Shown here: one piece after another, positions 1 to 64,000 of the stretch
Numbering within the stretch: position 1 is the first letter of the stretch
Layout: every line of letters begins with the position of its first letter
Assembly (NCBI GenBank): GCA_021432655.1
Contig: MU271183.1
Coordinates: forward strand, 1 to 64,000
Length of the DNA stretch: 64,000 bases
Reading direction: 5' to 3'
DNA from: Atractiella rhizophila
Taxonomy: Eukaryota
Made by a program: the position numbers and the translations under genes
The notes under the pieces: model-generated
What the model was told of the DNA's origin: nothing
Seen by the model: the letters and a program-made list of their open reading frames with translations, nothing else
The model's database searches: none

Positions 1-2674
1 GCGTAGGTCCCATTCAGATCCATGAGCTCGTTATGGGTTCCCCTTTCAACGATCTCGCCGTTAGCCATGCAGATGATCTGTTCTGCGTTACGAATGGTGG
101 AAAGCCGATGTGCGATGGAGATGGTCGTCCTTCCCGCAGAAGCTTTGTCGAGGGCATCTTGAACGAGTACTTCGGAGTTGGAATCGAGAGCGGAAGTTGC
201 CTGTTGCTCATCAGCTCACTAGTTCATCAATACCAAAAGGAGAAGGGACGAACTTCGTCAAGCAACAAAATGGGTGGATTGGAAATGATGGCTCTCGCAA
301 TCGCAATCCTCTGCTTCTGTCCTCCCGAAAGCAGCATTCCTCTCTCTCCAATCTTCGTCTCATATCCCTCACTAAAACCCATCACGAAATCATGCGCATT
401 CGCCTTCTTCGCCGCCTCAGCGACCAACTCTCTGACTTTCTCCTCCTCCGCATTCTCCCACTCCGTCCCAACCAGTCCATACGCGATGTTCTCTTTTATT
501 GATGCCTTGAACAACGTCGGTTCTTGTGCCACCAATCCGATTTGGGAGCGGAGCCATTTGACATTCAAGTCGTTGATGTCCACACCGTCCAAGCTGATTG
601 TACCCGCTATCGGGTCGTAGAAGCGCTCCAGTAGACAGACGATCGTGCTCTTCCCACTCCCGCTTGCGCCGACCAAAGCCGTCGTCTTGCCTGGGGGGAA
701 GATGGCAGATACGCCTTTCAGGACTTGCACTTTCGGACGGGCTGGATATCTATCCTCGCCCCGCCTGGTGAGATGCCTGTCAAAAGGTGAGGGGAGCGAC
801 GAACATGAAATCCAGGTTTTGGATCTCGATCAGACCTGTTACTTTCTCTAATTTCTTCCCTGCTTCAGATGCAGAGTCGATGGGCGGTACACGATCGATG
901 GTCGCGAAGATCTGTAGTCTCGTTATTAGGCATTCTTTATATGGGAGGGAATGGAAGGTACATACCTTGGCTCCTGCTGCTCGAGCTGTAGTGAACGCTT
1001 GCAGGTTCGGGGCAGCCTGAGAGAGCGCGAAGGAACCCATGATGATCTACTCCCACAGATTCAGACATATGGAACTTGTAGTGAGAGGGATGAACCGACA
1101 GAGAAAAAGACTGTGACGATCTCTCCTCCGTCCGTCGAACCATCGATGATCAACGTTGTCCCGTACTATCATCCACTCCACATCAGTTTTCTTCTTTTAT
1201 CGATAGAGTGGACAGGACATACCCAAAAGGCGAGAGCATAAGCAGCATAAACGACAAAAAACATTAATCCGAGTCCAGCCGCATGAAAGAAGCCTCCTCT
1301 AACACCCAACGCTCTCGCTCTCTCATTCGGGAGAGAGAAGAGGGTATCCAGCTTCTTCGCGATCCCAAACGCCTTCACCGTCCTCACATTAACAATCGCC
1401 TCCTCGGACAAAGTCCCCTCCTCAGCGATACAATCCAGCACTCTTGTCTTGTACCGCGCTCCAAAGTACCCCAGAGAACCGACTGTGAGAGCTATGGCTG
1501 GAACTGTAACCCGCAAGGCGTCAGTGTCAGTCTGTTTCGCGAGCGGAGGGGAGGAACACACTGATGGTGCTGATAACCCCTGCCAGACGGGCGTTGCGGT
1601 AGAAGGCGATGATGAAGCCTGCGACGGAGACGGAGAGGAAGGAAAGCGTGATGGGGACCTTGTCTGATATTCCGGACTGTATGAGAGACGTGTCGGCTTG
1701 GATTCTGCAACATCAATCAGTGTTTCCAGGCCCGCATAAGGTCGATGTGTGACAGAGAGACATACCGAGTGGCTATCTCTCCTGGACCGACTTTGTCAAA
1801 GTACGCGCTGGAAGACTCCCACCATCAGCGCATTCAAAAAAGGGAGGAACGGAAGTATATACATATTCTGTCTTAGGACGGCTAAGAATCCCAAATCAGT
1901 ACCTTCAGTGTAAAGAAGAAGGGTAAAAGCGTGCCTCTCAAATACGCTCTTCTGATCCTAATTGTCGCCCTCTCTCCGGTCCACACCCAGGTCGTCATAT
2001 GCAAGAAGCTAGCCAAAAACATGCCCCCACCGAGTCCAACCATGATAGAAGCTGCTCGAGACACATCATGGAAGAGCTTATCCTTCGCGTGTGCCAGGGC
2101 GGCAGGGTCGATGGAGGACGGGTCCGGAGTTGCACTTGTGCTGTTAGGAGGCAGGAGGGCGGATCCGAAGTTGATGAAGGAGGTGGTGAGGGAGCCGAAG
2201 ACGATGATTTGTACCTGTTTCGAGTTTCAGTTGGTTTATTCTTTAAGGAGAGAAGCGCACGGGTTGTAAGGCGCCGACGGCGCAGGCGGAAATGAGTCCG
2301 ATGAAGTTGAGGAAGAGCTCGAATGGCGTGTGGAATCTGAAGAGCTGGAAAGATGAGAGGGGAGGGATTGTCGGCTCTTCCTTCTTCTCTTTCCCCTTTC
2401 CATCCTTCTTCTCCTCTTTCGACTCCTTTGCATGCTTCGCACCCTTTTTCTTCCCTTCCTTCCCCTTCTTCTTCCCCTTTTTGCTGTCCTCTTTCAATTG
2501 AGCGGTAGTGGAGGGAGAGAAAGCATCGCCCAGCTCTCCTCCAGTCACTTGCGACACTAGAATCCTGCGCGCTCTCTCGTCCAAATGTGCCAGTTCATCT
2601 TCTTCCTTAACATCAATGGCATGCTCTTGCTTCTCCTTCTTTTCCACTTCCGACTCCGAGCCAGGACGCGCCAT
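1..2674 (-). CDS. ABCB/MDR-type (P-glycoprotein-like) ABC transporter, 5' portion; multi-exon, continues beyond the window start
   Basis: Walker [11 protein letters not shown]-loop VAQEP, signature [14 protein letters not shown] and Walker B ILLLDE in 227-730; TMD exons ([23 protein letters not shown]) in 1169-2442; GT-AG introns. Confidence 0.95.
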
Positions 2675-3405
2675 TCTGCTTTCGCGCTCGAATGCTCTCC
2701 TGAATGTAATAAGGACCTCGAGAGGAAAGACTGAGACGTTGCCTCGTAATATACACCTGAGATGACTTGGGACTCAATTTCAGCCAAGAACGTCGTTCAC
2801 GCACGCTGTACGGCTCGCTCGAGTGGGGCGGAATGACGGAACGCTGCACTTGGAACAGGACACGTCTCCTTTCTGACTTCCTTTATATTGCACGGCTCGT
2901 CCTTAAATGTCGAAATAAACTTGACTGCGATAATTTGTGGGAATGCTGCGTTGCATTTGCAGCCGAATGGATGACGCTGCAAGGGGGTCAAGATCCCAGT
3001 TTTTGAGGAACCCTGCGGCTGGTTGAGAGCAAGAAACCCATCGTAAACCATCCGTCGGATCCACACAACACATTGAGGTGTTCATGGTTCAATTAGGTTC
3101 CGTCTTCAGAGTTTACTGACAACCTGAAACCAATGAGCGTTATTTATTCCAAAGACGGAGTGGGAATGAGCTAGGAGGAAGTAACGTGGATGATATCGTC
3201 ACGGTTTAATATAAGAACTATAAAAGGACTCCGAAATTTGCTGTGGTTTTCATCACCTTTGCCTTTGCAACTATAGGTACAGCCTATCCAGCAGTGTGTA
3301 CCAGAACATTCTTAATTCTCGGTTCTTCCTTGATTTGTTGCATAGAGCCAATCTCTCCATCATCGATCACAGGGATGCTACATTTAAAAAATTAGTGCAA
3401 GCATG

Positions 3406-6400
3406 TCACGATTCCTTCCCCAGTTCCGCTGCTACAAGTTCCATGATGGCTACCGTTGGCTTCCCATCGTTCTTGTCATCCTTTGCAATCTTCTGCCACG
3501 CTTCACCATGCCTTGGTTCCGCCTCTTTAACTCCAACCTTCACCTTCTCTTTCTGTTCCTAAAAGGCAAATGCTAAGTCAAGGCAAATCAAGCGGAAAGA
3601 TAGGGACACACCTCGTCTCCATGTTCGAGTTCAAATCGCCACCACCACGCCCATCCATCTCCCCAGTCCTTGTCCCCTCCAGCTCCCACAGCGCGCGAGA
3701 ACCAATTCCTGGCTGAATCGTACTTCCTTTCCGCCTGGAAGAGTCGTGCGACGGTGCAGACCACCACTGGAGAATTGTTCGTCCTCTTCAGAGCGTCCAC
3801 TCCACGTTTCTTCCGTTGTGGACGGTCTTCGAGCCAAATGGCATGTGTGTGAAGTAAGCCGGATGATGGACACTCCTGCAGACCTATTTATTCAACAAAA
3901 TCCAGTTAGCATTCTCACTCAAGGGCATAAATAGAATTGATGGAAAAGCCAGAGAGACGCACCACGGGCTAACATCGCCTTGGCTTGTCCCGTTCCAGCG
4001 CGCTCCTCGACGCGAATAGACTCCAACCAAAGCTGCTCATCCTTCTCGTTCCTTGCTCTCGCCTTCTCCAGCAGAGCTCGCGCCTTGATAGTCAATCCTG
4101 CCTGCTCTTCCAACCTGCTCGCAAGAATCCAGAGCGGGATGGAATGTGGACACCTCTTCACTCCGGTTGCGTATATCTCCCGTGCTTGTTGGAGGTTCCC
4201 TTGTAAATTTAGTAGTTGGCCCTTGATCATGTATAGCTTTGAACCGGTCGGAAACTTTTCTAATGCTTGGTTGACGAGCTCGAGGGCTGAGCTGGGCGAT
4301 GAATGTTTGCGTTGGAACACGACGGATTTCATCCAAACCTGTAGCGCGCGAAACAAATGCAATCAATGTAATGACCAAACCCAACAGAAGAGAAAAGCAA
4401 GAATGATCCGTACGTTTTCTGTCGGCGCTCCGACCCTTGCTCTGTCCAGCAAGACGCGCGCTGCCTCCAAGTTTCCATTCTCCGTCTCCAGTTTGGCAGC
4501 TGCGAGCCAGATACTTTCCGACGCATCATTAGCCGCGAACGCGCCTTTAAGAATCTCTCGTGCCCGTTCAACGTCTCCGCCCAACCACGCTTCCTTCGCA
4601 CCCATGAGCCAAAGCACTTCGGCGTGCGGACAGGCAGCCGTAGCGCGACCCAGGAGACTGAGCAGGTCTTCCCTATTCCATGGACCACGTTCATCATTAT
4701 GTAACATATGAATGAGGGTAAGACGAACCGTGTTCCATGCGCTTTCTCCAGGTCCGCCGCCTTCCTCCACAACTGTGGTTTGTTCGGAAACGTCTTAAGG
4801 GCATGGGCGAGTATGGCACGGGAGGTATGGACCGCGCCACGGTTCAGAGACAGAGTAGCGTCCTCCATCCAAGTATCGAGCCGATCCTCCTCCTCGATAT
4901 CCAACCAAATGGTATTCGAAATAATCGCCGCACAAGTCAAAATACTACCCTGCTTCTCGCATTTTTCCGCCTCCCAAATCCATACCTCTCGTCCAAACTC
5001 CACGCCTGCATTCTTGAGACTCTTCACTGCGCTTGCAATGATACGTTCTACCTGTCCTCCTTCTTGCTCCTGCAGCCTCGCGGCAGCGATCCAAATCTCA
5101 TGTGAAGTCGGGATCGTGGAACGAGCCTTGTTTAGAACTCCCTTCGCACGTTCAGGAGTTTCGAGACGCGCTAGAGCGAGCCAAAGCTCAGCAGAATGTG
5201 GGATCACTTCCACCGCTCTTTGTAGTAGGAGACGCGCATCCGATGGGGACGACTCGAGCTGGACTGCCGCTTTCCAAAGCTTGACAGATGCAGGAACATA
5301 CTCCAATGCTGTTAGACCATCGTCAGTCCGAGAGTTCCAGCAGGAAGCAGGAGCTAAGCTTCGCACCTTTTCGATATACGTTCTTCTTCGCTTTTACATC
5401 CCCCTCTAACTCAGCAGCCTTCGTCCATATCCTCACGCTTGTAGGGAGATGTTGGACAGCCTGAGCGAGGATGATCTTGGCATTCTCGTTCGTCTATTCC
5501 ATACCTAGTTAGTCTCATGCAGAACGGAGCAAGAAGAAAACAAAGGAAACGAACGACGCACGTTGAGCCTAGCGGCCTCAATCCACACATCATCTGACGA
5601 CGGACACTCTTCGCATCCCTTCGCAATGATTTTTCGCGCAGCAACAGTCCGACCTGCCACCTCCTCCACTCTTGCGGCTGCGATCCATCCAGGTGCGTGT
5701 TTTGGGTTCGTTTTTATCACTGAGTCGAGGAGCGCACGAGCCTTCTTAATATCCCTTTGCAATACATATAGTCAACATAGGCGGATGTAAAAGGAATAGG
5801 AACACACCCGATTTCTGCAGAGGTTTTGAGAACGACACTGTCCAGTGACGTGAGGTAACCTTTCGGATCTATAGAGGTTGAACCGTTCACAGAATCTTTA
5901 ATCTACCCCAACAATCAGTTAACATCGAACTTCCAATGAGACAATGAAAGCACGAACCTGGTCCAGCTTAAGACTTAGAACGCTGTTCCTTGCCATACCA
6001 ATCTCCGTCAGATCCGTCAACTCTCCTCCTGTCCCCGCGCCACCCTCCTTCATCTGTGCTTCATCCAAGCTCGTTTCCATTGCATTTGCATTCCTGCCTG
6101 TAACAATGACTGAGTCAGGAACGACAAAAGCACGTCCTTCGTTCCTCTCCTTTCTTTTCCGTTTCCCCGTCAGATTTCCGACCTCGGGTAGGTTGGTCCA
6201 CTCCTCTTCCGTCACGTCCGTTAGTCCTCTTTTCAAATCTGCAAACTGCAACTGGATGCGCGGTCGTTCCTCTCGGTACTTTTCCAGCTCTGCCTTCTCC
6301 CTGGCTTCTCGTCGTGCTTTACGTCGAGTGTCCATTATCGCATCGACAGTTTCATAGATCTTGTCCGCCTCCTCATCTTCCTGGTCATATACAGCACCTA

Positions 6401-6742
6401 GTCCCCCCCGTTACTGCATCAATCAACACGTTTCAGCGAGTAAAGATACTTACCAGCAAACAACCCGCTCTCATTCTCCGGATCCTGATACTGGCCATCC
6501 TCTCCTTCCTCTCCACCCTCCTCCTTCTTCGCCTGAGCGGCCGCGGCCACCGCCTCGAGCGAGGGTCCCTCTCGTGCCGGTCCAATATCAGAACGGGTAG
6601 TAAATCCTGATGCTCCACGTCCCAGACCAGCGACGTAGGAAGGAGGTGCCTGTAACCGATTTTGTCAGGCTGAAGCCTGGGTGGACGCAAAACATACCTG
6701 CATGCGCAGGAACGCATATTTGTCACCGGAGAGGCTTGCCAT
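3406..6742 (-). CDS. PRP6: Pre-mRNA splicing factor Prp6/Prp1 (U4/U6.U5 tri-snRNP TPR/HAT protein), multi-exon
   Basis: N-terminal [62 protein letters not shown] and many HAT repeats; ATG at 6742, TGA at 3406. Confidence 0.95.
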
Positions 6743-7137
6743 ATCCGTTGGCCACAGAGTAAACTAATAGAACAATATAGCTTGGGTTGCCCCTACTAGT
6801 AGGCACTTTTGCCACTCTATAAAACCTTAGGGGCTGGATGACCCACTTGAGGGGTTGTTCCATGATATCCGACGGCTCCAGATGTATCTCCATGATCTTA
6901 GATGCTTTCGTCTCATACTTTCCTCTGAGCAGCCAGGACTGTGGAACATTGACTAATGTAAAATATTTCTGATGAATAAGCACTTGGTAGCAGACAAATA
7001 ACAAGTGCATTCAGCATTTCACTACATACAAATAACACAAATCGCTACTAATCACTCACATCTCAAAACCGTACTCCACAGATCAAACCGAATCTCAGTA
7101 CGTATGCTAGTCCATATACATTTGTTCCATGAAACAA

Positions 7138-8658
7138 TCATGCACCAGGCCTTCTCCAATCGCTCTCGGTGTCTGTCCTTCTCCTTCCTCCAGCAGCAGA
7201 AAAGCCCTTCGCGTTCCATTCCTGTCTGAGAGGAATAGGAGTGGACGTTGAATCCACGCTCCAAGTTCGTCCATGCGGGCGACGGTAAGCAGAAGAAGGT
7301 GCTGGCGGAGGTGCGTTGAAGGTGGAGAAGAAAGAGGAGGTTGCAGCTGGTTTCGAAGGTGAAGAAGGTGGAGATTTTGAATCGGTTGGAAGCAATGCCT
7401 TCAGTTTGTCCAATCCAAACGGAGGGGAAGTGGTATCCATCTCCACAGCCGGATTTCGAGGACGAAAACGTGTAGCTCCGTTTGAGGAGGCTGACGTGGA
7501 CTGAGAGGATGAGAAGCCAGCGTTGGCCCGATGCGGCGGACGGTAAGGAGAGACAGGTGGTGACGTTTGCACAGAAGAAACGGAGGTGCTGCGCCTGTGC
7601 CTGTTCTGGAACGAAAATCTGCTACTTTCGTCCATCGCTGGAGCTCTCCAAATATTATCCTCTTTCTCCTTCCTTTCGGGCTTCGTCTGCAATCCCTGCC
7701 TCTCTAGCCTATCCCGTTTTTCCCTACCCCAATCTTCCACTCCCTTCTTCCTCTGATCTTCATCCTTGATCAACTCCCTCAAACCTTCCAATCCTCCTGG
7801 ATCGCCATCACGCGTCAACTCGTCAACCCAAAACGGTATCGATTCCTCCCAAATGACATGAAAATTGAGCGGATCAATAGGATCGATATACTTCGGATCT
7901 ACCGTCCCGTCGCCCTCTTTCGTGCAAATGTGTCGATTTAGGTCCATAATGTGAATACGATCCGAAAAGTCAGTATGCAGGGTTGGGATCTGAGCAAGAG
8001 CGCGATTGTAAGCAAACGTCATTCGTCGACGGGTAGCCATATCGTGAGGGCCGCACTCGCCCAAGAGTCGCATTTTCTGTTTATCCCCTTGTCCGGTCGC
8101 GTCAGACGCGAGAGAAGCCGCAATGCCTTCCTTCCCTCGATACTTGCGTAGAAACTCTTCTAGTCGATCGTCCTCGATGATAGGCATGATAGCACCCATG
8201 ATCCACAGGTGCTCGATATAACCTTCCTCCGAGCTTCCAACCATTCTCTTCGCCACCAACTCCTCCCCTATCCAGCGAGAATAGGCATTATAGACATCCA
8301 GTACCCATTCGTCTGGTGAGCGGACAGAAGAAGGTGGACGCGTCTGCAACTGGTGGAGGTAGTTGATAGAGATGTCCACTTGCCCGAATACGAGGAGGAG
8401 ATTGCGAGGTTGATTGATATCCAGCTCTTCAAGAACGAGTGGCGATAGGCGAAGGGAAGAATTGGGGTTTGCCAATCCCTACGATGATTGAGCCGTCGTT
8501 TTAATGATGGGAAAGACAAAAAGTTACTCGTGCTGAGGCACCCTTCCATTTTCTTGTCTTGACTGTTATGAAATCATCAGGTGAATTACATAATTACAGC
8601 AAGATCCAAGTACCTGCATGCTTGGGAAAAAGAGTTAATGTTCCGAGAAAACTGTCCC
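7138..8658 (-). CDS. Hypothetical protein with SGNH/GDSL-like N-terminal domain and S/P-rich disordered tail; first exon not resolved
   Basis: Splicing two small exons to the 445-aa ORF gives GDSFLGTLTLFPKHAVKTRKWKGASARGLANPNS...LVFGQVD...DPLNFH, which resembles SGNH blocks I, II, III and V. Confidence 0.6.
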
Positions 8659-8772
8659 CTAGTCACAAAACAGAGTTAGCAAGAGCTCAAACAGGAGGTG
8701 CAGGGTGGCAGGAGATCGGTCAAGTGGAAAATGACAGCGTCACGAAAGACGCAACTGAGCAGCACAACGATT

Positions 8773-10414
8773 CCCACTTTTTACACCTCTTTCAGCCGCA
8801 ATAGCCTGAAATTATTATGTTCTACCAAAAAACCAATTCGAAACCATCATTGTAGACATGCACACGGCATCCTCCTACCCCAGCCTACTCCTCTCAGTAA
8901 ACGACCAAAAACGCACCAAATGCCCAAAGAAATGGTTCCTTTTTTACTCTCTCCTTAGTTGCCCAGCTCTCGCTACGTCCCCTTGTATGGCCGCGCTGAG
9001 GAGACTTTGCGGAAGCATCAATGTCGCCGTCCATCGTAGGGAGGGCGTTTGGACGCTCACTACAATGGTGGATCACGTAGTTTAGTTTGGAGAGCAGTTC
9101 ACTATGTTCAACGCAAGATCCAACCAAGTCCAAGCTCTTCAGAACCTGCTTGAGAACTTCTTTCCCTTCCCAAAAATAACGGTCGCACAGATTCTTCAAA
9201 CTTTTGTCAGCTTCCTGACGTAGAAATTCGTTTTCCTAACCTGCCGCTGGATTAAGGCTTGCCAAAGTCATCAAGATCAATAGTTCGAACAAAACTCACG
9301 ATAAATAATCCTATCTTTGAGCTAATGACTTGCAAATAAAACAAACGGGTCGAAGACAAGGAGCAAAACGATTAGCCTACTTTCGGTCGTTTCGGAAGTG
9401 AGATTTCTTCATACATTATTTCTGTATCCATGCTCTACAATTCCCATTCAGCGTCACAATTTCATCAGGAGCGTGAAACCTGCAACACATAAATAAATCT
9501 GGCTCATGATAACGAAATGGCGTACCATCATAGCCCTTGGACCCCACGGTCTGATAAGCCATGGCTTTTAGTTTCCCATCCTTCACATAACCCACTTTTT
9601 ACACCTCTTTCAGCCGCAATAGCCTGAAATTATTATGTTCTACCAAAAAACCAATTCGAAACCATCATTGTAGACATGCACACGGCATCCTCCTACCCCA
9701 GCCTACTCCTCTCAGTGAACGACCCAAAAACGTACCAAATGCCCAAAGAAATGGTTCCTTTTTTACTCTCTCCTTAGTTGCCCAGCTCTCGCTACGTCCC
9801 CTTGTATGGCCGCGCTGAGGAGACTTTGCGGGAGCATCAATGTCGCCGTCCATCGTGGCGAAGGTGTCTGAACGCTCACTACAATAGTGGATCACGTAGT
9901 TTAGTTCGGAGGGTATGTTCAAGGAAACAACCAACTCCAAGCTCTTCAGAATCTGCTTGCGAACTTCTTTCCCTTCCCAAAAATAACGGTCGTACAGATT
10001 CTTCAAACTTTTGTCAGCTTCCTGACGTAGAAATTCGTTTTCCTAACCTGCCGCTGGATCAAGGTCTTAAACCCCCATTAAGGCTTGCCAAAATCATCAA
10101 GATCAATAGTTCGAACAAAACTCACGATAAATAATCTTATCTTTGAGCTAATGACTTGCAAACAAAACAAACGGGTCGAAGACAAGGAGCAAAACGATTA
10201 GCCTACTTTCGGTCGTTTCGGAAGTGAGATTTCTTCATACATTATTTCTGTATCCATGCTCTACAATTCCCATTCAGCGTCACAATTTCATCAGGAGCGT
10301 GAAACCTGCAACACATAAATAAATCTGGCTCATGATAACGAAATGGCGTACCATCATAGCCCTTGGACCCCACGGTCTGATAAGCCATGGCTTTTAGTTT
10401 CCCATCCTTCACAT
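8773..10414. repeat. Tandem duplication, 2 x ~0.82 kb (8773-9589 / 9591-10414); the first copy carries an orphan 3' end of the O-methyltransferase gene
   Basis: Direct alignment: identical ends, with SNPs and indels in the middle. Confidence 0.95.
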
Positions 10415-11173
10415 ACTCCTTCAATATCTTATTAAACCGAATAACTCCTTGCACTCTCGAGTCCGGATGGTCAGGTTCAACAATAGCACCTTGCCTGATA
10501 GTATTGTCGCAGAGAATGACAGCTCCAGGACGGCACAGCTGATAGGCAAGCTCGAGATACACAGGGTAGGACTCCTTGTCTGCGTCCATGAAGACGAAGT
10601 CCGTTTTCTCCTTGAAGCTCTCGTCTTTGAGCAATTCCTTCAAGATCGCAGTACAGTCACCTTCCTTCAACTCCACCACACCATCCACTCCTGCTCGTTT
10701 GAAGTTCTCTCGCGCCACTTTGACGTGGATGGGATTCGTTTCAATCGTAACCACCTTGCCCAAAGGTTTCCCATCCGTCTTGGGAAGGAGAACCCGTGCC
10801 ATCCAAATCGTCGAAACCTGATTCGATATCCAGCCTTCAGCACTGTCTAAAGCAAAGTAGAGCAACGTACGCCAGCCAGAGTTCCTAGCTCAATGGCACG
10901 ATACTCTCCACTTTTCAGATTCGGAGAACCCGCCAGGTTCTGAGCAAGGAGGATCTGGAGGAACTGTCCTTGTTGTTTCGTAACGTTGATGTCTGGAATA
11001 GGAGGATCGTGAGCGGCTTGAGACTGAATCGCGGCGTCGATCGCAGCATCTTCAGGCAGAAGCGTGGCATCGTGAAACTCGTCCACCAGTTTGTGGATTT
11101 CTTCCGGTGAGTAGCGCTTGAGCGTATTGGCTTGGGGAGGGTAGTTCCCCATGGAAGAAGTCACTGTTGTCAT
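10280..11173 (-). CDS. SAM-dependent O-methyltransferase (family 3, CCoAOMT/COMT-like), 3 exons
   Basis: INVTKQQGQFL, IELGTLAG, DFVFMDADKESYPVY, ILCDN; last exon GFTLLMKL*; start could be 11173 or the downstream ATG near 11152. Confidence 0.9.
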
Positions 11174-11541
11174 TTCTGCCACTGTAAACGATGCTCGATG
11201 AACTGTGGGTTGATCGGCTTGACTCAGCACAGGTAGACGCTTCAGAGTAGACCCTAGACCCATAGCCGCCCGGCAGCTGAGCAAGGAGATTTTCTCACTC
11301 GATCGCTGTACGAGTTGATCTCTAGTAATGGATAGGAACAGGTTTGTTCGTTGTTAGGGCATGACCATGAAATTCATGGAAATTCTGAATATTTATACAC
11401 CAATCATTATTGTCCAATGATGATTGATCACGACTCTTTCCCGTTACATCGACCTGAAAAAACATTTAAAATTCAAATATTCTGACTTCTCCTGGAAACA
11501 GAACGCGCTTGTTATAACCAGTTAGCAAAAATTAGAGATCT

Positions 11542-13007
11542 TCACCGATGAACTCTGGATCGCCATCTCTTGACCCTATATTCTGAAGCGTCTTCCTTTC
11601 TGAAATCCTGACTGAAACCGGCATCCGACGTCAGCTCTGTCGTCTTTTCTCTGCCTTCCTGCTGCTTAGAATTATCTACGGTTCCTTTCTGTTCTTGAGC
11701 CTGTTCCTTTTCGCTTGAGCCACCTTCCTCGTCTTGGATCTGTTCCTCTTCTTCGCTTGGTTCCCCTTCCTCATCTTCCTCTTGGACGGCGACACCAGCT
11801 ACAATTCGGATCTCAGGGTGCATCTCAAACCACCGTTGGCAGAGTGTTTGCCTCTTCAACGTCTCGAAATTCATATTGCGACGGCGAGTGTCTAGTTGGT
11901 ATCAGCATTAGCAGCGGAAAGGGATCCGGAACATACTACGCTAAGAGTCTATCGCTGCGTCTCCGCCTTCAGCTTCCTTCATCTCCGCATCTTTATCTAG
12001 GAAATAATGATCGCTCGCTAGCATGTCGAAGACCTCGACGTACCTTCCCACCCGTCTACGATACTTGGTAAAGAGGAATGTGATGTCCCTTGATCTCTCT
12101 CTTTGCTTCCTTTAGGTTTTCTAGCTTTGACGGCTAAATTCTGAGGGACGGTGACCCTGTTAGCTGTTTGTGCCGGAATTCGTGCGTTATTGATGACGTT
12201 AAATGCGAAACGAGAATACAAGTGATGGACGGAAATTCCAGACGGAAGAGCAATCGGACGCAAGTGATATTGTGAGACGTAGGATTCCTCCCAGGTTAGG
12301 AAGTATGGGACAATTTTCCCCCCGTATGGAGCCAGAACAAATTCGTAAGCATCAAAAGAAATGTGGATGTCGGCGCGCATCGCGAGTCCGTTTGATACGT
12401 CTTCGGTCAACGCAGGTCCCTTGATGTTGTGTTGACGCTGCAAATGGAATTGAAACCACTCCACTTCATCTGTCGGGACCAAATGAGCATTTTGCAAACA
12501 GAAGCAGACGCTAGACCCGACCATCATGAGCCGTAGCACCAGTTGCAAGAAGAGAACCAACACCATGAAGAAATGAGGCATTTTTTGTGTGAAGCCGTTA
12601 CCATGTCTGACATACTGGAAGCCGCAATATTGGCAAGATGGCTTATTCCGTGTCCAATGACCCGGTGGCTCCTCAGGCGGCGTCCAGGCGCGAAAGTCAG
12701 TAATGACGGGATACTTTCTTTTCTTTCCATCCACAAGATATAGGTATGCGGATCCCTCCAGAGTTATTACAGAGTCAGGATTGCATGTCCATTCTGGTCC
12801 GTTAGACACCCGCCAGAGTTGTTTGCTAAGACTCTGCAGACAGTGCGAATTTATGATCAACTCCAAAACCGAGCACCTGCTCGAGCTTGGGAGGACGATC
12901 AGCAATTCTTTAGGCTCGGGGCGAAAGAGCTTGACGCGGCGGTTAGGATCCTTCAGGTCCGTATGCGTTGGGATAGGAGGGTCTTGTCCCAGTGTACGTC
13001 TATCCAT
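11542..13007 (-). pseudogene. Fungal HNH-endonuclease-domain (HNH_2-like) gene, frameshifted
   Basis: AHLVP...WF...DVSNGLAMRADIHISFD...YHLRPIALP...LYSRFAF motif; family-like N-terminal GVDHKFALDVCRVLANN and YPVITDFRAW segments fall in different frames. Confidence 0.7.
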
Positions 13008-14679
13008 CGAAAGAAATTGATCTCATCCACTACTCGGCAGTTCTGTCACGCTGAGGTTGATTGGTGACTTAGGGTTAGGGACCAACATGTTGTTGATTGG
13101 TTGACCAAAAGTGAGCAAGTCCCTTACCTTCCTGTACCAATCCGAGTGTCGAAGGTGTGACACTCTCATTCTTCTTTTCATCATACCTACTATGGAGCGT
13201 TCCTCCTCCCCCGATTTCTCGCTCGACATTCCCGCCCACCATGAAGACATGTCCCTGACGTTAGCCATCCCCAAGGATATCGACGAGGTTTCGAATCTTC
13301 TCGCCGTCGAGGAACCGTCATGGGGTGGTCTGGGATTTGCTGGAGATGATAGTGTGATGATGGAGATGATGACGGGTAAGAAGAAGGAGGTGAAAGTTGG
13401 GCTGGCAGCTGTGGAAGAGGGCATTCGAAAGGGAGAGGTATTGAGAGAGAGGGGTAAGAGGGGATTGGTACTCAAAGACAAGGATGGGAACAAGGGTGCG
13501 TTATTCTTTTATGTCGGCGCGCATCGCGAGTCCGTTTGATACGTCTTCGGTCAACGCAGGTCCCTTGATGTTGTGTTGACGCTGCAAATGGAATTGAAAC
13601 CACTCCGCTTCATCTGTCGGGACCAAATGAGCATTTTACAAAGCAGAAGCAGACGCTAGACCCGACCGTCATGAGGCGTAGCGCCAGTTGCAAGAAGAGA
13701 ACCAACACCATGAAGATGTGATACATTTCTTGTCTGAAGCCGTTACCATGTCTGACATACTGGAAGGTGCAATATTGCCATTCCGTCAGCGGAAAGTGAA
13801 GCTTTCAATGCTTCTGTCCAATGAGCTGGTGGCTCATCAGGCGGCGTCCAGGCACGAAAGTCAGTAATGACGGGATACTTTCTTTTCTTTCCATCCACGA
13901 GATATAGGTATGCGGATCCCTCCAGAGTTATTACAGAGTCAGGGATTGCATGTCCGGCTGGGTCCGTTAGACACCCGCCAGAGTTGTTTGCTAAGACTCT
14001 GCAGACATCGAGTGCGAATTTATGATCAACTCCAAAACCGAGCACCTGCTCGAGCTTGGGAGGACAATCAGCAATTCTTTAGGCTCGGGGCGAAAGAGCT
14101 TGACGCGGCGGTTAGGATCCTTCAGGTCCGTATGCGTTGGGATAGGAGGGTCTTGTCCCGGTGTACGTCTATCCATCGAAAGAAATTGATCTCATCCACT
14201 ACTTGGCAGTTCTGTCACGCTGAGGTTGAGTGGTGACTTAGGGTTAGGGACCAACATGTTGTTGATTGGTTGACCAAAAGTGAGCAATTCCCTTACCTTC
14301 CTGTACCAGTCCGAGTGTCGAAGGCGTGACACTGTCATTCTCCTTTTCATCATACCCACTATGGAGCGTTCCTCCTCCCCCGATTTCTCGCTCGACATTC
14401 CCGCCCACCATGAAGACATGTCCCTGACGTTAGCCATCCCCAAGGATATCGACGAGGTTTCGAATCTTCTCGCCGTCGAGGAACCGTCATGGGGTGGTCT
14501 GGGATTTGCTGGAGATGATAGTGTGATGATGGAGATGATGACGGGTAAGAAGAAGGAGGTGAAAGTTGGGCTGGCAGCTGTGGAAGAGGGCATTCGAAAG
14601 GGAGAGGTATTGAGAGAGAGGGGTAAGAGGGGATTGGTACTCAAAGACAAGGATGGGAACAAGGGTGCGTTATTCTTTT
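12367..14679. repeat. Tandem duplication, 2 x ~1.15 kb (12367-13510 / 13511-14679), covering the HNH 5' half and exon 1 of the neighbouring + strand gene
   Basis: Direct alignment; the junction at 13510/13511 truncates both genes. Confidence 0.95.
13511..14176 (-). pseudogene. Second, partial copy or allele of the HNH pseudogene
   Basis: Same sequence with different indels and a CAA>TAA stop at 13636-13638 just before NAHLVP. Confidence 0.65.
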
Positions 14680-17600
14680 CCAGTTGAAAAAGAAAAGGTG
14701 ATGCACTGATGTCCATGATTGACTAAAGGAAAGAGTGAACGAATATTGGAACTGCACTCTAACGCCGCGAAGTCTCTCAATCTCAATTCACATGCATCAC
14801 GGAAAGCTATTCCTCCACCTCCACCAACTGTGAATGCTCCCCCATCCGTGGTCCGGAGAGCAGAAGAACGAGCGGAACGTGCTCTACAGGAGGCGGGTGC
14901 AAAGATGGAATCTGTGGAAGCTGCCCGTCATGCACTCGCCGCCGCCGCAAGCAAGTTCGATGCGTTCCCAGTCCCACAAATGCATTTTCAGGAAATGGGG
15001 ATTCCTCCAACTACGGTTGTGGAGCAACAGGAGGAAGAGGAGGCAAGCCTCCCGCCACCACCAATTCCATTCAATCTGAGGCCGACAACGACTCTTCCAC
15101 CACCTCCACCTCCGCCTCCGCCTATCAACCTCACCACGAACAAACCGAACCCACCGTCTCAACCTACTCCTCCCCTGACCGCTGCAATCGTAGAAGCGCC
15201 ACAGGGTAAGGTAACGACGGTACAAGCATGTCCCCTCACTACAAAGCTCTTCGCAACTGTCAACTCGAACTCCTCTCGCTCAATCTCCATCACCAATATG
15301 CCACCAAGTCACAAAAGCAACCTCTTGGACCCTGCAGTTTTCCACCCTCCTGCAAGTCAAAAACCGACCTCTGTATCTCTTCCCCCGCCAACACACGAAG
15401 ACACGGGTGAGGTGGGAGAGCTGGAGGAAGCTGAAGGGCAGAAAGAAGAAGGGATAAAACTCGACGAACTGGTCGAAAAGAAAGTGAAAGAGCCGGTAGA
15501 AGGCGGGAAAGCAGTCGAGGGCCAGGCGGAAGGACACCTGGAGGAGGAAAATGACTTGGCCAGAAGAAAGGCTCGCCGGACCAGTCGAGCGGCGGAGATC
15601 GGGATTGGAAGACCTTCCACTGCACCATGTCTGCAAGAACCTACCACGACGCTGCAAAAACCTACCACGGCAACCGCTACAGTAGAGCCTCCATCATCAG
15701 CCGTCGCGGAACGACGGGTCTCAGCTCTGCCACGGCGCGTAAGCATATCAAAACCTGCAGACATGAATGGATCTGTACCACTCGTCCCTGCTAATTCTTC
15801 AGTCCAGCGACGCCCAAGACGAGTCAGTCTCACCTCTTCTACACTCACTACAACTATCGCAGAACCTCAAACGTCTCGAAAAGCTAGGCGAAGCTCAATA
15901 GTTGTTGGGGATACCAATGACCTCGACCAAGGTTCGTCTGGCTCGACGGTGCCTGTCAGCGTTAAGATGAGGCGCCGGAGTTCAGTCGTTCTCACGGCAG
16001 AAGGGGGAGGTGAGAAAAAGAAGTCCAAGCTGAGGGAGCTCATGGATTCTATCGCCCCATTACCAGCTTCCACTCCGCTCAACTCAACGTCAACATCCTC
16101 CACCATCGGTTCTTCCACCACAGGCACACTGACCGGTGAGACAACCCGCGCCATCCGTCCGCCGCCTCGACGCTCAGTCTCGAATTCGTCTTCGGCGCTA
16201 CAACTAGACAAAGGAGTAATTGTGCCACCGAAAGATGACATGTTCACTCGTCGCATCTCTTCTTCAACAGCTGTCCAGCAACAATTTCTCCCTCCTCACC
16301 CTCCTGCAGTCCCTGCGAAGAATATTCATGACGACATGGGCTCACGAAAGTTAAGGGACACCGATCGTCGGAACCTCAAGGGAATCGACATGCAGTGGGA
16401 CGAACCTATGGAAGTAGAAGCAGAGTGGAAGCGTCGTTCACTCTTGGAGTCCTCTCACCGGGGCGAGAAGCGGAAGGTGGACGTGCGTGAGGAAGTACCC
16501 CAAAAAGAGGGAGAGGGAAGCCATGTTGTGGTGAAAAAGAGGAGACTTGAAGACTTGGTCATTGGCGAACGACCGAGAGCAAGAGTGAGAATGTCGAATA
16601 TTGTTGGGTTGGGACTTGGAACGCGAGAGGTGCTGGCGAAGGGGATGAGCTTGCACAGAGTGAGGAGGGGTCAGAATACATTGGATGCTATGGTTCAGGA
16701 ATCCACGTCAACCTCTTCAAAAAGCCAGGCTCCCCCTCCTTCATCATCGGATGATACGCCAGGTACCTCAACTTCAGGCAGACAGTCTCGTCCTTCTCCG
16801 GTTCCAGCGCCATTAGCAGAGACGGAACATCCAGAACCCGAACCTGAGGTAGAATATCAGGAACACGAGTTTTCCCCTGATCTCCCTGCTCTGCCAAGTC
16901 TTCCAACCTCCCTACCCCCTTCACAGCCCTCACAATCTGTCGAACCACGCCTTTACCAAGATACGGGTGTCTTTCACACGGCAGAGACCTTTGAACCTTC
17001 CTATCACCAAGAGGAGGCCAGCTTGGTGATTGGTTTTGGAGGCAAGAGACTCCGTGTGAAGGCTGGACCAAGCAAGAAGGAGGAGATTGTAGCCAATCAA
17101 GCCGAAGAGGAACGACATCAAGGGGCAGAAGAGGAGCGAGAGGAGCATGAGGAGTTAAACCATGAACCGGAGGTGCTCGCATTGGCCAACAACGCGAACA
17201 TTTCACCTCTACCTGCAGCGGATTCCTCACCTCTCCCTCCAGTTCTGTCAACAACTGAACAAAAACGTCAAATTTGTGACCCTTCTATCAACGTGGTCAA
17301 CGCGACCAAAGAATCTCAACGTCCTCCTGCTCCCAAGTCGCAACCTCGAGAGCCTCCTGCTAAAGTGAAGCCACTCACCGTCCCGAAGGCATTTGAATTC
17401 GGAAAGTCGCGTCCTCGCATAAAAGATCAGCGCAAGGAGGCAGAGTCAAGTAGCGCACAAACTACAAAACAGAGTGGAAGGCCTCCAGCGAAGGAAAGAG
17501 ATAAGGAGAAGAAGTTGACAGTCCCCAAAGCATTCGAATTCGGCAAGTCGCGGCCGAGGAATCGAGATGATAAGGTCGTAGAAAAGGTGGACTTGAAGGA

Positions 17601-18080
17601 CAGAGCGCAGGGAAAGGCGGTATTGGCACGGACTGACAGGCCGCGCAAGGTCGACGGTGACCGCGCACAGACTGTTGAGGTAAGGCAGTTCTCCACACCA
17701 CATCGTTGGTCCTTACTGTTGCTGATCCACTACATAATTAGAATGATCGCCATATCGAACCACCTCCGCTCGACATTCCCGAGACACAACCCCAGACCTT
17801 TCAGCCATCAGTGCCCTTTAGCGCCAACCGGGATACTGATACTGAACCTGTCACTATCTCTGCTCAAGGTTCGGGCAATGGGCTCGCGATTACATCGTCT
17901 TCTACTCCTCAAGCTCCAGTCCCACACCCTGCAGATCACGTTGATAATGAAGCCCGGCGACATCCACCTACTACATCAAGGTCGGCACAACCGCAGGCCG
18001 CCAAAGAGAAAGGGAAGGAGAAGTCGCAGGCCGTCAAACGTAAGGCAGAGGCTACTGAAGAGCCGGTTCGTTCTCCTTAA
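14361..18080 (+). CDS. Large disordered P/S/E-rich protein with two TPX2-like LTVPKAFEF motifs (possibly microtubule-associated); 3 exons
   Basis: ATG 14361; introns near 14665-14728 and 17680-17741 join the 1128-aa ORF in frame; repeated LTVPKAFEFGKSRPR. Confidence 0.75.
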
Positions 18081-19128
18081 CCTCCGATCCTTCTATTGGC
18101 ACTGATATCGCACAGCCGAAGAAAAAGATGAGAACGGAGCCGAAACCTTTCGTTTTCACAAGTGGCAAGAGTGTGAGGAATAAAGAGAAGGATAAAGCGC
18201 CACAAGCGCATAGCGAGCCAAGGAAAGGGAAGGTACGCCTGATTCCACGATTCTACTGCATGAGGAGGCTCTGACGCGTCGTTCAGGTGACAATTAGATT
18301 GAGAGAGAGTGCAGCTTGATATCCGGTTTGTGTATGCCTCCCGTGCTCCCATTGTATCATCGGACAACGCTTATTTATTCCCCTTCTCGGTTTGCACCTG
18401 TATATGCTATTTCATCACTGTATGCATGTTAGCACCAAAAGCAAAACTGAAAAGCTCCGCTTAATGAAATTGTGACGTCCCACGGCAACACCTGACTAAG
18501 TGGAAGCCAAGAGAAGTTTCTGGTTTCCCTCAATTTCCCTGTTTCGCCCTGATTTCGCTTGCTTTTCGATCGGAAGACCACTTCCGATGTTTTGGGCTAA
18601 CTATGGAACTGCCTCGCTTTGACGCCTGGAAACCGACAGTTTTCTGCGAGATGATGAAAGAAATGCAACTCCAAGCGTAAAATGACTGATGAAACGCCGA
18701 TCTCGCATCGTGCTCCATTCCGGGAGTGAAATGGGAGTTACTTGTTGATGACAAGGCTCACAATTTTATGCTTTTCTGTTTGTCGGGAAGGAGAACGTGT
18801 CAGAAACCTTCTTTAGATTTAAAGTTCGTGATTTTGCAAGACAACGACGACGCCTTGAAAAGGACAAAGAACTCCTTCGTGTCTCCCTTACCTCCTTCGC
18901 CTTTAGATCTTAGACCTTAACAGCAACCCTTTCGCAAGCACGAGCACAGCAAACGATTGTACTTTCTCGGTTTCATACAGCTATATATACTAATAGACCT
19001 TCGACTCCTTTAATCCTCGTTGTCTTCGACATTTCAACTCCACCAAACTGGCCAACCTGGACTCCTCAAAGGCCTCTGGCTCAAAGCTTCACAAATCCTC
19101 AAGAAAGAGCTTGCCTCCTCCTTCAAAC

Positions 19129-19807
19129 ATGCCAAAGGTCGCGAGAAAGGTGAGAATTTACGTTTCTGAATCCGACAGGTTCCGATAAAGCGCCGTTATT
19201 GCTCACGTAGGTCGTGTCTTTGCTTCATCTTCGCTCTCATCATCGAGTTTCGCAACCCAATTCCCCCGCCGCGAAGTCGTTCGAGCTCGCTCCTCCTCCC
19301 CATTCAGACTTCGCCCATGCTCCCATCATGGCAAACGTTCACGAGTTGGTGAACCACCTTCACATCTCCCCTCCCTACTTTTATCAAAGCACGACGAACT
19401 ACGATTCAGAATGCGAGTCCCTCGAAGGAGAGGAAGGAGCGGATGGGAAGGAAGACAGATCCTCAATCGACACCTTGAAGGATCTTGGTTCCGCAGAAAG
19501 TGTTTCGCTGTCCTCGAACGGCCATGGATCCATCAACGCAAACGGGAACGCCAGAAGTCAAATCATTCCCTACTTCACCCTCCATCCTCCTTCGAATAAT
19601 ATCTCCTCCTCTCCATCCTCTTATGGGTCAGCCAGAAGGAGAGCTCGAGCATTCACGGCAGGTGGAGATAGACCTCAGTTTCAAACTGCTCTTGCACCCA
19701 ACATGGTACGGAAGAAGATCCGTCCTCCGTCCAGAGAACCGTCTCTAAATGCTGCTACTCCCCGTTCCGTCCCGCCACTCCCCAAAAGTTTACAAACGAG
19801 GAAATAA
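19129..19807 (+). CDS. Hypothetical S/P-rich protein, 2 exons
   Basis: MPKVARK, then intron 19150-19210 (gtgaga...gctcac..tag), in frame with the 197-aa ORF. Confidence 0.6.
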
Positions 19808-20999
19808 TCTTGTTTTCCTACCTCCTCGAATCAAACGAATCTGTGTCTACGCTTCACGTTGAGTTCTGGCAACCATCTCGTTCGTTCGACACTTTCGTTC
19901 TCAGCGATCGCCATATACACGTGCAACTCTCCAAAACATCCAACACCACTATATCGGTCCCATCAATTTCTTTCCCCCTGTCTGCGCTTTTTCCTCTTCG
20001 GTTTTCTTCTTCCCATCCCCACTCCCATCGCCTCGAATACTCAAGCATTCTCATTCGTGCCATGTCCCACATGGCTTTATGGTCTTTCATGTGATATGGC
20101 CATCCATGGATTCTTCCGTGCTCGTTTATTCAGTTGACGAGATCGATTGGATCATTCATCCGTCATTTTCTGTGCTCTGCTTCGTTCTCATTCACCATCC
20201 CATCGCCTTCACCTCTCCTAGCCACCAACTTCCTTGGTACTTTCGTTTGGTGTGCGTGTCTCACCACTCCCTTTCCCCCCTTCGAAGACCTACTCTTACT
20301 TTAGCTCCTTAATGATTTTTTACTCCAGCATCCTTTGTATCAGAACTTGTCTTACCTTCCTGCGTGTCCATGAATAAATAATTAACTTGGTGTGTCTAGA
20401 TCTTCGTGATATACAGCTTCCTCTACCTTACATATTTCTCAGTTGTACGCATACACTTTTCTTCTATTTTTACGAATGAATTTCCTAATTTCCAATGTAA
20501 AGTTGCCCTGACCCTTCCTAGAGAAAACGTCAGTGGCGCAGAGGTTCCAAAGCATGAGAGATAGGAAAGCGGCTACGACTATTCACACGAGCGGCTGAGG
20601 AACCACTGCAACATTTATTCATGCTGATTACATCTCCGCCTTCCAGGTAGTGCGCCTATCTTTAGGCCTCCTAGCCCATAATTGTATGACGTCCTTAAAC
20701 AACGGCCTGTATCGACCTGCAGTGCATAGACATAGAGAAGGGACAAGTAGAATTGAGTTACTCTGCTTGTTCTAGGTCAACACGAACGAGCGCCGGTCGT
20801 TGGAGTTCCGTGTCATGCTCCTTCGCATTCATCACGGTGTTGTTGAGCAGCCAGACTATTTCGCCCTGAAACGATGAGAGTGTGCTTCATTGAGTTTGCT
20901 GAGATCCCGACGTCTGGGCTTTCATCTCACAAGTCAGCTAGTCGCTCTCTTTTCACATCCAAAACAACCCTGATGTTCAATATTTGAGAATTTTACAAG

Positions 21000-22012
21000 C
21001 TACCAGGGCAAGGTCTTGTCTTCAGTGTCAACGGCGTACAGTTTACCCGCCGTTTCTGGGGTAACTTTGTCGATAATAGCCCATGAATCCCGAATACTTT
21101 CCTCTGTAGTGTACGAAGACTGGAGTCACATTAATGCGATTTAACTTGCGCAAACCTCTTCTCACCTTCACAACTGCACCTTCTGCGTCCTTCACTTCCC
21201 CCATATCGGTGTTGACCCAGCCAGGGTGAAGAGCAATGAAGGTGAATCCTTCATGACGGAGGTTAGCATCGAACTTTCTCGTGGCCATATTCAGAGCTTT
21301 CCAATACAAGTCAGAGAAAACCTATCGTGGAGAGAAAACATGCCTGCTTTAGAAACAGAATATGCCCCCATGTAACCGATCTGCTTCCAAAAGAACTCAT
21401 GCTCGGGATCTATCATTCCAATAGAACCTGCAAGGCTGTTGATGTTGACAACTTTTTTCTCGGCACCACGGCGTAACAACGGAAGGAAAGCTAATGTCGT
21501 TTGAATCGTTCCCAAAACGTTTACGCGGAACTGAATCAGGCGGGCGTGTTAGGACACTCTGATGCAACGGTCTACCTTGGGTACTGACGCTTTCTTCAAA
21601 CATGGCGATGGGAATATCAATGAAGGCGATCGGCCCGCCGCCTTCTAAAAGGACTCCAGCGTTATTGATGAGGACATCGATCTTGTCCGTTCTCTGCTCA
21701 ATCTCATGGACAGCAGCCTGTATTAGCGCTCAGCAAGCATCTAATTGACGAAATGAGATGAGAAGCTCACATTGATGGAAGCCGCATCAGAAATGTCCCC
21801 AACAATGATGTGGGTGTTCGGTCCCGTTAGTGCAACCAGTTCAGGAGACACCTTTCTTGCAATGGCGAAAACCACATTGCGAGGGTCGCTAGAGAGCTGT
21901 TTTACCCATTCGAGACCTGTTAGAAGTGATGTTAGGCTAATCAGAATGTCTTTTCAACCAGCGTACCCATTCCTCTGGCAGTTCCTGTGACAGCGAACAC
22001 TCGGGAGGACAT
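21000..22012 (-). CDS. Short-chain dehydrogenase/reductase (C-factor/sniffer-like), multi-exon
   Basis: TGTARGMG, DVLINNAG, YSVSK, IALHPGWVNTDMG, C-terminal LPW*. Confidence 0.9.
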
Positions 22013-22977
22013 CTTGGAGAATTGATGTTGTTTTACTTGATCTTTGGCTGAAAATATTTTGCTAGAGTCGCTTCAGCAGTGACCTTTATATCTTTGCCAC
22101 ATTGTTCCTCTGAATAATGTTAAATGTGTGATACCTCATCCAATACTCCATTTTCAGACACTAGGTATCATATTATTGTAAGAATGTCGGCTCTCTCGAG
22201 CGCCTCCATTCACACGTAAAGATTTCGGCGGCCATTACATTCCCGATTCATCATGCAATACATCAAACGACAGGACTTTCCCCCCGCGCTCTGGCTACAC
22301 AATACTGTAAACGAGGACCGCGGGACATCGATCCTCCACCTGATGTGAAAAGGACATCCTAGAACAACTGTGGTAGTAACCCCAGCGCCACCGTTGACTT
22401 GTCGCTTACACTAACGTGGCTTCACAACTTCCCGTCGAATAAAGTATGAGTTTTTAAGCTCGGCGAAACATGACGCTCGTCGATAGGACAACCCAAAGAT
22501 GAAGAGAAGTTATAACAAAAAAAAGGATAGATCCAATGCTAGAGTCAACCTCATGTTTCATGGTCGTAGCAGTTTGTTACCCTGGGCAACCCACTTATCA
22601 AGTATTCTCTCCAAATCAACCGGTTGATTTGAGGTCGATGTTGTTCAAGACAAGACCATAACAAGAGATCATGACTAAACGATGAAAAGGCGGATGAGAA
22701 AAATTTGAACAAGGATATGGCAACGTTTAATGTTGCAGGAGATCTCGATCCTTAATGTTTGTTTGCCAGTGCCAGCTGCAAAAGCGCGCGTTTGTCCAGG
22801 ACAGAAGTATGAGAAAGCATTTGAGGCAACATAGTCCTTGATAAGGTCACAAATGCACCAGTTCTAACAGTTGCATGAACAGAGTCGACATTCGCTTAAG
22901 ATAACCAGGACAACATTCGCTTAAGATAACCGGGACCATTGATCTAAACGATAAAAATTATGGAAGCGCTTACACCT

Positions 22978-24019
22978 TCACCAAGGCAACGTCTTATCCT
23001 CCGTATCTACGGCGTAGAATCTGTTAGCTGTTTGCGGTGTGACTTTGTTGATGAGTTCCAGCTGATCCCTGATGCTCTGTTCTGTGGTGTATTGTGACTG
23101 CGAGCAAAGTCAACTACTGCCCTATATCGTGTGCTCTTACCTGTACAATTTCGCCATCCTTTTCAACTTTGGCCGTCTCTGTCTTCACCCAACCAGGATG
23201 AAGAGCTATGAACGTAAAGCCCTGGTGTCGCAAATTTGCGTCAAACTTCCTCGTAGCCATATTAAGAGCTATTTAAGACTCCTGACTAGCGCTCGGCATA
23301 GCGAGACTCTCCTCTTACCAGCTTTTGAGATGGAGTATGCACCTGGAAGAAATTGAATCAGTCCACCGACTGCGCAAAGACATGCAAACCTGATGCCCCA
23401 ATATCCTTCCAAAACATGTCCCGCCCTGGATCGACAGTCCCAATTGAACCAGCAATACTGTTGATGTTGACAACTTTCTTCTCTGTACCCTTTCTGAGGA
23501 GCGGGAGGAAAGCTCTGACCATTTGGATTGGTCCCAATACGTTGACTCGAAACTGGCAAGTGAATTAGATAATCGTTCCTTTATGTGGAAGCTTACGCTT
23601 TCAGTGATCAGGCCAATAGGAATGTCAAGGAAAGGAGTAGGTCCTCCACCCTCTAGGAGCACAGCAGCATTGTTGATAAGGACGTCCACTTTGTCAGTTT
23701 TCTGGGACACTTCACTAACAGCCTCCTGTCCAAACGGCTTGAGTATTGGCTGGACGCAGCGAAGATAGAAGAATACTTCAATTGAAGACGCGACGGAGAC
23801 GTCTGCCGAAATAATGTGCACCTTTGCGCTCATCAGAGCGAGGAGCTCAGTAGAAGGCTTGCGAGCGATTGCAAAAATGACGTTCGTAGGATCTTGTGAG
23901 AGTTGCGTGACCCATTCCAAACCTGCGAATGGGGTCAAAACACTTTTCGTGATAAGCTGGACAGGCTGCTCACCCAAACCACGAGCAGTTCCGGAGATGA
24001 CGAAGACTCGAGTCGACAT
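22978..24019 (-). CDS. Short-chain dehydrogenase/reductase, tandem paralogue of 21000-22012
   Basis: SGTARGLG, DVLINNAA, YSISK, IALHPGWVKT, LPW*. Confidence 0.9.
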
Positions 24020-24894
24020 TGAGTATGAGTTGGATGGTGACTTGTCGAGGACCCTTGAAGCTGGCGCTGTTTTAAAAAACCCAACAACAACAAAATCGAC
24101 ACAAGACAACCAAGACGGTCCTCGGAGGAAGTCGACCTAAGTCAGCAAGCGCAAAAGACAAGCTGACGAAGATGCCTGGTAGAATCGAAAGGAAAGATTT
24201 ACGATACATGCCACACGAATACTACCAGTCCCCGAAGCATTCAGTAGGTAGCAAGTGGTTCAGAGCAGAAAAACGTCTCAGGCATCGGCGTTTGGGCAAG
24301 TATGCAACCTCTCAGAGGATGAGACCTCTGCTGACTGGGTGGACGAGGTGGTTCACCCGTTCTGCGACACATCAATGGCATGAGGCCATCGGTACGCCTT
24401 GTGGCTATCGACTCGACGGTCTAAGGCGGAGTGCCAATGACCCTCCTCACTCCTCCAGCACGTCGACTGATGACCTACGCGTTTTATGATCCTAAGCAGG
24501 TGTGTAGATTCGCCACAGTCCTATGCAAAAACATTATCAGAACATTTTCAGCACATATGCTCAACTTGCCTTTCAGGTCAGGGTCAGGGTCAGCAGATTT
24601 GGGCAACGTAAGGGGACATGCAAGCAAGCGCGGAGTGACATAGCAAGGCAAGGGTAACATTGCACCGCAATCATCAGATCGTAGAGGCCGAAAGGCGTAC
24701 AAATGGTTGAGGTTGAAAGTAAACTGCTGCATAACAAGAAAATCCAACATCACAGACAGCATAATTGTCGCCAAGCTGGCAAACAGGGAGAGAAACGTTA
24801 AAGTACCATCATATCATCAACTGTTGTGAATAAAGCGCAAGCCCCTAAGAAAACGACGCAATTGAAAGTCTCGAATAGGTAAGAAATGCAACAT

Positions 24895-27800
24895 TTAGAC
24901 CATGATCAACCCTTTGTTGTGATCACAGCAGGACGCACAACAATTGGTAAAGTCAAGTTGACTCAAGCTTGCTTGAACAGGAACTGGCTGCTGCTTCGCG
25001 TCAACAAACCGCCTTGAAATCCTGTTCATATTCAGAACCGCTGAATTCCTGGGAGATTGGGTGGTGGTAGTCCCCCTGCTCATCAACGGTTGCGTTACAT
25101 CGTCGAACCGTCCATCGATGGAAGCCCGCTCAGGTCCCGCGCAAAGTTTGCTCGCTCCAACAGCAATGGCAGTCGCAGTAGGAGAGATGGTGGCGTAAGA
25201 TCCGAAAAGGGAGGCGAAGCTTTGTAGGCTGAGCCGTTTTGCGAGGGACGATCCGGAGGAGGCTGAGGGCAGAGGTGCATCGATCGCACCAAAATCCTTG
25301 GAGCCAGAAAGTGAGGCAGACATGTGAGCAGAACGGGCAACAGGAGGCATGCTACTGAATGTGGAGGAACGACGAGGTGTCATGGGTACACCACCAACAG
25401 GTGCGGTCGCAGCGTGAGGCCGTGGAGAAGAAGGCCGCCGGAAATGTGCAGGAGTTGTTGGCGTGACGGGAGCGGGAGCATCCTGCATGGCGAGCTCGAG
25501 GCCGGCGGAAAGCGCGGCTGGCAAATTGAACATGGAAGCAGACATTGGCAGTGGCGGGAGGGTCTGAGGAACTATTAGCAAACCGTGAAAGGACAAAGAG
25601 AGATGAATTTACAGGTGCCGCATTATAGTTGAAAAAGGAGTCATCCTCCTCGTCCTCCTCGTACTTCGGAGCGGTTCCCTTCGGGAAGGACCAAGTCTTG
25701 ACAAAGCTTTCCTTTCTCTCGTGCTTGGAAGGTTTGCCGACCATAATGTTCAGCGGCGAGACCTGAGGGACGGCCGGAGTGGGAGGTACGCTACCAACAT
25801 AATTGGTAGCGTTTGCTTGCCAAGTACCAATCATCCCTTCTTCATCGTAGACGTGAACAGGATCCTCAAGTGGGGGAAGGGGCTGTAAGACTTCTGAAAC
25901 CTTTGTATCGTTATCCTCTTCCTCTTCTTCCTCTTCAGCCAGCGTTTGTAATCCACCAAGAGCCATTGCTGGTACGGGATAATCTCCAGTGCTACCTTCC
26001 CTAGATTTAAAGCCGAGCCCAGGTAAAGAGAATTGGGAAGAGCTTGGTGACCTGTAGAACGGTTCCTCGTCAGAATTGAAAGCGCTGGTGTCTAGAGACG
26101 AGGTCCTTCTTGCAGGATCGTAGAAGGAGAAGGAGGACGTGTTAGAGTAGTTCGAGATATCGGACGACTGGGTACCAGTATACATATGCTGTGAGGAGGA
26201 ACGCGTAACGAGGGGGACCACGGTTTGTGAGGTGAGCGAATCGGTAATCTCTTCGTCTCTGGGAACGTCAATTTCATCCTCCTCCTCTTGCATTTCGTCA
26301 ATCAGTTCGTCAAAAAGCCTCTTTTCTTTCTCACTCGCCAACTCTTTCTTGGTCAACTCATGCTCCTTCCTCTCCTTTTCCAAGCTTGCCATAAGGCTGA
26401 AAACTTGATCCTTCATCTCGTTCACGAGCTTGGTCTGCGTAGCCACTTCCGCATTGATACCTTCGGTGAGTCTATCTCCCAACTTCCTGATCTTCTCCCT
26501 GGCGATCATATTTTCCTTTTTCTCCTCCTCGACCTTCGTTTTCTCCTTCTCCAGCGCCTCCTTCAGCTCCTCAGCCTTCACCCTCCACACTTGGGTTTGC
26601 TCCCTCAACTCATCCCTCTCCAACTGTACCACATCAAGCTTTCCATGGAGACCATCCATCTCCCTCCTCAAAGCTTCAATTTCAACGACCTTCTCCTTCG
26701 TTCCGCTCTCCATCGCTTCCCTGCTCCTCTTCAGACTTCCTTCTAGGTCTTCAATGCGGTCGTTCAAACCCTCCTTTTCTTCTGCCATCCTCCGTTCAAG
26801 CTCGCTATACCGTCCCTTTGCGTCCCTTAACAAGCGACTTCCCTCGCTCTTAAGCGCAACCATCTCCTCCTCTTTTTTCTTCAATTCCTTTTTCAACTTC
26901 TCCACCTCCATCTCATCACTCGTCGCGCTTCCCTCGTCGTCAAGTTCTAGGTCGCCAAATCCACCCCCATTCATCGCCGGGGTTGAGGGGAACGCAAATT
27001 CCTTCAATCCGGAGGACAAAGGGGTAGGTACAGAATCCTTTCTATAAGAGATACTGCTCCTCTTTCCCAAGTTGAAGCTGTTCCCACGGCTAAGGGATCC
27101 TCTTCGTCCAACCGAAAACGCTTCTCCAGCAGGTGAGAAATTCTTCAATCCCGCAATGCTTCCGCTCCTCGGCCCAGAGTTTCCAATCCAAGATCCTCTG
27201 CCATTAGGAGTGACAGGTGAAGCGACGGCTTCAGGACCAGCAGAGGACGAGAAAGAAAGTGTAAGGGACCTCAACCCTTTCTTCATATTACCGGCATCGA
27301 CGGAAGCGTTTGTTGAGCCAGCAGTCCCAGTGGAATGGGAGTCTTGGGAGGAGAATGACTGATGCGAGGACATGGTACGAGACGGATTCGGACTCTTGTC
27401 TAGCGAAGCTGAAGGGAAGGCGAACTTGGTGGGTGGAGTGGAGCGAGCGGGGAATGTGAACTGCTTCGCACCTGCAGAGGGTTGAGCTTGGCGGGTAGCG
27501 CTCGTTGGCGACGTAGTAGGAGACTGGGTAGCTTGTCTATCGAACTGTGCGCCAAACATTGCATGCATCAGATAACTTCTCTCAAAAAACGTGGAATCCC
27601 GAACCTTTTCCTCTTGTGGAATATATAAAGTAGTTGGCCGCTTCTTCTTCTCCTTCTCCTTCAAACTGCCTTCAGGACTTCTATTTCCTGACGTCTTCCT
27701 AGAGTGCTGTTCTTTGCTAGACTTCCTCCCATGTTCCCGACTTCCCTTCCTGCCATGATTCCATCCGCCTTCTTCTTCCTCCTCCTCGTCTTCCTCCACC

Positions 27801-29189
27801 AACATTCCCAGTTCTCTCGCACCTTCTCCTCCCCCGATTCCCAAACCCAGCCCACCTGGTCCACCGCCCAAGCTGCCCTGTCCAGGCGCATGAGACCAGC
27901 TCCCGGGTCTTCTTCCCAAGCCTGCGCCTCTCTCAGCTCCGTAGCCTACGCCAGCAGGGGAGCTCATGGACACGTTCTCGTCCGAGCAGCTCTCGAGATC
28001 GATGACATCGTCACTCCCACCGTAGTTAGAAGACGCGTTCGAATTCCTCATCCTGCCCTCCAACTTAGCCAACGCACTCATCCTCTCCCCGCCCCACGAT
28101 TTCCTCAATCCATGGGCACCCATACCACCACCCAAGCCTGGAGCAACGGGGAACCCAAGTCTCGTATCCATTTCTCCCAGGCCTGCAGGATTAGGAGAAG
28201 CAGTTGGGGTGGACTGGTTCGAGGTAACGGGATGAGGAGGGATGCTGAGAAGGGACAGCGCCTGCGAAACGGGGAGACCACCCATGATGGACAGACTATC
28301 GGAACGGTTCGAAACGCTGCCCACCCGACGGTGACGAGACATGGTCCGCTTGTGACTGTGTCCGCCAATGACTCCACCTCCGCCGCGGGGAGTAGAGGGA
28401 GACGCTTCGCTGTTGCTCATTTCGGACGAGGGACTGCGGGGAAACGTCCAGTTGGAGTTGAGATTCCCAGTCGCACGTCCATTCCCGTTCGCTTTCACGC
28501 TCCCGTTGCCAGAAGTAGCGGACGCTTGAGAGGAGACAGATTCGGCTGAGGAGTTAAACTTGGGCTGGAGGAAGACGTTGTTCTTGAACCCTACTCCGGA
28601 CTGCGATTGAGGCCGCAGTTTCGACACCGAGATGGAGATGGAAGAATTCTTGCTCCTCTTGTGTGCATGAGAGCCACCGACACCATAGGACTTGGAGGAG
28701 GGACGTCGGGTGTGAGAGTTGGACGGTCTCGAGAAGTGTTGCTGGTTAGGATTCTGAGGGAAAGCAAATCCTGGAGCAGCCCCGTAGTGACCCTGACCCT
28801 GAAACTCGGCGTTGACTTGAGGTGGCGCGTGAAGAGCAGGGATGAACTTGTTGGTGCTCTTTGAACGTCGATGGGCATGCTTCGAGCGGGATTCCTTGCG
28901 TTCGTGTTGAATGTGCGGGTTTGGGGATTCGGTAGGAGTTGACCTGGTCGATATCGGCGGAGGTGAAGTTGCATCGATCGACGCAGTAGAAGAGAACTGA
29001 GACGAGGAAAGAGCGTTCTGTTTCGCTCTGAACGACTTCAACTAAACAACCCGTCACATTCACATCCATAATTCCGCAGAACACGACACCCGAAAGTGAA
29101 AAACGCACCTTTTTCTTCGCTGCCTGCACCCTTTCAGCCCTCTCCTTGCTAGTCTCTTGAGGGAAATTAAGGCCTTGCCAATCACTCAT
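24895..29189 (-). CDS. ~1400-aa coiled-coil/disordered protein, candidate golgin; 3 exons
   Basis: Exon 1 ERAERVQAAKKK spliced to LKSFR of the 1229-aa ORF; E/K-rich coiled coil at about 26300-26920; last exon ends LDFTNCCASCCDHNKGLIMV*. Confidence 0.8.
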
Positions 29190-30420
29190 TCTAATAAGTT
29201 AGTCTAATGGACGGTCGGTCGACTGGAGTGGTTGGAAAAGATCGTTTCGCTGGCAGGCGTGATTTGAGTGATCCTTCTAGGATGTGCCGATTGCAATGAA
29301 ATACGAAATGTTGAGCAACGATAATACTGATGAAAGAGAAAATGCAGCGCCTCTGCTATTTTGATGGCGCCCTTGTCGTCTGTAAAGGAGCTTCTGAGTG
29401 TTAGGGCTTGGGTTTGTCTGGCGGTAATTACTTCTTTCGGACGTTTTCACGTCCCACATAATTACCTTTGAGTTCAACCCGAGACATTATCGTTCAACTG
29501 AATAGTCCAGGTGAGAGCTGCCGTCTTTGTATATACTTCTCTTACTGGATTGATTTATTTGATTCCTAAGCAGTGCGGCTGCAGCGTCTGTTGAGCCTGT
29601 GCCCTGCCTTCCATACGTACAACAAGTAGCATCCTTTTATTTTAGGAAGAGACATATGTGGTTGAAGGTAGATTTACACCATAACAGCACAATATTGAAA
29701 ATATTCTGAGTTTAATGATCAGTTCAAGGCGATGCATAAACATCTGGCAAAAGCAAATTAATGTCATTTTCGGCACATTTCTGTAGGAGAATACCTTCAT
29801 TGTCAACTCACCATTCCGCCAGTCGAATTCCTAAAGCAACAGGTATTGAATTATTTATAAGGATACAAACAGACTCTTCTATTCGCTTTATTTTATCTAC
29901 CTGCGAAATTCCCACAGCCTCCATCTATGGTTGACGGTTGTGTGTTCGATTTCTTTTCTTTTCCAGCTTACTCCAGGAGGTATGGCTGCAGAGGTCCAAT
30001 TGTAAGCGATGGGGAAGAAATAAAGATCTGGACTGTCAGCCCCTTAACGCTCAGTCAGTTGCTACTCGAAGTCGTGAGGACACAATCCATCAATATTTGT
30101 TTATCTGCCCGAATCTGCTCTTTCGATGTGAGGCTGTTTCGCGAGGGAGGTTGCGCGGTATTTTTGCGAACCTTGAAAAATAAAATTGAGGAGGCTCCAC
30201 CTGAAGAAGTGTAGAAATCTGCGCTCCTCCCCTCTTAGATTTTGTCGCGTCTCCTCATCAACGAGTGAATTTGCCAGCTTTGTGCCATGTCGTGAGTCGG
30301 CTTGTCCGAGTCGTGTCGAGTCCATCTGACCGGACCCCGCTGTGCAGGCTGTTTATAAAAAGGACCAAAGGAGAAAGGTTACGAATGTCTCTGCCTTTTC
30401 CACTCCCTGCTCGATTCTAA

Positions 30421-32601
30421 ATGTCGAAAATCGAAGCTCCATACGGCTCCTGGGTCTCTCCCATCACTCCAGAGGTTGTCATCAAATCTGGTTCCTCCTC
30501 TGGGCCTGGATTGCAAGTCGACTCGCACGGTGGGATATACCTACTTGAATCGCGAGCGGATGAGGGAAGAAGTGTCATTTGTCAATTTGAAGATGGAGTT
30601 AAAAGTGATGTCGTGGGTAAGGATGTGACAGTGGGATCGAAGGTGCATGAATGTGCGTTCACATTCAACACTTTAACGGTTGGAGTCGTACTAACTTTGA
30701 GAGCGCGTAGACGGAGGTGGTGCTTGGGAGGTAAAAGGCGACAGAATTGTATATGCTCACTCGAAAAACTTGGCGGTTTGGATTATGGACAGGAAGGAGT
30801 CGAAGTGGGGAAATGCGGTGAGGGTCACTCCTGGTCTCATCCCATTCGTTTCTGCACATCCACGTCCAGTCTCACACTCCCTACAGAATCCTCAGCATAC
30901 CGCTACGCCGACTTCTCCATTCATCCTCACCATCCTGAACTCATCCTTTCTATCCTGGAGGATCACACAATCGATACGCCGTCCACAGTCGTGAACAGTC
31001 TCATTCTCATCAATACGCTCCAGGGAACTTCGACACAGATAGCGGGAGGAAATGATTTTTATTCTGCCCCGCGCTGGTCCCCGAACGGCAAATACGTATC
31101 GTTTCTGACCTGGAACTTTCCCGATATGCCGTTCGAGGCGACAGAGCTGTGGATTGGGGAGGTAGAACCCTCTATCACGGACAAAAAGGATCAGAGGTTT
31201 TGGAAATCGAACCCGGTGAAGATAGCAGGAGAGCTGAAGGGAGGAGAAGTGATTGATCAGCCTCTTTGGCTGCCTTCGAAAACAGAGGAGCAGAGGATTG
31301 TCTTTCTATCTGACCGGAGCAACTGGAAGAACTTTCAAGTTTATTCCACCCTTCACAAGGAGGTACGACCTGTCCTTAGAGAGGTCATCGAAGCAGATTT
31401 CGTTGGACCGGCATGGCAAGTAGGAAGGAGACAATGGAGCCCGCTCTCTTCGACTGCCTTTGTTGGATTTGCGAATGGCCAATTACATCTATTCGATGTG
31501 GAGGGACAAACAAGTAAAACTTTCGACCTGCCCGACGTAGCAGTTGTGGAGGCCATTCATGCCGTAACGGACTCTGGCTCTCAAAGCGGAAAGGTGCTAT
31601 TAACTGCGAGGAACTACAGCAAACCGCCAACTCTTTGTGCTTTTGATTTCGACTCCAAACAATTTTCCATCCTCCTTCATACTGGTCCTTCCCTCGATCC
31701 TAGTCATCTGTCCACCGGTACTCTATTCACGTTCCCTACATCGCACTCGTTCGCACGATTGACAGATCAAGCCATTGGTTATGCACGCTTCTATCCACCT
31801 ACATCAGCTAATTACAAAGGACCAGAGAACCTGAGGCCACCTGCCATCATCTTTGTGCATGGTGGACCGACTGGTAGCTCAAAATTTCACTACAATCTTT
31901 CCGAGGTTCAATTTTATACTTCGCGAGGTTTTGCCGTCGTGCTTGTCGAGTATGGAGGAACCGTAGATCCGGGATATGGTAGGGAGTATAGAAAGAGGCT
32001 CGACGAAGGTTGGGGCGTTATTGATAGGTTAGACTGTGAAAATGCAGTCAAATGGTTGATCGAGAAGGGGTGGATCGATGCTTCGAGAGTCGCGATAGCT
32101 GGAATTTCCAGTGGTGTGTCTTCTCCCTTTTCGCTTGACCACTTGCGAGAGGTGAAGCTGACTTGACTGGTTATATAAGGTGGGTACTGCGTCTTACTCT
32201 CACTTTGCTCTTCGACCATTTGGACGGCTGGTATCTGTTCTTATGGCATTGCGGACCTCGTTCCCTTTTTCAAAGAGACTCACAAATACGAATCACACTA
32301 CACTTCCATCCTTCCAGCCGACAATTTTGATCAAGTCTTAAAAGAAAGGAGTCCGATCAATCACATCGAAAAAATCACGGCTCCCGTCCTATTACTTCAA
32401 GGAGCAGATGATAGGGTCGTCCCTCCGAATCAGGCAATGATGATGAAAGAAGTACTGGAGAGGAACAATGTACCGGTCGAGCTCGTCTTGTTTGAAGGTG
32501 AAGCGCATGGCTGGAGACAAGCGAAAACTGTGGAGGCAGCTATGAACAAGCAAATCGAGTTCTTACGGAACACTTGGGGAATCAAGGACATTGGTAAGTA
32601 A
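30421..32601 (+). CDS. Peptidase S9 family (dipeptidyl-aminopeptidase/acylaminoacyl-peptidase-like), multi-exon
   Basis: APYGSWVSPIT start, HGGP, nucleophile GISSGGY (split by an intron), GADDRVV, GEAHG. Confidence 0.93.
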
Positions 32602-32769
32602 GATCATTTGTAACAATATTGGCAATACAGCATTGAGAGGCCATGTTTCACAATGAGCACATTATACATCACCTACGTCTTGACTCTCTAAGTTCTGTTT
32701 CTTATTTCCTCTCTCTCTCTCTTTCTCTGCATCATCCGCTTCCCTCCTGGTAATTCTCCCTTCAAAGAT

Positions 32770-33340
32770 CCACCATCCTGCCAACGAAGACACCGTGTCC
32801 ACTGTCGCTTCGTGCCCACCAAGCCGAATGCCAAGGTAGTTTTGATTTCGGTTCCATTGTCCATCAATTTCATGGGAACCCTCCGGAGCGCAGGGGTGAC
32901 TGCGGTAGTGTGTGGGGGATATTTTGGTCGCCGTCGAGGACAAGGCAAGGAGAATCTTTTGCGTCAGGAGGAGTGTCTGATTCCAGAAACAAACCGCGGT
33001 GATCCATCCTAGTCTCTACATTGAGCAGTGTCTACGGCGAGAGAAAAGAACTCATCTGAATAATTGAAATTACCGCTGTCATTGGAGTTGTTCAGCGTGA
33101 GCACAGCCATATAGATTGAGTTGTGATAGAGTAACCATCCTGTACCCGATAGTTGTTAGTCTTTCGCAGCTTCACCAAACATCTTATGGTCTAAAAACAA
33201 CCTTGTGATGATGGTTGTACGCCATACTCAGCCTGTCGACCCATCCATTCGTTTGGGGAAGAATCATCCATACTTTGAAGGACTTCTGGATTTGGCTCGA
33301 TCACGAAACCATATAATCCTGCCTTCAATGGCGCGCCAAC
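32770..33340 (-). pseudogene. DUF4419-like gene relic, copy 1
   Basis: AYNHHHKVVFRP*DVW, then an intron, then MVTLSQLNLYGCAHAEQL; resembles the remembered DUF4419 motif AYxxHxxLxxRPDDVWxAILSQFxxYVNAHAEEL; contains stops and frameshifts. Confidence 0.55.
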
Positions 33341-33347
33341 GGGCCAA

Positions 33348-33891
33348 GATCGAGAAGGGGTGGATCGATGCTTCGAGAGTCGCGATAGCTGGAATTTCCA
33401 GTGGTGTGTCTTCTCCCTTTTCGCTTGACCACTTGCGAGAGGTGAAGCTGACTTGACTGGTTATATAAGGCGGGTACTGCGTCTTACTCTCACTTTGCTC
33501 TTCGACCATTTGGACGGCTGGTATCTGTTCGTATGGCATTGCGGACCTCGTTCCCTTTTTCAAAGAGACTCACAAATACGAATCACACTACACTTCCATC
33601 CTTCCAGCTGACAATTTTGATCAAGTCTTGAAAGAAAGGAGTCCGATGAATCACATTGAAAAAATCACAGCTCCTGTACTATTACTTCAAGGAGCAGATG
33701 ATAGGGTCGTTCCTCCCAATCAGGCCATGATGATGAAAGAAGTACTGGAGAGGAACAATGTACCGGTCGAGCTCGTCTTGTTTGAAGGTGAAGCGCATGG
33801 CTGGAGACAAGCTAAAACTGTGGAGGCAGCCATGAACAAGCAAATCGAGTTCTTAAGGAACACTTGGGGAATCAAGGATATTGGTAAGTAA
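33348..33891 (+). pseudogene. Orphan duplicated 3' fragment of the S9 peptidase (probably the alternative allele)
   Basis: No 5' part; almost only silent differences from 32058-32601. Confidence 0.7.
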
Positions 33892-34039
33892 GATCATTTG
33901 TAATAATGTCGGTAATACAGCATTGAGATGCTACCTTTTACAATGAGCATATTTTACATCACCTACTTCTTGGCTTTATAAAATCTGCTTCTTATTTCCT
34001 CTCTCTCTCTTTCCCCGTATCTTCGCCTTCCTTCCTGGT

Positions 34040-34338
34040 AATACTCCCTTCAAACATCGTTTGGTCTAAAAACAGCCTTGTGATGATGCTTGTACGCCAT
34101 ATTTTCAGCGTGTAAACGAATCCATTCGTCTGGGAAGAATCATCGACGGGTGTCAATATTGCTTTGGAGAGATCGAGCTTTGAAATTTGAGATAGTTCTG
34201 GATTTGGCTTGATCAGACGAAAGCCATACAATCCTGTCTTCAATGATGCGCCAACCTTTCAGAAACCTTCTCGGCTTCGTGATGATTGACATCTTTCACC
34301 CCGACTTGTTTCTTTGAGGGACGAAAGGTGATTGGCAT
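34040..34338 (-). pseudogene. DUF4419-like gene relic, copy 2 (5' part)
   Basis: MPITFRPS start; NGFVYT, then a frameshift, then AYKHHHKAVFRPNDV*. Confidence 0.55.
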
Positions 34339-34799
34339 ATTGAATGAACTGGAAGAGATTGTAGACTTTTGGTTCTTGGTTCTTGCCTCGGGTGAATTAT
34401 TGTTATTGGCTGCTGCTTTTATGTATCCGCGACTTGAGCCAGTGAGATATTGAATGCGCAAGCAAAGGCTAGGGCAAACCCTGTGAATACTAGGTAAGTG
34501 GCTGATACCTAGAGCACCTAACGCGTTTCAAGCTCCGAGTCGGGGGGGAAAGGTTGTTCCCGTCTGCCTACCGTATGGAAGGGTGGGTTGCATGTCCATG
34601 TATAACACAAGAGGAGTTAAGTAAGCTTCGTCGTTGCCAGAGCGTTTGAGAAATAGATGGTTTTATTGACCAAGTGACGGGAAATGTATCTAGATCAACA
34701 CCCGGTAAAATCACGCATAACTTGAGCATCCTTCCTTCCTTCCTTCTTGATGAGAAATAGCGGCTTTGGGCTCCTCGTCGACCATCCAGGTTGCTCGCC

Positions 34800-35600
34800 C
34801 CATCCATGGAGTTCCTTTTCTCTTCAGCTCTCTAATCGCGCCAGAAATCTTGGCTAGTCTCGTTGAATTCTGTTGTCATGCCTTGTTAGATTCATTTTCT
34901 CACTGGGAGAAGCACACCTATGCAATCTTTCTTTAACTTCAGCCGCAAGTCCGTAAGTCATATCATCTGTTTCTTGTGCAGCACAATCTGATACAAAGTG
35001 CAGGTGGTTATTTCATACGCTCCAACGGATATATGATGAGTGTACTCACCTCTAAAAGTTCAACAACACCTACCGCTTTCTTCCTCGCCTTCTCAGTCAA
35101 GCTCATCCCCAAAATAGTCCTTATTTTCATAACTGCACTCTGAGCAATACTATTGGTGCTCTTTCCGTCTTGCGATTTCGTACGCTTCAAATCGAGGGAG
35201 GTTTGAGCTGCTGCTTTGCCTGTCGCTGTGGCCCTTCGAATCGTCAATTACACTCCCAGAAGTTCGATTATGTTAAGAACTTACTCGCTGAGCCGAACAT
35301 TTATCTCGTCGCTCAGGGAAGCATCAACTTCAGCACCAGATGCAGCCATCCTCTTCATCATTTCGTTGCACCTATCGAGAGACATTGCGATGAAGGAGCG
35401 GACGTCAGAGCCTTGGCTTATGTCTCGATATCGCTTTGATAGGCCGCGTTTTAGGGAGGAGAGCTCTTCTAGCATAGCTTGAATCTCTTCTTGGGGTAGC
35501 GAAGGGATTTGGTGGGGCCGTCTCTTCATGCCGCTGTGTCCAGGTAAAATTAAAATACTGTGTCGTTGTTGCTGTTAAGTGGATGCGAAAGCTCACCGTC
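34800..35600 (-). other. Possible small or degenerate multi-exon gene of unknown function
   Basis: Short helical ORFs (35281-35529, 35008-35247) bounded by gtaagt/gtgagt donors; no clean full model could be built. Confidence 0.3.
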
Positions 35601-36123
35601 TTGGTTTTCAAAGAAGCTGCTGTAAGGGCAGGTAAACATGAACATGGCCAGGTCATGATGACGCGATATTTCTGGAACCAACCGGTAATTGTGCACGTCT
35701 CATCAGCTCCAATTGCCTCAATTGCCTCCAATCTCGCTCCAATCAGTATTTCTTATGATTGCAACTTTGGCTTTATCGTCCGTCCAGCTTCCGTCCAGCT
35801 TCCTCACTCCGTACTCCCTAGCACAAAACCAGCCGTAAAGTAATGGCTCTGTTAAGAATGCATCATGGACTCGGACTCGGAAGGCACTGGCAGCACAACA
35901 ACATTTATCACGCGTGACATCACTATCTTCGCCGTATTCCATCCTAGAAGATGCGGTTTCCGCGAGTCCGTTCTGCCAAGCGGCGGGAGGTTGAACGCCA
36001 ATTAAGTGGGCAATCGGTCTTTGGCTGACTGCGACGTGGCATCCCTTTTTATTATGAAGGAGCAAGTCATCCACCTTTCAGTTTTAAGGATAGCGTTCCA
36101 CCTTCACCTCCGCACATCCAAAC

Positions 36124-38335
36124 ATGAAAATCTACCCTACTTTCAAGTTGGTCGTCTTTGTGATCGCGTCATCGTACGTTTTCTGACAAGGAAAATTCAA
36201 GGCGTTGACTCTTTCGATATCATCATTAGTGCATATGCGGCTACGCATGAGCTCACGCTCTCTGCGACGGAGTATCCCATCGACTCTGTAAACCTCTACC
36301 CATCCAACAGAGCGGACATCTCCCGCGTGTTCCCTCTTCACCTCCACCAAGGCGAAAATATAGTCCTCATAACCCAACTGTCTTCTGGGATCATAAGTAG
36401 CGACCTCCAGTACGTCTGCATCCTGCATCTTGCTAGCTGCCAGAGCTTGTGCTGAGATTGGTGTTGTTGTCGGTTACGCACTATAGGATAAAAGCGTCCG
36501 CTCCTTTCAAAACTACCCTTAAAGGAGTGGCTAGCGCGAAGAAACCGAGGCATCCTTCCTACGGCGATGGTTATGGACAAGATGAAGATGAGGAATTGAA
36601 AGAGTTGAGGAGAAGGAGAGGAGATGCTGAGCTTAAGGAGAGAAGACTCGATTTGCGTTACGACACACTTTACGAATACACTCGGGCAATGAAGCCTGCC
36701 AATAGTTTGTCTTTCATCCTTCTTCCTAGGCCAACAGCTATTAAGATATGAATCGGACAGCCAATCTATCCGATTTTTCCGCCTCCCTCGAATATTTCGA
36801 AGAAGAAGCTACCCGTCTTAGGTCCCTCATCCATTCCACGCGTGCAGATGTCAAAAGGCTAAGAGAAGAGGAGACCGCTTTGGAAGCGAAGAAGGGAGGG
36901 AACAAAGATTTGCGTTCTTCTGTCACGGTGAAGATATGGGCTGAAAAGGCTGGAGACGCCGTCGTGAGCTTGAAGTATGGGGTGAAAGGAGCGAAGTGGA
37001 AGCCGGTCTATGATGCGAGGGTCGTGGAGGAAGGAACCTGGTCGGCCAAGTTGGAGTATGGTGCCGTGGTCGAGCAATCGACCGGTGAGGTGAGTTTCTC
37101 TTTATTTAATCCAAGATTAGTGCTCACTGAGCTCTTGCGGAAAGGATTGGATAGATGTCGACCTCATTCTCGCCACCTCCCAACCGTCGTTCTCTCCTAT
37201 CCCTCCAACGCTCGATCCATGGTTCCTCAGTCCTCCATCATACATTCCACCGCAAAGGCGCGGCGCCCAGCAGTTTAACGTGAAGTACTCCAAAATGGTT
37301 ACTCACGACGAATTCTTGGGCGACGATGAGGACGAGTTGATGGGAGCTGGGATGCCGGAGAATGTGATGATGGATTTGCCTTCTCCGCTGGAGGAAGCAG
37401 AGAAAATGCAAGAAGCAGGAGTGAACCAGGCACAAGTCGGGAAACAGAGTCAACTTTCTGTCTCGTTGGAGGTTCCCGGAAAAACGACGATCTTGTCTCG
37501 CTCATCTACATCGGCGCACAGCTCAGGACGGAACGGCAAGAAGGAGGATCAGACCGTTAGCATTGCCGAGTGGAAGATGGAGGCGGATATGGAATGGTTG
37601 GTAGTTCCAAGTAAGGACACGGAAGTGTATCTCACAGTCAGTTTCATCTTCCATTCTTTCTGCAGTGCGCTTAATGCTTCACAGGCCAAGGTAAAGAATG
37701 ACCTTTATCCACTTCTTCCTGGGCCACTTGCCATTTACCTACACGATGCATTTGTTGCTCGTTCGTCCTTTGATTCCATGATCAGCCCTGGGGAAACATT
37801 CAATCTGCACCTGGGGTATGTTTGTTCAGCTTTCTATTCTCACTTGATTCACAATACTGTCCTTTCTAGTGTCGATCGGGCCATACGAGTCGAGTACCCG
37901 CCACTCAGGAGACATCGAGCGTCGCGAGGTTTATTGCAGGGAAGTTTGACCAAGATGGACGCTTGGAAAATGGAGCAATACATCAAGATTATCAACTCGC
38001 ATCCTCCCTCTCCGAAGGAAAAAGAAGACGGGATTACGATCAAAGTCGCTGAACGCATTCCTATGAGCACCGACAGTAGGATCCAAGTCCGACTTCTCCA
38101 TCCTCCTCTCCCTATGCCTTTACCTGCAATGTCTACCAACGAAGAGGAGAAAGGAGCGTCACAGAAAATCGCTTCTATTGACGGAGCAAATGGGAGGAAT
38201 GTGACAGCAAAATGGAAAGATGAGAAGAAGCATGAGATCGAGTGGACTTTGACTCTCGATGGTGGTAGCGAGGAAGAAATTAGACTCGAATGGGAGGTCG
38301 TAGCTCAGGCGGGAATGGGAATTCAAGGATTTTAG
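36124..38335 (+). CDS. DUF4140/DUF4139 (mucoidy inhibitor MuiA-like) protein, multi-exon
   Basis: IDSVNLYPSNRADISR...GENIVLITQL; LKYGVKGAKWKPVYDAR, VEQSTGEDW; YPLLPGPLAIY, ERIPMSTDSRIQV. Confidence 0.88.
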
Positions 38336-38586
38336 TTTGAATGCTTTGCAGTCGTGGTGGCTGATGTTGATGAGACAGACTTTGGCAATGCTCTGTGTAA
38401 TTTTACTGCTGTTCGTGGAACAATGGACCAACCCTTCAGTATTCAATTCTGACACATCGGCGATTAAGTATTTGGATTTGTGATCTTGCCTTTTGCCGAA
38501 GTACCTCTGCTCACGTGATTGCAGTGACAAGATATAGTTACCGACTAGAGCACCAAGAAATTTTTTTTTTTGACCATCGCCTCAAG

Positions 38587-40479
38587 ATGCCTCAGGATCT
38601 GTTCACCCTCACCGCAGACCCAACACCCCTTCCACCTAACCATCCTTTTCATTTCTCGCGGTCTCTCCCAACCGACGGGAAGAAAAAGGTGCTTAAATCC
38701 CACCTCGCCCTCCTCAACTACTCGTCTGAGCCCGCTGTTTCTTCCCGCGCACGAAAAGCTACTACATCCCTAACTTCTGATTCGCAAGGTGCGAATTTCC
38801 ATTTGCACTCGAATAACAATCAAGATACTGATCTTTATTAATTGGTTGAAGGCAAGAAAAGAGGCATTTCTAGGAATGAGAAACTCCGCCTGGAGCGATC
38901 CGTTAGTAGTAGCTTTGCGCGGAAGAGGCGGGCAAATGGAGCTGGAATTGAGAGTGCAATGGCAGAGACAACAGAGGAGGAGAGGAACAGGGTGCTAGGT
39001 GATGTCAAGGGGAAGACGGCGGAAGAGAATATTTGGGCTGATGGCGGAGATGAGGGGAAGCAGGTGTGCTTTTTCTTCCACACAGAGTATTTTCAGCGCA
39101 GGAAATTACGTTCTTTTCTCATATGCCTGGCACCGCGCTTGCGAGTTCTTACGGGGTGACTGGTCCGATGAGGGTCTCAATGCGCTGTAGCTGTTAGTAG
39201 ACATTGCGGGAGCATATGTGCTATGGCTTGGTCGCTACTGTGCACAATGCACAGGCCCTCGGCCTCTTGAAGAGATCACACTTTTGACAGATCAAGTGCA
39301 TTCTGCTGATCAAGTTGATTTATGCTCAACTAGACAACTAGTAGCAGGTCCGTCGTCTAGTTGTGAGATTGCTGTTAATTCAGCTTGTTGAGTCGAGTGG
39401 CGATGCAGCAGAGTGTTGGAGAACCTGCTTGTTAATGTTAAGGTAATCACGCAATGACCAGCTTTGTCGCTCCTCGTACTCGAGCTGCGAATTACGACGC
39501 TGTTCTCGTAAATAATGTTGCATCCCTCTTGCTTTGGCAACTTCTTCCTCATGATCCTACGAGGTGGAAAGGTGCTGCGATTGGGAAGATCGAGCCTCCT
39601 CCTAAGGTCACGGCATGGTCTTAGGAGTATCCGACGGTATCTCCCTTGCTGACATTCGGATGAAGCAAGGGTCGTTTAAAGCGGATGACATCCTCTACAT
39701 TCTGTCTACTTCAATATGTAGCTGAGAGAAACATGCTGACTTCGGCAGTAAAGGTGCAGCTTCCTCCATCAGCTCTCAAGTCCGAAAAAATGAAGATGCC
39801 CCATCCAGGATCGTCGTACAACCCGTCTTTGACATCCCATCAATCTCTGCTTTCAGTAAACCACGAGTCTGCAATAGTCGAAGAGGAGAAAGAATCAGCG
39901 GCACGCGCAGTGAAGGATCAAATGGAAGCAGGTCGGGAAGACCGCAAGCGAAAGCGTATTGAAGGCGTTGAAGATGAAGTTGGGAGTGGAGAGGAAGCAT
40001 CAGGAGGGGAGGCTGAAGGAGACGCGGATTGGAAGAAGGGACCAAGGAGAAAGAAGAAGAAACTGTCGAGTCTGAAGAAGGAAGCGAGGAAGGAAGAGGA
40101 GAAGAGACTTGAGGAGAAAAAGAGGCTCAAGGCCCAGCGGAGACAAATTGATGAGTTGGCGGTCCCCGAGTCGATAGAAGAGAAGGCTATTGTACCTTAC
40201 GAGCCACAACCATCCAAACCACTACCCGTTGAAGAGGTTGAGGTCGACCTCACATTTCAGCTTACTGATTCACTTGCACCATCCCTTCGCCAGTTGGAGC
40301 CGGAAGGAAGTCTCATTCGAGACTTTGACCAACGTACAAAGAAGATGACAGGACTTGGTGGGTTGAAGAAGGGAGGTATCAAGGGTGGGCAAGGGAGAGG
40401 AGGGAAGGATGCTCAGAAGCATTGGAAGAACAAGGAGAAGATCGTTGAGAAGCCGGGGTGGCGGTTTTGGCAGGGTTGA
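38587..40479 (+). CDS. NOP53: Ribosome biogenesis protein Nop53/GLTSCR2; exons 38587-38788, 38852-39063, 39754-40479
   Basis: VLKSHLALLNYSSEPAVSS, PHPGSSYNPSLTSHQSLL, FQLTDSLAPSLRQLEPEGSLIRD; splice phases join in frame. Confidence 0.85.
39140..39283 (+). ncRNA. Candidate intronic structured RNA, H/ACA-like, no target identified
   Basis: Stem GAGGGTCT/AGGCCCTC enclosing two hairpins (CAATG/CATTG; GCAT-TGTGC/GCACA-ATGC), followed by AGATCA and ACA at 39278-39280. Confidence 0.3.
39295..39517 (+). ncRNA. Candidate H/ACA snoRNA, snR5-like (25S psi1124; degenerate psi1004 pocket)
   Basis: Hairpin TGCAT/ATGCA, H-like AGAGTG at 39410, hairpin GAGAAC/GTTCTC, then ATA+3 nt. Arms TCTGCTGATC (39302-39311) and GAGTGGC (39395-39401) pair with 25S GCCAUUU-UU-GGUAAGCAGA. 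Confidence 0.5.
39522..39693 (+). ncRNA. H/ACA snoRNA, snR31-like (guide for the 18S psi999 equivalent)
   Basis: 3' hairpin with lower stem ATCCG/CGGAT and upper stem CCCTTGCT/AGCAAGGG; pocket ACGGTATCT (39634-39642) + TCGTTT (39672-39677) is complementary to 18S AAACGA-UC-AGAUACCGU; ACA box at 39688-39690, 16 nt from the upper stem. Confidence 0.85.
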
Positions 40480-40593
40480 AATCCAGATTTTATGTTTGTG
40501 CACGTTATATTGTTTAAACCATATGGTGAATCACTGGTAGCTATTTGGGAGCGGAGCAATGTTAACACGCAAGTCGATCCTGTAACAGATACA

Positions 40594-40664
40594 GCTGCTA
40601 TAGTTTAAGGGTAGAATCGTACCTTCCCAAGGTATGGGCCCGAGTTCGAGTCTCGGTGGCAGCA
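40594..40664 (+). tRNA. tRNA-Gly (CCC), intronless
   Basis: Cloverleaf: acceptor GCTGCTA/TGGCAGC-A, anticodon arm GTACC-TTCCCAA-GGTAT, T arm CCGAG-TTCGAGT-CTCGG; T-run terminator near 40680. Confidence 0.95.
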
Positions 40665-41429
40665 GTTACTTTGTTTATCTTTTTATTGGGGTAATTAATA
40701 TGCTATTTTTACATTATCTTACCGAGTGCGCCATCTTTCTTTCTCTCCCAGGTCATCCACTTCTTGGACTTCAAAAACCGCCATGCTGTGATGACGAATC
40801 TGCAATCTTGCGATGTTGGCTCAGCCGATCGCCGGCTTAAACCCGAACGTGGTGCAAGCGATTGCCAAGTCGTGATGTATGCAGCGACCACAAGCAACCA
40901 CGAAAGCTCTGCCCGCCTCACTCCTAGCCCACGCCGGGGCCTCACTACGCTATTCTCAATCGCGGGTTTTGGGCAATAGGGAGTGCTAGAGGGACAGGGA
41001 AGATATTCAGGTGAAAAGGTACGTCAATGTTTGCAATTGCAACTAGCCAGTCTTCTTTCTTCTTGCCTTTATTTTTTCCAAGTGCCTTCACTTTTGGAGC
41101 GTCAGCATTGTGATACAAACCGATTTGTTGCGTTTATTGTGTCTGTCGGGAAAAAAAGCACCTCGAGCCCATCTTGTACTTCGTAGCCCCAAGAGATATA
41201 TCGATGAGGGCTGTCTTATCCTTCAGCTGCTGAATGTGACGTTTTATGGCATGCAAAGGCTTGAAATATATAACGAAGCCCACAGACAGGCTAGGTTGGA
41301 CTGACTAGGCCATGGAGTCTATGGTATTACCTGGGAACATTTACGATAATGCAGCAACTACTTTATAGCTGCTCTATCACTCTTGGACCTTTAGGATGAA
41401 TTTACTGACACATCCCGCAGTACGATACC

Positions 41430-43576
41430 ATGACAAGCTGCAGCCCTAATAACATTATCCTTCTCACTATCTCCCCGGTCGGAATCACTACTGCTCAAGT
41501 GAATCTTCCTTCGAGAACGTTGACCATCACACTTGCACCTGCGCCTTCATCTTCGTCGCCAACCAGTTATGTCAAGACGCGACGGGAGCGTTCAAATTCG
41601 CAACCGCTGCCCCCTCCTCCTTCCCATCCAATCAGATCGTCAGGAGGGACGGCAACTCCACCGGCTTATGCACCTTACGAGTCGAGACGACGAAAGCCAC
41701 CATCGCCTCCGACACGGTCTCCTAGATTATCTCCTTCCCCACCTCCTTCATCCTCGAATTCTCCGGACCCTCCTCCACTCGTGTTGAGAAAGATACCGCC
41801 TCGTCCACCCAAAAAGCCCGCAACATTGTCAAAGAGCAGGGGAAGCTCGCCTACCCGAAACGGAGGCGAGAAGCAAGAAGAAGAATGGATTTGGTTCTCT
41901 GTTGAGAACGAGTGGGCGATGCCGATTGCACCCAAGACCAGGGTGCGTGACTTAAGTAGACGATACCTCTTTCGTTTTCAGGAGTCGCCATCCTCGCATG
42001 GGAAAGAAGATCTATGGATGACGCTGAACATGGAAGCTGTGTCTGAAGACGACCTTTCGCTCTTCACTTCCATCCTAGAAGCGCGAACTTCTTTTCGCCA
42101 ACCCCAGGGATATGACGGCGTGCCAGAGATACTGGACGAAGAGTTCAGTCATGCAATGGAAGCTGGGGGAAAGGGGACAGTTCGGAAAATGCAGACGAAC
42201 GAGGAGTATGCACGGGAGTTGAGGAGCCATCCGAAGACGCTCATGCTGGTGGATTCAGAGACCGGCGCGCCGATCGGAGAGCTTGCGGCGGGGGTGGATA
42301 TCAATGAGATGTTAGGAGCGCAGAGTTTGAGGAAGTCCAGATCGAACGTCTCGATCGGCGCAGCGTCCAGAAGAGGTGATGGAAATGCTGAACCAGTCGT
42401 GGTGACCCTTCCGTCAGATTGGGATCCTTCGCATCACCCTTCAATCCAAGTTGAGACCGTTTCCCACGCTCAAGCTAAAGGACGCATGGGCGGGAAGTAC
42501 GACGACTCAAAAGTAGTAGTGATGTCCAATGTCATTTCTCGTGGCATCGTGTTGGCAAGTGAAAAACTGTCAACGCAGATGGAAGGAGCGACGAATAAAT
42601 GGATAGATAGGAAGAGGGAGGAAATGCGAGAGAGAGAAGCAAACGGAGAACCGCCCCTCGAGCAAAGCCCCCTCGTGTTCCATCCCCTTGCAAAGGAAGG
42701 GGTACAGAAAACGTATCAAGCAACGCAGCAAGGTAAGCCTCCCCAGCGAACTCTCTGTTTGAACAGGAGGTTTGACGGGCCACTGCTATAGTCGTCAATT
42801 TCTCGAGCGCTACGATCTCGCATCTCTCAACTACCGCAAGCAGGTTTGGAGATCGCGTAGGAAGGTCCCTTAAATTCGGGGATGGCAGTATGCTCTCTCC
42901 CTTCATGCCTTTGAAGTCGTATCCTGATGTATCTTCGATAGGTGGCAGTGGTCAGCCGAACAAGTCTGCAGGAGCGTTCAAGTCGGCCCTCGGGAAAACC
43001 CTCGTTGCGATTGGAAACGTAGCTGACGGTCTTGGTACAGGGTTTGTCCTCTCCCTCGCTTTCCCCAAATTGAGTGTCAATCTGACCCCGTCCGGTAGCA
43101 CGAAGAACGTGGTGGATGCCGCTGGAAACTCGTCTACCACTATAATTTCTCATAAATACGGCGATGAAGCTGGAGAAGTCGCAAGACAGGTTGGAGGGAT
43201 CATTAAAGGAGTTGTTGTACGCCTTTACGCCTCATTTTGATTGGGACTAATGGACCTCTCTCAGGTCGTCTATGTCGAGTACGATTCTCGTTCCCATTTT
43301 TCTGACACTGACCTCGACCTAGTGCTCGAGGAGTTGTGCGTCAGGTCGTCCTGAAGTCCGCAGGAAAGTCTGCTATAAAAGCACAGATGGTACGCAATCC
43401 TTGCCCTCTGCAATAGTCTAATTTAGTTACACTATTGGTAGTCGGACGGTCGACAAGTTGTCCTTGAATCAAATCCCAACGACTACTTCGATCCTGAGAA
43501 ACAGATGCCAGAGCGGAACATGCCTTTGAAGACCCCTATAAAACCCATCAACCTTGTCAAAGGGGCAATGAGGTAA
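41430..43576 (+). CDS. Spartin/senescence-associated-domain protein, multi-exon
   Basis: ISRGIVLASEKL, IISHKYGDEAGEVAR, VVYVD-ARGVVRQVVLKSAGK in the spliced C-terminal exons. Confidence 0.8.
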
Positions 43577-44474
43577 CTTTAACCATTATTCGTTTTACTT
43601 TGGGCTGCAAGGGTGCATTTCTGGCTTTCTTGTTTAACCAGTGGTTTATTTGTTCGCAAGCAGGGACACGCTCGAACTCGTACACGATAGTTTAGATGCT
43701 GTGCTCATTTGTAAATAATCGCAACATAGTAGTAGGGGGTTTTAGCACATTCGTTTATTCAGGACAATTAAGGTCATCAACCGCAGTGTTTTGTCAGCCA
43801 GACTACTTCAAGTTGAAAGATTCCGTGGCTCCGGAAAGCAAAGTAAAGGTGGTGATATGTTTGCAACAAAGCTCCTCATCTGACAATCTCAGTTTCACCT
43901 ATTCGAACTGCGCGATGCTGACGGATTTTTACTAGCTAAACATAAGACAAGAAAGCAGAGTAAATTTACTAGTGCAATGCGTGAGCAAACAGTTGCTAGT
44001 AGTAGCTCGCTATACAAATCACACTTTTAAATTGGTCAGCTGATTATTTTATCGATATAGAACGAAATATATGCGACTCTAGCTTAGCAGAGGTAAACAC
44101 GACGTCTTATGTTTTCTTCCTGTGGCAGATTACAATAAGGTCTGAACTTAAATATGAGGGAAAAAGGGTGACGTCCAGATTCTCCTTAGCCATCCCAAGC
44201 TTCTGCCTTTATTGCGAAATTTATCTCATCCAGTCTCTGTCTTCCCCATAAATAAAATCTTTTGAGTCGGCGTCCTACTCCATGTGACATCATATTCTGA
44301 CTCACCTTGGGAGATGCGGCAGTTCCATTCCAGGCAACATCATCCGCTCAGGTACAACGTCAACTTGACCTCCACAATTATCCAACCATCCTTATAGCAT
44401 TATCTGCTTGATAGTACCTCACGTGCGGCTTCTCGACAGCTATACCCGACACACTCTTGGCATTTTGAGCAACC

Positions 44475-45590
44475 ATGACTTCTCTCATAACATCCTTCCT
44501 CAATTGGCTCAAATCGCTCTTCTTCACCAAAGAGCTAGAGATCACCTTAGTTGGCTTACAGAATTCTGGGAAGGTAAGTATCCCACCCATTATTTTCTTG
44601 CTGCCGTATGCTGACCTAAACATGGCGAAAGACATCACTGGGTTCGTTTTATGTACTTAGGGGTGGTGAAGTTGGCTGACTTTTAAAATTTGAAAACATA
44701 AGTGAACGTACTTGCTGTGAGTTTTCTATTTCTCCTCGAAGATTGATAAATTTAATGAGTCTTGTTATTGCAGAACGGTCAATTCTCTGAAGAGATGATC
44801 CCGACCGTCGTCCGTGCACTTAATTATTTTCCCTCTGCGCTTTGCCTAACACCTCTGTGATAGGGATTCAACATGCGCAAAGGTACTTTTCAGCGTTTCT
44901 TCTTATCTGGAAGAATGGATGAAACTGAGCGGAATGCTAGTTACCAAAGGCAGCGTCACCATCAAGTTGTGGGACATTGGGGTTGGTGGTTCTCTATCTC
45001 TCCCCGTCTCCCGCTCTTTCTGTGCTCGCGAACCAGGAAGTGTTCTGACCAATTCTGCTGGATGGATAGGGGCAACCACGGTTCCGCTCGATGTGGGAGC
45101 GCTACTGTCGTGGAGTGTCTGCGGTCGTGTTCGTCTCACACTCTCCATCACGTCATAAGTTATGGCTGATGTTACGTGCGGCAGATTCCTCCTGGACGCC
45201 TCTCGACCCGATCTCCTCCCCGAGTCTCATCGGGAGTTCACAGCACTTATTGAGTCGGAAGCGATGAAAGGAGTACCGACACTTGTGCTGGGGAACAAGA
45301 ACGATCTTGAAGGAGCTTTGGGGACGAAGGAAATTATCGACGGACTGTACGTCGTTTTCCAATGATAATAACATGACTTGCTTCCCTTGGAGTGGATATT
45401 GATGTTGTTTTGGATTTGGGGCGACAGGGAACTGGGACGAGTCACAGATAGGGAGATTAGCTGTTACAGTACTTTCCCCTTCCTTTCTTGTCCAGCTAGA
45501 GATGTTTTGCTAATCATGGGTACAGGCATTAGCTGTAAGAGTCAGAAGAATATCGATATCACCCTCAACTGGCTGATGAAGAGGGCTTGA
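44475..45590 (+). CDS. ARL8: ARF-like small GTPase Arl8, many short exons
   Basis: Spliced product [83 protein letters not shown]. Confidence 0.93.
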
Positions 45591-45810
45591 CGGTCCTTCC
45601 TCAGCGTACCTTCCACCATTGAAGGTCATCGAGATACCCATTCGATTTCAGAGTATCCTGACTGCTCCTCTTCTTTATTCGTGTCACCTTTCTTTATGGC
45701 TAAAACTTGGTTATGGACATTAGTTAGTCATGTAAAAATCGTAACAGTCATTGAACCAGTCATTCAAAACGTACATCCATCCAAAGCTGTGGTTCTGCGG
45801 CGCATCCATC

Positions 45811-46972
45811 TCATCGTCCGCCACTGCTGACCACCCTCCTCGCCCTCCAATTACCCAGCGGGCTCCCCACCGCAGCGTCTTCCCTCCTGCCCATTGGAGT
45901 CCCCATGTATCTGTTCACGCTTCCAACTCCACCAACAACCCCAGTCTTATTAGGACTGGGGGAAGCAGGGAGAGGGATGATGTCTCCACCTACTTTGAGG
46001 CCCATCCCTCCACCTCTCGCAGGAGATTCTAATCTATAATCCAACGGACGTGGAGAATCGAATTTGTTCTTTTGGGACCCAAGCCTAGGTGAAGACGCTT
46101 TGGATGGCGAGAACGAACGAGGGTCCCGCCGGATACGGACGCTGTTCGTGGGGCTGGAGCTGGAGTTGGATTGGGGACCGTAGAGATAGAAGAGGGAGGC
46201 GAGGGAGTTGTAGGTTGTGAGAAGGAGGAAAGCGAGGAGGAAAGACTTGATCCACCTTTTATACATTGTACGTCAGTGCTAAAATCTTTTACGGAAAAGC
46301 GAAAGAACATACACATTGTTTGACCACGGAGAGGGAAGGTAGTTCCACCCAACGCAAAGCAGGGCAGATGCAAGGATGTTGACCCGCGCTTTGGAAGCGA
46401 TCTCTGGCGCGTAAGGCCGCACGTTAGGAGGCAAGTTGTGGGTATAGAACTCCTCTTGTGGCTGCTTTTTTGCAGTTTGAGGCTGTGCCTTTGATTGAGG
46501 CGTCGACAGTTGTAACTGGGGAGTGCTTGGAGGATGGACGAATGTCGAACCTGGAGTAGAGAAAGAGGAAATTGATGAATTTTGTTGCGGCGTGGAGAAG
46601 GAGGGAGGGGGGTGGTGGATTTGACTGGCGTATTGAGGTAAGAAGCAGAGGAAGAAGTATTCACGAATCCTGTGCTCCTCCCTGCTGGTCCCCCACCGTC
46701 TCTACCGCCCCAACGTTCGCAATACTAGCCAGGGTTGAGCTCTTCTGTGGTGTTTGAAGCAACGAAAGCTGATTCTGCCCTTGTGCCTGTGCGGCGGCCT
46801 GTATTCTCTCTTTGTCTCGAGGTAGCAATCCAGACAACACGTCCGCATCGCTATAAGTGGAGGTAAGGACAGGGTATACGATGCTCTGGTGCCCTGGTGC
46901 GAAACGAACTTGCTTCCCTGTCAGCGGCGAAGGCGTCACGGGCGGCGTTTGGAAAGTGGATGGAGAAGTCAT
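45811..46972 (-). CDS. Hypothetical two-TM protein with S/T-P-rich flanks (architecture resembles nuclear-envelope Pom34-type proteins); 3 exons
   Basis: MTSPSTFQTPP start; a 40-nt intron near 46625-46664 restores the frame; hydrophobic segments VNILASALLCVGW and WIKSFLLAFLLLTTYNSLASLFYL. Confidence 0.65.
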
Positions 46973-47605
46973 CACGCTGTTGTCCTTTATGGTTAGCCTG
47001 TATCTGACAAAGATCACGAAGTGTCTCGCAATAAGACGCGTTGGCGGTGTGAAGAAAAAACAACAAAGGAGAGCGGGAACTGTTGCCTGGAAAGGAAATA
47101 CCGGTGAGGCAATACATACGTTAAACACAATTTCTGTCCCCTGCCACTGATATAAACTATATATGACGATAAATGAAATGTGTAACGTGTAACATGTTTA
47201 AACGTTTGTAAGCCTACTCAATCTATAATACTTGATGAAGAGCAACCTGATATCATTTGGATCTCCCCAATTGCTCCCCTGAGATTTTGTGCCTTTGCCT
47301 GAGGAACAGGAACGGTATTAGCAGCTTATGCTGGAATTCCTACATTAATTAGATATTAACAAACCGTCTCACTGTTTTGTTTACCACGCATTCAGGCTAG
47401 CTGGACAACTCCACAACTCATTGCGGTGGTGACCAGTCCTCGTCGGCGGGATCCCACATGCCTCCCTCCTCCACTCCACTGCGGACGGTTGACGCGGCGT
47501 GGTCTTTCAGATGAAGCGGTTCAGACGGGAGCCTGATTGTCTATATAAGGATGCGTTATAGGTACGAGGGAGTTATCAGATCAAGAGGAGTTTACTGCGT
47601 CAAAA

Positions 47606-48458
47606 ATGTCGTTGCCATATTCAGAAGAATTCCGCGCGCTGCACCAATCGGTCGACAAGTATTACAACAGCGTCTTTCCCTCTAGTGATTCGATCTTGGA
47701 TGCTGTTCTCGCATCCCAGAACGAGCTACATATCCCAAACATCAATGTCGGCGCCCAACAGGGCAAGTTGATGCAAATCCTGCTCAGACAGAACATTGCT
47801 GGATCACCGAACCTCCCAAACAAGCAGTGCCGTGTAGTTGAAGTTGGAGTTTTAGCCGGTGTCCGTCTTTCCCAGATCAATGTCGCTCTTCTAACTGATT
47901 TCTGCATCAGTACTCAGCCATCTGGCTTGGCAGAGCACTCCTTTCAGGTTCCAATGAGCCACTAGGAAAGCTCGTTGCGATCGAGTACGAAGAGAAGCAT
48001 GCCAAAGTCTCTCGTGACAATATTTTGCGGCAGCCAGGTCTCGATAGCGTCATCGAAGTTCGACATAGCGCCGGTGAGGACGTTATGAAGGAACTTTTAT
48101 CCGACCAATCCTTCAAGGGGAAGACGGATTTCGTTTTCCTCGACGCAGACAAGGAAGGGTACCCCGTGTACCTTGACCTTGCTTACGATCTTCTACGAGA
48201 TGGCGGATTGATCGTCGTGGACAATGTTGTGAGGCACGGAAAGGTGGTCACTTCACCAGATTCTGGACCGACTCTAGGAGTGGTACAAATGAACGAGAAA
48301 TTGGCAAAATATATGAGGGAGGGAAAACTGAGCGGAATGGCTTGCCAGACGCTGGGGAGGGGTTGGGATGGTGGGTTACACATCCAATGTTCCTGCTGAA
48401 CTGATGGTTTTACACAGGATTCAGTGTCATCATGAAGGCCCCTGATCTCTTTAAGTAA
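47606..48458 (+). CDS. SAM-dependent O-methyltransferase (family 3), paralogue of 10280-11173; 3 exons
   Basis: INVGAQQGKLM, VEVGVLAGYS, DFVFLDADKEGYPVY, IVVDN; TATA-like ctatataag at 47541. Confidence 0.9.
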
Positions 48459-48917
48459 CATCGAACATTGCTGAAGCTTCGTAATGAGAGTAGAAGGAAC
48501 TTTCTCGGACTCGATGAAAGCCAAGTAGACGAAAAAGGCTGAATATTTCATTGTACTCCATACAACAGCCGAGTTACTGCCATTTGAACAGTGTGTAACC
48601 TTCCCGAGTCGTTCTGTTACAGTAGCAATAATGGCGAATTGGTGCAATTCGCCGGGTCGTGGAAAAGTTGCTACACTCGGTCCCCCAGCGTTTTCACTTT
48701 GACCACGGAGTTGAAGGGACGTACCCCGTCGACGGGCACCCTAGGGCTGAGTTATATCGGAAGCGGAAGAGCGAGTGCATCGGACCCTGATCAAATAAAA
48801 AGGTAGTGAGGAACTCATTCAGCTAATGTGAGGGTGAAGCGATAAAAGGGACTGAAACTTGATCAAATTTAACGATCCATTCGATACCAGGGAATCAATC
48901 GATTGCGATTCGATATC

Positions 48918-51705
48918 ATGGTGTCAGTCAAAGACCTCCATCAGCTGATTCAAACATGCCCCATAGTCGACCATCACTGCCATCCTCTCCTTTCCCGTAC
49001 CTCTCAACTTGGAGAAGAGCTTCGTACAGAACTATTGAAGATCACGTCTGAAGCCTCTGGCTCGTCCTTGCTCGATTCCAAACATACCTTGGCACATCAC
49101 CGTTCCGTCGCCATCTTATCGTCCATTTTGGGATGTGAACATAGCTGGGAAGCAGTCTCAGCGGAGTTGGTGAAGAAGAGAGGTGACGAGAAAGTGTGGC
49201 ACACCTGGAATGCGAGGTGTTTTGAAGGCATCGAGACGCTACTTTTAGACGATGGACTTGGGGTCGGTGACGCTCAAGAAGAGCAGAAAATATTATCGTA
49301 CTCGTCGCACGATCGTTACGTTAAAAGGTCATGCAAGCGAATCGTGAGGGTGGAGATTGTGGCTGAGACTCTCTTGAAGAATGGGATGGGAGCAAGTCAT
49401 TTTGTGGATGAGTTTCGCGAAGAGATGAAGAGATATATCGCAGATGAAGAGGTGATGGGATTCAAAAGCATTGCCTGTTATCGGTAACATCTCCACTCTG
49501 GTATACTCTACTTGTACTCACTGTGTTGGACAGAACAGGTTTGAACGTCACACCTATGGAACCTCAGGACACGGCCACTCGTATTTCCACGCTGCAGAAC
49601 GTTGTCTCTAGCCTTCAAGCATCCTACAAATCCACGGGCGTCCTTCGTCTCGATGGCGAGCAAAACAAGCCACTGATTGATGCCCTACTCAACTTCCTCT
49701 GCCAGCTCCTCACTGTCGAAAAATCCTCCAAACCCATTCAATTCCACACGGGTCTCGGGGATACAGATCTCACACTTACACTCGCCTCTCCCGCCCATCT
49801 GCAGCCCCTCATTCGCAACTATCCTAGCGTCAATTTCGTGCTTCTCCATTCAGGATGGCCATTTCACAGAGAAGCGGCGTATTTGACAATGTACAAGAAC
49901 GTTGCGTTGGATGTGGGAGAAATTTTTCCCTTTCTTAGCAAAGGCGGACAGAAAGCGGTTCTGAAGGAAGTCCTGGAGCTTGCGAGCTGGGCGCAGGGAA
50001 AGTTGATGTGGAGCACAGATGGGCATTGGTTCCCAGAAACGTATTTAGTGGCTGTAGTCGAGATGAGGGAAGTATTGGAGGAGGTACTGCTTCAGATGAT
50101 CGGAACTGGCGACGGCTTGAAGGTCCAAGACGCTTTGGGATTGGTCAAAGGTTTGCTGTTTGAGAACGCAAACAAGTTGTATCGACTGGGATATGAGTTC
50201 GAATCCTCTCCCTTTGTTACGAGCCCGGGCGAGCATTCTACCACCCAGAAGCTCAAAGGTACGGAGAAGATTATCTTCGAACGATTCATAACTTTCCATC
50301 CCAACATCAAATACATCCGACTCCAATGGCTCGATTACACCTCTACTTTGCGCTGTCGCGTTCTCCCCATAGCTCGAGTCCGCTCCATCCTTTCACGGGC
50401 TCAACCAAATGATCCTTTCCCAATGGGCGACTCGATACGAATCATCAAATCCCTCTTCGGACTAACGCAGAACGATCATATGGCTGCTGGTCACTGGTTC
50501 ACCCCCACACTGGAGGTTGCTTTTGTCCCCTATTGGGATACTCTCAATTCGTGCGAACCCTGGTTGGAGCACGCCACAGTGATGGGCGGCTTCGTAGATG
50601 TCGAGCAGATTACAGGAGAAATTCTAGGAGAGGTTCAAGGAGATCCCATGACCTTGCTTCTCAGGGCGGAAGCTGAACTGGAGAGGATGGGACTTGAGAT
50701 GGCTTTCGGAGCTGAGATTGAAGTTGTCTTCTTAGATGCAGAGACCAGGGAACCTTTGAAAGGCACCTATGCTTACGGAACCTCTCGTGGTACATCTGGG
50801 AAGGGGCTGCAGATATGTGAAGAGGTATTTAGTGCGTTAGAAGAGAACACGGATATCGACGTGGCTCATTTCCATAAGGAATCAGCACCGGGACAGTTCG
50901 AGATCGTCCTGAACCATACTTACTCTCTACGGAAGGCTTTTGCGGACCTCGTTCACACCAAGGAGACAATTTTCCACATTGCTCAGCGGAAAGGCGTGCT
51001 TGCGACTTGGCATCCAAAGCCCTTCTCCATGACAGCAGGGACAGGTGCTCACTTGCACATGAGCTGTCGAACATCTTCCCTCAAGCAGAACAGTCTTTCA
51101 AAGGACCAAATCGAAGAACACTTTATTGCTGGGATTCTAGACCATATTCCCGCCTTATTGTCCTTTACGCTTCCCCATCCTATGTCCTGGGCTCGTGTTT
51201 CACCGGATTTCAGCGCATGGAGTGGTTCTGCTGGTGGGTACGTTAGTTGGGGAGTAAATAACAAGGAGACATCGATCCGAAAGTGCAGTGGTGAATGTCA
51301 TTACGAGTTCCGACTTCTCGACGGAATGGCCCACCCTGGACTGGCTATTGCAGGTATTGTTTGGAGCGCTATTGATGGGTTGAAGAGTCGGAGAAGGTTG
51401 CTGATCAAGGCATGTGAAGGCAAGCAGTATTGCTTTTATCAATCTGAACGACACTGACCCGACCGGCAACAGCTGATCCAGCCACTTTTACACCAGAGCA
51501 GATAAAAGAGCACAATTTGACCGTGAAGATTCCTACATCAGTCGAAGAAGCGTTAGAGAGGTTACAAGCTGACGTAGAGCTTATTAAAACGATGGATGGA
51601 CAGGCGATAGTAGAAGACTTTGTGGCACTGAAGAGGCATGAATTGAAATATTGGTCCACAATGAACGAAGCTGAGCAATCGGCATGGATCTTTGGCAAGT
51701 ATTAG
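48918..51705 (+). CDS. fluG: FluG-like amidohydrolase + glutamine-synthetase-like fusion protein; 3 exons
   Basis: IVDHHCHP, GFKSIACYR-TGL, QFHTGLGDTD, STDGHWFPETY; GS part YIRLQWLDY, GAEIE, HKESAPGQFE, GTGAHLH, YEFR. Confidence 0.9.
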
Positions 51706-51866
51706 ACGGGTGCTTGAAATTTCACACAAATAGAAGTGCAATTTAACCTTGTGTCATTAGAGACATCATGAGTTTTGACATCTATCCATCAACCACTACA
51801 CAGAATAAAGCCGATTCCAAACCGCAAACAAACAAAATGACTGTGAGAAATCTCATCCACGGTGAT

Positions 51867-53937
51867 TCAAAAAAATGGACTGTCTCCATTTCCTGCCGCT
51901 TTTACACCGTTGTCCTGAGCAGCAGCTGCAGCTTCAATCTGCTTGGCACTCCGCTTCTGCTTGTTCTTCACCGCATCATCGAGAATCTACCACCGCAGGA
52001 ACAACCCTCAGAACACTCCTATCGGAATTGAAACTAACGAACCTTTCCCATCGCATCCGGATCTTCGATCGGAAGTCTCGTCATTGCGCGATCAGTACCT
52101 GCAATTCCCAGTTCCTTCTCAATTGTCTCGATATCCCGCCTAGACTTCGCATTGTGAACGAAGTTTACGCTCACTCCTTCTCGCCCAAAACGACCCGTTC
52201 GTCCTATGCGATGGAGGTACGTCTCGGTATCTATGCGGCCCTTCAACTCGGGGAGATCGTAGTTGATCACCAACTGTTCTCATCACAGTCCAAATCAGTA
52301 GAGTACCGAACAATCAGAGTAAGACGCACGGAGACTCGAAGAACGTCTATTCCTCGAGCGATGACATTGGTCGTTATCAGAACCTTGGTTTTTCCAGACC
52401 TGAAGTCATTCATAACTTGGTCACGCTCTTTTCCCTCTTGCTTCCCGTGAAGCGAAGACACCATATGCCCTTCAGCAATCATTCGACGAGCAATCTCGTC
52501 CGCCTCTTCTCTTCTCTGCCTAGGGTTCAGACGATGCTGTTATAACATAGAACAGAGAGCGAACCTGCACAAAGATGATGCTTTGTCCGATCGTGAGGAC
52601 ATGATAGATCGATGTCAGGACGTCATATTTATTTCCCGCATTTTCGCACTCTACGACAAAACCCTTCAAGTTAACCCCCCCCCAAACCAAAAATAAAAAA
52701 AATAAAAAAACAAAGGAAAAATGGTTGAAGCCCACCAAAATCAACCCCCCCTTCCTTAAATTGAACCCCGTTGCAATCCGCGCAAAATTGGTGGCAAAAA
52801 ACCCAAACGGAACCGAAAAAGGGGCAACGAAAAAGAACGGCCGAAAAAGAAGAAGGAACGTCCTGAACGCCCCGGGAACCCTGAACCCAAAAAATGCTGG
52901 GGGATAACAGGCTAGGAAACACACTTTTTAATCTGAACTGTTTGCTCGCTCAGAGATCCTTGAGCCGCAATCAGATTGTCCGCCTCGTCCAAAACAAGGA
53001 CCTTGACGTGTCTAGGGTCGATCAAACGGAGTTTTTGAAGCATCTAAAGAGCAATTTAGGTCAACGACGGCTTTGGCCAATAATTGAGAAAATGTACATC
53101 AGCAATAGTGCCAGGGGTCCCAACGATGAGTTGAGCAGTGACTTTCTCTCGCGACCTTTTGAGGACGTACAAATCGCGTCAGCGTCCATGCTTTCTAGCA
53201 AAATGAATCAACATGTACCTAGGCTTCCCGTCCTCAGCATCCTGCTTCACAGCCAAGAAATAAGTGCAAGGTGTGAACTGTCCCATCCTCTGTGCTACGT
53301 CCAAAATCTGCCTTGCCAATTCGCGACTGGGAGCCACGCAGATGGCTTGAGGAGACTTGATGCTGTAATCGATTCGGGAAAGCATGGTGAGCACGAAGGC
53401 GGCTGTCTTGCCTGTTCCACTCTGCGATTGGCCGATCATATTCTTTGGTCTACAAATCAAATCGTCACGACAATATTGGTTTAATGGAACGACGCACGGA
53501 TTTGAGAGCAGCAAAGGGAGAGCTTTTTCTTGGATCTTAGATGGTTTATAGAAATTCATTCGCGTCAATCCCTGTATCAGTTCCGGGCTCCTACATCACA
53601 GATAAATTAATACATAAAGAAAATAGGGAAAGAAGAGGAACGGACAGATTGAGCTCCTCGAAAGTCTTCACACTGTATAAAGGGGATGTAGGATCTGCTT
53701 GTTTATCCGCCAGCAACACTTCCACCTCCGCCTCGACGTTTAGGAGTTCTGTCTCTGCAGAAATACTTGCGATGAGCATCCACTAGCGAATGAAGAATAT
53801 AAGCGTACCTTTACTGCCCTCCTCAGCCATGAGATCGTTCATTTTATTTGTGACTGCATCTATTGCTGTTCCCGCCACAACAGCATTCAGTTTAGCTATC
53901 GCAAACGCTTGAAACTGGAGAACTCACGTTCAGACAT
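51867..53937 (-). CDS. DBP5: DEAD-box RNA helicase Dbp5/DDX19, multi-exon; about 52660-52930 is corrupted
   Basis: [76 protein letters not shown]. Confidence 0.95.
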
Positions 53938-55103
53938 GGCGAAGAATGACTAACACTACCGTATACACTTTAAGAGCTCAAAAACGTAAGTATGCAAGAG
54001 AAACAGGCTGCTGCAAAGAACTGATTCGCCGTCACGGGTTTTGATTGGGGGATGCAACCCCTCAGGGACTCAATCGAGAACCCAATCACGGTTTCGTTTC
54101 ATATCACGACTCTGCAGATTCCTCTTCTCTTCTCTCCGTATTCGCTCAGCTTAATTCCAAGTCAATCTTTTATGCACCACCTCCACTAAGCCCACACAAT
54201 CTCTTTTCAGCCGACAATCCCAGGACAATAGTTGAGAAAGTATATTCTGGTTGGACTACTTTCGTCGCGTGAGTTTCTCTTCTGTGATGAGTGTGAAGGG
54301 TTGCATTATTATCCCACCGTTTATCAGAGGAAGATGAGGCCTCGAAGACGTTTGGGTTTCTGCGGGGGAGTCATGCACACAATCTCTAACAGAGTCCCGA
54401 CTTACCACATGGTTCCACTTTTGGCAGTCCATGTGAGGCACACCACACTCACTTCCTGTTCCTGAGTATTATGCTACCCTTATCAGCAGAAATGGTTTTT
54501 CTTAGACATTGCTTGAGTCGGCGACAGCTTGACATATAGCTGCACTTCCCAATTTCGTTACTGTCCTTGGACAATAGGCTTGTAGCCAGTTCAGAGGTTG
54601 AATGCAAGGTAGAGGGCAGGCATTCTGACTCGCTCCCACTTCTTTGAGCGTTTCCTTTTTCTGTGCGTCCTCGAAGCAGTACTCGTGCTGAGAGGTAACG
54701 ATCATTTGATTCCGACCTAGTGGTACTATTTCTATCATGGAGACTTACGACCGCCATTACGCGCGCGAGAATCTTCTCTTCACGCCATTTTTTGCCCTGT
54801 ACACATTCACAGATGGGAGGATGAAGCAAGTGACGTAGCTTTCATCCTGCGGCATTTATCTGGTACCGTCAGATGCTTCGAAACCTCTCAGAATTGGTCG
54901 GCTACCGGCTACCCCTGTTGGAAGTTTCCTTTGATGGCCTGAGCGTTAGAGGAATGGGCTCGTAGGCATCTTACTGTGTTAAGAAGTGGCACAATGTGCC
55001 ATGACATCCAATTATAACGCTGTCCAATTCCATCCGTCTCTCCCACTTTGAAGCCAAAGCCTCGAGTCTAACACTTTCTTCCTCCCAGACTTAGCAAGTC
55101 AAC

Positions 55104-57203
55104 ATGTCATACGAAGGTCCTGCCGCCCCCATCCCCGAGTCACAAGGTGGCCGTCAAGCCGTGGCCTCAGGATATCAATCCGCAAGGGAGCGTTCGCGCT
55201 CTCGCTCGAACTCCTTACGCTTTGAGGCACCACCTCAACCACCGAGCGAACCGTTGCCTCCTGTCCCCACTGCTTCGAGGGCAGCACAACAATCGAAACC
55301 GCGTGGTCCGCCTCCCGCTCTTTCCCTCTCCCAGCGATCCCCAAGCTCCAGGCAGTTGACGGATCCTCCCCTCTCACCTTCTGTTTCCGTCAAAATGGGG
55401 ATGGGAGCCACCCTCTCCCCTCATACAGCTAGCTTCCCTCGATCGCCCTCTCCACTATCTCCCAATGCTGCGAAGGGTCGTCAGCCACTGTCACCCATTC
55501 AAGTTCCGTCTTACGCTCAGGCGATGAACGATCCTCTATGTTCACCCATAGGTTCCGAGTCCAGATACCCTGCGCCTCCTTCCCCTTCTTATCAAGCGAG
55601 GAAGAACGCCCTCCATTCTCCCAGCATGGAAACACTCGTCGGCTCTGCAAGCGGACATGGTCATGGATTTGGAACTGCGAAGAAGGGCGATGGGTTCGAT
55701 ATCTTTGGTGGCATCCCAGTTAGCTACGAGCCGAAGCGTGCCCCGACGACGAGATGGAGCATGGATAGGTTCGTTTCCTTCTTGGCTACTTGTGTTAGGG
55801 TAAATAAGCTGATTCCACCCCCATTCGGATGATACTGTAGCGCGGATGAAAAGTCTTCCGCTAAGACGGGGAACACCAAGAACCTACTCGGACAACAGGT
55901 GCAGACTTCGTGCGTCTTTTCTCCATATCCTTCCCAACATGCATGGCACTGACGGACCTCACTGCACGATGCAGCTCCTGGCTAAGCCAACAACGAAGTG
56001 GGAACAAGAAGCTCAAGATTTTCGTCTGGTTTCTCGCCATAGCCATCATCCTTGGAGCAGTAGCGGCTGTCGTCGTCCATTATTACAAGCCTCCAAACGA
56101 GAAAGTGACTACGAAAACCTCCGCTGGTTTGACCACAGTCAATTCTACCGGGTCCTCGACGGACGAAGCTCCAGACCCGTCCAACACCCAAGCGTCCTAT
56201 GCTGGGTTCGGAGGCGGCGGTTCCCCCGATGGTGGATCGAAACGAAGGAGGGGATTACACAGCGATCCCCAAGCTCCAGGCAGTTGACGGATCCTCCCCT
56301 CTCACCTTCTGTTTCCGTCAAAATGGGGATGGGAGCCACCCTCTCCCCTCATACAGCTAGCTTCCCTCGATCGCCCTCTCCACTATCTCCCAATGCTGCG
56401 AAGGGTCGTCAGCCACTGTCACCCATTCAAGTTCCGTCTTACGCTCAGGCGATGAACGATCCTCTATGTTCACCCATAGGTTCCGAGTCCAGATACCCTG
56501 CGCCTCCTTCCCCGTCTTATCAAGCGAGGAAGAACGCCCTCCATTCTCCCAGCATGGAAACACTCGTCGGCTCCGCAAGTGGACATGGTCAGGGATTTGG
56601 AACTGCGAAGAAGAGTGATGGCTTCGATATCTTTGGTGGCATCCCAGTTAGCTATGAGCCGAAGCGTGCTCCGACGACGAGATGGAGCATGGATAGGTTC
56701 GTTTCCTTCTTGACTATTGTGTTAGGGTAAATACGCTGATGCCACGCATTCGGATGATAATGTAGCGCGGATGAAAAGTCTTCCGCTAAGACGGGGAACA
56801 CCAAGAACCTACTCGGACAACAGGTGCAGACTTCGTGCGTCATTTCTCCATATCCTTCCCAACGTGCATGGCACTGATGGACCTCACTGCACGATGCAGC
56901 TCCTGGCTAAGCCAACAACGAAGTGGAAACAAGAAGCTCAAGATTTTCGTCTGGTTTCTCGCCATAGCCATCATCCTTGGAGCAGTAGCGGCTGTCGTCG
57001 TCCATTATTACAAGCCTCCAAACGAGAAAGTGACTACGAAAACCTCCGCTGGGTTGACCACAGTCAATTCTACCGGGTCCTCGACGGACGAAGCTCCAGA
57101 CCCGTCCAACACCCAAGCGTCCTATGCTGGGTTCGGAGGCGGCGGTTCTCCTGATGGTGGATCGAAACGAAGGAGGGGATTACATGTCGTGATGAAACAT
57201 TAA
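55104..57203 (+). CDS. Hypothetical single-pass membrane protein (S/P-rich N-terminus); model split by the tandem duplication
   Basis: 242-aa first-exon ORF plus two introns; TM segment IFVWFLAIAIILGAVAAVVV; true stop only in the second copy (57203). Confidence 0.7.
55332..57184. repeat. Tandem duplication, 2 x ~0.93 kb (55332-56259 / 56260-57184)
   Basis: Direct alignment; differences concentrate in introns and silent sites. Confidence 0.95.
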
Positions 57204-57951
57204 CAGTCGGCTAGCAGATGCAAAGTAGGGGTGGTGATGAGGTTGCGTTGAGACGCACTCTGCCGTTTGGTCTTGGTTTGTACACCATGTTCTTTTCTCT
57301 CCCTATGATTCAATTGTTTCTTATTTTGCTCCTTCTTTTTCGATTCCCGAGTCGAAGACTCACTTCCTGTTCGTTCAGCCCACCTCACTTATTTATCCTT
57401 CAACCTTCCCATTTAATCAGTCATCTACTCAATTCTTCGTCGTAAACGCGTTGACTGCTTGTTTTATCCTTTTACAAATTGCTGAAGTTTTACATTGAGG
57501 ACTGAATAGGTTGGAGAACAGAAGTAGTGCGAGGAAACAGAATGATAGTCTGAGTTCAAATATTGCTAGGGTTTGAGTTGTCCTTCGCTGCGAAACTATC
57601 TTAAAGCCTACATCGTAGAATTTGCGATGTTTCAAGTACACAAAAGATGAATGCACAATTCACTTGCATGAACTGGCAACGCAGATAAATCGATGGCCTC
57701 GCTAGTGACTCGGACTGAAGCCTGAGTGAAGCTTATTTTAAAAGCTGAATAATATCGTGGAAACAGTCGTCTGGATCTAGGTCTAAAGCTCATGAATTTG
57801 CATGAGGTCGCGAAACTTGGAATTCTTGCAGAGGACAATGAAACTCGTGGGGCGAACGGTTACAGGGCTGGATGTTGACGCAATTCATTCTACACCAACT
57901 TGAAGAGACAATGAGGAGTCCAGCGGGCCACAAAGGACGTTTGCCCATTCT

Positions 57952-58896
57952 TCACAACCCTTGTGTCCTTCCAAAAGTACACCCGTTACTGGTTTTTCGG
58001 CTTATCTTTCTCCGCCAAAACCTTTTTCACGGGAGGGATTTCCAACATTTTCTTGTGCCATGCAAAGACCCTAGGATACTTCTCAGGGTCATCAATCGCT
58101 TTCATCAGGAAAGCCTGCAAGCGAGCAGCGTAATCAGCCGTTGACCATTCGACAGAAAAAAAAGCGAACTATTTCGTTCCAAGTGATGAACGCAAGATCA
58201 GCGACAGTGCACTTCGATCCACCAAGCCATTCCCTCTTCGACAAAATGTCCTCAAGCACGCTCCACACCCGGTTGATCTCGTTTTTGTAGCGCTCGTGAA
58301 CTGAATCAATCTTCTCTGGATGGTAGAATATGAACCAAGCCAATTGCCCAAAGCTGTATCATCGCAGTGTCATGAGTTTGGAAGTCTAGAGAACGAGATA
58401 ACACCTACTAAGGACCTTGTCCGCTTGCTTGGAAGAAAAGATATTGAAGTTCAATAAACTTCTCCTCAGGAGTAGCAGCAGAGAACTTCCGTTCAGTGTC
58501 GTACCTACAACCATCAGAAAGAGATGCAAAGAGCATGGCTGGCTAGCTTACTTGTCGACTAGATAGAGAATAATAGCACCAGACTCCCAAATCGTAAAGT
58601 CGTTATTCTTGTGATCTACCAGCGTGGGAACACGCCCGTTGGGATTCAGTTTCGTGTACTCCGGCCCCTTGTGCTCTCCTTCAGTTGTAGGTTAGCTCAA
58701 ACCATGTAACGAGGGGGAATATGCGAACCATTCTTAAAGTCCAAAAACTTGTGTGCATAACTGAGTCCCAAACATTCGAGGACTATTGCGACCTTCCAAG
58801 GCTAGAAACGTCATTTGATATCAGCTTTACTCACAGGGAGCTTCATAAACGTACATTTGGTCCGCCATCGTGAGAGTAGAGTGTAAAGTCAGTCAT
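57952..58896 (-). CDS. Glutathione S-transferase (Ure2p-like class), multi-exon
   Basis: [50 protein letters not shown]. Confidence 0.92.
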
Positions 58897-60767
58897 CTGG
58901 ATTGATATTATTGAAATCGGGTTTGATTTGTAGGGGAAACGAACGTACCCCCTTCTCTTTTATATCCTCCTTTCAGCAAAAGTTCGTTCGCTTACCCATC
59001 TAAGTAATAAGCCAGAGGGCCCGTGGCAATAGAAAGAGGTAGAGATGAGTGATACAAATAAGTTCAATACGCTCTCGTCCCTGTTAGAGTAGTTACAGTA
59101 TGGAATTTTACGTCCACGAACTGAGCTCTCCAAGAATGATGATTCATCTTTTTCAAACAAAGTCTTCGGCTCGCGCCTCATCAGCCGATAATGATACTGT
59201 TTCGTAGGTTAAGTTGCATTTACAACTGGCCCCTGATCATGCTGACAAATTGCTTACTGAGTATAAATAGGTGTTTCACAATCGGTTGTTACAGTACATA
59301 GCAAATCTTGCCACAACTCCACTTGAAACCACCGTAAATGTATGCATGTTATGCCGTTGTAACAAGTTGTAAGAAAGCACAAGCAAGAGAACTGCATGGT
59401 TTGAAGGTATGAATCACGGAAGGAAAGAAACTCCTTCCATGTTCGTAAGAATTTGGAGATGACATCTTGGTTTGGCTTCCGCGGGAAACCGTTACCTGCT
59501 TCATCTTGAGCTAGAACCAGATTGAGGCCTTCAGGCTGTTGGACGCTGTCCGTACTGAAAGTGACGCTCAATACTGTTTGAAATTGTTCAAATTCTGCGG
59601 CAATTTGTGAGCTCTGCTGCAAGTCGTAGAAGCTCTTGTGCCACTTCAAGTTTGTACTCACGGTTTGTAGCAACTATTTCCTTCAAGGGGTCGCAAGCCT
59701 TGCTACAAACCAAATGTCTTAATCTCGTTCCCAGAATTAGCAAGGACACGGCACAAGCGCTGTTGTGCAGCCTGATCCCACTCCTCTTCTCCTCTTCCGC
59801 TGAACGCCTGTTTGATTTGCGTTTTGATCATAGCAGAAGCAAGTGCCGAACTGAGTAGCTTTGTTATAACCCTCTGGTAATCCAAGAGGCGAGGTTGCAA
59901 TATGTAGAATTACGAGAGGAAATCAAAACTAGCAGCAACTGAACTTTCAGAATTCGAGTCCAAGGAAAAATCCCAGATTTACAGCACGAACCGTGCTGAC
60001 TGAAGTAAGCTCTGAGCAGTTATGCGGCCTTACTCTCTCAGCTCCCAGTCCCTAGTCCAACCCGACTCTCTCCCCTGCTCTCTATCCAGCCCTTTACAAT
60101 AATATTATCGAAATACGGCGGACAACTTTCTTCCCAAATAAGACTGTTTTTGTCTATCAAGCGTTGAGTTGTTGAAGGGGGATCAGTAAGAATGAAATTA
60201 AGGTTCAAGTTATTGATGCTTTCGGCGTCGCTTCCAAACTTTCAACAGCTTCAAGGACAAGACGTGCTGGATGGATGGATCTTTGCTTTTTGCTCTTTTA
60301 CGACTTTGGAGCGTCACAACTATGAGCCAGTTTGCTTCACGCGCTTGCATTAGATATTTCATCTTAGCTTATTGGTGTAGCACTCAGGTCTATGCCATAC
60401 AATGACTTAAATCGCAGTGCACTCAACCAAGAAAATTGAAGTGTGCGCTGGTGGGAAACGGTGGCATGGGCAAGGGCATTGTTCACTTTCGACAAGCCTG
60501 TCGCTCACTCTGATCAACCCTTGACACATCAAATCCTGTGGGGCGTATTTGCGGACCTCTTGTCCTCTTCCGTCCACTCTCTTTTACGAGGCCCCAAACC
60601 TTCTCTCAAATCTCCCAACAGGACTGAAGTCTGCCAAAGCTTGACGCCTGAAGGCGTGCACGTGAAGAGCCGCTGCCTGTTGCAACCGTTTCTTCGTCCA
60701 GCCTTATAAGCGCAGTCGTCCTCCCAGAACTTAACCGACTAGTTCAAACTACTCATACTACTAAACC

Positions 60768-62254
60768 ATGTTCCGCTCACTGAAAGAGAAGATGATGTCG
60801 GAGAAGGAAGAGGAGGACTACATTCAGCCACCGCCAAACGATCTTCCCAGCTACGCCGAAGCTGGTCCCTCAGGACTTCAGAACCAGAGTAACAGTGGAC
60901 CGGATCAGTTTGACGCCTCAAACAAGGACCAAATCATCAAGATCACTCTCAAATCCTGCAGGTTTCCAAATGCGGATCCTACGTTCGAACCTGGAGATGT
61001 TGTCGAAGGAACCCTGCACTTGGATCTAGATAAACCGCAGAAGATTCAGCAACTTTCGATTCACCTAAAGGGGAGGAGCAGAAGTCAGATTATCATTTAT
61101 AATGGGAATTCAACAGAAGTCAGGATCGAAAAGTGGAAAATCGTAGATGAAAAGGTGGTGTTTTGGACCGAAGAGAGCATGGGTGGAGTGGCGATGGATG
61201 GTGATAAGGTAGCTGCTGGATCGTAAGCTTTTCTTCTCCTCTGGGCCCTCAGAAGCGCACTGACGATTGGAATAGGTACACCTTTCCGTTCCGCTTCCAA
61301 CTTCCCACCAGTGGAAACTACGTACGAACGCGCGATTTGAAGCAGTTCAAGAAATCCTCCAACCTGAATCCCGAGACAAGACCGTACGAAACTCTACCTC
61401 CCTCCTTCACCGCCTGCCACGAACTAAATTACGAGAGGGTTTATTACCATCTGAAGGCTATCGCGCAACGTTCTGCCGTCAGAGCAAACCATAAAGTTAA
61501 ACTCGCCTTCCTCGTCTCTCCTCCCGCGCCACAGATTAGGAGAAGCAAGCTCTTCGCCGAAGCTTTGTCTCAAGCTATCTTTCCACCAGGGCCAGAGATG
61601 GACGCCGAAGGGTGGGTCTTCCATCGTAGCGAAATGCTAGCGAAGACAACCTTTCGAGGGACCCTCGGTCGGCTAGGGATCGAAGTGAGCCCTTTTGATA
61701 TCTGACTTCAAAGCTGACTGCGATTCTACCAGCTCGCAACGCCAAGTCCAGCCATCTATCCCATCGGAACAACTATTCCTTTCATCCTACGCATCTCCTT
61801 TCTCGACGGGAAGGACGATCGGATTGTGAAGAAGATCAACGTCGCACTCCGTCGCCGACTGCTCGTTCAAGTGCCTTACGTGAAACGAAAGTTCCACGCT
61901 GATGAATTCCATGCCACGGTGGGAAATATCATGGTCAACGATCGCAACGTCGGCGCAGATGCAATGAGTTTCCATGCGCGTGATCAAGTCAAAACGATTT
62001 TTGGACAGCTCGATCTCAATAATATGAAGGTGGTGACTCCAAGTTTTGAGACGCCGAATCTCAAGCTCAGCGTACGTTCAATCCATCGTTTTGCTCCATA
62101 ACGGACACACTGACATTTTGGTGAAAAGTGGTGGATCTTGATCGACCTTGAAGTACCTGGGATAGGGAATGATGAGAAGATCGAGGTGCCGATCGAACTT
62201 TCCCCAAATGCCACGGTTCTTAGGATACCAAAGCATTACAATGATAATGCGTAG
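60768..62254 (+). CDS. Arrestin-like (alpha-arrestin N-domain) protein; 4 exons
   Basis: PGDVVEGTLHLDL..IQQLSIHLKG, YTFPFRFQLP, LPPSF, VYYHLKA; LPSY PY-type motif. Confidence 0.75.
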
Positions 62255-62479
62255 ACACCACATTCAGTCTGTACATAAACGTAGCCAAGATAGCATCCAC
62301 GTCTGTATATAGTATTTTAATTACACTTAATGCATAGCGACTGTGAAGACCCGAACTGAAATAGTGACGCTTCAACTAATCAAGCACTCACTTCCTACAT
62401 GGTTTACAATGTGGATGAAATGGCCCGCATACACTCCAGCCTACGTCAACCGATCTACAACTAATACACATGACTGGCA

Positions 62480-63801
62480 TTATTCTGATTTCGCGCTGGT
62501 CCGCCTTTCTTTTTCTTCTTTCAGCGTCGTCTTCTTCAGACCGCTGAGAAGTTCTGCGACATCCTCATCCTCAGATTCAGAATTACGAAACAGATTTTTC
62601 TCATCAGATCCACTTGAACTCGACTCCTTCTTGACCTTGAGGCGTGAAGGAGCACCTGTTGGGGCACCAGCTTCATTCGAGCCTTCGGAGTCCGAGATCA
62701 CAACAGCCTTCTTCCTTTGGCTAGGTTTGGGTAAAGGTGACAGATCCTCTTCTTTTATCACAGGCTTCCTTTCAGTCTCACTGTGGCTTTCCTTCCCAGA
62801 TCCCGATTCAACTGCAGTTACTCTCTTCATATTGTTCTTGGAGGACGAGGACGAGGTAATCTCTTTCCTAGCTGCAAGCTTAGCCTGCCTTATCGCCTTA
62901 TATTTTTCTAGAGCGATGGCTGTCTGCCCGCCCACCATGTATTAGCCCATAGAAGTGAAGGTAGGGAACATGAAGAAAGGGAGACATGACGTACTTTACT
63001 TGGCGCTTGAGTCGCCAAACGGCGAGAACGACGAGGTTGTGTCTCAGAAATAGCAGTTTTCGCAAACGACTAGGATACAATAGTCAGCTGTGCGCTTCAT
63101 GAAGGGTACAAAGGGGACCTTTGTTAAAGTGTCCAGATCTTCGTCCTCTTCACGTTTCACTTTCGATGTATCATCCTCCTTGAGGTTAGTTCCCTCAGCA
63201 ACCCAAACCAACAAAGAAGCCCGTGCACACCTCATCTTCGCTTGCTTCTTCCGCCTTATCCTTTCCCTTTTTCCCACGTTTAACCTTTGAAGACTTAGAT
63301 GTAGGAGAGGGTTTAACCTGTTCAGTTACTCGAGCTCAGCAATGGCAAATGTGACAACATGGAGGACACTCACCTCATCCTCTTCACTATCTCCGTCAGA
63401 TATTTGGTCTCTCTCTCGTCTGATCTTAGAGGACTTTGGACGGGTTTGCAACGCTTCCTACAGTGGGGCTGCTTTCAGAAACAAGATCTGATAACACGAA
63501 AGAAAGTAGAGACCTCGTCTTCGCTTGCTCCTTCCTCACTACCCTCAGTCTCAACCTCATCGTCAGGGACGATGAACCCTTTATCTTCTTCATCTTCTTC
63601 ATCTTCCTCACTCTCCTCCTCCTCCGAGCCCTCAGAGTCATCACTTTCACTACCACTCTCACGCTCCATACCCAGTTCCGAACTACGGTCGCTCAGCGAC
63701 TGTTTCTGTTGCATCTTAGGCCGAATATTCGCCCTCGAATCTGATGTATCTTCTTCTCGGCTAGCAGTGGAGTCCAGGTCTTTGCGGTTAGATGGGGCCA
63801 T
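62480..63801 (-). CDS. Hypothetical acidic/basic low-complexity protein, multi-exon
   Basis: Series of E/D/S/K-rich ORFs (GFIVPDDE motif) separated by GT-AG introns; ATG at 63801. Confidence 0.6.
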
Positions 63802-64000
63802 GATGATAACGCCGTGATCTCGATCTCGTGAATCAGGAAGGTGCTTGTGCTCACAATAATGGATGACTGTGTGCATGAACGGCGTAACCTTGTTTGCTTG
63901 CTTGAGAATACCCTAGCCTGACACATTCGGACACAGTCATGATCAACATCATGACAATATTCTTCAAGGTGCTACTAGTAACTTCGTTCGCCTGAACGGG

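Follow-up and report, generated by a model that had tools for sequence, protein, structure and literature searches.

A candidate box H/ACA snoRNA in the 690-nt second intron of the Nop53 gene of Atractiella rhizophila

The second intron of the Nop53 gene of Atractiella rhizophila, at 690 nt, is about ten times longer than intron 1 (63 nt), the other intron of this gene that could be checked. The original prediction described it as the host of up to three near-abutting box H/ACA snoRNA units, at about 39140-39283, 39295-39517, and 39522-39693, with several guides released from one lariat. All coordinates given here refer to the window, the whole 64-kb stretch of DNA that was analyzed. No copy of the intron was found elsewhere in the window, so that nothing obvious marks it as a repeat or an inserted transposon.

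The Nop53 gene and splicing of its second intron

The host gene is identified as Nop53 by its third exon (39754-40476), which matches Pfam family PF07767 with an E value of 1.3e-20 and a score of 74.6 bits, the cut-off being 24.9. The same exon is 100% identical to NCBI protein P0001, the 432-aa [quoted passage not shown] Reading frames and sequence give the gene a five-part structure encoding a product of 380 aa:

38587-38788, plus strand: exon 1, 202 nt, with the ATG at 38587; defined by the reading frame, its protein start agreeing with P0001
38789-38851, plus strand: intron 1, 63 nt, GT..AG; joint skipping 63 nt in contigs of runs X23 and X3
38852-39063, plus strand: exon 2, 212 nt; defined by the reading frame, comparison with P0001 and contigs
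39064-39753, plus strand: intron 2, 690 nt, GT..AG, excised in one piece; joint skipping 690 nt in four of four runs
39754-40479, plus strand: exon 3 with the stop codon, 726 nt; defined by Pfam and identity to P0001
39736-39740, plus strand: CTGAC, a likely branch-point motif judging by sequence only, 43 nt past the proposed 3' end of the snoRNA

The splicing pattern was assessed with contigs of four public runs (X23, X1, X2, and X3), representing three sources, as X1 and X3 share a study; they were compared with region 38400-40700. The presence of spliced forms indicates that these contigs are derived from RNA, although the RNA nature of three of the runs is only a guess. The junction 39063/39754 is present in contigs of all four runs, while the joint of intron 1 occurs in two of them. 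Run X23 also contains unspliced contigs passing through the intron, at a depth of 20-55 versus about 280-770 for exon and junction contigs. Segment 39064-39753 is thus confirmed as a real single GT..AG intron of Nop53. The original prediction had joined the exons in frame across this intron and had named the 39063/39754 junction as the joint to look for; frames (..GKQ/VQLPP..) and contigs agree with it on both points.

The guide hairpin and its complementarity to 18S rRNA

In H/ACA guides, 14-16 nt usually separate the upper stem from the box. The scanner applied to the intron required an ACA or ANANNA box with a lower stem beside it, together with an internal loop and an upper stem lying 14-16 nt from the box. 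It returned one clean hairpin, at 39628-39687, with an ACA immediately 3' to it. Conserved distances are mentioned in PMC8216456. The components of the hairpin are as follows:

39628-39687, plus strand: 3' guide hairpin of the proposed H/ACA snoRNA, found by the scanner; MFE -21.4 kcal/mol
39628-39633 with 39682-39687, plus strand: lower stem, 6 bp (scanner)
39634-39642 and 39672-39681, plus strand: pocket, 9 and 10 nt (scanner)
39643-39650 with 39664-39671, plus strand: upper stem, 8 bp (scanner)
39688-39690, plus strand: ACA box, abutting the lower stem, 16 nt past the upper stem

As expected of an H/ACA snoRNA, the lower stem of the hairpin is separated from the upper one by a pocket, and the ACA adjoins the lower stem. 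In H/ACA snoRNAs the ACA lies 3 nt from the 3' end; the predicted RNA would end at about 39693.

As stand-ins for the rRNA of A. rhizophila, 106 fungal rDNA loci were obtained from metagenome contigs with a fungal-specific primer. In two of these loci, L067 and L075, the 18S, 5.8S, and 25S genes were delimited by Rfam. Both strands of the pocket pair with a conserved fungal 18S context, ..GATCGAAGACGA-TC-AGATACCGTCG.. or close variants of it:

39634-39642, plus strand: 5' pocket strand; 9 Watson-Crick base pairs with 18S AGATACCGT, just 3' of the unpaired U-N
39672-39677, plus strand: upper part of the 3' pocket strand; 6 bp with 18S AAACGA or AGACGA, just 5' of the target U

The 6-bp side includes one G-U pair in the commonest fungal 18S context. 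In locus L067 the pairing reaches 11 and 6 bp, at 18S U992. The pairing leaves out the uridine and its 3' neighbor, which sit at the foot of the upper stem, 16 nt ahead of the ACA, so that the two pocket strands enclose an unpaired U-N at the right distance from the box. By geometry and complementarity, the hairpin at 39628-39687 with its ACA is shown to have the form of a canonical pseudouridylation guide, its activity being predicted from sequence.

Chance matches were counted in shuffled and in real sequence. With box and geometry both required, 17 bp was reached in one of 100 dinucleotide shuffles of the region, and at least 15 bp in three of 100. When the box was not required, at least 17 bp was obtained in 3 of 40 shuffles. 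A boxed scan of the 64-kb window on both strands (128 kb) gave two matches of at least 14 bp, the stronger being the guide hairpin and the other lying at 8809. Among the three units originally proposed, only the 3' hairpin of the third (39628-39693) combines guide geometry with an rRNA target above chance.

The target uridine is predicted to be the equivalent of yeast 18S Psi999, an assignment that fits the complementarity. Yeast Psi999 is guided by snR31, and Am974 and Cm1007 lie nearby (table in the available part of PMC5699541). In locus L075, the base at -25 from the target U is A and that at +8 is C, as the numbering of Psi999, Am974, and Cm1007 demands; in locus L067 the base at -25 is G, a substitution. 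Neurospora crassa ACA5, an RNA of 187 nt, guides 18S Psi996 from its ACA hairpin, and the homologues given for it are snR31, snoR5, and ACA8 (PMC2780460, available text). If the target U is the Psi999 equivalent, the candidate would be a functional counterpart of snR31, ACA5, plant snoR5, and human ACA8. The original prediction had suggested snR31 among the models to be compared, and the pocket of its third unit does fit the 18S site modified by snR31-type guides.

Rfam models, put forward with the original prediction as a means of recognizing its units, did not do so. At the gathering score, the only match in the 64-kb window was a tRNA. Permissive searches (E up to 10) of 39500-39700 (201 nt) and 38900-39900 (1001 nt) gave no plus-strand H/ACA match; all that they yielded was weak, and most of it lay on the minus strand or concerned microRNA families.

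The sequence between the presumed start of the RNA and the guide hairpin is atypical:

39523-39586, plus strand: putative 5' hairpin, 64 nt, without a clear pocket, tentatively assigned from the fold of 39522-39627
39587-39593, plus strand: hinge with the nearest H-box-like motif, AGAUCGA, which misfits ANANNA (from sequence)
39599-39627, plus strand: hairpin with a perfect 12-bp stem, separating the hinge from the guide hairpin (from folding)

The putative 5' hairpin is followed by a 12-nt single strand containing AGAUCGA and then by the 12-bp hairpin, which abuts the guide hairpin and so occupies the spot where the hinge should meet it. No canonical H box (ANANNA) is present between 39510 and 39725; the H-box-like sequences that come nearest are AGAUCG(A), at position 39587, and AGGAGU, at position 39623. 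The non-canonical hinge motifs were also tried as boxes for the 5' hairpin and were rejected, the resulting matches being at most 12 bp long, mostly with two G-U pairs, and at chance level.

Based on the splicing, the hairpin geometry, and the 18S complementarity, we consider it likely that this spliceosomal intron, removed from Nop53 as a single unit, carries in its last third one box H/ACA snoRNA of about 170 nt, at roughly 39522-39693. Upstream of it, about 460 nt of the intron give no sign of having a function. The predicted stable RNA would comprise, between these ends, a 5' hairpin and an H box in addition to the guide hairpin, and would direct modification of 18S rRNA. By analogy with the known behavior of intronic snoRNAs, splicing of the Nop53 pre-mRNA followed by debranching would free the intron bearing the snoRNA, and exonucleolytic trimming back to bound Cbf5, Nop10, Nhp2, and Gar1 would yield the mature RNA.

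The atypical 5' half could alternatively mean that the candidate is a genuine guide of non-standard design, with three hairpins and no ANANNA hinge, that is typical of Pucciniomycotina. The upstream 460 nt could then hold further non-canonical or orphan units, making a small cluster. We regard this as rather unlikely.

The remainder of the intron and the public gene model

Folding reveals no general excess of structure in the intron, in disagreement with its description as occupied by hairpins over nearly its whole length. Folded as a whole, the 690 nt have a z-score of -0.13, and 9 of 20 shuffles are equally or more stable. In sliding windows of 80 and 140 nt, z ranges from +1.84 to -2.44. 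The values for individual plus-strand segments are:

39140-39283 (unit 1): z = -0.10; 87 of 200 shuffles at least as stable
39295-39400: z = -2.30; 5 of 200 shuffles at least as stable
39380-39517: z = -1.30; 19 of 200 shuffles at least as stable
39522-39627: z = -1.33; 21 of 200 shuffles at least as stable
39628-39693: z = -2.41; 6 of 200 shuffles at least as stable

In run X23, two contig variants cover 39037-39324, one of which differs from the window by 24 differences and two gaps in 288 nt. A variant over 39394-39550 has 13 differences and two gaps in 157 nt. Across units 1 and 2 the divergence is thus about 8-9%. Segment 39521-39754 is covered by a single contig with one difference, at 39712, and none placed at 39521-39711; the assembly may collapse isolated variants, so that this indicates low divergence at best. 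The mean depth of this contig is 54.9, compared with 29-35 summed over the upstream contigs. The pattern is weakly suggestive of an RNA at 39521-39711 that is constrained and slightly more abundant, with no constraint on the other parts of the intron. The exons in X23 are also without variants.

The lack of an overall structure excess would suit an intron that is merely long and contains nothing functional, in which the ACA hairpin and the 18S match are coincidental; that the candidate has neither an H box nor an Rfam match, and that box-free matches of at least 17 bp appear in 3 of 40 shuffles, points the same way. Coincidence is nevertheless unlikely. The right geometry together with the box at 17 bp arises in only 1 of 100 shuffles, the match is one of just two in 128 kb of real sequence, the uridine it selects is a guided Psi site in both yeast and Neurospora, and the candidate segment appears less variable than the remaining intron.

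As to the cluster itself, the original prediction called for up to three near-abutting H/ACA snoRNAs, separated endonucleolytically; plants and flies have intronic clusters of this kind. The scanner found no two-hairpin arrangement with ANANNA and ACA in the intron, and no rRNA target above chance was obtained for units 1 and 2. Of the three units, the third thus stands, with its ACA hairpin and 18S target, and the first two do not, neither being backed by a box or by conservation and unit 1 being no more stable than its shuffles. Segment 39386-39436 offers a second 18S complementarity, of 14 bp in two parts, adjoining the known Psi1181/1187/1191 cluster. It was rejected as a guide because matches of at least 14 bp occur 1.5 times per shuffle (40 shuffles); its upper stem is also weak, and a box is lacking at 13-17 nt downstream. 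In the yeast numbering it presumably points one base off the known site. C/D snoRNAs were considered as well and rejected, as neither strand has an antisense element of at least 10 bp beside CUGA or a good C box.

Other features of this part of the intron leave some room for a cluster. The intron exceeds intron 1 about tenfold in length, with its first 460 nt unexplained; segment 39295-39400 is more stable than most of its shuffles; an ACA at 39278 comes after a long, loosely paired segment; and orphan or non-canonical guides would escape the scans used. The variants argue against it in addition to the points above. An ANANNA at 39510, which overlaps the proposed terminal AUA of unit 2, has its first A changed in the X23 variant, and in the MFE structure of 39140-39283 five of the seven differences among those listed fall on paired bases, all five breaking the pair. 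The intron thus contains one recognizable snoRNA unit, whereas a polycistronic cluster comprises at least two, and the claim that several guides come from one lariat was not sustained: there are no canonical H and ACA pairs and no further target above chance. A cluster is therefore quite improbable. The snoRNA clusters in rice and Drosophila introns (cited in the available text of PMC2780460) resemble this locus only in the unusual length of the intron; they contain several recognizable units per intron, while here a single unit passes any test.

The public gene model treats part of the intron as coding. P0001 is 52 residues longer than the 380-aa product, and the alignment of the two displays a 53-residue insert. 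Addition of two inner exons reproduces P0001 exactly:

39334-39347, plus strand: micro-exon of the 432-aa model, 14 nt; unsupported, joint absent from contigs
39462-39606, plus strand: inner exon of the 432-aa model, 145 nt; unsupported, joints absent from contigs; overlaps the 5' part of the proposed snoRNA

The three extra junctions of this model are absent from the contigs of all four runs, which all have the 690-nt skip, and one of the contigs covering the intron continues unspliced over 39606/39607. A profile of eight homologues gives 103.2 bits for the 432-aa form and 96.0 bits for the 380-aa form. When the 53 residues of the insert were shuffled (n = 200), the scores averaged 103.65 bits with an sd of 3.9, and in 99 of the 200 cases they equaled or exceeded that of the real insert, indicating that the gain of the longer form reflects length and not homology. 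MAFFT sets the insert residues YDA..W..DP..P.PK against conserved columns of the eight homologues, and a Pfam search with the inner ORF gave nothing significant.

Most likely, the inner exons arose as an artifact of annotation, and 52 residues of the deposited 432-aa Nop53 are probably translated from the intron, the RNA-supported product being of 380 aa. That the annotation is correct for at least some transcripts, with the hairpins incidental, is very improbable: the deposited model has precisely this exon structure, residues aligned with conserved columns and a higher profile score, and contigs drop rare isoforms, but the junctions occur in none of the four runs, an unspliced contig crosses one of them, the score is explained by length, and the inner ORF lacks a significant Pfam match. 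The original prediction, which saw no convincing coding ORF in the intron, was right in this respect, and its exon join is better than that of the public annotation.

Meaning and relationship to known snoRNAs

A single candidate H/ACA snoRNA in the last third of the Nop53 intron adds a probable guide to a subphylum in which homology searches find few H/ACA snoRNAs. At least for the snR31-type guide, this points to divergence instead of loss, and it would couple the production of an rRNA modification guide to the transcription of a ribosome-biogenesis gene. The general understanding of snoRNAs is unchanged.

The literature search found no case of Nop53 acting as a snoRNA host in fungi, in line with the original prediction, which had not regarded NOP53 as a described fungal host. 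Among eukaryotes such a role of Nop53 is not new, since bioRxiv 10.1101/487496 handles zebrafish nop53 as a host gene for snoRNAs. Vertebrate NOP53 is thus an orthologous host with an intronic snoRNA, but there is no indication that the arrangement is of common descent. Literature on the introns of A. rhizophila was not found in the search; a genome of "Atractiellales sp" is included in PMC5824354, according to its available text.

The candidate shares its predicted 18S uridine with snR31, ACA5, snoR5, and human ACA8 (SNORA8). No sequence or covariance-model similarity to this family was detected with Rfam, and unlike its members the candidate lacks a canonical H box and contains an extra 12-bp hairpin. 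In N. crassa ACA5, the guide also lies in the ACA-proximal hairpin; the sizes would be similar, 187 nt for ACA5 against about 170 nt, if the candidate starts near 39522. ACA5 is intergenic (PMC2780460, available text), whereas the candidate is intronic.

Intronic H/ACA snoRNAs are known from other fungi. Two of 20 H/ACA genes of N. crassa are intron-encoded (PMC2780460, available text), and an H/ACA snoRNA of Pezizomycotina lies within an intron belonging to a vacuolar-sorting-protein gene (PMC8216456, available text). These examples belong to another lineage and have other host genes, while the candidate is found in Pucciniomycotina and its host encodes a ribosome-biogenesis factor. The organization is the same: each intron holds a single snoRNA in sense orientation to its protein-coding host, and splicing and trimming presumably set it free.

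Nop53 protein model and its 690-nt intron

The deposited Nop53 model of Atractiella rhizophila (P0001, BT69DRAFT_1315034; 432 aa) places two inner exons within intron 2:

39334-39347, + strand, micro-exon of 14 nt
39462-39606, + strand, inner exon of 145 nt

Neither exon is supported by the RNA contigs of the four public runs compared, and homology signal is absent from both. The Nop53 product backed by RNA comprises 380 aa, versus 432 aa in the deposited model.

The annotated micro-exon falls within an almost unbroken stem-loop of about 100 nt (39299-39399; z = -2.30 for fold stability relative to shuffled sequence), which includes a 12-nt inverted repeat (39327-38/39352-63) and carries no box, rRNA target or known family. 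Another 12-nt inverted repeat, 92% complementary, is exonic and located just beyond both ends of the intron (39037-39048/39762-39773); it could draw the splice sites of this long intron together, or could have arisen by chance.

Sequence variants in public runs

Two contig variants of run X23, differing at about 8-9% of positions, cover the first two-thirds of intron 2 (39064-39550), while, unlike this stretch, the exon contigs of the same run contain almost no variants. The second intron variant may originate from an allele, a second nucleus or a strain mixture. At 40233 in exon 3 of Nop53, a 6-nt in-frame insertion occurs in contigs from runs X1 (GAGGTC) and X3 (GAGGTT). These contigs also show differences to the window at about 1% of exon positions, indicating that other public runs contain close relatives or strains of the fungus.

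Neighbouring features in the window

A tRNA gene in the same orientation as Nop53 starts 115 nt past the stop codon of the latter:

40594-40664, + strand, tRNA-Gly (CCC), detected by Rfam (58.1 bits) and ARAGORN

The Nop53 mRNA contigs stop near 40497, upstream of this gene.

A segment of about 190-230 nt occurs in two copies (about 8776-8958 and 9591-9818), whose stop-to-stop translations, read from either strand, are nearly identical. The copies lie about 815 nt apart and appear to be the product of a local duplication.

Besides the hairpin in the Nop53 intron, the boxed guide scan of the window returned a single further match, at about 8700-8815 (+). It may be due to chance, since the hairpin downstream of 8809, ahead of the ACA (~8856), is poor. 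This intergenic match consists of a long hairpin followed by an ANANNA box at 8809, with complementarity of 8+7 bp (2 G-U) to the 18S stretch that contains the Psi1181/1187 sites of yeast.
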